From Granulosicoccaceae bacterium (lineage in GTDB: Bacteria; Pseudomonadota; Gammaproteobacteria; Granulosicoccales; Granulosicoccaceae), in contig JAZGEF010000003.1 in NCBI GenBank assembly GCA_036478595.1, positions 125,043-189,042 on the forward strand: a stretch of 64,000 bases of DNA, written 5' to 3'. Shown in pieces: positions 1 through 64,000 of this stretch (position 1 is its first letter; every line of letters begins with the position of its first letter). The notes below the pieces were generated by a model. It ran no database searches. It was not told the DNA's origin and saw only the letters and a list, made by a program, of their open reading frames with translations. The position numbers and the translations under genes were made by a program.

Positions 1-24
1 TCCGTCTCAATCCATAAGGGCTGT

Positions 25-51
25 TACATTTGCTGACAATTACGCCGATCC
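25..51 (+). promoter_or_regulatory. candidate sigma28 (FliA) promoter for flgM
   Basis: TACATTTG-N11-GCCGATCC versus consensus TAAAGTTT-N11-GCCGATAA; correct spacing, upstream of flgM. Confidence 0.4.
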
Positions 52-173
52 CCATTCTATCTGGAGCGGGTAAGCTTTTTAAGCCATCTGCCTCGATACA
101 CAATATAATAATAAGAAGCATCCATTGCGACCGCCAAACCGCGGCGCTTAAGGGTTACGAAGAGGACTAGACC

Positions 174-407
174 ATGACTCCGACCGAGAGTAATACAGCA
201 TTGGCCAACAATGTGACTGATATCGCGGCTGCACGACAGGCTCGCGACCCTAAAGATACAGACACGGCCAGCGCCATTAACGTTCCAAAAAATCGACGTT
301 TCGACAAGGATAAGGTTGCCAGATTGAAAGCTGCCATTGCAGATGGCAGCTACAAGATCGATCCATCTAGTATCGCCAACAAATTTATTGAGCACGAACG
401 CAATTGA
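174..407 (+). CDS. flgM: anti-sigma28 factor FlgM (short, 77 aa)
   Basis: C-terminal FDKDKVARLKAAIADGSYKIDPSSIANKF matches the FlgM signature; RBS GAGGA upstream; in-frame stop just before the ATG. Confidence 0.85.
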   Translation: MTPTESNTALANNVTDIAAARQARDPKDTDTASAINVPKNRRFDKDKVARLKAAIADGSYKIDPSSIANKFIEHERN

Positions 408-458
408 CCTAATGGAAATGAACCGATAGGCTCGGGTTTTGATCGATTAGGAATACCC

Positions 459-953
459 ATGCGTTACGTTTCTGCGGTTATTTCCTGGGCCATCGCAGCC
501 TGGATGTGTTTTATCTTTCTAGGCTCGTTACCCTACAAGTTCTCAGCGCACCCTGACACTCAGCATATCTTCAGCACCATCGGAAACTGGTTAAAAGGCT
601 TATTAGGCGATGGGATTGGTGATCTATTCACTAAATTCGGTGCATACGGTGTTGGCAGTTTTGAATTGCTGACATCCATCGTTTTGCTGTTACCCGCAGC
701 TATCTGGCTAATCCGCCTGACAAGAAAGCAATCGATGAGCAACACTCGGCGCAAGTTTCACCGCATTGGAGGCTTATTGGCAACGGTGGTAATGATGGGC
801 GCTGTGTTCTTTCATCTCGTATCACCTCTCGGTATTGAAGTGCTGCACGAGGGCAAAAGTGACGGGGGCAGTTTATTCTACTCCGCGCTATCGATCGTTA
901 TACTCGGTATTGTTTTGTTCTTTGTTAATGGTGACCGTGACGAATCAGCGTAG
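459..953 (+). CDS. DoxX-like membrane protein
   Basis: 164 aa, 4 hydrophobic segments, YKF near the N-terminus, G..E and MMGAVFFHL patterns typical of DoxX-like proteins. Confidence 0.6.
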   Translation: MRYVSAVISWAIAAWMCFIFLGSLPYKFSAHPDTQHIFSTIGNWLKGLLGDGIGDLFTKFGAYGVGSFELLTSIVLLLPAAIWLIRLTRKQSMSNTRRKFHRIGGLLATVVMMGAVFFHLVSPLGIEVLHEGKSDGGSLFYSALSIVILGIVLFFVNGDRDESA

Positions 954-997
954 CTAACCGCACTGCCTCTTCAAACCTATTCATAACAGACACTCAT

Positions 998-1026
998 AAA
1001 AAACCGGCGGTTTTGACACCGCCGGT
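998..1026 (-). terminator. rho-independent terminator of ibpA
   Basis: perfect 9-bp stem ACCGGCGGT/ACCGCCGGT with 6-nt loop, flanked by an A-run (U-tail on the minus strand), between convergent genes. Confidence 0.8.
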
Positions 1027-1077
1027 AATGAGTACTAAAACTTCACCTAAATCGATACCGACCTAAGTTACGCGACG

Positions 1078-1539
1078 TTAAGCTGCTGCGGTCTGTGTTT
1101 CCAGTGCGGCAGGTTTAGCATTCCCATTGACTGGAATCTTGCGAGGCTTCATCGCTTCAGGTATTTCTTTTTGTAAAGATACGGTTAATAAACCGTTATT
1201 CATTTCAGCGTTAACAACTTCAACGTGATCAGCTAGGTTGAACTTTCGTTCGAATGCGCGATTGGCGATACCGCGATGCAAGTACTGCGCATCGACGCTT
1301 TGCTGATCCTTCTTTCCGCGAATGGTTAACACGCCCTTTTCAACCTGCACGTCGATTTCAGCTTGGCTAAAGCCGGCAACGGCGAGTGAAATGGCGTATT
1401 GGTTCTCACCAACAAGTTCAATATCATAAGGCGGATAGCCTGCACCACGTTGTTCAGCATTAAATGCAGCATCCAGCAGTGATCCAAAACGGTCATAGCC
1501 TACGGTATTGGCGTATAAGGGGGATAAATCGATTTTCAT
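1078..1539 (-). CDS. ibpA: small heat-shock protein Hsp20 (IbpA/IbpB family)
   Basis: DLSPLY..TVGYDR, YPPYDIE, YLHRGIANRAFERKF, NGLL motifs; start moved to ATG 1539 (MKIDLS) with RBS GGAG. Confidence 0.93.
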   Translation of the reverse strand: MKIDLSPLYANTVGYDRFGSLLDAAFNAEQRGAGYPPYDIELVGENQYAISLAVAGFSQAEIDVQVEKGVLTIRGKKDQQSVDAQYLHRGIANRAFERKFNLADHVEVVNAEMNNGLLTVSLQKEIPEAMKPRKIPVNGNAKPAALETQTAAA

Positions 1540-1542
1540 TTG

Positions 1543-1561
1543 TATTCTCCAATGAGCAATA
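1543..1561 (-). promoter_or_regulatory. ROSE-like RNA thermometer hairpin sequestering the ibpA RBS
   Basis: minus strand TATTGCTC-ATTG-GAGAATA: UUGCU motif pairs with the SD with one bulged G. Confidence 0.7.
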
Positions 1562-1604
1562 GTTAATGTGATGGATTCTCTTCGAGACATCCGGCACAAG
1601 AACA

Positions 1605-1632
1605 ATATGGAGTTGTGTAGTACGATTTCAAG
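1605..1632 (-). promoter_or_regulatory. sigma32 (RpoH) promoter of ibpA
   Basis: CTTGAA-N14-CTCCATAT on the minus strand, about 65 bp upstream of the start. Confidence 0.8.
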
Positions 1633-1650
1633 ACACAAGGATCAGAAACC

Positions 1651-2268
1651 ATGCACGATATCGACACCCTTATATTCTCACCCCATATCGATGACGAAGT
1701 GCTGGGGTGTTACAGCTGGTTAAAAACCGGCACATTGGTGGTGGTAGCAGGCGTTGAAGACAGGCCTAACATTCCTAAAACCACTCGCATCGCTGAACTA
1801 AAAGCATCTAGTGAGCGCTTAGGGTTTGCGTGGCAATTGCTAGACAACACGGTTAACGAGTACCAGAGCAGCTCGCTAATAACACCGTACGAAACCGCAA
1901 TCAATCAACACAAACCGCTAAGGGTATTAATACCCGAACCCTCTTACAATCAGGATCATCGCGCTGTGTATGATGCTTCTATAGTGGCCACTCGACCTCA
2001 CGATACCAACTGGTTTGTTAACGAGATATTGGTATTTGAACAACCTCATAGTGTGATGTGGCGCCACGCGCCACAACCCGAGGCCAACTACTTTGTTGAA
2101 CTCAATATAGACGACAAGCTTGCCGCTTATGCGCTCTATGCCAGCCAAGTTCGCGGCCATCGCTCACCTACAACTATTGCGGCAATGGCACAACTGCGAG
2201 GCGCGCAAATTAACGCAAGCCATGCCGAAGCGTTCTACGCAAAACGGCTCGTGCACGCAATAAACTAA
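1651..2268 (+). CDS. PIG-L/LmbE-family N-acetylsugar deacetylase
   Basis: SPHIDDE and NQDH metal-binding motifs; C-terminal K..A...YASQ and AEAF. Confidence 0.8.
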   Translation: MHDIDTLIFSPHIDDEVLGCYSWLKTGTLVVVAGVEDRPNIPKTTRIAELKASSERLGFAWQLLDNTVNEYQSSSLITPYETAINQHKPLRVLIPEPSYNQDHRAVYDASIVATRPHDTNWFVNEILVFEQPHSVMWRHAPQPEANYFVELNIDDKLAAYALYASQVRGHRSPTTIAAMAQLRGAQINASHAEAFYAKRLVHAIN

Positions 2269-2289
2269 AAATGGATTGAAGATAGAATC

Positions 2290-3294
2290 ATGAGTAAACC
2301 GACAAAACATATACTGGTAACAGGCGGTCTTGGGTTTATAGGCTTTCATCTTTGCAGTGAAATAAAACGACGTGATCCCAGCGCAGCACTCACCATTGTC
2401 GACAATTTAAGTTCTACTCAGATTAACCCAACGCTGCTACAAGCACTAGGAGATATACACCGTATCGACCTTAATCAGTTTGATGCCAGTAATCAAAAAT
2501 TTGATGAGATCTATCACCTTGCTAGCCCTGTCGGCTCTCTCGGCATATTAGAAAGCAACGGATACGTTGCACACTCTATCAGTAAACTTGCAATGAAAGC
2601 TGCCGACATCGCTTGCAACTCAAGCGCAAAGCTTCTGTACTTATCCTCCTCAGAAGTCTATGGAAGAGACGGCCAGCATGCAGAAGATATCGAGCTTCGC
2701 GTTCCATCGCTGCGCGGCACCCGAATGGAATATGCACTGGGTAAGCTTACGGCCGAACACACACTACTTAACCGTTCTGCACAAAACGAATTTCGCCTGC
2801 GCATTGTTCGGCCATTCAACGTCATCGGTCCATGGCAGTCTGCAGAAATCGGTTTTGTTATCCCTACATTTTTTGCAGCAGCAATCGCAGGCACTCCGCT
2901 ACCAGTTTTTGGCGATGGCCAACAAAAGCGTTCATTCTGCTTGGTTGATGACTTAGTTGACGGCATGTTAGCGGTGCAGAGCCGAGGCGTTGATCAAACC
3001 ATCTACAACTTGGGCAATCCAGGCAACATCATTAGCGTAAAAGACTTAGCGAACGACATTGTGCAACTGTGCCATTCCAATAGCTCTCTTAAGCTTACTG
3101 ATCCTGTCGAAGTATTCGGTACACGCTATCTGGAAGCCTTTCAAAAATTACCCGATATTGACAAGGCAACAAACCACACAGGCTGGACGCCGAAGGCAGA
3201 TTTAGCAACGGCGCTACGTCATTGCAGATCATTTTATAAAACTGCTGCACAGCAGACTAGCACCCCCTCCAACTCCTTGCTTCAAGGCGCGTGA
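2290..3294 (+). CDS. NAD-dependent nucleotide-sugar epimerase/dehydratase (UDP-glucuronate decarboxylase-like)
   Basis: TGGLGFIG Rossmann motif, HLASP, SSSEVYG, YALGK (YxxxK), RPFNVIGP, GDGQQKRSF. Confidence 0.85.
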   Translation: MSKPTKHILVTGGLGFIGFHLCSEIKRRDPSAALTIVDNLSSTQINPTLLQALGDIHRIDLNQFDASNQKFDEIYHLASPVGSLGILESNGYVAHSISKLAMKAADIACNSSAKLLYLSSSEVYGRDGQHAEDIELRVPSLRGTRMEYALGKLTAEHTLLNRSAQNEFRLRIVRPFNVIGPWQSAEIGFVIPTFFAAAIAGTPLPVFGDGQQKRSFCLVDDLVDGMLAVQSRGVDQTIYNLGNPGNIISVKDLANDIVQLCHSNSSLKLTDPVEVFGTRYLEAFQKLPDIDKATNHTGWTPKADLATALRHCRSFYKTAAQQTSTPSNSLLQGA

Positions 3295-3295
3295 G

Positions 3296-4072
3296 ATGAG
3301 TGTTGAGATTCTACCGGTTCAAACCAGTCCGATCACCTTGGGCCCACTCACCTTTGAACATGCAGCATTAAGCGAGTCGCAAGCTGTGTTGCTGCAGTTA
3401 TTAAATAATCAACATAGACAAACAACGCTGATCGGTTTTATTAATCCGCATGTGTTCAATTTGGCTTGCCAGTATGATGAGGTCGCACGGTTCATCACAC
3501 AATGCAGGCTGTGCTGCATTGATGGCATCGGTGTGCATATAGCAGCCCGATTGCTATGCCGCCCCACAGTCACTCGCATAGTTGCAGAGGAACTATTCAA
3601 TTTGATGTTATCAAGCACTGCCTTTAACTCCAATGCGGTGCTTATTGGCGTCACCCGTGATGAAGTAGCAGCCGCGACTGTTGCAATCAATCAGGCATCG
3701 CCATCAATCAATATCATTGATTGCATTGACGGCTTTCAATCTGACGCAAATTACAACGCCTTCTTAGCTGACCATCTACAAACTGACCTGATCCTGATCG
3801 GCGCTGGCACTCCTCGTTCTGAGCAAATAGCCCTATTGGCCCATCAATTTTGCCAACGTGCAGTGGTATGGCATATCGGTGCTGGCACTATTAAAACTTG
3901 GGCAGGCACCAAGCGCCGTGCACCGGGCTGGATATCACGGCTGGGGATGCAATGGCTACACCGCATGTGGCACGAGCCTCACACACGCAGCCGCTACTTA
4001 TCTGGGGGTTTGCGCTTTATCGAAAACCTCTCAAACTCCTCGCAATCCGATCACAATGGAGCAGCGCAATGA
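3296..4072 (+). CDS. WecB/TagA/CpsF-family glycosyltransferase
   Basis: NPH, DGIG, GAGTPRSE, RRAPGW..RLGMQWLHR...EP..R..RY. Confidence 0.8.
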   Translation: MSVEILPVQTSPITLGPLTFEHAALSESQAVLLQLLNNQHRQTTLIGFINPHVFNLACQYDEVARFITQCRLCCIDGIGVHIAARLLCRPTVTRIVAEELFNLMLSSTAFNSNAVLIGVTRDEVAAATVAINQASPSINIIDCIDGFQSDANYNAFLADHLQTDLILIGAGTPRSEQIALLAHQFCQRAVVWHIGAGTIKTWAGTKRRAPGWISRLGMQWLHRMWHEPHTRSRYLSGGLRFIENLSNSSQSDHNGAAQ

Positions 4073-5634
4073 AAGTACTAATTGCCAATCCGGCAGTAAG
4101 ACGGCAGCTCGATAACGGTCTTGAGCGTTATATGATGGGTTCGGGTGTGCGATTTCCTTGGTCATTGGTTAAAAAGAATAACACTCGCCCACGCTTTTCA
4201 ATGTTCCCAATGTTTCTAGGGTTTACCGCAGCGATTTTAGAAAACGAAGGTTTTGAGGTGTTTGTTATCGATGGTGTGCCACTCGATTTGCACAACGACG
4301 AATTTTTAGAAAAAGCCATCGCAATACAACCCGACATCATTATCACCGAGCCTAACTCCGCGGTAATCGATGATGTAATGAATTTACAAGCCACCATTAA
4401 AGCAAAAACTAATGCGATATCAATTGTTATCGGGTCGCATATATCAGCAGAAGTCCATTCGGTGTCAGGCGATTGGCCAAGCGTTGACTACGCCGTCATG
4501 GGTGAATACGAATATGGCGTACGTAACCTATTAACCGCACTGCGCGAATCAAGCAGCGTCGAAAATTTAAAAGGTATTGCCTACCGTGTTGATGGCAAAC
4601 TTAAAAAGCCAGCTGAGCTTGCCCCGGCAGTTACCGAGCTTGATGAATTGCCGCTGCCAGCACGGCATTTATTCCCAGCCTATTTCAATACCGATATGAA
4701 CGCTTATAACGATGGCTTCAATCAGTACCAGCCCACAATTGATGTGCATTCAAGCCGAGGTTGCCCGTACCGCTGCAATTTTTGTGTCTGGGTGCAAGTA
4801 CTATTTGACAACGGTAACCAACGTTTACGCTCACCCGCAAAAATTGCTGAAGAAATGGAGTATCTGGTAGAGCATTTTGGCGCAAAAGAAATCTATTTCG
4901 ATGATGACAATTTTACCGCTAATAAAAAACACGTACACGCATTGTGCGACGAGCTGATCAGCCGTAATTCTAAGATTCCCTGGTCAGCACTAACCGACGC
5001 AATCGCTCTAAACGAAGACATGCTAAACAAAATGGCGGCCGCTGGATGCATCGGTATTAAATTTGGCCTCGACAGTGCGGATTCGGAAGTGCTGGAAAAA
5101 AGTAACAAACCCTTAAAGGTGTCTAGAGTACCCGCATTAGTGAAGCGTGCTATAAAGCTCGGCATCAAAACACATATGACAGTGGTGCTCGGCCTCAGTG
5201 GCGAAACCAAAGCATCGCTTAATCGAACTTTCAAGTTTTCTTGCGAACTTGATATCGACTCCATCCAGTACAGCATGGCAACACCTATCCCCGGCACGGC
5301 TCTCTATAAGCAACTCGAAAAAGAACAAAAGATGCATTTTGTCAAATGGGAAGAACTAGATGGCTACAGCTCTTCAGTAATTAAATACGATGATTTTTCA
5401 CGTGAATATCTCGAAGATTTTGAATACACAGTACATTCGCGGTGGCTTAGGGCTCGGTTGAAGCACCCAGCTTGGGTATTACGACAAACCAAATATCTTG
5501 CACGTTTAACTCGCATACAAGGATTGCCAGGGTTTGTGAGAAGAGTCAAGCGTGGCGCTCAACTATTGAAAGGCGATTCCATCATGGTGAAGCGAGCTGA
5601 CGGCGACGGCCACCAAACCAGCATTCGCTGGTAG
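4069..5634 (+). CDS. cobalamin-binding radical SAM protein (class B methyltransferase-like)
   Basis: SSRGCPYRCNFC (CxxxCxxC), FDDDNF, N-terminal B12-binding-like region (GSH, DYAVMGEYE); start moved to ATG 4069, giving an ATGA overlap with the upstream stop. Confidence 0.85.
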   Translation: MKVLIANPAVRRQLDNGLERYMMGSGVRFPWSLVKKNNTRPRFSMFPMFLGFTAAILENEGFEVFVIDGVPLDLHNDEFLEKAIAIQPDIIITEPNSAVIDDVMNLQATIKAKTNAISIVIGSHISAEVHSVSGDWPSVDYAVMGEYEYGVRNLLTALRESSSVENLKGIAYRVDGKLKKPAELAPAVTELDELPLPARHLFPAYFNTDMNAYNDGFNQYQPTIDVHSSRGCPYRCNFCVWVQVLFDNGNQRLRSPAKIAEEMEYLVEHFGAKEIYFDDDNFTANKKHVHALCDELISRNSKIPWSALTDAIALNEDMLNKMAAAGCIGIKFGLDSADSEVLEKSNKPLKVSRVPALVKRAIKLGIKTHMTVVLGLSGETKASLNRTFKFSCELDIDSIQYSMATPIPGTALYKQLEKEQKMHFVKWEELDGYSSSVIKYDDFSREYLEDFEYTVHSRWLRARLKHPAWVLRQTKYLARLTRIQGLPGFVRRVKRGAQLLKGDSIMVKRADGDGHQTSIRW

Positions 5635-5637
5635 CTG

Positions 5638-6342
5638 GTGATTGATCACGAAACAGAAACGCGCAAGCGCCCAGATAATACGCGTCCTTTAACTTACGTA
5701 CTATTTAAAAAATACGGTGTTAAACAAGCAATATCTCTAATAAGACAGGACGTACTATTTGATTTTAAGCATGGCGTCGATACATTCAGGCCAGTTTCTA
5801 ATAAATCACTTTTTAACCCAGAACATTGGGCTGAATTTAATCGCTACGTGCCCACGACATTTGCACTGATGGATTCTATATTGATGCATATGAGCCAATG
5901 GATTGATTTTAGGCAATGCGATTTTTTGGATTATGGCAGCGGCAAAGGCAAAGCTTTGATTGCTGCAGCACGCTACCCATTTAACTCTCTTACAGGCGTT
6001 GAATATTCCGCACGCTTACACAATACCGCCACAATAAACCTACAAAAGCTTGGATTAACTGAGAGAACGCAGCTAATTAATACCGACGCAGCGGCGTATT
6101 TTCCTAAACCTTCCCAACGCCTTATCTATATTTTCAATTCCTTTACAGGGCCAACCTTGCGACGCTGTTTGCAGAATGTTCACGACAGCTCGATAGCGCA
6201 ACAGCGATTTATCGCCTGCGCTAACCCAACCGAAAGCCATGTATACGAGCAGTTCTTTGACAAGATCGACGAACAAGTGTTTGAACCTGGGTCATGCGAG
6301 GTTAATTTCTATGCGACTAAAATTTATAATAGGGGCTTGTAA
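5638..6342 (+). CDS. class I SAM-dependent methyltransferase
   Basis: FLDYGSGKGKAL motif I, GVEYS, DAA..Y, YIFNSF. Confidence 0.8.
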   Translation: MIDHETETRKRPDNTRPLTYVLFKKYGVKQAISLIRQDVLFDFKHGVDTFRPVSNKSLFNPEHWAEFNRYVPTTFALMDSILMHMSQWIDFRQCDFLDYGSGKGKALIAAARYPFNSLTGVEYSARLHNTATINLQKLGLTERTQLINTDAAAYFPKPSQRLIYIFNSFTGPTLRRCLQNVHDSSIAQQRFIACANPTESHVYEQFFDKIDEQVFEPGSCEVNFYATKIYNRGL

Positions 6343-6366
6343 GACCCACTCTATCAGATACAGTCG

Positions 6367-8193
6367 CTAGAATTCATCATAGGGGTTGACCAGCTTATCA
6401 CCTAGTTTAACGGCAGGCACTTGGATAGCGCCCAATGGCACGATTCCTTTTCTAGCCGATTCCATTAGTGAGTCGATATTTTCGGCACTTGCATTGATCC
6501 AGTTTTCTGGAGAATTATAACTGTATGAATTAGTCAGATATTTAAACGAACCCTCACCCTGTACTACCCAACGCAAAATCATTTCAGTTTTGGATTGACG
6601 CATGATAAATAGATACTCGCTATTCCAGTCAGCGAAAGCATCAGCTTCAACCAATACGCATTGCACGCCGGGCAATGGGCAACGACGCCAGCCACCAAGC
6701 TCTGTTTGCTCCTGTGACCAATTTTCGATTTGCTGCCGTTGCTGAACGTCTACCAAACCGACTGGCGCAAGATGCACGATTTCAACGGCGGCCTCCAGCC
6801 TCTTTATTGACTCTTGCATCTCTACGCTATCTCGATCATTTTTATACTCCCACTGCGTTGAGTAGCTATCAAGCTTTGTTAAGCGCGTTTTTAAAGGAGC
6901 AGTTTGGCTCTGCGACATTTGCCTGAGCGCGTCAAGTGCCTGAGCGCCAGGCAATCCAGCTTCAAATTTCAACCAACCTATATCGAGCTTCTCTGCAGAT
7001 ACACTTCCACTCTCAAAGCGTGCAAGTTGATTTTTTGCTGCGATTGCCTGTGGCAACAGCAACGGTGTTTGCAATAAAATTGCCACGATGCTGCAAATAA
7101 AAATCATCACGATATTGGTTTGTTGAACAACTCCAGAGAGGTTGCGCGAAAAAGCGGCTGCCAAGTAACCAACGGTATAAGCTGCTGCTAATGCTAAAGC
7201 AGCAACTGCCAGAACACGCTGGTCAGTAAAGCCGTGTTGAACAACCCGTTGCCACATGGCCCAGATCGCGAGAACACACAGAGCCGCCATCAAAAACGCC
7301 AATACCCGACACAACAGGCTTAGCCAACGGCTTTCAATTTTTTTGCTGTCACCCACAGCGGCAGAACACAAGGTTAATGACAACGCTAGAGAGGTCAGCA
7401 TCACACCAGTCACGCTGAGATCATCTGTAAAAGTATCTAGCCCGTTGACACCGCTAACAACAACAAACGCACCCGTTACCAGCACAAAAACAGGCAGCAA
7501 TGCCCGCATTAAGCTAATGATTAAATAACGTACGCCATTGATGATGCCGTCTCGAGTACGACAGATACCAATACCCAATGCATACGCGCCAGCAAACACC
7601 ACGATGCGCACATCAGTGCGCCAGATCCACTTATCTATCTCAATACCGATCAATTGAAACAAAGCCGAGCTCAAGGCCAGAATCGCGTACACCGCTAGCG
7701 CAAAAAACAAAGCTACCAAGGCCGACACAACTTGATTCCAACTAAACTTGAACAAGCTAGGGTAATCATTAGCCGGTAAGCCAGAAACCCGAGTACGATA
7801 AAAAGGCAATACTGCAGCTGATATTACAATAGTGCAGAACATTGAGACGGCGATAAAAAATGCATCAACTTTATCCTCATGATTCATACCCAGTTGCACG
7901 CCATACCAATATGCCAACAACGAACACCCAAGCGCCAGCACAACAGCGGTTATCAATGCAGCCAGACGATGACGGTGAGTCGTGATTAGAAAATGTGCAG
8001 TAGGTGCAGTAACAACAAACCAGAACAACGGGATCCTGAGCGAAAAATCAATACCGGATAGCTGATCTATTAGCAGATAAAACGCACAACCTTGCAATAT
8101 GCCGGGTACTAAAAACCAACAAACAAGCTCAAACGGTGTGCGAGCTGCAGATTCGTCAGTTACATCCGTGCGGGAATTTAGTGCGTCATTCAC
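6367..8193 (-). CDS. polytopic membrane protein, DUF4153-like
   Basis: 608 aa with about 10 TM segments; RVVQHGFTDQR and P....A.NQLAR.......KLD..WL.F patterns recalled for DUF4153. Confidence 0.6.
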   Translation of the reverse strand: MNDALNSRTDVTDESAARTPFELVCWFLVPGILQGCAFYLLIDQLSGIDFSLRIPLFWFVVTAPTAHFLITTHRHRLAALITAVVLALGCSLLAYWYGVQLGMNHEDKVDAFFIAVSMFCTIVISAAVLPFYRTRVSGLPANDYPSLFKFSWNQVVSALVALFFALAVYAILALSSALFQLIGIEIDKWIWRTDVRIVVFAGAYALGIGICRTRDGIINGVRYLIISLMRALLPVFVLVTGAFVVVSGVNGLDTFTDDLSVTGVMLTSLALSLTLCSAAVGDSKKIESRWLSLLCRVLAFLMAALCVLAIWAMWQRVVQHGFTDQRVLAVAALALAAAYTVGYLAAAFSRNLSGVVQQTNIVMIFICSIVAILLQTPLLLPQAIAAKNQLARFESGSVSAEKLDIGWLKFEAGLPGAQALDALRQMSQSQTAPLKTRLTKLDSYSTQWEYKNDRDSVEMQESIKRLEAAVEIVHLAPVGLVDVQQRQQIENWSQEQTELGGWRRCPLPGVQCVLVEADAFADWNSEYLFIMRQSKTEMILRWVVQGEGSFKYLTNSYSYNSPENWINASAENIDSLMESARKGIVPLGAIQVPAVKLGDKLVNPYDEF

Positions 8194-8462
8194 GAAAGCG
8201 TCGATGCCTATCGGTGGAGGCTCATTGTGGCACGATCTGCTAATACAGACATTAATTTGCGAAAAATGCGCGAACTCTGGTGGCCTCTAATTGATCGACA
8301 TCAAGATTGATCGAATCTGCCAGGCGTAAACTTTTTTTATCGAGTGCACGTTGATTTTGTGGCGCGCTGACTGGCTTAGTAGGTAAAAAAACCAAAACAA
8401 ATCTACCTTACACATCTGATCAGCCGTTACTCTTAAACGTCCGCCGTTAAGAGGAAGACAGG

Positions 8463-10117
8463 ATGAATACCAAAATGACTTACCGCGCCGGCACCGGCAT
8501 ATGTCGGCCAACAGCGCTTTTGATAACTGTCATCGTATTATCAAGCGTGGCACTCTTTTCCTGTAGCGGATCGTCGAACTCCGGCTCGACGCCTTTGGAC
8601 GATACAACGAATCTGCGCAATCTCACGGTATCGTTCGATACGCCGGAGCGGCTACAACTGATCGGTACCGCCCTCACCGCGACGGTCACGGCGGGCGCAT
8701 CCGAACAGCCTATGGACCCTGTAGGGATAGGCTTCGAGTCCACATTGAACCTACCTAAGGAACAGCAACTGCTGGTGTACGTTGGTGTTCGGCGCGCCGA
8801 CGATGGGTTGTTACTGGCCGCTGCCAACACCACTGCCAGACTCAGCGAAACCGACACCACCATCAGTCTCCCAGAACAACTCTTTGTCTACGACTTCGAT
8901 CTGGACGGTGACGGCATTGACAATATCATTGAGATCGAGCGCGGCAGTTCACCCACTAGCCAGAGCCTAGATTTCGATGCTGATGGCCAACCCGATGACA
9001 TTGATCAGGACGACGATAACGACGGCGTCCCCGACGCGGTAGATGCGTTCCCATTCAACAGCCTAGAGTACGAGGATACCGACGACGATGGCATCGGCAA
9101 CCAAGCCGACCATGACGACGACGACGACGGTGTGGCTGACGAACGCGATGCCTTTCCACGGGATGCCAACGAGTTCGTGGACAGCGATAACGACGGTATA
9201 GGTGACAACCAAGACACTGACGCCGACGGTAACGGCATTCAAGACGACCAAGAAGACTCCGACAATGACGGTGTGCCTGATCAGATCGATGCCTTTCCCA
9301 ACGATCGTTACGAATCAGCCGATGCCGATGGCGATGGCATTGGCGACAATCAAGACGATGACGACAACAACAATGGAGTAAAAGATTATCGAGAAGGCTC
9401 CCAGATCGTCATTCCCTATGTCGACAACGCCAGCATCGATATCGATGGCGTCTGGAACAATTACTACGACTACAACACCTCGAATTACCACGATGAATGG
9501 GGCAAGGCTACAGACAATGACTCCTACGGGAACTACCTTTCGCTGGAAAATCTGCTTATCGACAACACGGGCAGATGCGATGACGACAACTACTACTCTT
9601 GTCGCAACAACTACCTGCATTTTCAGATGTGCACGATGGTGAGTATCTTTACGCCAAGATTGCGGTCGAAGGCGAGCAGCTCGAAAACTGGTTCAATGAT
9701 TCCACAGATGCGTGGCAGGACGACTCAGTCGAGTTGTACTTCGACGTAGGTTACGATCAACTGGATGCCTATGGAGACGACGATTACCAGCGAATTTTTC
9801 GCTTTCGCGATACCGTGGATAACCCGACTGTCGACGGCTTCTACTCCGCCGCTGGCATGCAAACGGACTTTGTCACCAGCTATCGACACGAAAACGACAG
9901 CACTGATGTGTACCAGCAACTCTACGAGATACGCGTCAAGCTCTCATCGATAGGCCTTGTGCCCGGAGAAACCTTTGGCCTTGAAATAGCCGCAAACGAC
10001 GATGACGACGGTGGCGATCGAGACTACAAATGGGGCTGGTGGGCACTGCCCGGCTTTGACAATGCCTGGCAACAACCCAGCGTTTTCGGTAAGGCAAAAC
10101 TGCAACCCATAGACTGA
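8463..10117 (+). pseudogene. lipoprotein with thrombospondin type-3 (Ca-binding) repeats and a C-terminal CBM9/DOMON-like domain, split by a 1-bp frameshift near 9630
   Basis: lipobox-like ALFSC; repeated DxDxDGxxD/DAFP units; the CBM9-like domain starts in ORF 8463-9749 (IDIDGVWN) and continues in ORF 9599-10117 (HDGEYLY, WQDDSVELYFD, AWQQPSVFGKAKL); junction TTT CAG ATG TG CAC GAT lacks one base. Confidence 0.75.
8895..9385 (+). repeat. coding Asp-rich TSP3-like repeats
   Basis: three DAFP-containing units and multiple D-x-D-x-D-G-I-G-D/N-x-Q motifs. Confidence 0.8.
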
Positions 10118-10229
10118 GTGATGCGTGTGCAGACAGGATCGGCGGTTCGCAAGTTCGCCTCATATGATAGTTAATAGAGCTATCAGAATATAAAGTTTAG
10201 GGCCTGCGGAGGTTAGCAGTGTATAGAAC

Positions 10230-10475
10230 CTAGGCGGGATCAACAGGGGCGCTTAGCCGGGCGGCCTACCGTCGCCGACAAGGTCGGCGGTTCGCAGGAT
10301 CGGCTTCAATTAGAAAGCTGAAGTTTGCGCTGAGATAAAAAGTGGTGGAGCTAGGCGGGATCGAACGGGGCGGCCACCCGTCGCCTACCTGGTCGGCGGT
10401 TCGCAGGATCAGCTTCAATAAGAAAGCTGAAGTTTTCGCTGAGATAAAAAATGGTGGAGCTAGGCGGGATCGAAC
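10230..10475 (-). repeat. tRNA-linked tandem repeats (about 109-121 bp) containing copies of the tRNA-Ala 3' end
   Basis: TGGTGGAGCTAGGCGGGATCGAAC at 10343-10366 and 10452-10475 (period 109); degenerate CTAGGCGGGATCAAC at 10230; shared body GGTCGGCGGTTCGCAGGATC.GCTTCAAT.AGAAAGCTGAAGTTT.CGCTGAGATAAAAA twice. Confidence 0.9.
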
Positions 10476-10527
10476 CGCCGACCTCTTGCGTGCCACGCAA
10501 GCGCTCTCCCAGCTGAGCTATAGCCCC
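10452..10527 (-). tRNA. tRNA-Ala(GGC)
   Basis: GGGGCTATAGCTCAGCTGGGAGAGCGCTTGCGTGGCACGCAAGAGGTCGGCGGTTCGATCCCGCCTAGCTCCACCA, 76 nt, encoded CCA, G3-U70. Confidence 0.97.
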
Positions 10528-10567
10528 ACAGTTGGGAACCGAAGATTAAAACTCCGGCGCTAATCTG

Positions 10568-11977
10568 TCAAGCACCAGCGCTGCTCCATTGTGAAATAGC
10601 GCGTTCTAGCCGGGTTAAGACCTGTTCCTTGCCAATTAAGGCGAGAGTTTTATCCAGCGCTGGGGATGACGTATTGCCTGTTAAGGCCACACGCAAAGGC
10701 AGGCCTACTTTGCCAAAGCCTATATCCTGCTCAGCAACGCTTGCCTTGACGGCCTCATCAATCGCAGTATCCTTCCACTCAGACAAAGCGTTCAGCTTGT
10801 CAGCGACATGCTGCAGGATCGCCGGCGTTTCGGGTTTGATTTGTTTTTTCATCGCCTTTTCATCGTAGTGCTCAGGCGCCTGATAAAACATAGTGGCTAC
10901 TTGCGCCATCTCTACCATCGTTTTAGCCCGGTCTCGCAATAGATCAGCCACCGCACTCACTGCTGGGCCACCATCGATACTGATACCCGCACTTATTAAA
11001 TACGGTAACAAGGCATTGCCCAAGGCTGCCGCTTCACTTTCTTGAATATAATGTTGGTTAACCCAATTGAGTTTCTGATTATCAAACACCGCGCCAGAAC
11101 GATTAACAGCATCTAGCCCAAACAGTTTTATCATCTCTTCACGCGGGAAAATTTCTTGATCTTTGTGTGACCAACCCAAGCGCACTAGATAGTTGAGCAA
11201 ACCTTCAGGAAGATAACCCTCTTTCTTGTATTGCATTACACTCACAGCACCATGTCGTTTTGACATGCGTTTGCCATCCTCTCCCAATATCATAGGCAGA
11301 TGCGCGTACACCGGTAACGTTGCACCTAGGGCTGCAAGAATGTTTATTTGCCTTGGCGTGTTGTTTACATGGTCGTCACCACGTATCACGTGAGTGATTT
11401 TCATATCCATATCATCAACAACAACAGTTAGGTTGTATGTTGGCGTGCCATCGCTGCGCATGATGATCAAATCATCAAGCTCGCTATTCTCAATAACAAT
11501 TTCGCCTTTAACCGCGTCATCAATTCGCACAGCGCCATCAAGTGGGTTGCGGAAACGCACAACGGGTTCGACGCCGGCTGGCGGGCTATCGCTGCGGTCG
11601 CGCCAGTAACCGTTGTAACGCGGCTTCTCTTTGGCTTTCATTGCCGCTTCACGCATCTCATCTAGCTCGGCCGGTGTGCAATAGCAGTGATACGCGTGGC
11701 CAGATTCCATTAGCTGATTAACGACTTCGCGATAACGATCAAAACGGTGTGTTTGGAAAATTGGGCCCTCGTCGTACTCCAGCCCTAGCCATTCCATACC
11801 ATCAAGGATCGCTTGCACCGATTCATCAGTTGAGCGAGCACGGTCGGTATCTTCAATTCGTAATATAAACTCCCCACCTTGCTGCCTGGCGAACAGGTAA
11901 CAAAATAAAGCCGTACGTGCGCCACCTATGTGTAGGTAGCCGGTGGGGCTGGGGGCAAATCGGGTTCTGACAGTCAT
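10568..11977 (-). CDS. gltX: glutamate--tRNA ligase
   Basis: [37 protein letters not shown]; start moved to ATG 11977. Confidence 0.97.
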
Positions 11978-12051
11978 TACGTGGCGCATGGATAGAAGAT
12001 GGGGAATTGTAACAAAGCGCTTACGGTATACTGGGGTTATTACCAATTATC

Positions 12052-12822
12052 TTGAACCGCATGTCGGCTGTAAAGACAACAAGCGAACACGCCACCGATC
12101 GTGGCACCGAGCACTCCACCCAGTGGGATTCCACCGCGAGCTCAGTGGTTGGCCATGTGCGCAAGATCAATGAAGATGCTTATCTCGACCTTCGCGAGCA
12201 AGGCCTTTGGGTGGTTGCAGACGGCATGGGTGGGCATAGCCGAGGTGACTACGCCAGCCAGACCATCATCGAACACCTGATCAGTTTTACCTGCGCAGAC
12301 AATAGTGAAGCCAGCCTTAGTTTACTTCGCGAGCGCTTACATGCAGCCAATCATCATTGCCGTGAACAAGCCAACGGCCAAATGATGGGCAGCACGGTTG
12401 CCGTGCTTTTTTTCCAAGGCGAGCACGGTTATATTTTGTGGGCCGGCGACAGCCGTATTTATCGCCTGCGGGATGGCGAATCTACTCAAATAACCGACGA
12501 CCACAGCTTGGTACAAGAGCTATACCGGCTTGGCGAGCTCACCGCCGAAGAAGCCGAAACACACCCATCAGGCAATGTAATCACACGGGCTGTAGGTGTC
12601 GCGGACGAGCTCGACCTACAAATTCGACAGCTCACTTTGCAGGCAGGTGATCGTTTTTTAATTTGTAGTGATGGTTTGTTTAAAGATGTGAACCCCAAAG
12701 AATTGTTCGTTAATTTTGAACTGCCCACTGCGCAACATGCACTGGATGAGATGGTTGACTTTGCACTGAAGCGCGGTGGTGGTGACAACATTACTGGGAT
12801 TGTTGTTCAGATTGCTGCTTGA
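12052..12822 (+). CDS. PP2C-family Ser/Thr protein phosphatase
   Basis: RKINED, VADGMGGH, GDSR, CSDGL, GGGDNIT; start may be 12061. Confidence 0.92.
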   Translation: MNRMSAVKTTSEHATDRGTEHSTQWDSTASSVVGHVRKINEDAYLDLREQGLWVVADGMGGHSRGDYASQTIIEHLISFTCADNSEASLSLLRERLHAANHHCREQANGQMMGSTVAVLFFQGEHGYILWAGDSRIYRLRDGESTQITDDHSLVQELYRLGELTAEEAETHPSGNVITRAVGVADELDLQIRQLTLQAGDRFLICSDGLFKDVNPKELFVNFELPTAQHALDEMVDFALKRGGGDNITGIVVQIAA

Positions 12823-12824
12823 TT

Positions 12825-12902
12825 GTCTTCCCCGCGAAAGCGCACTAGTGCTCGGGATAAATACTGGCACGAACAATGGATTTTCGCCTTCGCGGGAATG
12901 AC
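12825..12902. repeat. degenerate inverted REP-like doublet between convergent genes
   Basis: GTCTTCCCCGCGAAAGCG ... TGGATTTTCGCCTTCGCGGGAATGAC; the arms are near reverse complements. Confidence 0.6.
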
Positions 12903-12928
12903 ACAACTACTTTGCGTGAACATCCGCT

Positions 12929-15535
12929 CTAATGCACCACACCACTCAACTGCTCTTCCTTACTAAACGTCAGCGCCTCACCATCAACACCAATGTAAAT
13001 CGTATCGCCGGCTTCAAACTTTCCCGCTAAAATATGCTGCGCCAGCTCGTTTTCGACTTGCTGTTGAATCGCACGCTTTAACGGGCGTGCACCATATACC
13101 GGATCAAAACCAGCTTCGCCAATACGGTCAAGCGCTTCATCACTCACTTGCAACGTTAGCTCGCGGCTCGTTAGCCGTTTTGCCAATTGCTTGATTTGAA
13201 TTCCACATATCATGCGAATGTTTTCAGCAGATAAAGGTTTGAACACAACTGTTTCATCTATGCGGTTAATAAACTCAGGCCTGAAATGCTGCCCAACTAT
13301 ATCCATAACAGCCGTTTTCATTGCGTCGTAGTTTTCACCACCGGCAAGTTCTTGTATTACGTGGCTACCTAGATTTGATGTCATCACAATTACCGTGTTA
13401 CGAAAATCTACCGTGCGGCCCTGACCGTCAGTTAAGCGACCATCATCAAGCACTTGCAATAAAATATTGAATACATCGGCATGCGCTTTCTCAACCTCAT
13501 CCAGCAAAATAACTGAATAAGGTTTGCGTCGAATGGCCTCAGTTAAATAACCGCCTTCCTCGTAACCCACATAGCCTGGAGGCGCGCCGATTAGTCGGGC
13601 AACAGAGTGTTTCTCCATAAACTCCGACATATCAATACGTACTAATGCTTCTTTACTATCAAACAGAAAAGACGCCAGCGTTTTGGTTAGCTCGGTTTTA
13701 CCCACACCCGTTGGCCCAAGAAACAAGAAGGAGCCAATTGGCCGGTTTGGATCACCCAAGCCTGCACGCGAACGCCTGATGGCGTCAGCTACTGCCTCCA
13801 GTGCTTCACCCTGCCCAACCACTTGCTTGGCAAGCTCATCTTCCATGCGTAAAAGTTTCTCTCTTTCACCTTCGAGCATTTTGGTCACGGGGATACCCGT
13901 CCATTTGGATACTACTTCTGCGATTTCATCGCTGGTGACTTTATTACGCAGTAGCTGCATGTCCTCTTCGTCTGCATCGTCAAGTGCTACGGCAAGCTTT
14001 TTTTCAAGCTCAGGGATACTGCCGTACTGCAGCTCAGACATTTTAGTAAGATCACCAATTCGCCGCGCAGCTTCTAGTTCAAGCCGTAGTTTTTCCAACG
14101 CTTCCTTAATGGTGTTGGCACTTTGCAGCTTGGCTTTCTCGGCATTCCAGATCTCTTCAAGATCCGCAAACTCTTTTTCAAGTGCCTGTATTCGTCCATC
14201 AAGATCAGCCAGGCGACGTTTGGATGCATCATCAGTTTCTTTAGCTAGGGCTTCGCGTTCAATCTTCAGCCCGATCAATCTGCGCTCGAGCTTGTCTAGC
14301 TCTTCTGGTTTGGAATCAATCTCCATACGGATATGCGAAGCCGCTTCATCGATTAAATCAATAGCCTTGTCGGGCAGTTGACGGTCACTGATGTAACGAT
14401 CCGACAACGTAGCGGCAGCCACAATTGCTGGATCAGTAATCTCTACACCGTGGTGTACTTCGTACCGTTCTTTTAACCCACGCAGTATCGCAATCGTGTA
14501 TTCAACGTTTGGCTCATCGACAATGATCTTCTGGAAGCGCCGCTCAAGCGCTGCATCCTTTTCAACGTACTGGCGATATTCATCCAGCGTAGTGGCACCA
14601 ATGCAATGCAATTCGCCACGGGCCAGTGCTGGTTTAAGCATGTTGCCGGCATCCATTGCACCTTCTGCCCCACCGGCTCCCACCATTGTATGAATTTCAT
14701 CTATGAAAAGAATGATCTGTCCATCTTGCTTGGCGAGGTCACTTAAAACGGCTTTAAGCCGTTCTTCAAATTCACCACGAAATTTTGCACCCGCAATCAA
14801 GGCACCCATATCCAGAGACAGCACGCGTTTATTTTTTATTCCATCAGGCACCTGCCCATCAACGATACGTTGCGCAAGGCCTTCAACAATGGCGGTTTTA
14901 CCTACACCGGGCTCACCTATAATGACGGGGTTGTTTTTTGTCCTGCGTTGTAGCACCTGGATAGCGCGACGAATTTCATCGTGCCGCCCGATAACCGGGT
15001 CGATCTTGCCCTGCTCGGCCCGCTCGGTAAGATCAATCGTGTACTTATCCAGTGCCTGACGCTGCTCTTCGGCATTTTGATCCTGGACTGGCTCACTACC
15101 ATGCACATCTTCGATTGTTTTTTCGATGGCTTGTTTATTGGCGCCAGATTGCGCTAACGCTCGGCCCAGTTGATTGTTTTTTTCTTCCAAGGCGGCCAGC
15201 ACCAAAAGCTCGGTGGATATAAATTGATCGCCTCGCTTTTGTGAGAGCTTGTCGCTTAGGTTTAATAAACGATTGAGTTCGTTTGATACATGCAGCTGAC
15301 CACCTCCACCCTGCACTTTAGCGATACCATCTAACTGCTTATTCAAAGCAGCAGTCAAACCATTAACATTAACCCCAGCTTGCACCAACACTGGCTTAAC
15401 ACCACCGCCGTCTTGGCTCAGCATGGCCAACATCAAATGAGCAGGCTCAATAAATTGATGATCCAAGCCTAAGGCCATGGACTGCGCTTCTTGAAGCGCC
15501 AATTGAAATTTGCTTGTTAGTTTGTCCATTCGCAT
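12929..15535 (-). CDS. clpB: ATP-dependent chaperone ClpB
   Basis: two AAA+ modules ([16 protein letters not shown]), coiled-coil M domain, [25 protein letters not shown]; RBS GGAGG. Confidence 0.97.
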
Positions 15536-15586
15536 GCTGATGGCCTCCGCAGAGCGTTAAGTTTTGATGAACCTTCAATGTCATTA

Positions 15587-15614
15587 TGATGGAGTGTTTC
15601 AGGCTTAATTCAAG
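15587..15614 (-). promoter_or_regulatory. sigma32 promoter of clpB
   Basis: CTTGAA-N14-CTCCATCA on the minus strand, overlapping the pgeF stop codon. Confidence 0.8.
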
Positions 15615-16386
15615 CAAGCCAGGCAAGCGTCGCCATCCGTCCGCTGCGCACACCGTCGCGCCGGTGGGAAAAAAATAACGATGGCTCACTAACCGTACAA
15701 TGATCGCCACCTGTCACCGTGATGTCGCCAATACTCGCCAATTCGTTACGGGCAAGTTGATAGATGTCAGCAAAATACTTTCCGCTGGCAGCCCCATCAA
15801 CAAAAGCGGCGCGATTACTAGGCTGGCGACTAACAAACGCCTGCAACACATCTTCTCCCACTTCAAACGCAGTTGGCCCAATGGCTGGTCCGAGCCAGGC
15901 ATGCAGCTTGTCATCAGGGGCAAACAGCTTACAAGTGGCTTTGAGAACACCGTCCGCAAGCCCACGCCAGCCAGCATGAGCCACTGCAACGGCAGTCTCT
16001 TGTTCATTGGCAATCACTACCGGCAGGCAATCGGCTGTCATCACCGCAACAACAGCGCCCGGCGTGTTAGTCCAGCCGGCATCTGCTTTATCAGTGTCGT
16101 TAAATTGCGAGCCTGCAGATTGATCAGCACTCAATCGGCATACATTAATGCCATGAACTTGATTCAACCACCGCGGCGCGGTTGGCAACTGAAGCTGCTC
16201 GCTAAGCCATGCTCTGTTGTCACGCACGGTGGCCTCATCGTCGCCGACATGCAAACCCAAATTAAGCGAATCGTATGGTAACGAGCTAGTTCCACCACTG
16301 CGTGTACTTGAGGCAACATGCACCCGAGCACTCAAAGCCCAATCAGGCGCGATCACTATCGGAGCACTGGCATCACTCATACTCAC
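15610..16386 (-). CDS. pgeF: PgeF/YfiH purine nucleoside phosphorylase (laccase-domain protein)
   Basis: SLNLGLHVGD, WLNQVHG, MTADCLPV, HAGWRG, FFSHRR. Confidence 0.93.
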   Translation of the reverse strand: MSMSDASAPIVIAPDWALSARVHVASSTRSGGTSSLPYDSLNLGLHVGDDEATVRDNRAWLSEQLQLPTAPRWLNQVHGINVCRLSADQSAGSQFNDTDKADAGWTNTPGAVVAVMTADCLPVVIANEQETAVAVAHAGWRGLADGVLKATCKLFAPDDKLHAWLGPAIGPTAFEVGEDVLQAFVSRQPSNRAAFVDGAASGKYFADIYQLARNELASIGDITVTGGDHCTVSEPSLFFSHRRDGVRSGRMATLAWLA

Positions 16387-17416
16387 CTGTGTTTAGTGGC
16401 GGAAGATTATCGATAAGTTGTTGCATATCATCAGGCGGCGACTGCTCGAACGAACACAGCTCCCCGGATGCAGGATGCGACAATTGTAAATGCCGGGCGT
16501 GTAACGCTTGACGATTCCATTGTGGCATCTCGCTATGCAACCATGCATTGATCTTTATCAAAGGCCCTTTTTTTTTGTAGACATGATCGCCCAATAGCGG
16601 ATGACCTATATGTGTCATATGTACGCGTATCTGATGAGTGCGGCCAGTGGCCAAGTCAACCGACAACACGGCACCCCCTTCAAAACGACTATCAACTGTG
16701 TAGTAAGTTAGAGCGTGCTTGCCTGCAGGGCGTACCGCCATACGTTTTCGATCAACCGGATGTCGAGCGATAGGCTCTTCAACTTCGCCTTCGTCTTGTG
16801 GTTGCCCAGCAACAACCGCCAAATACTGACGTCCCATTTTGCGGCTTTGTAGCTGTTGCACAAAACTCAAATGCGCTTTTAGGGTGCGCGCAACAACACA
16901 CACTCCACTTGTGCCCTTATCGAGTCGATGCACGATGCCCGCACGCGGGATGCAGCGCAGCGCAGGATCAAAGTGCAGCAAGCCATTCATGAGTGTTCCG
17001 TTGCGATTACCTGGTGCTGGGTGCATGACCAGCCCAGCCGGTTTATTAATCACGTAAAAATGCGGATCGCTGTGGACTATTTCTAGCGGTACGGCTTCTG
17101 CGCGAATATTGGCAGCGTCGTCTATCGGCCCGTTTGAGGCTAGATCGTCTAGCTGATCCTCCGGCAAAGCCAGTTTAAGCTGCTCACCGCCGATTAATTT
17201 GTCCTTGGAGCGGCGCTTATCACCGTTGACAGTCAAAAATCCGGATGTGATCCATTGTTGCAGGCGGCTTCGTGAATAGTCGGGAAACATCCCCGCTACC
17301 ACGCTGTCCAGACGCTGGCCGGCGGCTGAGGCAGGCGCTACGACAGAGAAACCGTGAGATTCTCGACTCCTATCACCGGTGGACCCGGCATTTGATGGTG
17401 GTTGATCTTCGTGCAT
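16373..17416 (-). CDS. rluD: 23S rRNA pseudouridine(1911/1915/1917) synthase RluD
   Basis: S4 domain (RLD..A......SRSRLQQWI), HRLDKGTSG, TGRTHQIRVH, RQALHA; start uncertain, ATG 17416 chosen. Confidence 0.93.
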   Translation of the reverse strand: MHEDQPPSNAGSTGDRSRESHGFSVVAPASAAGQRLDSVVAGMFPDYSRSRLQQWITSGFLTVNGDKRRSKDKLIGGEQLKLALPEDQLDDLASNGPIDDAANIRAEAVPLEIVHSDPHFYVINKPAGLVMHPAPGNRNGTLMNGLLHFDPALRCIPRAGIVHRLDKGTSGVCVVARTLKAHLSFVQQLQSRKMGRQYLAVVAGQPQDEGEVEEPIARHPVDRKRMAVRPAGKHALTYYTVDSRFEGGAVLSVDLATGRTHQIRVHMTHIGHPLLGDHVYKKKGPLIKINAWLHSEMPQWNRQALHARHLQLSHPASGELCSFEQSPPDDMQQLIDNLPPLNTGEYE

Positions 17417-17502
17417 GGCTGCTGTTATACCTGAAAATGACGCTCTGGTAGGTTCTAATAAGCCGCAACAATGCTTGCGCTTATATTCGCTATACTTTGG
17501 CA

Positions 17503-18270
17503 ATGAAATTAAATATTCAAATTGTCGCGATCGCTAGCGCGATTAGCCTGGCCTCTGTTCTCTCCTCTTGTGCCAACCTTGACCAGCCAATCACTGAGAC
17601 CACCAGCGCAGAGGATCTTTATCGCAGAGCTAAGGTCTCGTTGAAGCAAGGCGATTTCCTGACCGCGGTGAGCACGTTTGAGTTGCTGGGTGCCCGCTAC
17701 CCGTTTGGCAATTATACGCAGCAAGCGCAACTGGACATCTCCTATGCGTATCTAAAGCAAGATGAATACGATAATGCAATCGCCTCGGCAGACCGATTTA
17801 TCAAGTTATACCCACGTAGCGAACAAATCGACTATGCCTACTACATTAAAGGCTTAGCTAATTATTCGCGCGGCGGATCCGCGATGGAGCGTATTTTCCC
17901 CCGCGATATAGCCAAGGTTAATCAAAACTGGCCTCGTTCAGCCTACGCTGATTTTGATTCTCTGATACGTCGCTTTCCCAACAGCCAATACGCGCCAGAC
18001 GCTCTAGAACGTATGGCGTATCTACGTGACAAAATGGCGGAACACGAACTGATCACCGCTCGCTTTTACTACAGTCGTGCCGCAATGGTTGCATCAATCA
18101 ATCGAGTGACTTATCTGCTTGAGCACTTTGATGGGTCACAGCATGTGCCAGATGCACTAGCGCTGATGGCAAGGGCTTATGAATCCTTAGGCCAAGATGA
18201 CCTTCAGGCAGACACATTACGCGTTTTAGCCGCGACTGATCCTGAGCACCCGTCTGCTACAGCAAACTAA
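17503..18270 (+). CDS. bamD: outer membrane protein assembly factor BamD
   Basis: lipobox LSSC, TPRs, YPFG.Y..QAQL, YAYYIKGL; divergent from rluD as is typical. Confidence 0.92.
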   Translation: MKLNIQIVAIASAISLASVLSSCANLDQPITETTSAEDLYRRAKVSLKQGDFLTAVSTFELLGARYPFGNYTQQAQLDISYAYLKQDEYDNAIASADRFIKLYPRSEQIDYAYYIKGLANYSRGGSAMERIFPRDIAKVNQNWPRSAYADFDSLIRRFPNSQYAPDALERMAYLRDKMAEHELITARFYYSRAAMVASINRVTYLLEHFDGSQHVPDALALMARAYESLGQDDLQADTLRVLAATDPEHPSATAN

Positions 18271-18431
18271 ATTCCCCCGATAACTAATGTGACTCACTTC
18301 ACATTGCAGATATTGCTAGTCCCAGCTTTGGCAATACCGGTGGGTGCTGGGTACTACGCAAGCGTGAGCGCACAATATTCGGTCTGAATATTGCTGCAGG
18401 GCTAGACTCTCTGCCATTGGCCATGGCCTAA

Positions 18432-20060
18432 ATGCTCGATCTGTCTTCTCAAAAACGCGGTACTAATCAGCACGGCAACACGGTGTCTCACGCACCTGCC
18501 CGTGATGTACGCTCTTTGCGCCTGCTCAATCAATATCGATTATTTTTAATTTTCGCTATGGGTGCGGTTTACTACCTAGCCGACGGTCAACACACATTGG
18601 GGCAACGCGATGCCACGTTATTTGAAATCGCACATCTTGCTTATGCGGTAATAGCCTTACTCTTTATTTACTTGTTAAACCTTGGCAAGCCTTCAAAAGA
18701 TACTCAGTTCTACCTACAAAACTACATCGACATACTGTTCATCGTTCTTATTATGTACACTTGTGGCGGCGTGTCGAGTGGTATCGGCATATTGCTGCTT
18801 ATCACCATTGCGCTAATTAGCCAGCTCACCACAACGCGTTTATCCCTGTTGTTTGCAGCCATAGCGTCTACTGTTGTGCTATCAGTAGAGCTCTTCGCGC
18901 AACTGCGCTTTGGTGCTAGTGCTGCAAATTTTGAACGCACCGCTTTACTTGGCAGCTTGCTGTTTATCATTGCCTGGCTGTTCACGGTTCCGATGAAGCG
19001 GCTAGCGTCACGCGAATTTCCACAATCCGAAGAGCTACACGCCGCACTTAATGTCAAGCAGATCGCTACATTAAATGAAGAGATTATCCGCGAGCTGGAT
19101 TCTGGCGTATTGGTTATTGATTCCTCTAATCAAGTTCAGTTAATCAATGATACCGCTCGAGAGCTCCTGGCCGCTGAATTTACTCCACTGCCCGTGCATG
19201 TTGGCCGTTTGTGTTCTTCCCTTTTTGACAGCATCCAACACTCCCGCAGCACTAAGTCCGACGGCACACGCCCGTTTACCATCGATGCAACCGGTACTGA
19301 CGTGCTACCTCAGTTCATCGGCCTATCAGGTGGTGGTGTATTAATCAAACTTGATGACCATGGCAATATCCGTCGTCAGTTACAACAGTTAAAGATGGCA
19401 TCACTAGGAAAGCTTTCCGCCAGCATCGCACATGAAATCAGAAACCCATTGGGTGCCATTTCACATTCGGTTCAATTATTGGAAGAATCAGAAACCCTTC
19501 AAGATGAAGATCTGAACCTACTAGGAATAGCGCGTAAACATACGCAACGCATCAATCGTATTGTTGAAGACGTGCTGCAACTATCCAATCATCAAGAGCT
19601 TCGCAGCGATCCACTGGATCTTAAAACGCAGATTGATCAATTTTGCGCACGTTTTACTACTGAAAATCAATTGCCAGTTGATCAGATAAATGCTGATTGC
19701 GATATCGCTTGTTCTGCCATATTTGACCCGGGGCATTTTGATCAAGTGCTGTGGAACCTATGCACTAATGCGCTACTACACAACGGCAGTGATTCAATCA
19801 GTATCAATATTCATTGTTATCAGTCAACATCGAGTGTCATTGTGCTGGACGTAACCGATAACGGTAAAGGCATCGCAGAAATCCAACGCGAACAGCTATT
19901 CGAACCATTTTATTCAACGCATCATGCTGGGTCAGGGCTTGGTTTATATATTATTCGAGAGTTATGCGCGCTAAACAAAGGGCAACTGGCGTGCCTGGAA
20001 TCAGATTCTGGTGCCCACTTTAGGCTAACGCTGTCCTCAATCAATGAGCAGGCAGCCTAA
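18432..20060 (+). CDS. pilS: sensor histidine kinase PilS
   Basis: N-terminal TM segments, AHEIRNPL H-box, DNGKG and GSGLGL boxes; upstream of pilR and pilins. Confidence 0.88.
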   Translation: MLDLSSQKRGTNQHGNTVSHAPARDVRSLRLLNQYRLFLIFAMGAVYYLADGQHTLGQRDATLFEIAHLAYAVIALLFIYLLNLGKPSKDTQFYLQNYIDILFIVLIMYTCGGVSSGIGILLLITIALISQLTTTRLSLLFAAIASTVVLSVELFAQLRFGASAANFERTALLGSLLFIIAWLFTVPMKRLASREFPQSEELHAALNVKQIATLNEEIIRELDSGVLVIDSSNQVQLINDTARELLAAEFTPLPVHVGRLCSSLFDSIQHSRSTKSDGTRPFTIDATGTDVLPQFIGLSGGGVLIKLDDHGNIRRQLQQLKMASLGKLSASIAHEIRNPLGAISHSVQLLEESETLQDEDLNLLGIARKHTQRINRIVEDVLQLSNHQELRSDPLDLKTQIDQFCARFTTENQLPVDQINADCDIACSAIFDPGHFDQVLWNLCTNALLHNGSDSISINIHCYQSTSSVIVLDVTDNGKGIAEIQREQLFEPFYSTHHAGSGLGLYIIRELCALNKGQLACLESDSGAHFRLTLSSINEQAA

Positions 20061-20062
20061 TC

Positions 20063-21529
20063 ATGACAACCACCGCCCTTATTATTGACGATGAGCCTGA
20101 CATTCGAGAGCTAATCGCGCTAACTCTAACGCGGATGGGGTTGGAGATTCACGCGGCGGCCAATCTTGAAGAAGCCAGACACCTGTTGGAAGCCTATTCG
20201 TTTGATGTATGTCTGACCGATATGCGGCTCCCCGACGGCAACGGCGTGGAGTTTGTCAAAACAATCCATTCTATGCACCCACAACTGCCTGTCGCCGTTA
20301 TCACTGCACACGGCAATATGGATGAAGCGGTCGACGCCATGAAAAATGGCGCTTACGACTTTGTATCCAAACCTGTTGATATCAACCAATTACGTAAGCT
20401 CGTTGTGCAGGCAGTGACGATATCCAATTCGATTAGTAAACGCTCTGAAGAAGCATCGAACGATAATACCGATACTGATGTTGCTAACAGGCCTGTCGAT
20501 TCCACACTGGATACTTTGTCGAAACGTGACCCTCTCCGGGCAGATCCTGTACCAAAGCTTGCGGCAAAAACCCTGATTGGGCAATCCCAGCCGATGAAAG
20601 AATTACGCAACATGATCGCCAAAGTGGCTAGAACCAATGCACCTGTTTGGATAACAGGTGAGTCGGGCACAGGTAAAGAACTCATTGCCAAACTAATCCA
20701 TCAACACGGGCCCAGAGCGGATGCACCTTTTATCGCAATCAATTGTGGTGCGATACCATCAGAGCTAATGGAAAGCGAATTGTTTGGCCACAAAAAAGGC
20801 AGTTTTACTGGCGCTGTTAATGATAGCGATGGCCTGTTTAAGCGAGCAGAGGGCGGTACTTTGTTTCTGGATGAAGTTGCCGAGCTGCCGCTACATATGC
20901 AAGTTAAGTTATTGCGTGCAATACAAGAGCGCTCCGTGCGGCCTGTTGGCGGCAGCGATGAAATACCGGTCGATGTGCGCATACTCAGCGCTAGCCATAA
21001 AGATCTATCCGTAGAGGTTGATCAGGGTGTGTTTCGACACGATTTATATTATCGATTGAATGTCATTAGCCTGCGCTCCCCTAGTTTAAGCGAACGCACA
21101 GATGACATACCTGAATTAGTGGAACACTTACTCCATAGAATTCAAAAGCACTTGCCATCCAATCAATGTACCAGCTTATCGCACGATGCCATGCAAGTAC
21201 TAGAGCGCTACGTTTTTACGGGTAACGTACGCGAGCTTGAAAATATTCTCGAGCGCGCTGTTGCCTTAAGCGATGGTTTAGTTATCGATGTTACAGACTT
21301 AGGTATAAACACAGAATCCAAAAAAAGCAGTAACACTAACAACTCCAATAACCTTGGTGGCGCTGTTCGATCTATGGACGACAATGAAAGAGAGCGGCTT
21401 GTTGCCGCACTTGAAGCAGCGCGTTGGAATCGAAAGGCCGCAGCAGTTGCACTTGGCCTGACATACCGGCAGCTCCGCTACCGAATCGAGCAGCTTGGTA
21501 TTGAAGATAACGATCGCGGCGCCGCCTAA
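20063..21529 (+). CDS. pilR: sigma54-dependent response regulator PilR
   Basis: REC (DDE, DMRLPDG), GESGTGKE, GSFTGA, Fis-type HTH (RWNRKAAA..LGLTYRQLRYR). Confidence 0.92.
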   Translation: MTTTALIIDDEPDIRELIALTLTRMGLEIHAAANLEEARHLLEAYSFDVCLTDMRLPDGNGVEFVKTIHSMHPQLPVAVITAHGNMDEAVDAMKNGAYDFVSKPVDINQLRKLVVQAVTISNSISKRSEEASNDNTDTDVANRPVDSTLDTLSKRDPLRADPVPKLAAKTLIGQSQPMKELRNMIAKVARTNAPVWITGESGTGKELIAKLIHQHGPRADAPFIAINCGAIPSELMESELFGHKKGSFTGAVNDSDGLFKRAEGGTLFLDEVAELPLHMQVKLLRAIQERSVRPVGGSDEIPVDVRILSASHKDLSVEVDQGVFRHDLYYRLNVISLRSPSLSERTDDIPELVEHLLHRIQKHLPSNQCTSLSHDAMQVLERYVFTGNVRELENILERAVALSDGLVIDVTDLGINTESKKSSNTNNSNNLGGAVRSMDDNERERLVAALEAARWNRKAAAVALGLTYRQLRYRIEQLGIEDNDRGAA

Positions 21530-21550
21530 TTCGCCCGACAGTCGTCTGTT

Positions 21551-21598
21551 TGTCACTGCGGTGACAATTGTCTTGTCACATAATGACAAACTTGTCAC
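21551..21598. promoter_or_regulatory. putative PilR enhancer (UAS) array
   Basis: TGTCAC-N4-GTGACA perfect palindrome (21551-21566), TGTCAC-N3-ATGACA (21574-21588), TGTCAC (21593-21598), 100-150 bp upstream of the sigma54 site. Confidence 0.65.
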
Positions 21599-21696
21599 CT
21601 CAAAGTGTTAATTACTGCACTGTGACGGCGTTCATATCAATTTTAAGTATTTGTTTTAATTGATTATTATTTAATGATAATGAGCTGTTTAGGCAA

Positions 21697-21712
21697 TGGC
21701 ATAGCCCATGCA
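21697..21712 (+). promoter_or_regulatory. sigma54 (-24/-12) promoter of pilA
   Basis: TGGCATAGCCCATGCA, GG-N10-GC. Confidence 0.8.
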
Positions 21713-21808
21713 CTTAACCCTTTAACCATACGGACGCTAACAGGTTCGTAGGTCAGGTTTGACAACCAACTTATAACAATTAAATTCAATCTCTGGAGAT
21801 AACCAATC

Positions 21809-22255
21809 ATGGTTAAGAAGCAAGTACAAAAAGGTTTTACACTAATCGAACTTATGATCGTTATCGCGATCATCGGTATTCTTGCTGCGGTAGCAGTACC
21901 ACAGTACACAATCTATACTAACCGAGCATATGTATCAGGTCACGGTCTTAACGCCGCTCGTCCGTTTCAATTAGCAGTTACAGAATACGCTATCATCAAC
22001 AAACAATTCCCACCACTAATGACTGATATTCGGTTGCTACCAGCTGATGGCGAAACAGAGCAAGTCGATAACGTTACTATGACTCCTGCAACTGGCGACC
22101 TGACTATTACATTCAAAACCGCAGCTCAGGGTGTACCACAGGATATTCAAGCTACAACTCTAGTACTTGCTCCAGCTCAGAACGCCGCTGGAACAGTGAC
22201 TTGGAGTGTTGATGCTGCTTCTACTTTGGATCCAAAATTCGAACCTAAGATGTAA
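21809..22255 (+). CDS. pilA: type IVa major pilin (copy 1)
   Basis: QKG|[24 protein letters not shown] prepilin motif; RBS GGAG; directly downstream of the sigma54 promoter. Confidence 0.93.
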
Positions 22256-22288
22256 TAAGATCTAATTGTTTAGATTTTAATAATCGCG

Positions 22289-22319
22289 GAAGAGGCTCTT
22301 TAGGGAGCCTCTTCTTTTC
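22289..22319 (+). terminator. rho-independent terminator between the two pilin genes
   Basis: 10-bp stem GAAGAGGCTC/GAGCCTCTTC, 6-nt loop, followed by TTTT. Confidence 0.8.
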
Positions 22320-22346
22320 GTTCTACTCAAGCCCTCAGAGCAAATT

Positions 22347-22790
22347 ATGAAAAAATATAATAGCGGTTTCACTCTGATTGAACTCATGATCGTCATCGCA
22401 ATAATCGGCATTCTTGCTGCGGTAGCGGTGCCACAATATACAATCTATACCACTCGCGCATTCGTGGCTACCGAAGGCTTGAATGGAGTACGCTCTCATC
22501 AATTGGCTGTGACTGAATACGCGATAATCAATCAAGCTTTTCCAGCAGGTCCTGCTGACATAACACTACCGTCAGCTGGCGAAACAGGTAAAGTAGACAC
22601 GGTCACAGTAGCAGCAGACGGCTCTGGCGCACTAACTGTTCTGTTCAAAACGGCCGCTGAAGGTGTACCGGGCGCAGCAGCCGCCAAAACTTTAATCATC
22701 ACACCCAACATAAATGCGGTCTCGCGAAATGTGACATGGGCAGTTGACCCAAGCGGCACGCTAGACGCCAACTACGTTCCAAGAATGTAA
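22347..22790 (+). CDS. type IVa pilin (copy 2, paralogue)
   Basis: SG|[28 protein letters not shown], same mature N-terminus as copy 1. Confidence 0.92.
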
Positions 22791-22981
22791 TATTTAGAAG
22801 ATCCACACTTTATTTGGTGCCAGCTAGCCTAGCCTGTATGCAGAGCATCCCTTTCCTACCCATCTGATCAACTTTTCGTGAGCTTGATCAAACTTTTACA
22901 TCAACACTTAACATCATCTTTAGGTTAATCGGTTTCTGCCGATTCATGAGTATTGAATTCACTCAAGTCTAAGAGATACTC

Positions 22982-24688
22982 GTGGAAGATAAAAACTCAA
23001 GTCCAGTTGCGTTAAACGGTTTGGCCAAGCAGCTTGTTGCTCATGGGCAAATTAACGAAGAAACGGCCGAAGAGGTAATGAGAGAAGCGGTAGAGAAGAA
23101 ACTTCCCTTCTTAACAGAGCTTATTGCAGGCGGTCACGTTTCAGCCAGTACAGTTGCGCAATCACTTGCCACTGACTTTGGCTTGCCAACTTTTGATGTT
23201 GGGACTCTGAATCTGGACACCATGCCCAGAGAGTTTCTTAACGAAGAGTTGCTAGCCAGCTTACCAGCCATACCGATCGCACGACGCGGATCGCGTTTGT
23301 TTATCGCTATTTCTGATCCAACCTATAGTGAAGCCATAGATAAATACAAGTTTACATCAGGCTTGAGCGTGGAGGCCGTGATAGTTGAGCATGATAAGCT
23401 ATCTGAGCTACGTGCAAGCGCGATGGAAGCGTCATCTTCAATGAGCAATGACTTGGATGACAGCTTTGATCTGGATGTTGACGATCCGGACGCCAAGAAG
23501 GACGACGACGACACATCGGAGCTTGATGACACGCCGATTGTACGCTATGTCAACAAACTGCTGCTCGATGCTATTAAGGTGGGTGCATCGGATATTCACG
23601 TTGAGCCTTATGAAAAAGTCTTCCGTGTTCGATATCGTATAGACGGCATTCTACAAGAAGTAGCCAACCCACCGCTTGCGATGGCTGGCCGTTTAACCGC
23701 TCGAATCAAGGTAATGTCCCGCATGGATATCTCTGAGCGTCGCGTGCCACAGGATGGCCGAATTAAGCTTAAGCTTTCAAAAACAAAAGCAATCGATTTT
23801 CGTGTTAACACCTGCCCGACTCTGTTTGGTGAAAAAACCGTACTGCGTATTCTTGACCCGAGTAGTGCACAACTGGGTATCGATGCCCTGGGTTACGAAC
23901 CTGAGCAGAAAAAGCTCTATATGGACGCACTGGCAAACCCCTACGGCATGATCCTGGTAACAGGACCAACGGGTAGTGGTAAAACCGTATCCTTGTATAC
24001 CGGTTTGAATATCCTTAATGAACCTGACACCAATATATCTACCGCAGAAGATCCAGCGGAAATTAACCTGGTGGGCATCAACCAGGTAAACGTAAACCCA
24101 AAAGCGGGTTTAACGTTTGCTGAAGCATTGAAAGCCTTCCTTAGACAGGATCCAGACGTGATCATGGTTGGTGAGATACGTGACCTGGAAACGGCCAGCA
24201 TTGCAGTAAAAGCCGCACAAACGGGCCACTTAGTGTTATCCACACTTCACACCAATGATGCACCACAAACCCTATCGCGCTTAATCAACATGGGCGTACC
24301 ACCATTTAACATTGCAACTGCGGTGTCACTAATCATCGCACAGCGCCTAGCTCGAAAGCTTTGTGATAATTGTAAAGAAGAAGACGATATACCAAAACAA
24401 ACCTTAATAGATGAGGGCTTTAAAGAGGAAGACCTTGCTGAACTAACTGTATATAAGGCAGTGGGTTGTAAGAAATGTAACGGCGGTTATAAAGGCCGAA
24501 CGGGCATCTACCAGGTCATGAAGATCAGCGAGGAAGTCGGCAGAATGGTAATGGCCGGTGGTAACTCGATTGATATCGCGAATCAAGCGAAAAAAGAAGG
24601 CATTCCTGACTTACGCGATGGAGCTTTAAAGAAAATCAAGCGTGGCGTACTAAGCCTCGAAGAAGCTAACCGAGTTACAAAGGATTAA
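22982..24688 (+). CDS. pilB: type IV pilus assembly ATPase PilB
   Basis: GASDIHVEP, ERRVPQDGR, GPTGSGKT, FLRQDPD, STLHTND, Zn-binding CxxC pairs; GTG start. Confidence 0.95.
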   Translation: MEDKNSSPVALNGLAKQLVAHGQINEETAEEVMREAVEKKLPFLTELIAGGHVSASTVAQSLATDFGLPTFDVGTLNLDTMPREFLNEELLASLPAIPIARRGSRLFIAISDPTYSEAIDKYKFTSGLSVEAVIVEHDKLSELRASAMEASSSMSNDLDDSFDLDVDDPDAKKDDDDTSELDDTPIVRYVNKLLLDAIKVGASDIHVEPYEKVFRVRYRIDGILQEVANPPLAMAGRLTARIKVMSRMDISERRVPQDGRIKLKLSKTKAIDFRVNTCPTLFGEKTVLRILDPSSAQLGIDALGYEPEQKKLYMDALANPYGMILVTGPTGSGKTVSLYTGLNILNEPDTNISTAEDPAEINLVGINQVNVNPKAGLTFAEALKAFLRQDPDVIMVGEIRDLETASIAVKAAQTGHLVLSTLHTNDAPQTLSRLINMGVPPFNIATAVSLIIAQRLARKLCDNCKEEDDIPKQTLIDEGFKEEDLAELTVYKAVGCKKCNGGYKGRTGIYQVMKISEEVGRMVMAGGNSIDIANQAKKEGIPDLRDGALKKIKRGVLSLEEANRVTKD

Positions 24689-24690
24689 TC

Positions 24691-25914
24691 ATGGCTAGTG
24701 CAGCAGCTAAAGCAGACAACACTGTTCTGTTTGAATGGGAAGGTAAGGATTCTAAAGGCGGCAAACAAAAAGGCTTAATGTCTAGTCCTAGTGCGGACTT
24801 GGTAAAAGCCAAGCTGCGCCGCCAGGGCATTATTTCGCCTAAGGTTAAAAAGCAACGCGCAAAGATGGGTGGTAAACAGAAAGTCACCGCTGGCGATATT
24901 GCCATTTTTGCTCGACAGCTAACCACCATGATGGGCGCTGGTGTGCCAATGGTGCAATCATTTGAGATTGTTGCTAATGGTCTTGAGAATAAAACCATGC
25001 GCGACGTGGTAAACGGTATTAAAACTGAAGTTGAATCAGGTAGTAACCTAACCACTGCCTTACGCAAATACCCAGAGCATTTTGACGATCTGTTTTGCAG
25101 CTTGGTTGAAGCAGGCGAGCAATCAGGTACGCTAGAAACATTGTTAAACGAAATCGCCACCTATAAAGAAAAGTCAGAATCCCTAAAAAAGAAGATTAAA
25201 AAAGCGATGGGCTATCCGATCGCAGTTTTGTGTATAGCCGGTATTGTGACCGGTATTCTACTGGTGTTTGTTGTACCTCAATTCGAAGCGCTATTCAAGA
25301 GTATGGGTGGAGATTTACCCGCTTTTACTAAAATGATCGTAAGCGCTTCTGAATTTATGCAAAAGTGGTGGTTTGTAGCCGTCGCCGGCATAGGTGCAGG
25401 TGTTTGGACATTCAAACAAGCCAAGAAGCGCTCCGAAAAGTTTTCACGTTTTCTAGATCGTGTCATTTTGAAGCTGCCGGTATTTGGTGATATCGTTCAC
25501 AAGGCAGCCACAGCAAGATTCGCCCGCACGCTAGCCACCATGTCAAAGGCGGGTGTTCCGCTAGTTGAAGCCATGGACTCAGTTGCTGGTACGGCCGGTA
25601 ACTCAGTATTTGAAGATGCCATCTTAAAAATGAAAGATGAAGCAGCAAGTGGCCAGCGCTTAACAACCAGTATCGAAAATTCTGGCTTGTTCACAAACAT
25701 GGTGTCGCAGATGGTTGCCATCGGTGAGGAATCAGGCTCAATTGACGATATGCTTGCCAAGGTAGCCGATTACTACGAAGAAGAAGTAGACAACGCAGTT
25801 GATGCTATGACTTCCTTGATGGAGCCAATGATCATGGCATTTCTAGGTGTCGTTATCGGTGGCTTGGTTATTGGTATGTATCTACCCATATTTAAAATGG
25901 GCGATGCATTCTAA
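24691..25914 (+). CDS. pilC: type IV pilus inner-membrane platform PilC
   Basis: FARQLTTMMGAGVP, AGEQSGTL, VAIGEESG, MYLPIFKMG. Confidence 0.95.
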   Translation: MASAAAKADNTVLFEWEGKDSKGGKQKGLMSSPSADLVKAKLRRQGIISPKVKKQRAKMGGKQKVTAGDIAIFARQLTTMMGAGVPMVQSFEIVANGLENKTMRDVVNGIKTEVESGSNLTTALRKYPEHFDDLFCSLVEAGEQSGTLETLLNEIATYKEKSESLKKKIKKAMGYPIAVLCIAGIVTGILLVFVVPQFEALFKSMGGDLPAFTKMIVSASEFMQKWWFVAVAGIGAGVWTFKQAKKRSEKFSRFLDRVILKLPVFGDIVHKAATARFARTLATMSKAGVPLVEAMDSVAGTAGNSVFEDAILKMKDEAASGQRLTTSIENSGLFTNMVSQMVAIGEESGSIDDMLAKVADYYEEEVDNAVDAMTSLMEPMIMAFLGVVIGGLVIGMYLPIFKMGDAF

Positions 25915-25961
25915 GCTACGCTTAGAACCATACTAAACTTCATTACCAACGGGTATTGCCA

Positions 25962-26876
25962 ATGGCTCTTCTCGAAGTACTACAACACAACGCCATAGCT
26001 TTCTATGGCGTTGTTGCGTTTCTAAGCCTACTTGTAGGCAGTTTTTTGAACGTCGTTATCTATCGTTTACCCATCATGATGGAAAACGAATGGCGTGAAG
26101 CGCTGCAAGAGATGGATGCGCCAGACGATGGCATGACTCAAACCGAATCCGCTGACAACACCGACCAGGCAAATACTGCAACAGCGCCTGCGACGTTCAA
26201 TTTATCAGTACCCCGCTCTCGTTGCCCAAACTGCGACAATCTAATTACCTGGTGGCAGAACGTTCCCGTTCTCAGTTATCTGATGCTGCGAGGCAAGTGC
26301 GCTAACTGCAAAACACCCATCTCTGCTCGCTATCCGATCATTGAGATCGTAACTATGGTGTTGTCATTGGCAATAGCCTGGCAATTTGGCCCCAGCTTGC
26401 AAAGTGTCATTGGCATCTTTGTTACCTGGATGCTCATCGCCATGACCATGATCGACTTCGATCATCAGCTGTTACCTGACAGCCTAACCTTACCGATGAT
26501 GTGGATCGGCCTGCTTGCAAGCCTAGTTCCTGTGTTTACGGATGTGCGCTCTGCAGTGATAGGCGGCGCACTGGGTTATATGATTCTATGGGGTGTGTAT
26601 CAGATATTTAAATTAATCACTGGCAAAGAGGGCATGGGATTCGGTGATTTCAAGCTACTCGCAGCCTTGGGAGCCTTGCTCGGCTGGCAACTAGTGCCGA
26701 TGATCATACTATTATCATCAGCAGTGGGCGCTGTCGTGGGTATTAGCCTGATCGTTATAAAGGGTCGCGACAAAAACATCCCTATTCCGTTTGGGCCGTA
26801 CCTTGCCGCAGCCGGCTGGCTTGCTATGATGTGGGGTGCACCTTTAGCTGAACAATACTACCGCTTATTCGCCTGA
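25962..26876 (+). CDS. pilD: prepilin peptidase/methyltransferase PilD
   Basis: GSFLNVVIYRLP, SRCPNC and GKCANC, IDFDHQLLPD, GMGFGDFKL, IPFGPYLA. Confidence 0.95.
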   Translation: MALLEVLQHNAIAFYGVVAFLSLLVGSFLNVVIYRLPIMMENEWREALQEMDAPDDGMTQTESADNTDQANTATAPATFNLSVPRSRCPNCDNLITWWQNVPVLSYLMLRGKCANCKTPISARYPIIEIVTMVLSLAIAWQFGPSLQSVIGIFVTWMLIAMTMIDFDHQLLPDSLTLPMMWIGLLASLVPVFTDVRSAVIGGALGYMILWGVYQIFKLITGKEGMGFGDFKLLAALGALLGWQLVPMIILLSSAVGAVVGISLIVIKGRDKNIPIPFGPYLAAAGWLAMMWGAPLAEQYYRLFA

Positions 26877-26942
26877 TACACTGCACCCCCACGGCTGCAA
26901 CTCAGCCTCAACTAGCCATTAACTAAAATATCATCACGCATC

Positions 26943-27569
26943 ATGCTGATCATTGGCTTAACAGGCGGCATCGCCAGCGGCAAATCTGCCGCTAGTCATT
27001 ATTTTCACAGTCTCGGCGCAGCCCTGCTTAGTGCGGACGTGTTAGCTCGAGAAGTGGTTACAATCGGCAGCGATGGTTTAAAGGCGTTAACAGATGCGTT
27101 CGGCGATGTGATGCTCTTAGCCAATGGCGAGCTTGATCGAAAAGCCTTACGCAATAGAATATTGGAATCCGATGATGCTCGCCATACCGTCAATGCGCTA
27201 CTGCATCCACGCATTAGAGCATTATCAGAACTGCGCATTGATGATGCAAAAAACGACGGCTACGACTATTTAATTTACGAAGTGCCATTGCTAATTGAAA
27301 CCCAACAAGCTGATCGCTTTGATCGCGTAGTAGTGGTAGATGTACCATTACAACTACAGATCGATCGTTTACTCGCACGCGACAACACGGACGGCGGAAA
27401 TACCAATATTGGGCAAGTCCATGCGATGCTCAATGCACAAGCTAGCCGCGATGAGCGCTTAGCAGCAGCGGATGATGTTATCGATAACAGCGGGACAATT
27501 GAGCAATTGCATGAGCAGGTTGAGTCACTTCATCAACGCTATTTGTCACTGTCGCGACTGAAACCCTAA
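26943..27569 (+). CDS. coaE: dephospho-CoA kinase
   Basis: IGLTGGIASGKS, LDRKALR, LLHPRI, ADDVIDNSG; follows pilD. Confidence 0.95.
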   Translation: MLIIGLTGGIASGKSAASHYFHSLGAALLSADVLAREVVTIGSDGLKALTDAFGDVMLLANGELDRKALRNRILESDDARHTVNALLHPRIRALSELRIDDAKNDGYDYLIYEVPLLIETQQADRFDRVVVVDVPLQLQIDRLLARDNTDGGNTNIGQVHAMLNAQASRDERLAAADDVIDNSGTIEQLHEQVESLHQRYLSLSRLKP

Positions 27570-27579
27570 CAACAAAGCC

Positions 27580-27984
27580 TTAACAAACGCGTAGCAATTG
27601 CTCGACAACACATTGGTTAGCTTTCGGAAATTCCAGCGTGCGCAACTGGCGTAATTTCCACCATCGCCATTCTTGTTGTTCGCAACCTTTTGGCTCACCC
27701 TGGATATCAAACACTTTCCAAAACCACAGATGTACAAGTTTGTCGGCATACTGATGTTGAACGTCACTATAAAAGTTGGCTGAGCCCGGCACAATAGCTA
27801 GCTCTTCTTTTAATTCTCGAGCTAATGCATCGCGCTGATCTTCCGAGGCTTCGATTTTGCCACCAGGAAACTCCCACAAACCACCTTGATGCTGCTCAGG
27901 CTTGCGCTTCGCTAATAGGATATGCGTTCGATCATCGTTATAAATAATACCGGCAACTACGTTAAGCACCGAGCGCTCATCCAT
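27580..27984 (-). CDS. mutT: 8-oxo-dGTP diphosphatase MutT
   Basis: Nudix box GLWEFPGGKIEASEDQRDALARELKEE, FPKAN; start may be 28002. Confidence 0.88.
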   Translation of the reverse strand: MDERSVLNVVAGIIYNDDRTHILLAKRKPEQHQGGLWEFPGGKIEASEDQRDALARELKEELAIVPGSANFYSDVQHQYADKLVHLWFWKVFDIQGEPKGCEQQEWRWWKLRQLRTLEFPKANQCVVEQLLRVC

Positions 27985-28022
27985 GACTTTTTTATCACGC
28001 ATTGCTTAGTGGCGATGCATGC

Positions 28023-29234
28023 CTAGCTGCGATAGCCTGCATTGATACTAACGTAATCATGAGAAAGATCGCTGGTATATACACTAGCCATTTGATCACC
28101 GCGCCCTAGCTCAACATGCACCGAAATCTCTTCAGCAGCCATCTGAGCAGCACCCTGCTCTTCGGTATAAGCAGCTGCGATTCCACCACGCTCAAACGCC
28201 AATACATTACCAATCGACACCTTAATTTGTTCTGGGTCGAGCCCTTCGACATCAGCTTTGCCTACAGCCATCAACAATCGACCAACATTGGCATCACTGG
28301 CAAACATCGCGGTTTTAACCAACGGCGAGTTGGCAATCGCATAAGCAACTGTTTTACTCTCCTTTAATGTTCGGCCACCATTTACATTAACTGTTATAAA
28401 TTTGGTAGCACCTTCTGCATCGCGCACTATGGCCTGTGCGAGATCAAGGCACAGGGTATTCAATGCATCAGTAAACTGCGCCCACGCAGGATGGCTTGGC
28501 GAGAGCTCAATGTTTTGAGCAGTGGCGGACAACACACAAGCATCGTTTGTTGACGTGTCGCTATCCACGGTGATCGAATTAAATGAGGCATCAACGGCAA
28601 CACGCAAGGCAAGTTTTAAATCCTTTGTTGAGATGACAGCATCCGTGAACACATAAGCTAACATCGTCGCCATATTGGGCTGGATCATACCTGCACCCTT
28701 GCTCATGCCAGTTAGGGTAACGGTTGTGCCATCAACCTCTATCTGCTGAGAGCTAAGTTTTGGCACGGTGTCGGTGGTCATAATGGCGCGAGCCGCCGCT
28801 GGCCAGTCGTCACTCATTTGTTGCGCAGCAGTTGCAACGCCTGCGAGCATGATTTGATCATCCAACAACTCGCCGATAACACCCGTTGAAAAAGGTAAAA
28901 CAGATTCAGCCGGAATCGCCATTGCTTTGGCAACCGCATCGCAATGCAAACGAGTAGCGATAATACCTGGTTCGCCAGTGCCTGCATTAGCATTGCCAGA
29001 GTTGATCAATAAGGCGCGAGTTTGGCCATCACTATGGGCAAGGTGCTCTCGCGCTACCGTCACCGGGGCTGCACAAAACGCATTTTGCGTGAATACGGAA
29101 GCTGTACGGCTACCGGCAGGCAAACTGAGCAACAACATATCGTTACTGCCGTCAGATTTGATACCGGCACTAATACTGGACAGAGCAATCCCTGGCACAG
29201 GATGCCAAGGCGGGAGATTTAAATTGACGGGCAC
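28023..29234 (-). CDS. argJ: bifunctional ornithine acetyltransferase/N-acetylglutamate synthase ArgJ
   Basis: NSGNANAGTG, STGVIG, KGAGMIQPNMATML, DTSTND, DAEGATK; start moved to GTG 29234 (MPVNL, 403 aa). Confidence 0.95.
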   Translation of the reverse strand: MPVNLNLPPWHPVPGIALSSISAGIKSDGSNDMLLLSLPAGSRTASVFTQNAFCAAPVTVAREHLAHSDGQTRALLINSGNANAGTGEPGIIATRLHCDAVAKAMAIPAESVLPFSTGVIGELLDDQIMLAGVATAAQQMSDDWPAAARAIMTTDTVPKLSSQQIEVDGTTVTLTGMSKGAGMIQPNMATMLAYVFTDAVISTKDLKLALRVAVDASFNSITVDSDTSTNDACVLSATAQNIELSPSHPAWAQFTDALNTLCLDLAQAIVRDAEGATKFITVNVNGGRTLKESKTVAYAIANSPLVKTAMFASDANVGRLLMAVGKADVEGLDPEQIKVSIGNVLAFERGGIAAAYTEEQGAAQMAAEEISVHVELGRGDQMASVYTSDLSHDYVSINAGYRS

Positions 29235-29259
29235 GGGTGTAGTGTCAGCTTGCTTAGGT

Positions 29260-32037
29260 TCAGCTAAGTTTACCGTGACACTGCTTGAATTTCTTGCCTG
29301 AACCGCAATGACAAGGTTCATTTCGGCCCAATTTGGCTTGCTCTCTAACAAACGGCTTAACCGGTTCAGCAGATTGGCCGGCTCTAGCAACGGCAGCACC
29401 ACGAGCAGCACTTGCTGCTGCCACTGCGCGATCGCCTTCTGATTGAGGCTCTTCTGCTACATCGTCGGATAATACGTTTTGCGCCTCCTTATGCTCGTAC
29501 GAGACTTCAGGCGGTGCTTGCTGTACCTGCGCAGCTTCTACCTGCTCTGGATCGCGCACTTGTACCTTACTCAACACGCTAACCACATCGCTTTTATACT
29601 CGCCTAACATGCGAGTGAAGAGCTCAAACGCCTCGCGCTTGAATTCTTGTTTTGGATTTTTTTGAGCATAACCACGTAAGCTGACGCTCTGGCGAAGGTA
29701 ATCCATACCTGCCAAGTGTTCTTTCCAATGATCATCAAGCGCTTTGAGCATTACGTAGCGTTCAAAATCCCGCAGCCCTTGTTCGCCAGCCGCTTGCTCT
29801 TTGGTCGCATAGCTTTGTTCAAGCTCTTTAACAATGCGATTGGAAATATCGCTCTCTGGGATATTAGGATCTGCTTCGATCCACGCTTCAACGTTAAATG
29901 TTTCGTTGGTTAGCCGCTCAAGCTCTGCAGATAGCCCTGGTAAGTCCCACATTTCCTCAAGTGAGCCTTCGGGGATAAATCCTGATACCACATCAGGGAT
30001 GAGCTCCTCTCGTAGCTCTCTAATGTTCTCAGCCACGTTCTCAGCAGCCATAAGCTCATCGCGCTGTTCATATACAACCTTACGTTGATCGTTAGCAACA
30101 TCATCGTATTCGAGTAAGTTTTTACGCACATCGAAGTTGTGACCTTCCACTTTGCGCTGTGCGTTTTCGATCGCTTTTGTCACCCAGGGGTGTTCGATGG
30201 CTTCGCCTTCTTCCATGCCCAACTTTTGCATGAGCGAGCTAACACGCTCCGATGCAAAAATACGCATCAGGCTGTCTTCAAGCGACAGATAAAATCGGCT
30301 TGAACCTGCATCACCTTGACGACCAGAACGACCGCGTAGCTGATTATCGACGCGTCGCGATTCGTGTCGCTCGGTAGCAATAATATGCAAACCACCAGCT
30401 TCTAATACTTGATCGTGACGTATCTGCCAATCATTTTTTATGTTTTGTTTAACGCTCTCGCTTGCCTCAGCGTTGGCTTCAAGCTCAGCCTCAAGGCTAC
30501 CACCCAAAACGATATCGGTACCACGGCCCGCCATATTCGTGGCAATAGTAACTTGGCCAGGCATGCCCGCATTTTCAATGATGTTAGCTTCGCGTTCGTG
30601 CTGTTTAGCGTTGAGCACTTCGTGTTTGATTTGTTTCTGCTTTAACAAACCAGATAAGTATTCTGAAGTCTCGATTGATGTAGTACCCACCAAAACGGGT
30701 TGTAGCCGCTGAGCGCAATCTATGATGTCTTCAATGATTGCATCAAATTTTTCACGTTGCGTTAAATACACAAGATCGGAGCGATCATCTCGAATCATTG
30801 AACGGTGTGTTGGGATAACGACTGTTTCGAGTCCGTAGATGGACTGAAATTCAAATGCTTCAGTATCGGCTGTGCCTGTCATGCCGGCAAGCTTGTTGTA
30901 CATACGGAAAAAATTTTGGAAAGTAATAGATGCAAGCGTTTGGTTTTCTCGCTGAATCTCTACGCCTTCTTTGGCTTCAACTGCTTGGTGCAAACCTTCC
31001 GACCAACGCCTGCCCGGCATGGTGCGGCCAGTGAACTCATCAACGATAATAATTTCTTTATCGGGGCTCACGATGTAATCAATATCTTTGTTATAGAGCG
31101 AGTGTGCACGCATTGCTGCGTTCAAGTGATGCAACAAAGCAATACGAGACGGATCGTACAAGCTCTCGCCATCTTCTAACAAATCGTTAGCAATAAGAAT
31201 TTGCTCAATGGTTTCATGGCCAGCTTCGCTCAGGTGTACAGCTTTTGATTTTTCATCTACGCTGAAATCCCCTGGACCTTCTTCTTCGTCCTGACGCACC
31301 AACTGTGGCACCAGAGCATTGATTTTTGTGTAAAGCGCGCTGTCACCATCTGCAGGGCCGGAGATAATCAGTGGCGTTCTGGCTTCATCGATAAGGATTG
31401 AATCGACCTCATCGATGATCGCAAAATTTAAACCGCGCTGTACTTTCTCTGCAGCAGCAAGCGCCATATTGTCACGTAAGTAGTCGAAACCATATTCGTT
31501 GTTTGTACCGTAGGTAATATCAGCAGCATAGGCATCCCGTCGTTCTTGACTAGATAAATTGCTGACAATAATGCCGACGGACAAACCCAGAAAATTATAC
31601 AACTTTGCCATCCAAGTAGCATCACGCGCTGCCAGGTAATCATTAACGGTAACCACGTGCACGCCCTTCTCAGATAGCGCATTAAGGTAAACTGCAGCGG
31701 TGGCCACCAGTGTCTTACCTTCACCGGTACGCATCTCAGCAATCTTGCCGCTGTGAAGCACCATGCCGCCCACCAGCTGCACATCGAAGTGACGCATGCC
31801 CAATGAGCGAACACCTGCTTCACGGACCACAGCAAACGCTTCAACTATTAATGAGTCGAGACTGGCACCATCACGTACTTGTTGTTTGAATTCTTCGGTT
31901 TTAGCTGCTAGTTGTTCATCTGACAGAGCTTGCAATTGAGACTCAAGCGATGCAAACCCTGCGATCTCTTTGCTCAGCTTTTTGATGATTCGGTCGTTAC
32001 TAGTGCCGACAAACTTCTTGACCAGATTTGCTAACAT
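29260..32037 (-). CDS. secA: preprotein translocase ATPase SecA
   Basis: [54 protein letters not shown]. Confidence 0.98.
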
Positions 32038-32183
32038 GAAATTTATTATCCTTCAGGCTCTTCAGAGCCCAAAACAAAGACCACTATGTTTGTTAGTGAT
32101 CTACTTAATACGCTTGTGAAAACAGTCGATGGCCGCATTGCTGCGCACCCACCATTATGACACCGCACAGCTAATAATAGCTG

Positions 32184-33014
32184 TTAACGGATGAATATCC
32201 CCGGATCAACGGCTCTACCCTGATAACGAACTTCCAAGTGCACATGAGCGCCCGTAGATTTACCTGTTGAACCCAACGTTGCGATCATCTGATTTTTACT
32301 GACGCGTTTGCCAACATCCACCAAATTTGCCTTGTTATGTGCATATCGAGTGCGATAACCAGCACCATGATCGATTTCCACCAAATTACCGTAATCGCCG
32401 TTCCACCCTGAATAACTCACGACCCCATCGGCCAAAGAATAGATCGGTGTGCCAGCCTCCGCTCTGTAATCAACCCCCCGGTGCAAAGTTTGTTTTCCAC
32501 TAACTGGATCGAGACGATAGCCATAGCCCGAGCTGCGGGTACCACCGACTAGTGGTGTACCTGATATTCGATGATCGTGCGCTATGCGGCGTTCAATGAA
32601 TATTTTTTCCAGCACCAGGGCTTCGTTATTCATATGATCAATTTGTTCAATTAAAAGGCTAGCCTCGTCCGCAGGCTCGACAGGCTCTTCAACAAAGAGC
32701 AATGGATCAGCATCGAGTTCAAATTCACCATCATGTAAATCGGCGACTTCTGCAAGCCGCGAAAACTGCACCTGTAATGCGATAACTTCAGCCTTAATAC
32801 GCCCCAGCTGGGCGTTTCGGCGCTCAGTGAAATCAATTTCTGGCGCCTGATAGCTGGCCGCAACGATCACCGCAGGTATGATATCTGGCTTATCCTGACC
32901 TACCCGGTAACCAGTTATACCGGCACCCACGACAGCCATACAAGTGCACAACGTTAAACCATATTTAGCGGTATAGTTAACTAAGGTTCTAACTCGTCTT
33001 TTTGACCGAAGCAT
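32184..33014 (-). CDS. M23 family peptidoglycan peptidase
   Basis: HRGVD, YGNLVEIDHG, YAH, TGKSTGAHVHLEVR; start uncertain (33014 or 33026). Confidence 0.88.
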   Translation of the reverse strand: MLRSKRRVRTLVNYTAKYGLTLCTCMAVVGAGITGYRVGQDKPDIIPAVIVAASYQAPEIDFTERRNAQLGRIKAEVIALQVQFSRLAEVADLHDGEFELDADPLLFVEEPVEPADEASLLIEQIDHMNNEALVLEKIFIERRIAHDHRISGTPLVGGTRSSGYGYRLDPVSGKQTLHRGVDYRAEAGTPIYSLADGVVSYSGWNGDYGNLVEIDHGAGYRTRYAHNKANLVDVGKRVSKNQMIATLGSTGKSTGAHVHLEVRYQGRAVDPGIFIR

Positions 33015-33016
33015 TG

Positions 33017-33460
33017 ATGAAGCCATTTTTTTCTAAATCGACTGAAATATCGATACCGGGTGCGACAAAAACGCTGCAAGAACACCGGCGGGTATACACA
33101 GTGATATCACGGACTGTGCCACCAGCCCTACTCTCGGACATACAATTTTGTCGAATTGAAAACGATGTATTGCGGGTGACAGTGAGCAATGCGGCTGTTT
33201 TAGCTCGGCTGCGTTTCAGCGCAAGCCAAATTATTGACGATCTGGCCCGCCAGAACATACAAGTGAATCAGGTTAATTGGCACGTCAACCGCGAGAAAGT
33301 TAAATCGACACCGCGCAAAAAAGTAGCAGCTGCAGTGAAGGGTCAGGACGAAAAATCGGCAAAAATAGTGGAGTCGACGGCAAAGGATATGCCAGACGAT
33401 GAACTCAAGCGGGCACTTATGAAGATGGCAAAAAATTTAGGTGAAGCCGCCTCTGACTAG
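33017..33460 (+). CDS. DciA/DUF721-family protein
   Basis: conserved position between lpxC and M23-secA; LRVTVSNAAVLARLRF and C-terminal DELKRAL..MA; start uncertain. Confidence 0.6.
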   Translation: MKPFFSKSTEISIPGATKTLQEHRRVYTVISRTVPPALLSDIQFCRIENDVLRVTVSNAAVLARLRFSASQIIDDLARQNIQVNQVNWHVNREKVKSTPRKKVAAAVKGQDEKSAKIVESTAKDMPDDELKRALMKMAKNLGEAASD

Positions 33461-33529
33461 AGACGACTCGCCGATGTCTAATACATTCCGGAACGCCGGA
33501 CGCCGCTTTCGCGTAAATGACGTATCCGT

Positions 33530-34444
33530 TTAACCCACTGCTTCTTGGGGCTGTACGTAGGAGATTGGCGCTGTTTCGACATCTTCAAATACAACTTCTT
33601 CCCAAGCTGACTGTTGCTGTAGTAATTCTCGCAACAGGCGGTTATTGAGCGCATGGCCAGACTTATAACCGGTAAACGAGCCAATCAGGCTGTGGCCTAA
33701 CAGATAGAGATCGCCGATAGCGTCGAGGATCTTGTGACGTACGAATTCGTCCTTGTAACGTAGACCGTCCTCATTAAGCACACGGTAGTCATCGATGACA
33801 ATCGCGTTTTCCAAGCTACCGCCTAACGCTAAATCGCGCTTTCGCAGGGCTTCAATGTCGCTAACAAAGCCAAACGTACGGGCACGACTGATTTCGCGCA
33901 CAAATGATGTGGTTGAGAAATCAACTTCAGAAGTTTGCTTCTGGCCTTTGAAGACCGGGTGATCGAAATCGATCGCGAATGACACTTTAAAGCCATTAAA
34001 TGGGTCAAATCGAGCCCATTTTTCGCCATCACGTACTTCGATGGCTTTCTTGATGCGGATGAATTTCTTGGGCGCACCTTGCTCAAGAATGCCCGCAGAC
34101 TGCACCAAAAACACAAACGGTGCAGCACTGCCATCCATAATAGGTACTTCATCGGCGCTTACGTCGACGTAGCAATTGTCGATACCCAAGCCAGCTAGTG
34201 CGGCCATCAGATGCTCGACGGTTGATATGCGGACCCCGTCCTTGCCCAGTGACGTAGCAAGCTCAGTGTCCTGCACATTCAACGGGTGACCGGGTATGAC
34301 AACGGGTGGAGTGCTGTCGACTCTTCGGAACACGACACCGGCATCAATAGGCGCAGGGCTAAGCGTCAAGAATATTTTCTTGCCGGTGTGTAACCCAATT
34401 CCCGTAGCACGGATCGTGTTTTTTAGAGTTCTTTGTCTTATCAC
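33530..34444 (-). CDS. lpxC: UDP-3-O-acyl-N-acetylglucosamine deacetylase LpxC
   Basis: [30 protein letters not shown]; start set at GTG 34444 (alternative ATG 34489). Confidence 0.96.
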
Positions 34445-34548
34445 TGATTTTAATCCTGACTGCGAGTTATCGGCCGAACGTGCCATCATATATAGCAGCT
34501 CATTTGGGTAATCGCAGGCTTACCGCTCAAATTCCGACTTTTGGTTGC

Positions 34549-34571
34549 TCGGGCATCGTAGTGATGCCCGA
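34549..34571. terminator. hairpin downstream of ftsZ
   Basis: 9-bp stem TCGGGCATC/GATGCCCGA; no clear U-tail. Confidence 0.4.
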
Positions 34572-34655
34572 ACAGCCCGACGGCATAGTAGCGGATCAGA
34601 GCGGACCAGAGGGGTGCTCTCCACCTACCTTAAGCACTGGTAATCTCTTTTTCGT

Positions 34656-35846
34656 CTAATCTGCCTGACGACGCAAAAAAGCAGGGATATCCAGGTACTC
34701 AACATCGTGCCCACTCGATGCCGGAGCTGATGTTTGAGAAGCGCCACGAGCAGTCTTGCGAATCACGGTTGGTTTTTCTTTGTCGTAGTTCGCATAAGGA
34801 GAGGCACTGGCAGTAGATATACCGGCGGCCCCGCCCGCAACTCGCTTGCTGACCGATTGTTGAACAGATCGTAATTGACCTTGCTGCTGTTGCTGGCCAA
34901 GACCCGTTGCAACCACTGTGACACGCAGCTCACCTTCCAGCGACTCATCAATAGCCGTACCCACAACAACCGTGGCGTCTTCAGCTGCAAATTGGCGAAC
35001 AACATTGCCCACTTCTTCAAATTCACCGATAGCCATATCCAAACCTGCCGTGATATTAACCAATATGCCACGCGCACCGGCTAGATCGATGTCTTCTAGA
35101 AGCGGGCTAGAAATTGCCATTTCGGCAGCTTCAGTTGCACGCTCATCGCCACGACCAATACCAGAACCCATCATCGCCAAGCCCATTTCGGACATAACAG
35201 TACGTACGTCCGCGAAATCCACGTTGATCAAGCCAGGGTTTGTGATCAGCTCCGCAATGCCCTGAACCGCGCCGCGCAATACATCATTTGCGGCTCGGAA
35301 AGCATCCAGTAGGCTGATATTTTTACCCAATACTGACAACAGTTTTTCGTTAGGGATGGTAATGAGAGAGTCAACGTGAGTACGTAGCTCTTCAATGCCC
35401 TGATGTGCAATCTGCATACGCTTAGCACCTTCAAAAGGAAATGGCTTTGTGACAACTGCTACCGTAAGCACGCCCATTTCGCGAGCGATTTGCGCAACAA
35501 CCGGAATCGCACCAGTACCCGTACCACCACCCATACCAGCAGTGATGAATAGCATGTCAGTACCTTCTATCAGATCTTGGATACGATCTCGATCTTCCAT
35601 TGCAGCCTGACGACCGATTTCTGGATTGGCACCTGCGCCCAAACCTTTAGTGATGCTTTGACCAATGTGTAGCACAGTTTGTGCTCCCATTGATTTAAGC
35701 GCTTGTGCATCTGTGTTGGCGCAAATGAAATCAACACCGTCGATTCCTGATGCAACCATATGCTGGACAGCATTACTGCCACCGCCACCAACACCGATTA
35801 GTTTAATTACTGGTGCGTCGTTAATTGAATCTACTAGTTCAAACAT
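34656..35846 (-). CDS. ftsZ: cell division protein FtsZ
   Basis: [20 protein letters not shown]-terminal [12 protein letters not shown]; start MFEL at 35846. Confidence 0.98.
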
Positions 35847-35923
35847 AGTCTCGTTCCCGTTAGTCACTGTTTATAAAACTCTCTAATCAAACTACTTAGG
35901 CAACATGCCTGGTAGCCCCCAAA

Positions 35924-37159
35924 TTAAAAGTTACGTTGAAACCATTCAGCCATTCTTTTAATCACGCCTTTCTCTGAGCGAGTATCAATTGAATGACCCC
36001 GTGGATTTTGCCGGCTTTGAATGCCAAATAGCAGCAAGCCAACTCCAGTTGCATGTATTGGGTTTCGCACAACCTCTGCTAAACCGTTTACATGTTGCGG
36101 CACTCCTAACCTCACCGGCATATGGAAAATTTCCTCTGCCAATTCCACTACTCCTTCCATCTTTGATGTACCACCGGTCAGTACAATACCGGCGGCGCAT
36201 GCCTCTTCAAAACCGCTGCGGCGTAGTTCGCCATGCACCAGCCCTAATAATTCTTCGTAACGTGGCTCTACTACTTCAGCCAGTGTTTGTCGCTCGAGGC
36301 GACGTGCTTGTCTGTCTCCAACACCAGGCACTTCGATCATTTCATCAGGGCTGGCTAACTGGCGCAGTGCGCAGGCATACTTAACTTTGATCTCTTCAGC
36401 AAATTGCGTTGGTGTTCGAAAAGCCACCGCTATGTCGTTAGTGACTTGATCACCCGCTATTGCGATCACCGCTGTATGTCGAATCGCGCCATCGTTAAAG
36501 ATTGCGACATCTGTTGTACCACCACCCATATCAACCAGCACAACGCCTAAATCTTTTTCATCTGGCGTTAGTACCGAATGACTTGATGCAAGTTGCTCAA
36601 GAATGATGTCTTCAACTTCCAGACCGCAACGTCGTATGCATTTCGCAATATTTTGCGCCGCACTGATTGAGCCTGTTACCAAATGCACCTTTGCTTCTAA
36701 GCGCACCCCTGACATGCCGATAGGCTGACGAATACCATCTTGGTTATCAATGATGAACTCCTGCGGCAACACATGCAGGATGCGTTGATCTGCCGGTATT
36801 GCTACCGCTTTCGCCGCATCAATGACACGTTCAACATCATCAGATTCAACTTCACTTTGCCTAATCGCCACAATGCCATGCGAGTTAAGACTCTTAATAT
36901 GACTGCCGGCAATGCCGGCAAACACGGATTTAATCTGCACGCCTGCCATCTGTTCGGCTTCCTTGACAGCGTGCTGTATCGCATCGACTGTCTGATCGAT
37001 GTTAATCACAACACCCTTCTTCAGGCCCACTGAAGGATGCGAACCTATGCCGATCAAGTTGACATTACCGTCGTTGTCAACTTCGGCTACGATCGCAACG
37101 ATCTTGGATGTCCCGATGTCGAGACCTACAACCATCTGATTTTCAGTTTTTGTAGCCAT
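35924..37159 (-). CDS. ftsA: cell division protein FtsA
   Basis: GLDIGTSK, DMGGGTTD, VLTGGTS, C-terminal amphipathic WFQRNF. Confidence 0.97.
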   Translation of the reverse strand: MATKTENQMVVGLDIGTSKIVAIVAEVDNDGNVNLIGIGSHPSVGLKKGVVINIDQTVDAIQHAVKEAEQMAGVQIKSVFAGIAGSHIKSLNSHGIVAIRQSEVESDDVERVIDAAKAVAIPADQRILHVLPQEFIIDNQDGIRQPIGMSGVRLEAKVHLVTGSISAAQNIAKCIRRCGLEVEDIILEQLASSHSVLTPDEKDLGVVLVDMGGGTTDVAIFNDGAIRHTAVIAIAGDQVTNDIAVAFRTPTQFAEEIKVKYACALRQLASPDEMIEVPGVGDRQARRLERQTLAEVVEPRYEELLGLVHGELRRSGFEEACAAGIVLTGGTSKMEGVVELAEEIFHMPVRLGVPQHVNGLAEVVRNPIHATGVGLLLFGIQSRQNPRGHSIDTRSEKGVIKRMAEWFQRNF

Positions 37160-37938
37160 TAGCTGCCGCCTCTTAACGCAAACCCGTTGCTATAACGCAT
37201 ATCAAAACTAGCGGCTCGGCCTTCAAGTGGCGTAACCAACCTTTCATATACATCAATGAATCGTTGCAAACGTACTTCGCGATGCTCGTATCCCAAATGT
37301 ACGATGACGTCATTGGATAGGTGCATTGATTGCGACAATCGCTCGTCTTCTTCCAGTGCATCAAGCTGCACCCCAAACTGGGACAACATTTGCTGGTAAT
37401 ACCTAAATGCATCAAGCACTGCTTCATGCCGTCCAGTAGCCCCCGTTAGCTGCGGCAAGCCAACAAAATGTGATTGCCATTGCGCAGCTTTTGCGTTGTT
37501 CAGATCCAGTTGTGGTGGATAAAAGAGCTCTAAGCCTTTGCTTAGTAAAGCGTCTTTGTTCCAACGTGCCGTAGGCTCATGCTCCTCCACATCCACCGAC
37601 AACCTCGCCGGCCATACACGACGAACATGCACCGCCGACACCCAAGGTGTAGCCTCCAGCGTGTGCCTTATACCATCAATGTCTAAGGCGTAAAAACCTT
37701 CTCGCGTGCGCACTTCGATTAATTGCTGCAAGGAGTCTCGATCAGCGTAATCCAGTGTACCTAATACATCCACGTTGCTAACTGGAAATCGCGCCGCGTC
37801 TTTAGCCACATTACTTGCCGCCATTGATGCAACCACCAGTAAGGCTAATCCCGCTAAACCCACGGCCCAACGCACACGGCTGCCTACGCCCCTGTTGGCA
37901 ATGGGCGAAACAATCGTATTCATCAACACTGCGCTCAT
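37159..37938 (-). CDS. ftsQ: cell division protein FtsQ
   Basis: single TM, POTRA (PWV..V.VRRVWP), C-terminal DMRYSNGFA. Confidence 0.92.
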   Translation of the reverse strand: MSAVLMNTIVSPIANRGVGSRVRWAVGLAGLALLVVASMAASNVAKDAARFPVSNVDVLGTLDYADRDSLQQLIEVRTREGFYALDIDGIRHTLEATPWVSAVHVRRVWPARLSVDVEEHEPTARWNKDALLSKGLELFYPPQLDLNNAKAAQWQSHFVGLPQLTGATGRHEAVLDAFRYYQQMLSQFGVQLDALEEDERLSQSMHLSNDVIVHLGYEHREVRLQRFIDVYERLVTPLEGRAASFDMRYSNGFALRGGS

Positions 37939-38882
37939 GCCGCCAGCTCCTGTTGATTAAGCGTTTGCGCCAGGATATTCAAACATAGCGTTACGAAATC
38001 CATATTGGCAGCGGCTGCGGCCATGGGCACTAAACTATGGCTAGTCATGCCCGGCGCTGTGTTGCATTCAATAAAATGAGGGCGCTGCTGATCATCAAGC
38101 ATGAAATCTACCCGACCCCAACCCTTGCAAGCCAAAGCCTCAAACGCAGCCAGCGCATACTGCTCAATTTCTTTGCTCAACTCCTCGGGCATTACCACCG
38201 GGCACTCATAATGCGTATCCTGTGCAAGATACTTAGCATCGTAATCATAAAAACCGCCCTGAGCTTTCATGCTAACCAACGGCAAGCATTGCCCATTAAT
38301 AATTGCCGCCGTAACTTCGCGGCCAAGCATTCGTTTTTCAATCATCAATGGCCCGTGCTGCGCCGCCACATTGAAAGCATCTGCAATCTCTGCGGCAGAA
38401 TCCACCATTGACACCCCAATGCTAGAACCTTCTAGAGTTGGCTTTACCACCACTGGGAAACCAATATTGCGTGCAGCAACACTGGCCTCTTCAATAGTGG
38501 ATGCCATGAACGCGTCCGGCGTTGGGATGCCTTGCGCCGTACACACAATTTTGCTGCGCATCTTGTCCATCGCCAGTGCTGAACCGAGCACACCGCTGCC
38601 GGTGTAAGGCATGCCGATTAAATCCAATGCACCTTGAACGCAGCCGTCTTCACCGCCTCTACCATGCAACATCAAAAATGATCGCTTGTATCCGCCGGCC
38701 GCCAACACGCTGGCGATGTTTTGATCCGCATCTACTGCAGTAGCATCAATACCTGCATCACGTAATGCATCGCATACTTGCTTACCGCTCATCAGCGACA
38801 CTTCGCGCTCTGCCGACCAGCCACCCATGACGACTGCCACCTTGCCTAGCTGCGCGGCTGTTGGAGTCATAAAATCAACCAT
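37935..38882 (-). CDS. ddl: D-alanine--D-alanine ligase
   Basis: [41 protein letters not shown]; start moved to ATG 38882 (RBS GAGG). Confidence 0.96.
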
Positions 38883-40314
38883 TTGATACCTCACCACCAA
38901 AGTGTTGCGGTAGTGTTTTAGCCAAGCCGCCAACGTTGCCAGCACCTAGCGTTAGTACCACATCACCGTCTTGCAAAATTGATTCAAGCGCTTCAGGCAC
39001 GGTGGCAATATCTTCAACAAAAATTGGATCAACGTGCCCTCGAATACGTATCGCTCGCGCTAGTGATCGGCCATCAGCACCGGTTATTCGTTCTTCACCG
39101 GCGCTATAGACTTCGGTCAATACCAACACATCTGGAGTCGATAGTGATTCGGCAAAATCTTCAAACAAATCACGAGTACGGGTATAGCGATGCGGCTGGA
39201 ACACAACCACCAATCGTTTTTCGGGCCATGCTGAGCTTATCGCTTTAAGCGTTGCGGTGACCTCTGTTGGGTGATGCCCATAATCATCAAATAGCGTGGC
39301 AACACCTTGGGCTAACTGAAGTTCGCCTTGCGCCTGCGCTCGTCTGCCAATCCCGGCAAATTTAAGCAAGGCAGATTTTATCGTCTCTGCCGATACACCT
39401 AATTCAATAGCGACTGCGATGCCCGCTAATGCATTTAACACGTTGTGCTCGCCCGGCATGTTTAGCACGACATCGTTTATCTTCATACCATCAGCACAAG
39501 CCACTGAAAAATGCATCTGCAAACCGTTTTGCGTTATTTCAACAGCACGCACATCGGCATCATCTGAAAAACCATAACTACGCACCGGGCGTGCAACCCT
39601 AGGTAGCACTTCTCGAATGTTTTCATCATCAATGCAGACAATCGCAAGGCCATAAAATGGCAAATGCATTAAGAAATCAACAAAGGTTTGCTTTAAACGT
39701 TCAAAGTCACCGTCGTAGGTGGACAGATGATCAGCATCAATGTTGGTCACAACCGCCATAACCGGGTTTAGATATAAAAATGACGCATCACTTTCGTCAG
39801 CTTCAGCAACCAACCATTCAGACTGGCCTAAATAGGCGTTACGAGACGAACTATTAAGCTGGCCACCGATAACATAAGTAGGGTCGAAATCACCTTCGGT
39901 CAATATGCTTGCAACGAGGCTAGTGGTTGTGGTTTTACCGTGCGTACCTGCAACAGCGATACCTTGCTGAAAGCGCATTAGTTCTGCCAGCATCTCAGCG
40001 CGACGCACGATGGGTATGTGGAGTTCACGTGCACGTACTAATTCAGGGTTAGTTTCGGGCACTGCCGTTGATACCACTACTACATCAGCTGCTTCAACAT
40101 GTTCAGCAGCATGGCCTTTCATCACGCTCACACCCAAGCCTGCAAGCCGCTCTGTTAAGGCGTTACTACCAAGATCAGAGCCACTAACCTTAAAACCAAG
40201 ATGGTGCATCACTTCTGCAATACCACCCATACCGACACCGCCAATGCCGATGAAGTGCATGCCTTGGATGCGGCGCATCTGGCTTTTAACTGCCGGCGAG
40301 ATAGACACTACCAT
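38875..40314 (-). CDS. murC: UDP-N-acetylmuramate--L-alanine ligase
   Basis: [41 protein letters not shown]. Confidence 0.97.
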
Positions 40315-41384
40315 TAGCGTGATACCGCCTGCAGTGCATCGGCCAAGTGTTCGCTTGCCTGTGGTTTGTACATACCAACTGCCGCAGCTGCCATAACATC
40401 GATTGCTGCACGATCATTGGCAAGCCTTTCAATTTGCTCGCTAAGCGATTGAGCATTGAGTTCGGTTTGTGGCAACAAGACAGCCGCCGATGCATCCGAC
40501 AAATAACGGGCATTATGCGTTTGGTGATCATCTATGGCATGTGGAAACGGCACCAACACGCTGGCAATTCCTACAGCGCTAATTTCGCTTACCGTCATTG
40601 CACCCGCTCGGCAAATGACCAAATCGGCCCAGCGATATGCGTCGCCAATGTCATCGATAAATGCATCAACACGCGCATCACCGGCATTATCGGTATAGCG
40701 TTGCTGTACCTGTGCTTGCTCAGTAACACCGGTTTGATGCCAGACTGTTGCGACACCATCACTAAGCAATGCCATCGCTGCCGGCACTGTTTCGTTTAGT
40801 ATTCTTGCGCCGCGACTGCCACCCACTACCAGCACCTTTAAAGAGGCATCAGTATCCGCTGTGCTACGTTGATCGACTACCTCGACGCTCTTACGCACCG
40901 GGTTACCCACGACAGTAGCTCGCTCATTTGAGAACGCACCGGGCATTGCAGCGAAAACGCGAGTGGCGAATCGGCTTAACATTCGGTTTGTGGTGCCGGC
41001 AATAGCATTTTGTTCGTGCAACACCAGCGGTTTGCGCATAAGTAGTGCCGCTAAACCCACTGGCCCCGATACAAAACCACCCATACCTAATACGGCACCG
41101 GGCTTAATGCCTTTTAGGATGCGTATGCTTTGCGCGCTGGCTTTTATAATTTTAAATGGGCTAAGTAGCAAGCCTAGCAATCCCTTACCACGTATGCCTT
41201 CTATGCTGATCCAGCGTATATCGAATTTGGCTTCCGGCACTAAGCGTGATTCCATTCCGTGACGCGTGCCAACCCATACCACGGGTACGGCACGATCGCG
41301 CAGCTCATTAGCAACAGCCAGCGCAGGAAATATATGCCCACCGGTGCCGCCCGCTGCAATCACAATCGGCTTATGTTGGTTCAT
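40314..41384 (-). CDS. murG: lipid II N-acetylglucosaminyltransferase
   Basis: [40 protein letters not shown]. Confidence 0.97.
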
Positions 41385-42589
41385 TTAGAACTCCGCCGTG
41401 GCTTAAGGCGTTGAATAGCAAATGCTCGTGTCTCAGCTTCGACTCGAAGTAGCAATGCAAAGCTTGCGGCGAATACCAGCGCACTACTACCACCGTAACT
41501 CATGAACGGCAATGTAATACCCTTAGTAGGCAACATTCCCATGTTCACACCAATATTAATAAACGCTTGCAAACCGATCCAGCCACCAATGCCCATGGCG
41601 ATAAAACCAGCAAAGCGGTTGCCTTGCTCATCTGCTATTCGCGCAAGTCGAAAACTGCGCCAAACAATGTAAGAGTAAACACAGATCAGCACTAGCGCAC
41701 CGATCAAACCTAGCTCCTCACACAACACGGCGAACAGAAAATCGGTATGTGCTTCGGGCAAGTAAAAGAGTTTTTGTACACTACTACCCAAACCAACCCC
41801 ACTGATGCTGCCAGAACCAATCGCAATCAGCGATTGCGTTAACTGGAAACCGCTGTTGAATGGATCTGAGAACGGATCAAGGAAACTGGCAAAGCGACGC
41901 ATACGATACGGTGACACAACGATTAGCAAAGTGCCAAGCACGCTTAACACGCCGATAAGCGCTGCAAACTGAGTAAACCTAACACCAGCTACATAGAGCA
42001 TGAGCAAAGCAGTACAGATGATCACGACCGCTGCGCCAAAGTCAGGCTCTAACAACAACAGCACACTGGCTGCGCAAATTAAACCTAAGGGGCGTGCAAA
42101 ACCACCAAAGGTGGTTTGCACTAATTCGCCACGACGTACTAGATAACCTGCCAGGTAAACGATGATAAATAATTTGGCGGATTCTGACACTTGCACGGTG
42201 AACAAACCAAGATCAATCCAGCGACGACTACCATTCACCTCTTTACCAATGCCCGGTATCAAAACCAATAGCAAAAAGAACATCGACATGATAATCATGT
42301 GCGGGCCGTATTTTTCCCATACTGCCAATGGCAATTGGTACAAACCCAAACCCAAGCCCAAGCCCAAGATCAGAAAAAACAATTGTCGCTTGGCAAAATA
42401 GAACGGAGAACCATAATTTTGTGATGCGAACGCCATTGATGATGACGTGATCATGACCACGCCAAACAAAGCAAGCGCTAGAATAACCAACAGCAACGCG
42501 TGCCGACGCAGCAACAAGCTGCTATCAGGCTGCGTATTAACACGCGGTGCCAAGCGCCCGGATGCAATTCTTGAAATCATCTCACTCAT
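41381..42589 (-). CDS. ftsW: SEDS peptidoglycan polymerase FtsW
   Basis: NGSRRWI, QVSE..K, EPDFG, PEAHTDF, LPTKGITLPFMSYGGS; start moved to ATG 42589. Confidence 0.96.
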   Translation of the reverse strand: MSEMISRIASGRLAPRVNTQPDSSLLLRRHALLLVILALALFGVVMITSSSMAFASQNYGSPFYFAKRQLFFLILGLGLGLGLYQLPLAVWEKYGPHMIIMSMFFLLLVLIPGIGKEVNGSRRWIDLGLFTVQVSESAKLFIIVYLAGYLVRRGELVQTTFGGFARPLGLICAASVLLLLEPDFGAAVVIICTALLMLYVAGVRFTQFAALIGVLSVLGTLLIVVSPYRMRRFASFLDPFSDPFNSGFQLTQSLIAIGSGSISGVGLGSSVQKLFYLPEAHTDFLFAVLCEELGLIGALVLICVYSYIVWRSFRLARIADEQGNRFAGFIAMGIGGWIGLQAFINIGVNMGMLPTKGITLPFMSYGGSSALVFAASFALLLRVEAETRAFAIQRLKPRRSSK

Positions 42590-43932
42590 GCAGCCAACGC
42601 CTGCACGGCTTCGCAAAAGCGAATTCCGCGTTGTTCGAAGTTGTCAAACATATCGAAGCTTGCACAAGCTGGTGACATCAACACAGCATCACCCGCGACT
42701 GCAATTTCGCTGGCGGCAAGCACCGCATCATTCATTGAATCGCAAAACCGCACATCAGCTAGATCTTGTAAGGCCTCAGCCATTAACTGACGATCACGAC
42801 CAATCAATACCAACGCTTTGACGCACTTGGATACGGCGGGGCGCAGCGCTCGAAAATCAGCGCCCTTACCCAAACCACCCGCTATCAAGACAACAGGCCC
42901 CGGCATAGCCTCAATTGCTTTTTCACACGCATCGATGTTGGTACCTTTGGAATCGTTGTACCAAAGCACCTGATTAAGCTCGGCAACCAATTCAGTGCGG
43001 TGAGGCAAGCCTGCAAACGTATTGATACTGGCCTGTAGAATATTTTGATCAATATCAAGTGGTGCTAACAACGCCACAGTGGCAAGAGCATTAGCCCGAT
43101 TATGCCGCCCAGGCAATCGGGTTGAAGAAAGCACTAGCAGTTCTTTATCGCCCTTGCATACCCAACACTTGTTATCCCGATCAATGCATCGGTAGTCGCT
43201 AGCATTGTTAGTATCAACGGCAAAATACGTTTCTGAATTTGCCGAAAAACTGGCGGACACGGTGTCAGATATTGGCCAAGTTCGTGCATCATCACGATTA
43301 GCAATTACATGCTCGCAATTGTTATAGATATGACGCTTGACTTGCGCATAGTGCTCAAGCGAATCGTAGCGATCCATGTGGTCATCACTAATGTTAAGTA
43401 CAGAAGCCGCGAGAGGCGCAAGCGACTCTGTTGACTCCAGCTGGTAGGACGACAACTCAAGCACATAAACATCAGCAGCCAAATTAATGCTATCCAACGC
43501 GGGCTTTCCGATATTGCCGCACAGTACCGCATCAATTTGAGTTTGCGCAAGAATATGCGCCATCCAACTAACCACTGTGCTCTTACCGTTTGAGCCGGTA
43601 ACAGCAATAACAGGCTTATTCACAGCTGATGCAAATAATTCGATATCGCCAATGACTTTTACGCCATTAGCCAAGGCCGCAACTAAAGCCGGATGCGATC
43701 GAGGCACACCTGGGCTTAATACAATGACACCAACCGCTGTAAACGTCGCTGCATCAAACTGCGTATGCAGCTGAGCCTCACCCAAGGCATAAGTGTCCTT
43801 ACCTGGCTGCGCCTTTTCGTCAGCCACCGCAAAGGCAACATCATTAGCTTGTAAGTAACGCACAACCGACCAACCGGTCACACCGAGGCCAACCACTAAT
43901 ACTTTTTGCTTATGTAGCTGTTCAGATTTCAT
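42586..43932 (-). CDS. murD: UDP-MurNAc-L-Ala--D-glutamate ligase
   Basis: GLGVTG, TGSNGKST, LELSSYQL, NDSKGTN, SPACASFDMF; start moved to ATG 43932. Confidence 0.96.
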   Translation of the reverse strand: MKSEQLHKQKVLVVGLGVTGWSVVRYLQANDVAFAVADEKAQPGKDTYALGEAQLHTQFDAATFTAVGVIVLSPGVPRSHPALVAALANGVKVIGDIELFASAVNKPVIAVTGSNGKSTVVSWMAHILAQTQIDAVLCGNIGKPALDSINLAADVYVLELSSYQLESTESLAPLAASVLNISDDHMDRYDSLEHYAQVKRHIYNNCEHVIANRDDARTWPISDTVSASFSANSETYFAVDTNNASDYRCIDRDNKCWVCKGDKELLVLSSTRLPGRHNRANALATVALLAPLDIDQNILQASINTFAGLPHRTELVAELNQVLWYNDSKGTNIDACEKAIEAMPGPVVLIAGGLGKGADFRALRPAVSKCVKALVLIGRDRQLMAEALQDLADVRFCDSMNDAVLAASEIAVAGDAVLMSPACASFDMFDNFEQRGIRFCEAVQALAA

Positions 43933-45014
43933 CAGCGGATCTTCAAAGTTGACAAACCAATCAGCACCAACACAACAGTGATGATCCAAAACCGCACAAT
44001 TATGCGCGGCTCAGGCCAACCCTTGAGTTCGAAGTGATGATGAATCGGCGCCATCCGAAACACACGCTTGCCAGTAAGCTTAAATGATGCAACCTGCACT
44101 ATCACTGACACCGCTTCCATAACAAACACGCCACCCATAATAAAAAGCACGAGCTCTTGCCGCACCATGATGGCAACTGCGCCTAAGGCGGCACCGATAG
44201 ACAAGGCACCTACATCACCCATAAATACTTGCGCTGGATAGGTGTTAAACCACAAAAAACCCAAACCTGCCCCTGCCATAGCACTACAAAAAACAGTGAG
44301 CTCACCTGCGCCTTTTATATTTGGAATAAGGAGGTAATCAGCAAACACTGCGTGCCCTGCTAGGTAGGCAATTATTCCAAGCCCTGAAGCCACCATCACC
44401 GATGGCAAAATGGCCAATCCATCCAAACCATCTGTTAAGTTAACAGCGTTGCTGCTACCCACAATGACTAAAAATGCGAAAGGAACAAACATCCAACCCA
44501 GTGGAATTGCTACGTTTTTGAAAAATGGAACAATCAATTCAAGTTCGGACCGATCGGCAGTTGTTGCATAAAACGCAATCACCGCCAGGCCCGCAATCAG
44601 AGTTTGAGATATCAATTTTTCGCGCGCTGTTAAGCCAACCGAATTTGACAAGATAACTTTACGGTAGTCGTCAACCCAACCTACTGCAGCAAAACCAATG
44701 GTAACAAACAGGACAAACCAAACTTGCTTGGTTGAAAGATCCGCCCATAACAAGGTACTGAACACAACAGACATGATGATCATCGCGCCGCCCATCGTAG
44801 GCGTACCCGCTTTAACCAGATGCGATTGCGGGCCATCATCACGCACTGATTGACCAATATTGGCACTGGTTAACCAATTAATAAGTACTGGGCCTAATAC
44901 CAAGCTGATCAGCAAGGCAGTAAGGGCCGAAAAAATAACCCGCACAGTGATGTATTGCAGCACGCCAAAACCACTATTAGCTTCGGTTAACCAGTCGCCT
45001 AGCAGGATTATCAT
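43932..45014 (-). CDS. mraY: phospho-MurNAc-pentapeptide transferase
   Basis: [36 protein letters not shown]. Confidence 0.97.
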
Positions 45015-46387
45015 ATGACAACCCCTGGAACCACGTCATTAACCCGTGTGTTCAACACCGGTGGCTCATTTGCCAGCAAGGCATCAACAAGGCGATCCAT
45101 GCGCGCGCCTCTCGAACCTTTCAATAACACCGAAGTTTTTACATCCAGTTCAGGCAATAAATTTTCAAGCAAATCTTCTTGCGACGCAAAATGTCGGCCG
45201 CAGCTACTAGCCGAAGACGCATGCTGCGCCAAACTACCGACTGTCCATACTGCATCAATTTTTTTTCGTTTAGCATACAAACCAACGCTTTTGTGCAGTT
45301 GCACGGATTCATCACCTAGTTCTAGCATGTCTCCTAGAATCAAAATCCGCTTACCTTCTATATTTGCTAACACATCAATCCCTGCTCGAACTGATGCAGG
45401 ATTTGCATTGTAGGAATCATCAATTAGAGTACTGCCCGCGGCACCCGGCTTTTGCTCAAGACGTCGTGCGACTGGCCTAACAGAGGCAAGCCCTGCTTGA
45501 ATAGTGTCAGATTGTGCATCCAGACATTGAACCGCTGCTATTGCAGCAAGTGCATTGACGCGATTGTGATCGCCTAGTAGTGAAAATGAAATATCGAACG
45601 CATCGCCAACGCCTTCCACTCTAAAACCATCACCTCGGCCTGCGTGTACATCGGCGTCTTCGCTTTTACCGAATGTGCAAATGCGGAATTCAGATGCTGC
45701 AGTTTCAAGAATATCGGCGCGAACATCATCCGCATAAAGCACTGCCCAGCCATCATCTTCTAGGCCTGAAAATATTTCACTTTTTGCCTTGGCTATTTCT
45801 AGCAAACTGCCAAAGCCTTCTAAATGAGCCGCTTCAGTATTGGTGATGACCGCAACATCAGGTGACGCCAATCGGCTTAGTACTTTAATTTCGCCCGGGT
45901 GGTTAGCACCCATCTCGATAACCGCATATTGATGCGCTTGACGCAGCTTTAGTAAGGTTAATGGCACACCAATTTCGTTGTTTAGGTTGCCCTCTGTTGC
46001 CAACACAGGCCCCAGCTGCCGTAAGATTGCCGCAATGAGCTCCTTGACTGTCGTTTTGCCATTACTGCCCGTTATCGCAATTGTTGGCACTTGATGGCCC
46101 CGAGCCCATAAGCTTGATAGTTGCTGAAGTGCAAGTAGCGTATTTGCCACTTGCAGGCAAGGCTTGTTAGTATTCACAGGCTTGTTAACAACAAATCCAG
46201 CGGCTCCGAGCTCTGCGGCTTGCTCAATGTAATCATGGCCATCGAAATTCTCGCCCTGCAGAGCGATATAAATATCCCCTGAGTTTAGCGTTCGAGTATC
46301 GGTACTAAAACTATTGAGTTGCAAGTCATCGCCGCTTAACTGTGCATTCAACGGTTCAATGCAATCTGAAAACATTAAACGAAACAT
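45011..46387 (-). CDS. murF: UDP-MurNAc-tripeptide--D-Ala-D-Ala ligase
   Basis: [43 protein letters not shown]. Confidence 0.95.
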
Positions 46388-47892
46388 CAGCACGCCTCCT
46401 GCAACAGCGCATCAACAACTAATCGATCACTGAACGGCAAACGCTTTCCATTGTTAATCTGATAATCCTCATGGCCTTTCCCTGCGATTAATACCACATC
46501 GTTTTCAGCAGCTGTCGTAATCGCATAAGCGATAGCCTCACGTCGATCAGCAATAACAATCGCGGCTTGTGGGTTTTGCATGCCACTTAATATGGCGTCA
46601 ATGATTGATTGCGACGACTCCCAACGCGGATTGTCATCGGTGACAATCACATGGTTCGCAGCTTCTGCAGCTCGCCCCATTGGTAACCGTTTACCTTTGT
46701 CTCTATCACCACCACAACCAAACACTACCCACAACACACCATCGGCGTGATCGCGCAGGGCTGCGATAGCTGATTGGAGCGCTTGCGGTGTATGGGCAAA
46801 GTCAACTACCACTGTTGGCCGGCCCTTAGCACTGAATTGTTCCATTCTGCCAGGCACCGCTTGCAACGCACCCAAGGCATTGGCCGAATCATTAGCTGCA
46901 TGGCCCAAGGCCAGAAGCACTCCATGGCAGGCCAATAAGTTTTCGACATTAAAGCGTCCAAATAATCCACTCGTTACAGTGTGTGACTGGCTTTCATCAA
47001 CAAGATCAAATTGAATACCCGCCGCCGTTAACTGAATATCGCGCCCCTCAATTAACGCATGCGTGTTGTCACTGCCAGCACTGCTTGCAGACTTGCTGGT
47101 AAAGGCATAACCAGGAATTGTTGACTCGGCTAATAATTCAGCGCCTAGCTCATCGTGCCGATTAACAACAATTGCACGTAAACTGGGCCAACTAAACAAC
47201 TGCGCCTTGGCAGCTTTGTAGTGCTCTAGTGTTTGGTGGTAATCAAGATGATCGCGGCCGATGTTGGTCAGTACCGCAACGTCAATAGCGACATCATCCA
47301 GACGCCCTTCTGAAATACCGTGCGACGAAGCTTCAAGCGCCACCGTGGCCGCACCCTGTGCCCGAAGTTCTGCAAGCATGCGCTGCAAACTAACTGCGTC
47401 TGGTGTCGTGAGTGCCGTAGAGGCAAGTTCATCAACACCCCAGCCAAGCGTGCCGATATATCCACAGCTATGCCCAAGTTGGCGCAATGCTGTGGCTATA
47501 AATAGACAAACCGAGGTTTTACCATCCGTGCCCGTTACTGCAACAACATTTAAATGCTGGCTTGGCCGGCCATAAAAATCAGCGGCAATTTCACCAACGC
47601 GATTTTTTAACTGCGGTACTTTACCAACAACAATGCCTGCTACACGTAACTGCTGTAGCGCTGCGTCGAAGCTATCATCTAGGTGCTCATCAATAAGTAC
47701 GGCCGCCGCTTGGCTGTTAATTACTTGCTCAACAAATGCCAAACCATGAGTCGTAGCCCCGGCTACCGCCAGATAAAGATCACCCGCACCCAGCAAACGA
47801 CTATCCAATGCCACGCCAGAAACCATGACATCAGGCATATCTGCGATGTCGCTCATCAAGTTAGCGAGTGACTGCGACCGGCGAATCGTCAT
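46387..47892 (-). CDS. murE: UDP-MurNAc-dipeptide--meso-DAP ligase
   Basis: TGTDGKTS, LTTPD, EASSHG, DFAHTP, FGCGGDRD, DNPR, AGKGHE. Confidence 0.96.
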   Translation of the reverse strand: MTIRRSQSLANLMSDIADMPDVMVSGVALDSRLLGAGDLYLAVAGATTHGLAFVEQVINSQAAAVLIDEHLDDSFDAALQQLRVAGIVVGKVPQLKNRVGEIAADFYGRPSQHLNVVAVTGTDGKTSVCLFIATALRQLGHSCGYIGTLGWGVDELASTALTTPDAVSLQRMLAELRAQGAATVALEASSHGISEGRLDDVAIDVAVLTNIGRDHLDYHQTLEHYKAAKAQLFSWPSLRAIVVNRHDELGAELLAESTIPGYAFTSKSASSAGSDNTHALIEGRDIQLTAAGIQFDLVDESQSHTVTSGLFGRFNVENLLACHGVLLALGHAANDSANALGALQAVPGRMEQFSAKGRPTVVVDFAHTPQALQSAIAALRDHADGVLWVVFGCGGDRDKGKRLPMGRAAEAANHVIVTDDNPRWESSQSIIDAILSGMQNPQAAIVIADRREAIAYAITTAAENDVVLIAGKGHEDYQINNGKRLPFSDRLVVDALLQEAC

Positions 47893-49610
47893 GAACGATC
47901 ACCTTGCTGATTCAATAGTTGAGCACGGTGGTCATCGATATCATCAGGCTCTACACCTTGTAGCCGCAAAGCATGCGACATGACATTAGCAAACACGGGG
48001 GCTGCTACTACGCTACCAAAATGCTGTCCGGCTTTTGGATCATGTACCACAACCACAACGGCAATCTCTGGTCGCGACGCAGGAGCAAAGCCTGCGAACA
48101 CTGACACATATCGATCTTCTGCATAACCGCCACTTTGTGACCTGTGTGATGTGCCCGTTTTACCCGCAATACGATAGCCTGGCACCTTAGCTCGAGTGCC
48201 CGTGCCATCAGTCACCACCGCTTCAAGCATGCTGCTAACTTCGCTAGCAATCTCTTTATCAACAACACGACGCCCAGCCGGGTTTTCAGGCTGCGCAATA
48301 AACGAAACCGTAGGCATGACCCCGCCATTGGCCAATGCAGCATAGGCGCGTACCAGCTGCAAGGCGGACACCGATATGCCATAACCGTAGGACACACTGG
48401 CTTGCTCTATGTGATGCCATAACGTGGGGTGATTAAAATAACCCGCAACCTCACCCGGAAATTCACTACCCGGTGGGCGACCAAAACCAAAGGCATCAAA
48501 CACGGACCACATCTGCTCCGGGTCGAGTTGAGTAGCCACCTTGCTAATACCCACGTTGCTTGACTTGCGTACGATGCCACGTAGATCCAACCAGCCATTG
48601 TCACGCGAATCGCTAATCTTGTATTTGCCAATTTCATAATGCCCTGGCGACGTAAATACAATGTCATCGGGTTTAAAGTCACCCGAGTCGAGTGCAGCGG
48701 CTATCGTAAAAGGCTTCATGGTTGAGCCAGGCTCAAAAACATCTGTGATCGAGCGATTGCGTTGACGGCCACCGGCTCGATCTTTCAGGTCGTTCGGGTT
48801 GTAACTTGGGTAATTAGCCATTGCCAGCACTTCACCGGTTTTGACATCCATTACCACAACTGAACCAGATTCCGCCTGTTGCTTGGCAACAGCATCGCGC
48901 AATACACTGTTGGTAAAGTATTGCAGCTGCTTGTCAATGGAGAGCCTTAGCTCTTTACCCGGGACCGCGGCTTCAACGATATCCATGCTGGCGATTTCGC
49001 GACCATTCAAATCTCGAATGACGCGACGCAAACCAGGCTGACCTTTCAGCCAATCGTTATAGGCAAGCTCTAAACCCTCACGACCCACGTCATCAATATC
49101 AGTAAAACCGACAACATGCGATGCGGCCTGACCACTTGGATAATAACGACGAAACTCTCGTTGAGTTGATAGCTCAGAGACGCGTAAGTCCATCACCTTG
49201 GTCGCAACATCGGGTGTGACATGACGCTTAATGTAAACAAACTCCTTGCCGCGCGATGCCGCTGTATCGATACGCTTTTGCAATCTGGCGGGATCAAGCC
49301 CTAGTAAGGATGCTACCTCACGCATCGCCGCTGGCTGCTTGATCAGCGAGCGCGGGTCACCCCAAACACTCTGAATAGGGGTGCTAACCGCGAGCGCCTC
49401 ACCGTGACGGTCTAGCAAGTTGCCGCGATTTGCAGGAATCGACACGACCCGCTGCTGGCGCATATCACCTTCACCACGATAAAATTCATGGTCAAACACT
49501 TGCAGGTACACAGCACGTACAACCAAGCACGACGCCATAACAAAAAACAACACCAGCACTTCGCGTCTGCGGCGAGTCCAATTTTTACGAAGCTTTTTAG
49601 TGCGAGCCAT
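47889..49610 (-). CDS. ftsI: peptidoglycan transpeptidase FtsI (PBP3)
   Basis: EPGSTMK (SxxK), SSN, KTGT; RRYYP..G. Confidence 0.96.
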   Translation of the reverse strand: MARTKKLRKNWTRRRREVLVLFFVMASCLVVRAVYLQVFDHEFYRGEGDMRQQRVVSIPANRGNLLDRHGEALAVSTPIQSVWGDPRSLIKQPAAMREVASLLGLDPARLQKRIDTAASRGKEFVYIKRHVTPDVATKVMDLRVSELSTQREFRRYYPSGQAASHVVGFTDIDDVGREGLELAYNDWLKGQPGLRRVIRDLNGREIASMDIVEAAVPGKELRLSIDKQLQYFTNSVLRDAVAKQQAESGSVVVMDVKTGEVLAMANYPSYNPNDLKDRAGGRQRNRSITDVFEPGSTMKPFTIAAALDSGDFKPDDIVFTSPGHYEIGKYKISDSRDNGWLDLRGIVRKSSNVGISKVATQLDPEQMWSVFDAFGFGRPPGSEFPGEVAGYFNHPTLWHHIEQASVSYGYGISVSALQLVRAYAALANGGVMPTVSFIAQPENPAGRRVVDKEIASEVSSMLEAVVTDGTGTRAKVPGYRIAGKTGTSHRSQSGGYAEDRYVSVFAGFAPASRPEIAVVVVVHDPKAGQHFGSVVAAPVFANVMSHALRLQGVEPDDIDDHRAQLLNQQGDRS

Positions 49611-49894
49611 CAGTTAGCGTTCTCAACATGTCGCACTAATATTTTAGAATCATCGAGACCTGGCAGCACCATGCCCAGGCGATCACGTGCTGTTCGTTCC
49701 ACCAAACCATGCTCGGAAAATGTACCCTCTTCAATTTGTAACTGACTCCACTGCACATCCAGCTCATCTATTTGATATTGATTTCTGCTGATGTCAGTAG
49801 TGGCACGACGACTCAGGTGTTTGCTGTAAACCACGGCGACTGCAGTACAAAAATTTGCGGCGGCTAGGGCTGCAACTATCACCAAGGTCTTCAT
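49610..49894 (-). CDS. ftsL: cell division protein FtsL
   Basis: TM plus coiled coil, LQIEE, A...LGM..P; between rsmH and ftsI. Confidence 0.9.
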   Translation of the reverse strand: MKTLVIVAALAAANFCTAVAVVYSKHLSRRATTDISRNQYQIDELDVQWSQLQIEEGTFSEHGLVERTARDRLGMVLPGLDDSKILVRHVENAN

Positions 49895-50817
49895 GCAACT
49901 CGCTCCGCGACTCGCATAATGGCGCTACGTGCACGAGGATTAACGCCGAGCTCTTGCTCACTCGCTTTGACAGGTTTTCCAATCAAGCGCCATGGATGCT
50001 CAGCCGTGGGAGGTTGCGGCAAATGGCGTGGTATTGATGGATCAGGCGGTGGCTTCCGAAGCGCACGTTTAACAATACGATCTTCAAGCGAATGAAAACT
50101 TATGACTGCCAAACGCCCACCAGGCTTAAGCGCAGTGGTGGCATGTGCAAGCACACGCTGCAAAGCACCCAGCTCGTCATTAATAAAAATACGAATAGCC
50201 TGAAACGAACGTGTAGCGGGATGGTGATGGCGCTCCCAACGAGGGTGCGCAACCTTCACTATTTCAGCTAACTGAGATGTGCCTGTGATTGGCGCAAGCG
50301 TACGTTGCTCAACAATAGCCCTCGCTATTCGCTTTGCATAACGCTCTTCGCCAAAAGTTTTTAATACATCGATCAAGTCGTTCTCACTTACCCCAGACAA
50401 CCATTCAGCTGCCGATTGCCCGCTATGCGGATCCATGCGCATATCAAGCGCACCATCTCTCGAAAATCCGAACCCACGTTCTGCTACATCAAGTTGAGGT
50501 GAAGACACCCCGACATCAAGCAACAAACCATCTAAGGTTCCAAGCCATTTCCTTGAAGCCAGCACCGTATCGAGCTGATCAAAATTGGCCTTAACGATTT
50601 CAAACCGCGATTCATCATTAAATTGTTGTTGTGCGTTGATGATCGCTTCTGGATCTCTGTCCAGTGCTAATACCTGCCCTTCGGCTCCTAACTTCGACAG
50701 CAGTAATTTGCTGTGGCCACCCCGACCATAGGTGGCGTCTACATATCGCCCTGCAGGCTTAATCTGCAACGCTTCAATCGCCTCCTGGTGCAACACCGGC
50801 ACATGTGCCGAGCCCAT
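49891..50817 (-). CDS. rsmH: 16S rRNA m4C1402 methyltransferase RsmH
   Basis: HVPVL, DATYGRGGHS, GVSSPQLD, SFHSLEDR, NPRARSA. Confidence 0.96.
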   Translation of the reverse strand: MGSAHVPVLHQEAIEALQIKPAGRYVDATYGRGGHSKLLLSKLGAEGQVLALDRDPEAIINAQQQFNDESRFEIVKANFDQLDTVLASRKWLGTLDGLLLDVGVSSPQLDVAERGFGFSRDGALDMRMDPHSGQSAAEWLSGVSENDLIDVLKTFGEERYAKRIARAIVEQRTLAPITGTSQLAEIVKVAHPRWERHHHPATRSFQAIRIFINDELGALQRVLAHATTALKPGGRLAVISFHSLEDRIVKRALRKPPPDPSIPRHLPQPPTAEHPWRLIGKPVKASEQELGVNPRARSAIMRVAERVA

Positions 50818-51275
50818 CAAAGTGACAATTGTTGGATTGCTTCAGCCACCTCTGACTGGTCTTGATCATTAATAAGATCAGGCCACTCGTTCGATGCTTC
50901 AGCAAAACCACTTTCGCTCCATAACTCGCATTTCTTGCCTTGGCCGATCAATACAGCCTTGCGATCAATGCCAGCGTACTCGCGCAATTCCGCCGGCAAC
51001 AGGATGCGGCCATTACTATCGAATTCAGTTTCCGTTGCGTAACCGACGTACAATCGTTGTATCGCACGGCTGTGAGGATTCGTATTCGGCAAACTCATTA
51101 ACTTGGTTTCAATCGCTCGCCAGTCCGGCATCGGGTAAATCAATAAACAACGCGAAGGGTCAGCCGTCACCATCAATTCGGTGATCCCATCGGCCATCAG
51201 CCGATCTCGATGATGTTTGGGTACGGCAAGCCGGCCTTTAGCATCAACGCTGAGTTTGGAAATTCCCCTAAACAT
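50817..51275 (-). CDS. mraZ: transcriptional regulator MraZ
   Basis: MFRG....VDAKGRLAVP, DSNGRILLP, LWSE. Confidence 0.95.
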   Translation of the reverse strand: MFRGISKLSVDAKGRLAVPKHHRDRLMADGITELMVTADPSRCLLIYPMPDWRAIETKLMSLPNTNPHSRAIQRLYVGYATETEFDSNGRILLPAELREYAGIDRKAVLIGQGKKCELWSESGFAEASNEWPDLINDQDQSEVAEAIQQLSL

Positions 51276-51293
51276 CGGTTTTTAGCGTTTGAC

Positions 51294-51338
51294 GCCTCAA
51301 TTACCCACAATTCGACACGAATCATCACCAAGCGCCAC
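51294..51338 (-). promoter_or_regulatory. putative MraZ operator, 10-bp periodic GTG boxes
   Basis: minus strand GTGGC-N5-GTGAT-N5-GTGTC-N5-GTGGG-N5-GAGGC between the -10 box and the mraZ start. Confidence 0.65.
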
Positions 51339-51365
51339 TATACGGACACCTAGGCTCTCGGTCAA
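51337..51365 (-). promoter_or_regulatory. sigma70 promoter of the dcw cluster
   Basis: TTGACC-N17-TATAGT on the minus strand. Confidence 0.75.
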
Positions 51366-51438
51366 TAAAAATGCGGCCTGTGTCACGGAATTTTTCGTTC
51401 AAACACAACGACTTACAGGAGTACCGAGAGCCCACTGT

Positions 51439-51451
51439 AATCAAAGACTTA
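51439..51451 (+). promoter_or_regulatory. IHF-consensus site
   Basis: AATCAAAGACTTA matches WATCAA-N4-TTR; a partial second site CAACGACTTA at 51406-51415. Confidence 0.45.
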
Positions 51452-51796
51452 ACCAGCTTTGATAGAATTTACATGAACTAGAGTTGAGCATTTGATGGTT
51501 TTTTACTCAAACTGGGAATTTACGTTGCTGATATTTTGCAATCATCGCCCCCACTTAAGCTACTTCACCCCCGGCGGATGGAGCCCCGCTGGATGCGCGC
51601 GCAGTCAAGCCAGCAGATGCTGCGTGATGAGAGATTCGGGCCGCAGGTCTCTCGAAAGTGATCAACACCGTAGGCAACACCACCATGAGCATTAGCGTTG
51701 ATTAGCGCGATCGGTGGATAACCCTATATACGCTGTTTACCTAGACGGATTAGCCAACTATCTTCCAATGACTTAAGTTAACTCGAATGGATGCAC

Positions 51797-52378
51797 ATGA
51801 AACTTCTAAAAGCCCTAAACCTTATCCCTATTTTCGCCACATTCATGACAGTGGCAACCCAGAGCCCAGCTGGCAGCCTAGCTGGCCGTCTCGGCATCGA
51901 AGGCGGTGGCGATAAACTACTTTCTCTTCAATTTACAAACGGTGATACCAACCACATCAAAGCCGGCAATGGCGCGTTTTTTGAAATTGGCTATGGCACA
52001 AGCACGCCATTGCAAAACGATCCTGCCCTGCAGACTGAATTCAGCTTTGGCTACAAGATTGACAGCGAAACTGCTAGTAATGGCGAGGTCGAATTCAGAC
52101 GCTTATCGGTTAATTTAAACCAGATGATTAAACTAGAAAAATTTCGCTTGGGTGGCGGATTGACTTATCATTTTGATAACAAGTTTAAAACTCGTGGTAG
52201 CTTTTTCAATGGTGGAAACGTCGAGTTTGACAAGAGTTTAGGCATTAACTTGATGGCAGAATATTTGGCCAGTGACAGAGCGGTTTTTGGGATTAGAGCC
52301 ACGATCATTGAGTACGAAGCTAATGGCGCCACCGTGGACGGAAACAGTATTGGCCTGTACCTGGGCGCTAATTACTAG
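51797..52378 (+). CDS. outer membrane beta-barrel protein (OmpA/PorT-like, 8-stranded)
   Basis: signal peptide, alternating amphipathic strands, C-terminal LYLGANY ending in an aromatic residue. Confidence 0.7.
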   Translation: MKLLKALNLIPIFATFMTVATQSPAGSLAGRLGIEGGGDKLLSLQFTNGDTNHIKAGNGAFFEIGYGTSTPLQNDPALQTEFSFGYKIDSETASNGEVEFRRLSVNLNQMIKLEKFRLGGGLTYHFDNKFKTRGSFFNGGNVEFDKSLGINLMAEYLASDRAVFGIRATIIEYEANGATVDGNSIGLYLGANY

Positions 52379-52455
52379 AGCTTGAGGCAAGCCTTGGCAC
52401 AGCTGCAATAACAACCCAAAGGCTGCTATTGCAGTGTGTAACAATGCACTAAATT

Positions 52456-52803
52456 AGATGGAGTCGGCCGTTAAGCCGGGTTCTGTCGTGGATCATCATT
52501 CATCTAGGCCTTGCGTCACCGCAAGGCTCAAGCGACCTACCCGGGGACAGCGCGGACCACGCCTATGTCCCTCTATTTGGTCTTGCTCCAGGTGGGGTTT
52601 ACCATGCCGTTACGTGTTACCACGAACGCGGTGCGCTCTTACCACACCATTTCAACCTTACCGGCAGTAAACTGCTTAGGCGGTTTATTTTCTGCTGCAC
52701 TTTCCGTAGGCTCACGCCCCCCAGGAATTACCTGGCACCCTGTCCAAGGAGCCCGGACTTTCCTCGCCAGCACAAGTGCTGCCGCGATGATCTGGCCAAC
52801 TCC
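52456..52803 (-). ncRNA. rnpB: RNase P RNA, type A
   Basis: 5' GGAGTTGGCCAG...GAGGAAAGTCCGGGCTCC and 3' ACAGAACCCGGCTTAACGGCCGACTCC; the P1 ends pair; located between rsmI and mraZ. Confidence 0.97.
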
Positions 52804-52830
52804 GCTGACAAGTTTACCTGTTTGTCGAAC

Positions 52831-52923
52831 TCGTGTGCGAGCCCAGTCGTGTGCGAGCCCAGTCGTGTGCGAGCCCAGTCGTGTGCGAGCCCAGTCGTGT
52901 GCGAGCCCAGTCGGTGCGAGCCC
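52831..52923. repeat. 16-bp tandem repeat TCGTGTGCGAGCCCAG, 5 perfect copies plus 1 degenerate copy
   Basis: copies start at 52831, 52847, 52863, 52879, 52895; TCGGTGCGAGCCC at 52911. Confidence 0.97.
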
Positions 52924-52949
52924 GGGTGAGCACAACTGAATTCTAGATA

Positions 52950-53840
52950 CTATTCAGAGGAATCCTGATTACGCATTTCAACTGCCAGATTGTATGTGGC
53001 TTTACGCGGCACATCGAGTAGTTCGACAACACATTTAACCGCCACCTTGATCGGCAAGTGCGGCAGCAGTATCTCCAAAGCCTGTTTCGCTTTACCCAGA
53101 TTGACCTCGTCAACCTCTGCCTGGTGCCCTGCCAGCACGATGACAAACTCGCCTTTTAATTGCATGTCATCATCGTTCATGGCTTGACGAATTTGAGCAA
53201 CGCTGCCGTGGTGCAGCGTTTCAAAACGTTTGGTTAATTCCCGAGCAACACAAGCTCGGCGCTCGCTACCGCAAACCGCTTCAATTGCCTGCATGGTGGC
53301 CAAGATGCGATGTCGAGCTTCATACATAATGAGCGTGTGAGGCGCGCTGACAAGCGATGCCAGCCACTGGGTTCGAGCCGCTTCGCGTGCTGGCGGGAAG
53401 CCCACATACTGAAATCGGTCGGTTGGTAAACCGCTTACGCATAGGGCGGCCGTCAAGGCACTGGCCCCCGGAATTGGGCGCACTGCCAGATCGGCATCAA
53501 CACAGGCTTTGACCAAACGGTAACCGGGGTCAGATATTAGCGGCGTCCCCGCATCGCTTATCAATGCCGCGCTGTTTCCATCATGCAAAAACGCCACAAC
53601 AGAGGCTATACGCTGTTCCTCATTGTGCTCATGCAATGACACTGTTGGCGTTGCAATACCATGATGGCGCAGCAATACGCTACTATGACGGGTATCCTCG
53701 GCATAGATTCGATCAACGCTACGCAGAGCTTCAATCGCCCGCAAAGAGATATCATCTTTGTTACCGATTGGTGTAGCCACTATGTACAGGGTGTTCTTGT
53801 TTAGAGAATTCCCGTACACCGATTTTTGTGCTCCGGTCAT
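52950..53840 (-). CDS. rsmI: 16S rRNA Cm1402 2'-O-methyltransferase RsmI
   Basis: LYIVATPIGN, EDTR, SDAGTPLISDPG, ARELTKRFE, KGEFV. Confidence 0.96.
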   Translation of the reverse strand: MTGAQKSVYGNSLNKNTLYIVATPIGNKDDISLRAIEALRSVDRIYAEDTRHSSVLLRHHGIATPTVSLHEHNEEQRIASVVAFLHDGNSAALISDAGTPLISDPGYRLVKACVDADLAVRPIPGASALTAALCVSGLPTDRFQYVGFPPAREAARTQWLASLVSAPHTLIMYEARHRILATMQAIEAVCGSERRACVARELTKRFETLHHGSVAQIRQAMNDDDMQLKGEFVIVLAGHQAEVDEVNLGKAKQALEILLPHLPIKVAVKCVVELLDVPRKATYNLAVEMRNQDSSE

Positions 53841-53944
53841 ATGCAACTGAATCTCATTTTTACTAATTTTTTTGTGAGCTAATTTTTGTAAGCTAATATG
53901 TTGCTAACTTGTCTAAAACTAACCTATTTATTTGATCTGAACAC

Positions 53945-55885
53945 ATGATCGCAATCACCCGCCTATCACTAATTTGTTCCGCATTGTTGTTGGTCGTAGC
54001 CCTACAGGGTTGCCAATCTGCGGGGCCTAAATTGCCCGAAGACCCAAGCATATCGAGAATAACAGACCCTAAGGCACGACGGCAGCTACGCCAGGGCAAA
54101 CCCCTTGCCGCAGCAAACACCTACAGTAGCAGGGCAGCTCGCAGCTCCGATATTAATCAACAACAGGATTACCTGCTAATCGCTGCCGAAATTCTGCTCG
54201 ACCGGGGCATGCTCGAGCCCGGCAGTGAAAAACTAACCGCAGTGCCATCTGAGCTTGCCACACTTGAGCTTCAACACCGCTATGCCATCCTGCAATCCAA
54301 ACAATTGATGTTCAGTGGCAACGCGGAAGACGCACTGGACGCATTACCTGATCCAGAAGATGTCACTTCTCCACTACATCGGGCACGGTTGTTTGAAACT
54401 CGCGCACAAAGTTTTAATGTATTAAACGATCCAGACAACGAACTTATCGCGCGCATCGATTTGGAAGCACAATTGAGCAATCAAGATATTATCGATAAAA
54501 ATCATCAACAGATTTGGCAAATGCTCAGCACACAGTCAGTGACCACACTAGGCGGGCTTACCACCAACGTACGTGGTGATATTTATCAGGGCTGGATAGA
54601 GCTAGCGCTGGCCAACGCCGATAGTACCCAAAACAACGCTCCGCGAGCCGAACAGATTCGTCAGTGGCAAACCCGTTTCGCAAAGCATCCCGCCAACTCG
54701 CGTTTTGCGCCCGCGTTGTTTGAACCCAACGGTGACGGCGGCTTTATAGGCAATGATAAGCCCATTAATCAAATAGCCGTGCTACTGCCGCTATCAGCAC
54801 AAGGCATTGGCAATGCAGCAGCTGCAGTTCGTGATGGTTTGGTTACCGCGTATCAGCAAGCTAACGCTAGCCAGGTGGTACCAACCTTGCGCTTTTATGA
54901 TGTCGGCGCTAATCCCGCCTACGCAAGAACTGCCTATCAAAATGCGGTCAACGACGGCGCTGATGCGATCATCGGCCCGTTACGCAAACAAGCCGTGTCA
55001 GCGATTGTGACGCAACGCTCACTAGCTGTACCAACACTGACACTCAATACCGTGGAGCTCTATCAACAATCTGAGGCGAATTCTAATTTGCTGCAGTTTG
55101 GCCTGGCGCCCGAAGACGAAGCTCGTTCAGCTGCGTCTCGTGCAATAGCGCTGTCGTTAAACACCGCCATTATTTTGCAAGCAGATGATTCACGCGGTGA
55201 TCGCGAGGCGCGCGCGTTCCAAGAAACCATGTTTGCCTATGGTGGCGACATTGCCCATATCGCTATTTTGCCTAAAGACCAATACGATTACTCTGAGCAA
55301 ATACGCGATGCCTTACAAATTTCGCAGAGCGATCAACGTTTTCGTACATTGTCTCGTAACATCGGCCAAAAGTTATTTTTCGAACCCAGCATTCGTAACG
55401 ACATAGATGTCGTGTTTCTTGCCATCACTTCTGATCAAGCTCGTTCGGTGCGTCCACAGTTAGATTTTTTTCGTGCTCGCCATTTGACGCGCCTCGCCAC
55501 AAGCCGAGTTGCCGCGCTTGAAGACGATGTCCGAAAAAACAAAGATCTCAACAGTATTTTTTACGCAGACACGCCATGGGCCTTAAATAAAAAACTACGT
55601 AAAGACCCTCTCAAGCAAACAATCGAACAGAACTTTCCGCAATCCAAAGGCGTATACGGCAAGCTTTACGCCTTGGGCGTCGATGCCTACCAAATATTGG
55701 TAGGATTAGATTCGCTTACTCAAGGGCAACGCCTACCTGGCTACACCGGCGAACTAGAACTCACTAGCGATGGTCGTATTGAGCGTCATCTTGATTGGGC
55801 GCAATACCAAGAAGGTATCGCTGTACCGGTGAAGCGTTTAGAAGCAGCACCTCTGCAATCAATACGCAGCCGCGCGCTGAACTAG
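53945..55885 (+). CDS. lpoA: penicillin-binding protein activator LpoA
   Basis: lipobox LQGC, TPR N-domain, QGWIELA, IAVLLPLS, IIGPL, LYALGVDAY, GYTGEL. Confidence 0.9.
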   Translation: MIAITRLSLICSALLLVVALQGCQSAGPKLPEDPSISRITDPKARRQLRQGKPLAAANTYSSRAARSSDINQQQDYLLIAAEILLDRGMLEPGSEKLTAVPSELATLELQHRYAILQSKQLMFSGNAEDALDALPDPEDVTSPLHRARLFETRAQSFNVLNDPDNELIARIDLEAQLSNQDIIDKNHQQIWQMLSTQSVTTLGGLTTNVRGDIYQGWIELALANADSTQNNAPRAEQIRQWQTRFAKHPANSRFAPALFEPNGDGGFIGNDKPINQIAVLLPLSAQGIGNAAAAVRDGLVTAYQQANASQVVPTLRFYDVGANPAYARTAYQNAVNDGADAIIGPLRKQAVSAIVTQRSLAVPTLTLNTVELYQQSEANSNLLQFGLAPEDEARSAASRAIALSLNTAIILQADDSRGDREARAFQETMFAYGGDIAHIAILPKDQYDYSEQIRDALQISQSDQRFRTLSRNIGQKLFFEPSIRNDIDVVFLAITSDQARSVRPQLDFFRARHLTRLATSRVAALEDDVRKNKDLNSIFYADTPWALNKKLRKDPLKQTIEQNFPQSKGVYGKLYALGVDAYQILVGLDSLTQGQRLPGYTGELELTSDGRIERHLDWAQYQEGIAVPVKRLEAAPLQSIRSRALN

Positions 55886-55920
55886 TGTTTTAAAGAATCA
55901 GTAACGGACAAGGAGGTCCT

Positions 55921-56346
55921 ATGAACACACAGGCAATAGGCAAAGCAGCCGAGCAACTCGCCTGCCGATATTTACAGACACAAGGCTTGCGCCACGTCAG
56001 CCAAAACTTTAACCGGCGCATGGGCGAAATCGATCTGATCATGTTTGATGACAATGCTAAAAGCTGGGTGTTGGTTGAAGTGCGGTATCGTAAAAACAGT
56101 CGTTACGGCAACCCCGCCATTAGCGTGGACCGCAACAAACAAAGTAAGCTCAAAGTGGCGGCGCGAGCTTTTTTACAGCAACACGCTCAGCCACAACATG
56201 CCGCCCGCATCGACGTTGTTGCTCTGTCACCCTTGGATCCATCCGCAGCCGAAGAGATGGAGCGAAGCTTGACCTTGCACGGCCGGGTATCAACCGAGTT
56301 TGAAGATCACGCGCTTGATTGGTTTATCAATGCGATTGACGGATAG
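55921..56346 (+). CDS. yraN: YraN family protein (UPF0102)
   Basis: G..AE..A..YL, GEIDLI, VEVRYR, RIDVV; follows lpoA. Confidence 0.9.
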   Translation: MNTQAIGKAAEQLACRYLQTQGLRHVSQNFNRRMGEIDLIMFDDNAKSWVLVEVRYRKNSRYGNPAISVDRNKQSKLKVAARAFLQQHAQPQHAARIDVVALSPLDPSAAEEMERSLTLHGRVSTEFEDHALDWFINAIDG

Positions 56347-56394
56347 GTGGCCGCGTCGTCCTGGTAAACGTGGGCTAGGCACATTTTAGAGGAG

Positions 56395-56793
56395 TTACTT
56401 AACGATCTTAAGATTAGGCCGCTTGATTTCGTTAGCGCTAGGTTTTTTCTTTTTCTTGTTGGTGCCTGGCTCTGGTGGGATGTCGTCGTGCTTGCCAAAT
56501 ACCATGCCTTGACCGTTTTCGCGAGCGTAGATTGCATTGACGCTGCCTACTGGCACACTGACGTCCATGGCATTACCGCTAAAACGTGCATTAAACACGA
56601 TGGCGTCATTGCCAAGCACCAAGCTGTGAGTAGCTTCGGGGCTAACGTTGAGTATGATCTTACCGTCGTCTACAAAGGCTTGCGGGATGATGACGTTTTC
56701 GTGAGTGGCATCCACGAGCAAATACGGGGTCAGCTGGTTATCAACTATCCACTCATATAGTGCTCGTATGAGGTAGGGCCTACTCGGGGTCAT
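56395..56793 (-). CDS. sspB: ClpXP adaptor SspB
   Basis: MTPSRPYLIRALYEWIVDN, FNARFSG, IYARENGQGM, C-terminal RPNLKIVK. Confidence 0.95.
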   Translation of the reverse strand: MTPSRPYLIRALYEWIVDNQLTPYLLVDATHENVIIPQAFVDDGKIILNVSPEATHSLVLGNDAIVFNARFSGNAMDVSVPVGSVNAIYARENGQGMVFGKHDDIPPEPGTNKKKKKPSANEIKRPNLKIVK

Positions 56794-56920
56794 GTCGGTA
56801 TCGCATCACTTTCGCAAAAAACTATTTCTCATTCAGCTGCTGTTGGAACCTTGCCACCTTGCCATATTGGCGCGATAGCTTCAACCGTCAATACTGAGTT
56901 CATAGTAAAGAGCGGCCATA

Positions 56921-56941
56921 CCCGGCTCTTATCGAACCGGA
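56921..56941 (-). terminator. hairpin downstream of petC
   Basis: CCCGGTTC-GATAA-GAGCCGGG, 8 bp with one G-U; weak U-tail. Confidence 0.4.
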
Positions 56942-56960
56942 GATAATCCCGCAAAACCCA

Positions 56961-57779
56961 CTATACGACGTCTTTCCAGTATTCCTTTTTTAGTGAATAC
57001 ACTAAGGCCAGCAATAACAATAAGAACAGCATCACCACCATGCCGATGCGATGGCGAGTTTGCTTGATAGGGTCGGCCATATAAGCCATGAAATTAACAA
57101 GATCAGCAACCATGTCGTCGTACTCGTCTTCACTCATGGTACCGTCGCTTACACGGCTAAGGCCATCCAGCTGTTTATGCCCCGCTTCATCTGTTACATA
57201 ATTTGCCTTCATCAAACCTTGCTGCTCCCACAAAACGTGAGGCATGGCAGCACCAGGGTATACCGTGTTGTTAACACCTAAACCTGGCCGGCTAGGGTCG
57301 AGATAAAAGCCTTTGAGATAACTGTAGATCCAGTCAACGCCACGCGAACGCGCCGTTAGCGCTAGATTGGGAGGAGCAACACCGAAGGCTTGCTTGCCGT
57401 AATCCTCGGACATACTGCTTTCCATTAACGAACCCACCTTGCTTCGCTCACCTTCATCATCGGTGGTGAAAATAAGATTGTTGAGCACGTCTTCTTCATC
57501 AAGCTTTAAATCCGCTGCAACACGACTGTATCGAGCGTAGTCGGCTGTGTGGCAGCCCATGCAGTAGTTGACGAAGGTTTTTGCGCCTCGTTGCAACGAC
57601 TTATGATTACCCGTATCAATAATGGGTGATTCGAGCGCTACACCTGAGCCCGATGCTGCTAACTGCAGTGGTAGCAATAGTGTTGCAGCCAACACGAAGC
57701 CTTTAAGAGCTTTGCTGCTACCGCGCTTAGCAAAATGCACAATATGTGCACTACTCATGTTAATCGTGGTCTTCATCAT
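56961..57779 (-). CDS. petC: cytochrome c1
   Basis: LQRGA..FVNYCMGCH, PPNL, MPHVL, C-terminal TM and KKEYWKDV. Confidence 0.95.
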   Translation of the reverse strand: MMKTTINMSSAHIVHFAKRGSSKALKGFVLAATLLLPLQLAASGSGVALESPIIDTGNHKSLQRGAKTFVNYCMGCHTADYARYSRVAADLKLDEEDVLNNLIFTTDDEGERSKVGSLMESSMSEDYGKQAFGVAPPNLALTARSRGVDWIYSYLKGFYLDPSRPGLGVNNTVYPGAAMPHVLWEQQGLMKANYVTDEAGHKQLDGLSRVSDGTMSEDEYDDMVADLVNFMAYMADPIKQTRHRIGMVVMLFLLLLLALVYSLKKEYWKDVV

Positions 57780-58996
57780 GTGACCCTCTCAGGCAAAGGC
57801 TTGGTTTTCTCATTTCGACTAATCACAAACAAGCCAACAAAAAATCCAAAATAAATCAGCGAGCAAATTCTCGATACCAGCCTACCCATATCGGTGGGCG
57901 ATTGCATACCTAAGTAACCCAGCACGATGAACGCGATAACAAAAGAGAACAACAACACCTTATAAGCAGTGGAGCGATAACGAATTGATCTAACCGGGCC
58001 ACGATCGATCCATGGCAGAAAGAACAACACAATAATCGCAGCACCCATGGCCATTACACCCATCAGCTTATCCGGCACTGCCCGCAAAATTGCATAGAAC
58101 GGCGTGAAGTACCAAACCGGCGCTATGTGCTCGGGTGTTTTTAGCGGATCAGCCGGTACAAAGTTGGCGTGCTCCAAAAAGTAACCGCCCATTTCAGGGG
58201 CAAAAAACACAATCGCAAAAAACACGATAAGAAACACCACCAAACCGAATAGATCTTTAACGGTGTAGTAAGGGTGGAACGGAATGCCGTCTTTAGGAAT
58301 ACCAGCAGCATTTTTGGTTTTCTTTATTTCAATGCCATCCGGATTATTTGAACCCACTTCGTGCAGCGCTAATATATGCGCCACCACTAAGAATACGAGC
58401 ACAAGCGGCACAGCGATAACGTGCAAGGCAAAGAAGCGGTTGAGCGTGGCATCAGAAACAATGTAGTCGCCTTTTAACCATAAGGTGACAGCATCACCAA
58501 TACCAAACGGGATAGCACCAAATAAAGAGATAATGACCTGCGCGCCCCAGTAACTCATTTGGCCCCAAGGCAGCAAATAACCCATGAAGGCTTCAGCCAT
58601 TAGGGCGACATAAATAAGCATGCCAAATACCCACAACAACTCACGTGGTTTTTTGTATGAGCCATACATAATGCCGCGAAACATATGCAAGTAGACAACG
58701 ACAAAAAACAACGAAGCACCCGTTGAGTGCATGTAGCGAATCAGCCAACCGTAGTTCACATCACGCATGATGTACTCAACCGATTTGAACGCAAGCTCGC
58801 CATCGGGCTTGTAGTTCATGGTTAAGAAGATACCGGTGATAAATTGGAGCGCTAACACCACCATCGCCAAAGAGCCGAAGTAGTACCAGAAGTTGAAATT
58901 TTTGGGCGCGTAATACTTGGTTACGTGCTCTTCCATCATTTTGGTTAGTGGGAATCGCTCATCGATCCAAGCGATTAAACCTGTTGTCTTACTCAT
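57776..58996 (-). CDS. petB: cytochrome b
   Basis: NFWYYFGS, RYMHSTGAS, YLLPWGQMSYWG, RFFALH, TPEHIAPVWYF. Confidence 0.97.
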   Translation of the reverse strand: MSKTTGLIAWIDERFPLTKMMEEHVTKYYAPKNFNFWYYFGSLAMVVLALQFITGIFLTMNYKPDGELAFKSVEYIMRDVNYGWLIRYMHSTGASLFFVVVYLHMFRGIMYGSYKKPRELLWVFGMLIYVALMAEAFMGYLLPWGQMSYWGAQVIISLFGAIPFGIGDAVTLWLKGDYIVSDATLNRFFALHVIAVPLVLVFLVVAHILALHEVGSNNPDGIEIKKTKNAAGIPKDGIPFHPYYTVKDLFGLVVFLIVFFAIVFFAPEMGGYFLEHANFVPADPLKTPEHIAPVWYFTPFYAILRAVPDKLMGVMAMGAAIIVLFFLPWIDRGPVRSIRYRSTAYKVLLFSFVIAFIVLGYLGMQSPTDMGRLVSRICSLIYFGFFVGLFVISRNEKTKPLPERVT

Positions 58997-59643
58997 GCTG
59001 CAGCCCCTCCATCCACACCTACAATGATATTGGAATCGTCGATATATGAATGCGGCGGAACTTCGAGATTAGTTGGCGCTGGTACGCCCGTTAGTACTCG
59101 CCCGGCGAGATCAAATTTAGAACCGTGACACGCACAGAAAAAACCACCTTCCCAGTCGCTACCCAAATCGGCAGCGGCCACCTCTGGGCGATAACCGGGT
59201 GAGCAACCCAAATGCGTGCAGATACCGATCAACACAAGGTATTCTTCTTTGATTGAACGAACCGCATTTTGCGCATACGCAGGTTGCTGATCCTCAATTG
59301 ATTCAGGATCACGCAGTGCTATGGTTGTGTTTTTGAGCAACTCAACAGTTGCCGCAGTACGACGCACCACCCAAACCGGTTTACCACGCCATTCGACTGT
59401 CATCATCTGGCCTTCTGTCAGTTTGCTGATGTCGGCTTCGACAGGCGCGCCAGCAGCTTTCGCTCGGGCACTGGGAGACATGGAAGCCAGCATGGACACG
59501 CCCATAGCGACGGCGCCTGCTCCTCCGACTACCGATGCGCCACCTATCAAAAGACGGCGGCGACCAGGATCAACATTGTCCTGATTAATGGAATTTTCGA
59601 CAGGTGCAGCAATGCTGTTTTCCGTCTGTTTTTTAGCGCTCAT
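58993..59643 (-). CDS. petA: Rieske iron-sulfur subunit of cytochrome bc1
   Basis: Tat motif PGRRRLL, CTHLGCSP, FFCACHGSKFD. Confidence 0.96.
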   Translation of the reverse strand: MSAKKQTENSIAAPVENSINQDNVDPGRRRLLIGGASVVGGAGAVAMGVSMLASMSPSARAKAAGAPVEADISKLTEGQMMTVEWRGKPVWVVRRTAATVELLKNTTIALRDPESIEDQQPAYAQNAVRSIKEEYLVLIGICTHLGCSPGYRPEVAAADLGSDWEGGFFCACHGSKFDLAGRVLTGVPAPTNLEVPPHSYIDDSNIIVGVDGGAAA

Positions 59644-59766
59644 TTGGAGGCTCCAATATCTTGAATTCGTGACCTTGATGCAGCCCCCTAGATTAGCACA
59701 TCACTGGCCGCAAAATCGCGCTAACAGGGTTCTTCGGTTACCATAGCAAGCTCCAACTTACGGAGC

Positions 59767-60885
59767 GTGCAGATCAAAACCCGGTACTGGATAAGCTACT
59801 CGCTGATTGGCCTTGCAGCGGGGGTACTGATCTATGGCCTAGCCTCAGACTCAGGGCGAAAGAGCCTTGCGCCATTGGCGCCAAGTAACTGGCTTGGCCG
59901 AATCTTAGATCATCAAGTTGACTCGTACCACAAAGGTATAGCTCAGGTTGCGCCTTCAGTGGTGAGTCTTTACTCAAGCGAGACAATCTATTCGTCAGTT
60001 CCGACCAGCACTTTGGCTGGTATCGCCCCCTCAGAACGCCTTAGCACCAGCCAAGGTTCAGGCGTCATAATTGACGAAAACGGCCTGGTACTGACCAACT
60101 ACCACCTCATAGATGGGGCCGACACGATCAATGTTGTGCTGAACAATGGAGAGTTACTTAAAGCCGATGTGCTGGGCAGCGACAAAGAAACCGATTTGGC
60201 CGTGGTGAAAGTCAATGCTGACAAACCTCTGCCCCACACCACGTTCGACACATCGCCACTTCTGCACGTGGGCGATATTGTGCTGGCAATCGGCAACCCA
60301 TTCGGAGTTGGGCAGACGGTCACGCAGGGCATCGTCAGCGCCACCGCCAGGCACGTTGCGGGCGGAAGTGCTTGGCAAAATTTTGTACAAATAGACGCCG
60401 CAATTAATCCCGGCAATTCAGGTGGCGCTCTGATTAACCCGTCGGGGCAGCTCGTCGGAATCAACACAGCAGCATTTAGCCGAGATCAGGGAGCTCAAGG
60501 GATCGGATTTGCAATTCCGGCGGAGCTGCTTCGCCAAGTCGTGCCTCAGCTAGTTGAAAAAGGTCGCGTTATTCGTGGCTGGTTGGGTATCGGTGCTGAT
60601 GATTTACCCATGTTTCCTGCTTTGAATCAACGAATTATGCGTGGAGCAGTGATTACCGGTGTCCTACCCAACGGACCAGGAGCCCAGGCCGGGTTACAAC
60701 CGTATGATGTGGTCGTAAGCGTGGGCGATCGTGCCATAAACAATACGACTGAACTGCTTCTACTGATATCCGCACTGGATCCAGATGACACAGCGGATAT
60801 GGGTATCTGGCGTAATGGCAAGCTGATCACGGTTGCTGCCACTCTGGTGGAGCGCCCGAGATCCAACCTGAGATCCGACAAATGA
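59767..60885 (+). CDS. degS: HtrA-family serine protease with one PDZ domain (DegS/AlgW-like)
   Basis: TNYHLI, DLAV, GNSGGAL triad motifs; N-terminal TM; single PDZ domain. Confidence 0.8.
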   Translation: MQIKTRYWISYSLIGLAAGVLIYGLASDSGRKSLAPLAPSNWLGRILDHQVDSYHKGIAQVAPSVVSLYSSETIYSSVPTSTLAGIAPSERLSTSQGSGVIIDENGLVLTNYHLIDGADTINVVLNNGELLKADVLGSDKETDLAVVKVNADKPLPHTTFDTSPLLHVGDIVLAIGNPFGVGQTVTQGIVSATARHVAGGSAWQNFVQIDAAINPGNSGGALINPSGQLVGINTAAFSRDQGAQGIGFAIPAELLRQVVPQLVEKGRVIRGWLGIGADDLPMFPALNQRIMRGAVITGVLPNGPGAQAGLQPYDVVVSVGDRAINNTTELLLLISALDPDDTADMGIWRNGKLITVAATLVERPRSNLRSDK

Positions 60886-60995
60886 TAAAACAGCAATGGC
60901 TGTCAGGCTTGCGCCATTTTAGGGCATAATAAATCAAGAAAAGGCTTGATTAATACTTAGATATCAAGACACGGCGAACACCAAGAGATGTTCAT

Positions 60996-61709
60996 ATGCT
61001 TAGCAAACTCTTAACAAAAACAACACAAAAAGCCACTAAATTGGCGCGCAAAGCGCAAGTCCAGCAGCATATTCGCGGCATCAAGAGCCGTGACTTCTCT
61101 ATAATTGCCAGTAACTGCACCGGCACCCTGCCGTATCGGTTTATAGACATGACTTACCTTTCCCCGACGGCCAATCTGTTTTTTTACGCACCGTGTTATC
61201 TTAAGTTTGCAGCTCGTCTGGACTACTACCTCAAACAAGAGCTTAAGTTTGTGGGCTCATCAAAGTATGTACCAGGACGCATTGTGCATCAGCAATTTGG
61301 TCAATACCCAATTGCGCATCTTGACGATGTCGAAATACATTTTATGCACTACGAAACTGCATACGATGCACAAGATAAGTGGATCCGTCGATCGCAACGC
61401 ATTAACCCAAAAAAAATAATTTTCGCATTCACTGACAGGGATCTCTGCACACTCGATCTCATGCAGCAATTCGACCTACTGCCTGGTCGCAAAATACTGC
61501 TAACCGCTCAAGCAAGCCCTTGGCTTTCTTCAGCGATTACTGTCCCAGCGTATCGCGGTCAATCTGAAATTGGCGACGCATACACTAATTACAACCACCT
61601 AAGCCACGTTAACTTCCGCCGCTTAATTGATGGTCCTGCTGTGACCCAGTCATTCGAGCTAGCTGATTTGGAACGCGAAGAAAACCAGCTAGCAGTACGG
61701 CCGTCGTAA
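60996..61709 (+). CDS. DUF1919-like putative polysaccharide biosynthesis protein
   Basis: SIIASNCTG....Y.......SPTANLF, YPI..LDDVEIHFMHY, KW.RR..RIN pattern recalled for DUF1919. Confidence 0.7.
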   Translation: MLSKLLTKTTQKATKLARKAQVQQHIRGIKSRDFSIIASNCTGTLPYRFIDMTYLSPTANLFFYAPCYLKFAARLDYYLKQELKFVGSSKYVPGRIVHQQFGQYPIAHLDDVEIHFMHYETAYDAQDKWIRRSQRINPKKIIFAFTDRDLCTLDLMQQFDLLPGRKILLTAQASPWLSSAITVPAYRGQSEIGDAYTNYNHLSHVNFRRLIDGPAVTQSFELADLEREENQLAVRPS

Positions 61710-63857
61710 GTACAATCGCTCTAGGCCCACCAGCAATAACAGCAGCAGCGTGATCACCCGCACACTACCTGAACCGCCCGAGCGTTGAGGCGTTGGGGCA
61801 CTTGGCGATACTGGATCAAAAATCGCCGTTGATTGTGTAATCACAGCCGTAGCAAGATCAATACTCAAGGCATTATTGATAGGTTCTGGATCATGAAGAT
61901 CCACCACCACCTGCGCGTTAATTAATCCTCTATTGGCACTTAGCCCCAATTCAATATCATAAGAAGACGCTGCCCCCAGGTTTGCGAGCACACATTCAGC
62001 ACTGCCAGGGGATTGCGCAACACAACTCGTCGGCCATTGAATCTCTACGCCCACCGCATCCACATTAACGCGAGCAGTTATTGGGATAAACGAGTCGTTA
62101 TTGCGAACATTCAAGGTGACAGTATCTTCTTCAATGCTTGCGCTCATTTGCACGTCAACCGCGTTGCCCAAACATTGCTTAGCTCTGGCAAGCCCCACCT
62201 TATCAACACTGCAATGGCTAAATTCTGCCTGAGTGTTTCCAGAAATACGTGGCCACATTATTTTGCCACTATCTGCCTGACACGCTGTTTCACTATCGTG
62301 GAGTGCGCCAAGCGAATGGCCAATTTCATGAGCGGTTAATACATCGGCATAACTACTCGGCGTAGTCAGGCCAACGTCATAACCATCAAGCCGGCACAGG
62401 GTGTCTATCCAAGCTAGGCCTAGCGTACGATCAACCGTACTAGCACCAGTAAATAGATAAACCAGAGCACTCTTGTTAAACAACACCTTTTGCTGCACGC
62501 GGTAGTCGCGGAATGATTCCAGCAAACTCTCCAGCGTGCCTCGCTCATCAGTCACAACCGGTGGGCTACCGCCGCTTAAGGACTGAACCTTATCGATAGA
62601 TAACGCCAAGCCCTGCTCACGGTATATACCGTCAGCCATATTAATATTATTGAGTGCCTGCGCTACACCTTGGCCGCCGTAATAATCATCAAAAGCCGCG
62701 TCCACAACAATTGACATCGACACCAAACGAGTTGCGCTTTGCGTCCCAGCCATTCGCGTTTGGATACTTAGTTTTTCGCTCGGCGCATTCAGGTAGTCTG
62801 ATTGAACCGCATCGTATGCGCCCTGCGCGCGCATGCCAGCCTTGTAGTAATCCATCGTGCCGATCATCTGGTCAGCTCGCAGCTTTGAACGTTGGCCATT
62901 AATTGAGATCATGCCATTAACTGCTTGCCCATCTATCACTACTCGTGCCCATGAATCAGGCTCATCAGTCACAACGCCTGAATACACTGCCAGCGAAGGT
63001 GGCGCCCGATCATCAAGCTTCTCATCAGTCCATTGCACCGTTTTAATAACAGGGCTGGGTTGTAACGTTAGCGAATACCGTTGTCCATCCGCTTCAACAT
63101 CAATCACTACTGAACCATTACTGGCGCGTCGCTCGCCTCGCAGGCGTGTTGCTACATCACCGTGTTGCTGCAAAATGGTTAAACGACGGTCCGCTCGTTC
63201 AAACCAATATCGAGACAGCACACCACCAGCTGGCCAACGAAAATCAAATGGCAAGCTTAACGCTGTGTGTCGTTCACGCAATAAACGCAAAGCTAAACGC
63301 GCCTGATCAGTATTGCCTGATTGTTCCAGTGCTATGGCATCAAGGTAGGTAGCGGAGTCAGCATAGGCTGTATCAGGGGTACGTTCTAGGAGTTGCTCAA
63401 TACTTGCTCTGGCATCATCGAAGCGATACAGGTCCATAATTTCTAGATACGCTTTTAGGTACAAGGCATCGTCGGTTAAGGGGTGATCATCGGGGAGACC
63501 CGACATACTACCCAGCGTATCAACCGCTTGAGCATAGCGTTGCATGTCTCGTTGATCCAAGGCAAGCATTAACACGGGCATAAAACCCGCGGCGTCGCGA
63601 TACTCTGTGAGCACTGCAATGCGGGTTTGCACTGCCGTGATATTTGAAAATGCCGGATGCTCGCGCTGCAAGTAACGTAGTGTGGCCAAGGCATCGGCGT
63701 AGCGTGCGTCTGCAATCAACGATTGCGCCTCCAAATATTTTGCCGAAGCAACGCCTTCGGCGGTTGCGCTGTCAGGGCTACTGGCAGCAACGAATCCGCA
63801 CACGGTGCAAAGCACAACAAACCCAGCCAGTTGCTGCTTAAGCATCCTTGTTAACAC
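61689..63857 (-). CDS. secreted TPR-domain plus M12B (reprolysin-like) zinc metalloprotease with a GlyGly-CTERM-like anchor
   Basis: signal peptide; TPR-like helices; HEIGHSLGALHD plus IMWP Met-turn; C-terminal SGGSG, hydrophobic stretch and RR. Confidence 0.78.
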   Translation of the reverse strand: MLTRMLKQQLAGFVVLCTVCGFVAASSPDSATAEGVASAKYLEAQSLIADARYADALATLRYLQREHPAFSNITAVQTRIAVLTEYRDAAGFMPVLMLALDQRDMQRYAQAVDTLGSMSGLPDDHPLTDDALYLKAYLEIMDLYRFDDARASIEQLLERTPDTAYADSATYLDAIALEQSGNTDQARLALRLLRERHTALSLPFDFRWPAGGVLSRYWFERADRRLTILQQHGDVATRLRGERRASNGSVVIDVEADGQRYSLTLQPSPVIKTVQWTDEKLDDRAPPSLAVYSGVVTDEPDSWARVVIDGQAVNGMISINGQRSKLRADQMIGTMDYYKAGMRAQGAYDAVQSDYLNAPSEKLSIQTRMAGTQSATRLVSMSIVVDAAFDDYYGGQGVAQALNNINMADGIYREQGLALSIDKVQSLSGGSPPVVTDERGTLESLLESFRDYRVQQKVLFNKSALVYLFTGASTVDRTLGLAWIDTLCRLDGYDVGLTTPSSYADVLTAHEIGHSLGALHDSETACQADSGKIMWPRISGNTQAEFSHCSVDKVGLARAKQCLGNAVDVQMSASIEEDTVTLNVRNNDSFIPITARVNVDAVGVEIQWPTSCVAQSPGSAECVLANLGAASSYDIELGLSANRGLINAQVVVDLHDPEPINNALSIDLATAVITQSTAIFDPVSPSAPTPQRSGGSGSVRVITLLLLLLVGLERLYLRRPYC

Positions 63858-63863
63858 GTCAAC

Positions 63864-64000
63864 TTACACGCGATTTCGATTAGCGGCAGGGCGATCAGTA
63901 TCACCAATAACATCGCCATCAAAATAGTCCAAGGCAACGCGGCAGTTATGTAAGGCTTTCTGGAGTTTCGCTGAATCTGGCACAGGCTGTTGATCCATCT
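63864..64000 (-). CDS. 3' end of an unidentified ORF, probably truncated by the window edge
   Basis: open frame ...MDQQPVPDSAKLQKALHNCRVALDYFDGD...NRV*, stop 7 bp before the M12 gene start. Confidence 0.35.
   Translation of the reverse strand, partial: MDQQPVPDSAKLQKALHNCRVALDYFDGDVIGDTDRPAANRNRV

Follow-up and report, generated by a model that had tools for sequence, protein, structure and literature searches.

Tandem tRNA-linked repeat units carrying inverted and direct copies of the T-arm behind a tRNA-Ala(GGC) gene of a Granulosicoccaceae bacterium

The window, by which we mean the whole 64-kb stretch of DNA that was analysed, contains a single tRNA gene, encoding tRNA-Ala(GGC) (ARAGORN), and its gene neighbours are of a housekeeping nature (gltX, clpB and a gene for a PP2C phosphatase), besides a gene for a CBM9 protein. 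The locus runs from gltX to tRNA-Ala(GGC) and then into an array of two and a bit tRNA-linked repeat units. On the tRNA strand, the trailer comprises two tandem 109-nt units, which are 91–92% identical to each other, followed by a lone third element of the type that we call a box. The first unit begins at the base right after the CCA of tRNA-Ala. The features are given below in the order in which they follow one another on the tRNA strand.

10452-10527, minus strand: tRNA-Ala(GGC) gene (ARAGORN; Rfam tRNA, 62.7 bits)
10404-10451, minus strand: spacer of unit 1, 48 nt, with a small hairpin (TCAGCTT/AAGCTGA); sequence not conserved across species
10391-10403, minus strand: box 1, exact inverted copy of tRNA positions 45-57
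10382-10390, minus strand: direct arm 1, AGGTAGGCG, copy of tRNA positions 44-52 with one change
10366-10381, minus strand: X insert 1, ACGGGTGGCCGCCCCG, conserved mini-hairpin, rich in GC, that splits the direct copy between tRNA positions 52 and 53-54
10343-10365, minus strand: tail 1, TTCGATCCCGCCTAGCTCCACCA, exact copy of the last 23 nt of the tRNA, T-loop to CCA
10295-10342, minus strand: spacer of unit 2, ~92% identical to that of unit 1
10281-10294, minus strand: box 2, exact 14-nt inverted copy of tRNA positions 44-57
10273-10280, minus strand: direct arm 2, TGTCGGCG, which pairs with box 2 as a CGCCGAC-CTT-GTCGGCG hairpin
10244-10272, minus strand: long X variant of unit 2, ACGGTAGGCCGCCCGGCTAAGCGCCCCTG, 29 nt
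10220-10243, minus strand: tail 2, TTGATCCCGCCTAGGTTCTATACA, decayed copy of the tRNA 3' end
10137-10149, minus strand: third, lone box, GATCGGCGGTTCG on the plus strand, exact over 11 nt, with no arm, X or tail after it

A first-pass annotation of this DNA had claimed that the trailer contains exact antisense copies of the T-arm of the tRNA. A repeat search of the locus recovered all three inverted pairs at 100% identity, namely 10281-10294/10471-10484 (14 nt), 10391-10403/10471-10483 (13 nt) and 10139-10149/10471-10481 (11 nt). Window positions 10471-10483 correspond to tRNA positions 45-57, i.e. the variable loop, the 5' strand of the T-stem and the start of the T-loop, and the longer target, 10471-10484, corresponds to positions 44-57, including the first four bases of the T-loop. 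When up to two mismatches were allowed, the 13-mer GGTCGGCGGTTCG occurred four times in the 64-kb window, three times exactly and always within 350 nt at this locus. For a tRNA of 76 nt and a trailer of 450 nt, a simple calculation gives ~4e-4 exact 13-nt inverted matches by chance. The antisense boxes in the tRNA-Ala trailer are thus real and beyond chance.

The first-pass annotation also described a CGCCGAC-CTT-GTCGGCG hairpin in the second unit, which RNAfold predicts as well, and stated that the boxes are identical while their flanks have diverged. The latter holds on the side facing the X insert and the tail; the flanks on the spacer side are alike and have not diverged, because the two units are ~92% identical over 108 nt. 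What had been missed is that, in the units, the tRNA segment complementary to the box recurs in sense orientation directly downstream of it, with a repeat of the last 23 nt of the tRNA next in line, and this sense copy plus tail alters the interpretation. The box sequence in the window, CGAACCGCCGACC, is the inverse of tRNA positions 45-57 and is separated by 2–3 nt from the direct copy, which spans positions 44/45-52, and the tail copy runs from T54 to CCA, with 23 of 23 nt matching in unit 1 and with decay in unit 2. The grammar of a unit can be written as a free spacer of ~48 nt, a box (inverse of 45-57), 0–4 nt, a direct copy of 45-52, X, and a direct copy of 53-76 with CCA as its end, where X is a conserved GC-rich mini-hairpin of 15–16 nt. 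In single-stranded form, the two halves of the direct copy, to either side of X, pair with the box, and the resulting hairpin restores the duplex of variable loop and T-arm found in the tRNA gene, X being bulged out. Unit 2 has a long X variant which, on reading of the sequences, is all but identical to the insert of the Granulosicoccus G006 tRNA-Ala module. The third box is the decayed far end of the array.

The 193-nt unit taken as a whole has no second copy elsewhere in the genome, and a dispersed family of the REP or MITE type was rejected on this ground. Several other candidate identities were also discarded. The unit does not have a tRNA-like fold, as there is no conserved 5' strand of an acceptor stem: GAAGCTG in the window spacer pairs with the tail at six of seven positions, and nothing comparable is present in other species. 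Neither a 78-nt piece nor the units by themselves fold any better than shuffled sequences (RNAfold). A role as an intrinsic terminator was dismissed, since no terminator-like site is present on the tRNA strand; the small hairpin in the spacer of unit 1 has a terminator-like score on the plus strand only. An origin by reverse transcription with snap-back at modified bases was likewise set aside, because the starts of the copies (32-35 or 44-45) do not fit the known hard stops.

The trailers of all 35 tRNA genes of the same genome were scanned for sense and antisense copies of the tRNA. The initiator tRNA-Met gene (contig C24) is followed by a box, CGAACCTACGACC, which is the inverse of its own positions 45-57, and then by GGTCGTAC, the X insert ACCGATGGCGGCCCCG and the tail TTCGAATCCTACCCC. 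Behind tRNA-Phe (contig C53) lies a box/arm palindrome, CGAACTGCCGAC-TTG-GTCGGTAGTTGGAC, and two tRNA-Ser genes have trailers of ~155 nt that end in their own 3' ends. Within the genus, the Ala(GGC) module was found in six Granulosicoccus species (G006, G009, G011, G015, G016 and G021) and also on two metagenome contigs; the Met module in the genus genomes G006, G016 and G434 and in L077, a Granulosicoccaceae metagenome-assembled genome (MAG); and an Ala(TGC) module in the rRNA spacer of G430. Among 73 tRNAs at metagenome loci with gltX homologues, the module is confined to two near-identical contigs of Granulosicoccaceae. Across 41 genomes of Granulosicoccus, the X motif is present directly behind tRNAs only, and no distant X junction of the kind expected at an island end was detected.

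A wider scan for the pattern of X, T-loop, N12 and CCA, performed on one genome per species from 185,579 species, yielded 48 loci. These include 35 distinct modules located directly behind the tRNA whose tail they copy, the tRNAs being Ala(TGC), Ala(GGC), Met, Arg, Thr, Phe, Cys, Gly and Pro, and six loci with a module and no upstream tRNA in view (L071, L085, L103, L074, L110 and L113); the remaining matches are chance occurrences in GC-rich coding DNA. The hosts include Halieaceae, Microbulbifer, Marinobacterium, Reinekea, Enterovibrio, Photobacterium and Parasalinivibrio, and the X-plus-tail core is found behind at least 10 tRNA species in several marine gammaproteobacterial families. The pattern of X plus T-loop had one match, within a coding region, in 400 class-level genomes, and 2.9 million viral contigs contained no module, the 11 pattern matches there being coding or chance. 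The box is present in only 26 modules, from Granulosicoccaceae and Halieaceae. The members that do not have it carry a direct copy from the anticodon loop on, or an unrelated hairpin before the arm. The invariant core of this X-type family consists of arm, X and tail. The number of units per locus is two plus the lone box here and one to six elsewhere. In several genera, modules lie inside rRNA operons between tRNA-Ala and the 23S gene, and the presence of modules among species is sporadic. Taken together, the boxes are very probably a standard part of an uncatalogued, X-type tRNA-linked repeat and not a switch specific to this locus.

The comparison between relatives that the first-pass annotation had suggested shows that the box tracks the local tRNA in every case, with no failure of co-variation. 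The boxes match the local tRNA-Ala (GGTCGGCGG, GGTCCGCGG, GGTCTGCGG and GGTCAGCGG), tRNA-Met (GGTCGTAGG), tRNA-Arg (GGTCGCAGG) and tRNA-Phe (TGTCGGCAG), and four variants of the Ala T-stem exist among the box-bearing lineages, each followed by its own box. This co-variation is not diagnostic, because box, direct arm and tail are all copied from the tRNA; the box is complementary to the tRNA because it was made from it, not because it evolved to target it. In the 26 modules, 25 of 338 box positions differ from the inverse of the respective tRNA, the direct arms contain 23 edits over 208 positions, and where the arm deviates from the tRNA, the box agrees with the tRNA. No compensatory changes between box and arm were seen in these modules. 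Uncompensated differences are present: the box of G009 keeps an A opposite C49 of the resident tRNA, and the boxes of G006 and G021 also contain mismatches to their tRNAs.

A fold with three helices was evaluated on an alignment of 13 sequences, in which the 5' part of the box pairs with GTTCG after X, the 3' part of the box pairs with the arm, and X forms its own hairpin. In this fold, 87.4% of the cells pair, as compared with 78.8% in shuffled alignments (none of the 500 reached the observed value) and 17–37% when the partners were slid; much of this pairing follows automatically from both arms being copies of the tRNA. The X hairpin shows a different type of signal. Its two pair states, C-G-G NNGG C-C-G and C-C-G NNGG C-G-G, are perfectly associated in 29 of 29 distinct variants, and both states are seen within the Met, Ala and Pro modules and within the genus Granulosicoccus. 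Judged from these variants, the covariation in X is evidence independent of tRNA copying. Because this pair covaries, X would work, or be made, as a folded single strand, and the hairpin thus points to a single-stranded form, either RNA or ssDNA.

Between species, the spacers are at random level (0.51–0.52 identity versus 0.48–0.49 in shuffled sequences) with fairly uniform lengths of 45–60 nt, whereas the cores, from box to CCA, are 0.73–0.84 identical (0.66–0.86 when the tail is left out). In G016, two units have near-identical cores and unrelated spacers. The window units are the reverse of this, as their spacers are alike and the X/tail half of unit 2 resembles the G006 module. These patterns mark the units as mosaics. 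The tails decay with distance from the tRNA in the window, in G016, in G021 and in a six-unit tRNA-Thr array. A neutral local accident, in which the tRNA 3' end and its trailer were tandemly duplicated and a chance template switch inverted one piece, with no function or dedicated mechanism, might be proposed from the window units, which are 92% identical tandem copies with a sequence that is unique in the genome and in which unequal crossing-over between the 23-nt tails would easily shift the copy number. However, a multi-part grammar that includes a non-tRNA X at the same position recurs behind many tRNAs in several families, and the cores are conserved where the spacers are randomised. This explanation is contradicted by the recurrence at the family level and is close to refuted; we regard it as extremely improbable.

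Several loci in other genomes connect the X core with islands. In the Cellvibrionales MAG G440, an integrase gene follows tRNA-Arg(ACG) at a contig end, and on another contig an X module, composed of a sense copy from the anticodon loop on and an identical 23-nt tail, has an integrase fragment at a distance of 3 kb, GNAT-like and ParE-like ORFs (identified by eye) next to it and then a terminator. In Marinobacterium stanieri, a single contig contains, in this order, tRNA-Phe, a terminator, integrase remnants, an ORF, an X module and a diverged copy of the terminator. A far-end repeat of the tRNA 3' end is present on the same contig as the tRNA in M. stanieri and is suggested in G440, where it would lie on a separate contig. 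The sequence GCCGTAAGTRATTGA is common to both genomes at 71–72 nt upstream of X, with a second G440 copy at -117, and this putative motif looks like an arm-type binding site. In the MAG G441, an X module and a decayed 3' part of tRNA-Ser flank a VapBC-like pair with no integrase in view. The X core is thus located at island borders in three other genomes, in two of them with integrase genes or remnants.

In the genome that contains the window, a Fic gene lies between tRNA-Phe and a perfect 24-nt copy of its tail, with no X and no integrase. The box/arm palindrome described above is 48 nt downstream of this tRNA, and ahead of the 24-nt tail copy are a sense piece, an insert of 15 nt that is palindromic and falls at the same tRNA position, and an antisense box. 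In the window units, only the 48-nt spacer stands where an inserted element would be. The genome has nine matches to tyrosine recombinases (PF00589), all on contigs that carry no module; none was found on the window contig (C3) or on the contigs with the Met or Phe modules. What follows gltX-tRNA-Ala varies from one Granulosicoccus species to another, and G012 and G003 have P4-like integrase ORFs (recognised by eye) behind tRNA-Ala. These P4-like islands were considered as a source of the modules and rejected, as no second copy of the tail is present in the two genomes. A second tail copy is also absent from the thirteen module-free species.

It had been stated in the first-pass annotation that no precedent for such segments had been described, which is wrong at the level of the class. 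In E. coli, tRNA-linked repeats (TLRs) have been on record since 1978, with function and origin unexplained; 22 of them are present at ten loci, and each ends in 18–19 nt of the upstream tRNA or 5S gene (PMC8144298). Cleavage by RNase E is believed to be guided by the repeated 3' end, and expressed small RNAs are among the TLRs (PMC8144298). A search of the literature on TLRs returned little beyond this source, and a mobilome preprint contained no circular-DNA evidence for rttR (10.1101/2024.07.17.603846).

In the Rfam consensus fold of RtT, an antisense GgGaaGG pairs with the tRNA-derived CCuuCcC of the tail, and antisense copies of tRNA in trailer repeats have therefore already been catalogued. 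The E. coli TLRs include RtT RNA (Rfam RF00391), with rttR in the tyrT-tyrV operon, and RrA/B/F behind 5S rRNA. The scheme of a structured RNA that can be drawn for the X modules is the same as that proposed for E. coli RrA/B/F. The X-type modules share with the E. coli TLRs and RtT a same-strand position immediately after a tRNA or rRNA gene, a tandem arrangement of one to several units, a unit end that is an exact copy of the last 18–23 nt of the upstream gene, and stems formed by internal segments antisense to the tRNA-derived sequence. The window array agrees with the definition of TLRs in operon position and strand, 3' end identity and a tandem number of one to five units.

However, the X modules match RtT neither in sequence nor in structure. 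At a gathering score of 45 bits for membership, four units in E. coli tyrT-tyrV reached 133–137 bits as a control, whereas the RtT model had no match at E<=10 in window positions 9900-10800 and none at E<=1 in the Met, Ser, Marinobacterium and Enterovibrio loci. As the window, other X modules and the trailers of tRNA-Met and tRNA-Ser all lack an RtT match, the X modules represent a different, uncatalogued variant. Rfam searches of this locus and the sister loci gave only tRNA and rRNA, the weak matches to tmRNA_permuted and Plastid-ycf2 reflecting the T-arm. The E. coli TLRs are 130–178 nt in length, whereas the X-type unit is ~110 nt; the antisense piece of RtT copies the 3' strand of the acceptor/T-stem, whereas that of the X-type unit copies positions 45-57; and in the X-type modules the conserved core is the 15–16-nt X hairpin only, inserted in the T-stem at 52/53. 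Like 3'ETS-leuZ (PMC8144298), the unit is a tRNA trailer that could give rise to a separate RNA after RNase E cleavage, but 3'ETS-leuZ is a short small-RNA sponge that does not contain a copy of the tRNA end, and the X modules show no evident target pairing.

At the DNA level, tyrosine integrases of islands and phages duplicate tRNA 3' ends as attL and attR, with sublocations in the T-loop or the anticodon loop, and leave CIME-like remnants and tandem accretions. The X modules resemble such duplications in that the direct repeats extend from the T-loop or anticodon loop to CCA, the arrays lie behind the tRNA with older, decayed copies further off, and the X junctions of G440 and M. stanieri border islands with integrase genes or remnants and an arm-like motif. 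They differ in that most X units are gene-free and ~110 bp in size, that those in the genome studied here have no nearby integrase and that some are inside rRNA operons. Furthermore, the element side consists of the 5'-ward tRNA segment in both orientations plus X, a combination that, to our knowledge, is not found in classical attP sites.

Of the three readings offered in the first-pass annotation (a cis-acting maturation switch, an anti-tRNA small RNA and inverted recombinase sites), recombinase sites fit the wider evidence best, because of the island borders, the integrase genes or remnants and the decaying arrays, whereas the switch and the anti-tRNA RNA, possible as they are, found no support. 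In the switch or anti-tRNA reading, the box would invade the variable loop and T-arm, the module tail would replace the 3' strand of the acceptor stem, and tRNA-Ala processing or yield would be gated. Co-folding of the precursor, as had been proposed, does predict invasion of the T-arm by the box: the minimum free energy structures of all four precursors (tRNA plus one unit, four species; RNAfold) pair tRNA positions 45-57 with the box and the 5' acceptor strand with the module tail. The gain over the native tRNA plus local fold is -5.4 to -21.5 kcal/mol (ddG), figures that describe potential only, as co-transcriptional folding and tertiary structure are ignored. The box is also truer to the tRNA (25/338) than the adjacent arm is (23/208), and the lone third box and the sense-then-box pair at the tRNA-Phe locus would suit an upstream pairing partner. 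However, the tRNA folds first during transcription and is held by tertiary contacts outside the energy model, the adjacent arm offers the box a kinetically favoured local hairpin, the mismatches to the tRNA in G009, G006 and G021 are uncompensated, and the units decay with distance from the tRNA. Moreover, sister modules with the same X core and tail (those of Microbulbifer and Marinobacterium, and those behind Thr, Cys, Gly and Pro tRNAs) have no box, and the X-type family is therefore independent of antisense pairing. We consider a switch or an anti-tRNA RNA very unlikely. A structured trailer RNA of the TLR kind is a better candidate, if still an unlikely one. The unit would be co-transcribed with the tRNA, the box/arm helix and the X hairpin would form a three-way junction, the tRNA-like CCA tail would let RNase E cut downstream and exonuclease trimming set the 3' end, and the released RNA of ~110 nt, or the structure in cis, would serve as a processing aid, protein sponge or decoy. 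We infer that the units are probably transcribed from the absence of a predicted terminator and from the members inside rRNA operons. The design in common with the E. coli TLRs, the covarying X hairpin, the conserved core next to a random spacer, the necessarily transcribed modules of the rRNA operons and the absence of a predicted intrinsic terminator on the tRNA strand between tRNA and units are all in line with such an RNA. On the other hand, distal units decay and the array ends in a lone box, the distribution across species is sporadic, no Rfam family matches, the same X core marks island borders in three genomes, and the tail is unpaired in most members, so that a stable 3' end is not obvious.

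We tentatively prefer the explanation that the modules are products of DNA-level recombination at the T-loop of the tRNA gene. They may be att-type junctions or miniature, non-autonomous derivatives of integrative elements, with G53|T54 as the presumed junction and arm plus X as the presumed terminus of the element side. New units would be added next to the tRNA or would arise through unequal crossing-over of the 23-nt tails, those further away would decay over time, and the trailer would be transcribed only passively. Recombination at the T-loop is consistent with the same grammar being rewritten for other tRNAs in this genome and in relatives, with the single-strand fold and the covariation of X, with conserved cores next to random spacers, with the X modules at the islands of G440, M. 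stanieri and G441 and the Fic locus of this genome, and with tail decay, the variable region downstream of gltX-tRNA-Ala and the sporadic distribution. However, no integrase is encoded near any module of this genome, no distant X junction was detected in the 41 genomes of the genus, no second tail copy in the thirteen module-free species and no module in the viral contigs. Units of ~110 bp are too small for circularisation as a duplex, and their uniform 45–60-nt spacers are unlike the outcome of random island deletion. Integration into rRNA operons would carry a high cost, and the modules there are certainly transcribed. The covarying X hairpin suggests a single strand that may be RNA as well as ssDNA, and conserved cores with random spacers would also be expected from purifying selection on a functional RNA.

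A more specific form of recombination, which we consider improbable and offer by analogy only, is that the X modules are folded attachment sites of a tRNA-anchored cassette system comparable to the attC arrays of integrons. In ssDNA, the box and the split direct copy would rebuild the T-arm duplex with X as an extrahelical marker, a tyrosine recombinase would exchange strands at G53|T54, and cassettes ranging from empty (spacers of ~50 nt) to gene-bearing (Fic, VapBC-like pairs or whole islands) would be stacked behind the tRNA. The analogy to integron attC and the attP of CTX phage lies in an imperfect palindrome in which the inverse-core arm (..CGAAC) pairs with the core (GTTCG..) and the junction is at G|TT; further parallels would be an extrahelical element (X), a structure kept by covariation, and arrays of sites with unrelated inserts, some of which are toxin-antitoxin or Fic genes. 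By contrast, it is the neighbouring tRNA that sets the sequence of an X module, the spacers are mostly below coding length, and no integron integrase or attI was identified, the search being a general one with PF00589. If true, such a cassette system could account for the origin of the E. coli tRNA-linked repeats.

The X-type modules constitute a second family of tRNA-linked repeats, which is much simpler than that of E. coli and is absent from Rfam. Their grammar, composed of an inverted copy, a direct copy, a covarying 15-nt hairpin at 52/53 and a tRNA tail, can be read base by base. The family is found in two settings, as minimal 110-nt units and at the borders of gene-carrying islands, and this makes the old question of whether tRNA-linked repeats are RNAs or recombination sites directly testable. 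Even if the modules are only scars, a recurrent and confusing feature of tRNA trailers would be explained, and the self-complementarity of a trailer should be taken for regulation only with caution.

Units of the X type, i.e. trailer repeats made up of a spacer, a box (inverted copy of tRNA positions 45-57), a direct arm (copy of 45-52), the GC-rich mini-hairpin insert X and a tail copied from the tRNA 3' end, or other trailers with copies of tRNA parts, accompany tRNA genes at the following loci of the genome to which the window belongs.

Contig C24, 1950-2130 (locus L030/L049, outside the window): initiator tRNA-Met(CAT) with a single X-type unit.
Contig C53, 222157-223910 (658-2410 of locus L029): tRNA-Phe(GAA) stretch with a Fic-family gene.
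Contig C69, 196545-196700 and 288625-288797 (loci L115 and L116): two tRNA-Ser genes with trailers.

The unit behind the initiator tRNA-Met has a decayed acceptor end (CCTACCCCGGTCCAGC versus CCTACCCCCGCTACCA). On C53, tRNA-Phe is followed by a box/arm palindrome, the Fic-family gene and a cluster of tRNA-Phe fragments. This cluster comprises sense positions 42-53, an insert of 15 nt (CAGCAGCGGCTGCCG), part of a tail and a box in antisense orientation; the stretch is closed by 24 nt that match the tRNA end perfectly. Past this copy follow an ORF similar to DUF433 proteins, a PIN-toxin/antitoxin-like pair and an ORF similar to helicases, all named by eye.

The trailers of the two tRNA-Ser genes are homologous to each other, are ~155 nt each and contain a terminator-like hairpin, and the last 19 nt of tRNA-Ser are copied at the end of both. 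Their 3' part (..GGGGTGAGG-hairpin-GAATAATCC) was judged by eye to be similar to the Escherichia coli RtT unit, a tRNA-linked repeat; a search of both trailers with the Rfam RtT family gave no match.

A further tRNA copy is present in Marinobacterium aestuariivivens.

L078, 2896-2998 (rRNA operon, in the spacer that separates tRNA-Ile from tRNA-Ala): partial second tRNA-Ile copy.

This copy lacks CCA and carries a 19-nt insertion in its anticodon loop. The spacers behind both tRNAs share CGGATGGWTGAAG, which is similar to the start of X.

Two overlapping ORFs in different frames are located near the tRNA-Ala array of the window and may represent a single gene with a frameshift or sequencing error.

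8463-9749, + strand: ORF.
9599-10117, + strand: ORF with a CBM9 domain.

The hairpin in the spacer of unit 1 (10409-10430) has a terminator-like score on the + strand and none on the tRNA strand; in the former orientation, it faces transcription from the converging CBM9 gene.

In the tRNA-Ala module of a Granulosicoccus genome (G009, locus L018), the box and tail imply a T-stem pair U49:A65, whereas the resident tRNA-Ala and the direct arm have C49:G65. This discrepancy indicates that the module is either older than the present T-stem of the resident tRNA-Ala or derived from another host.
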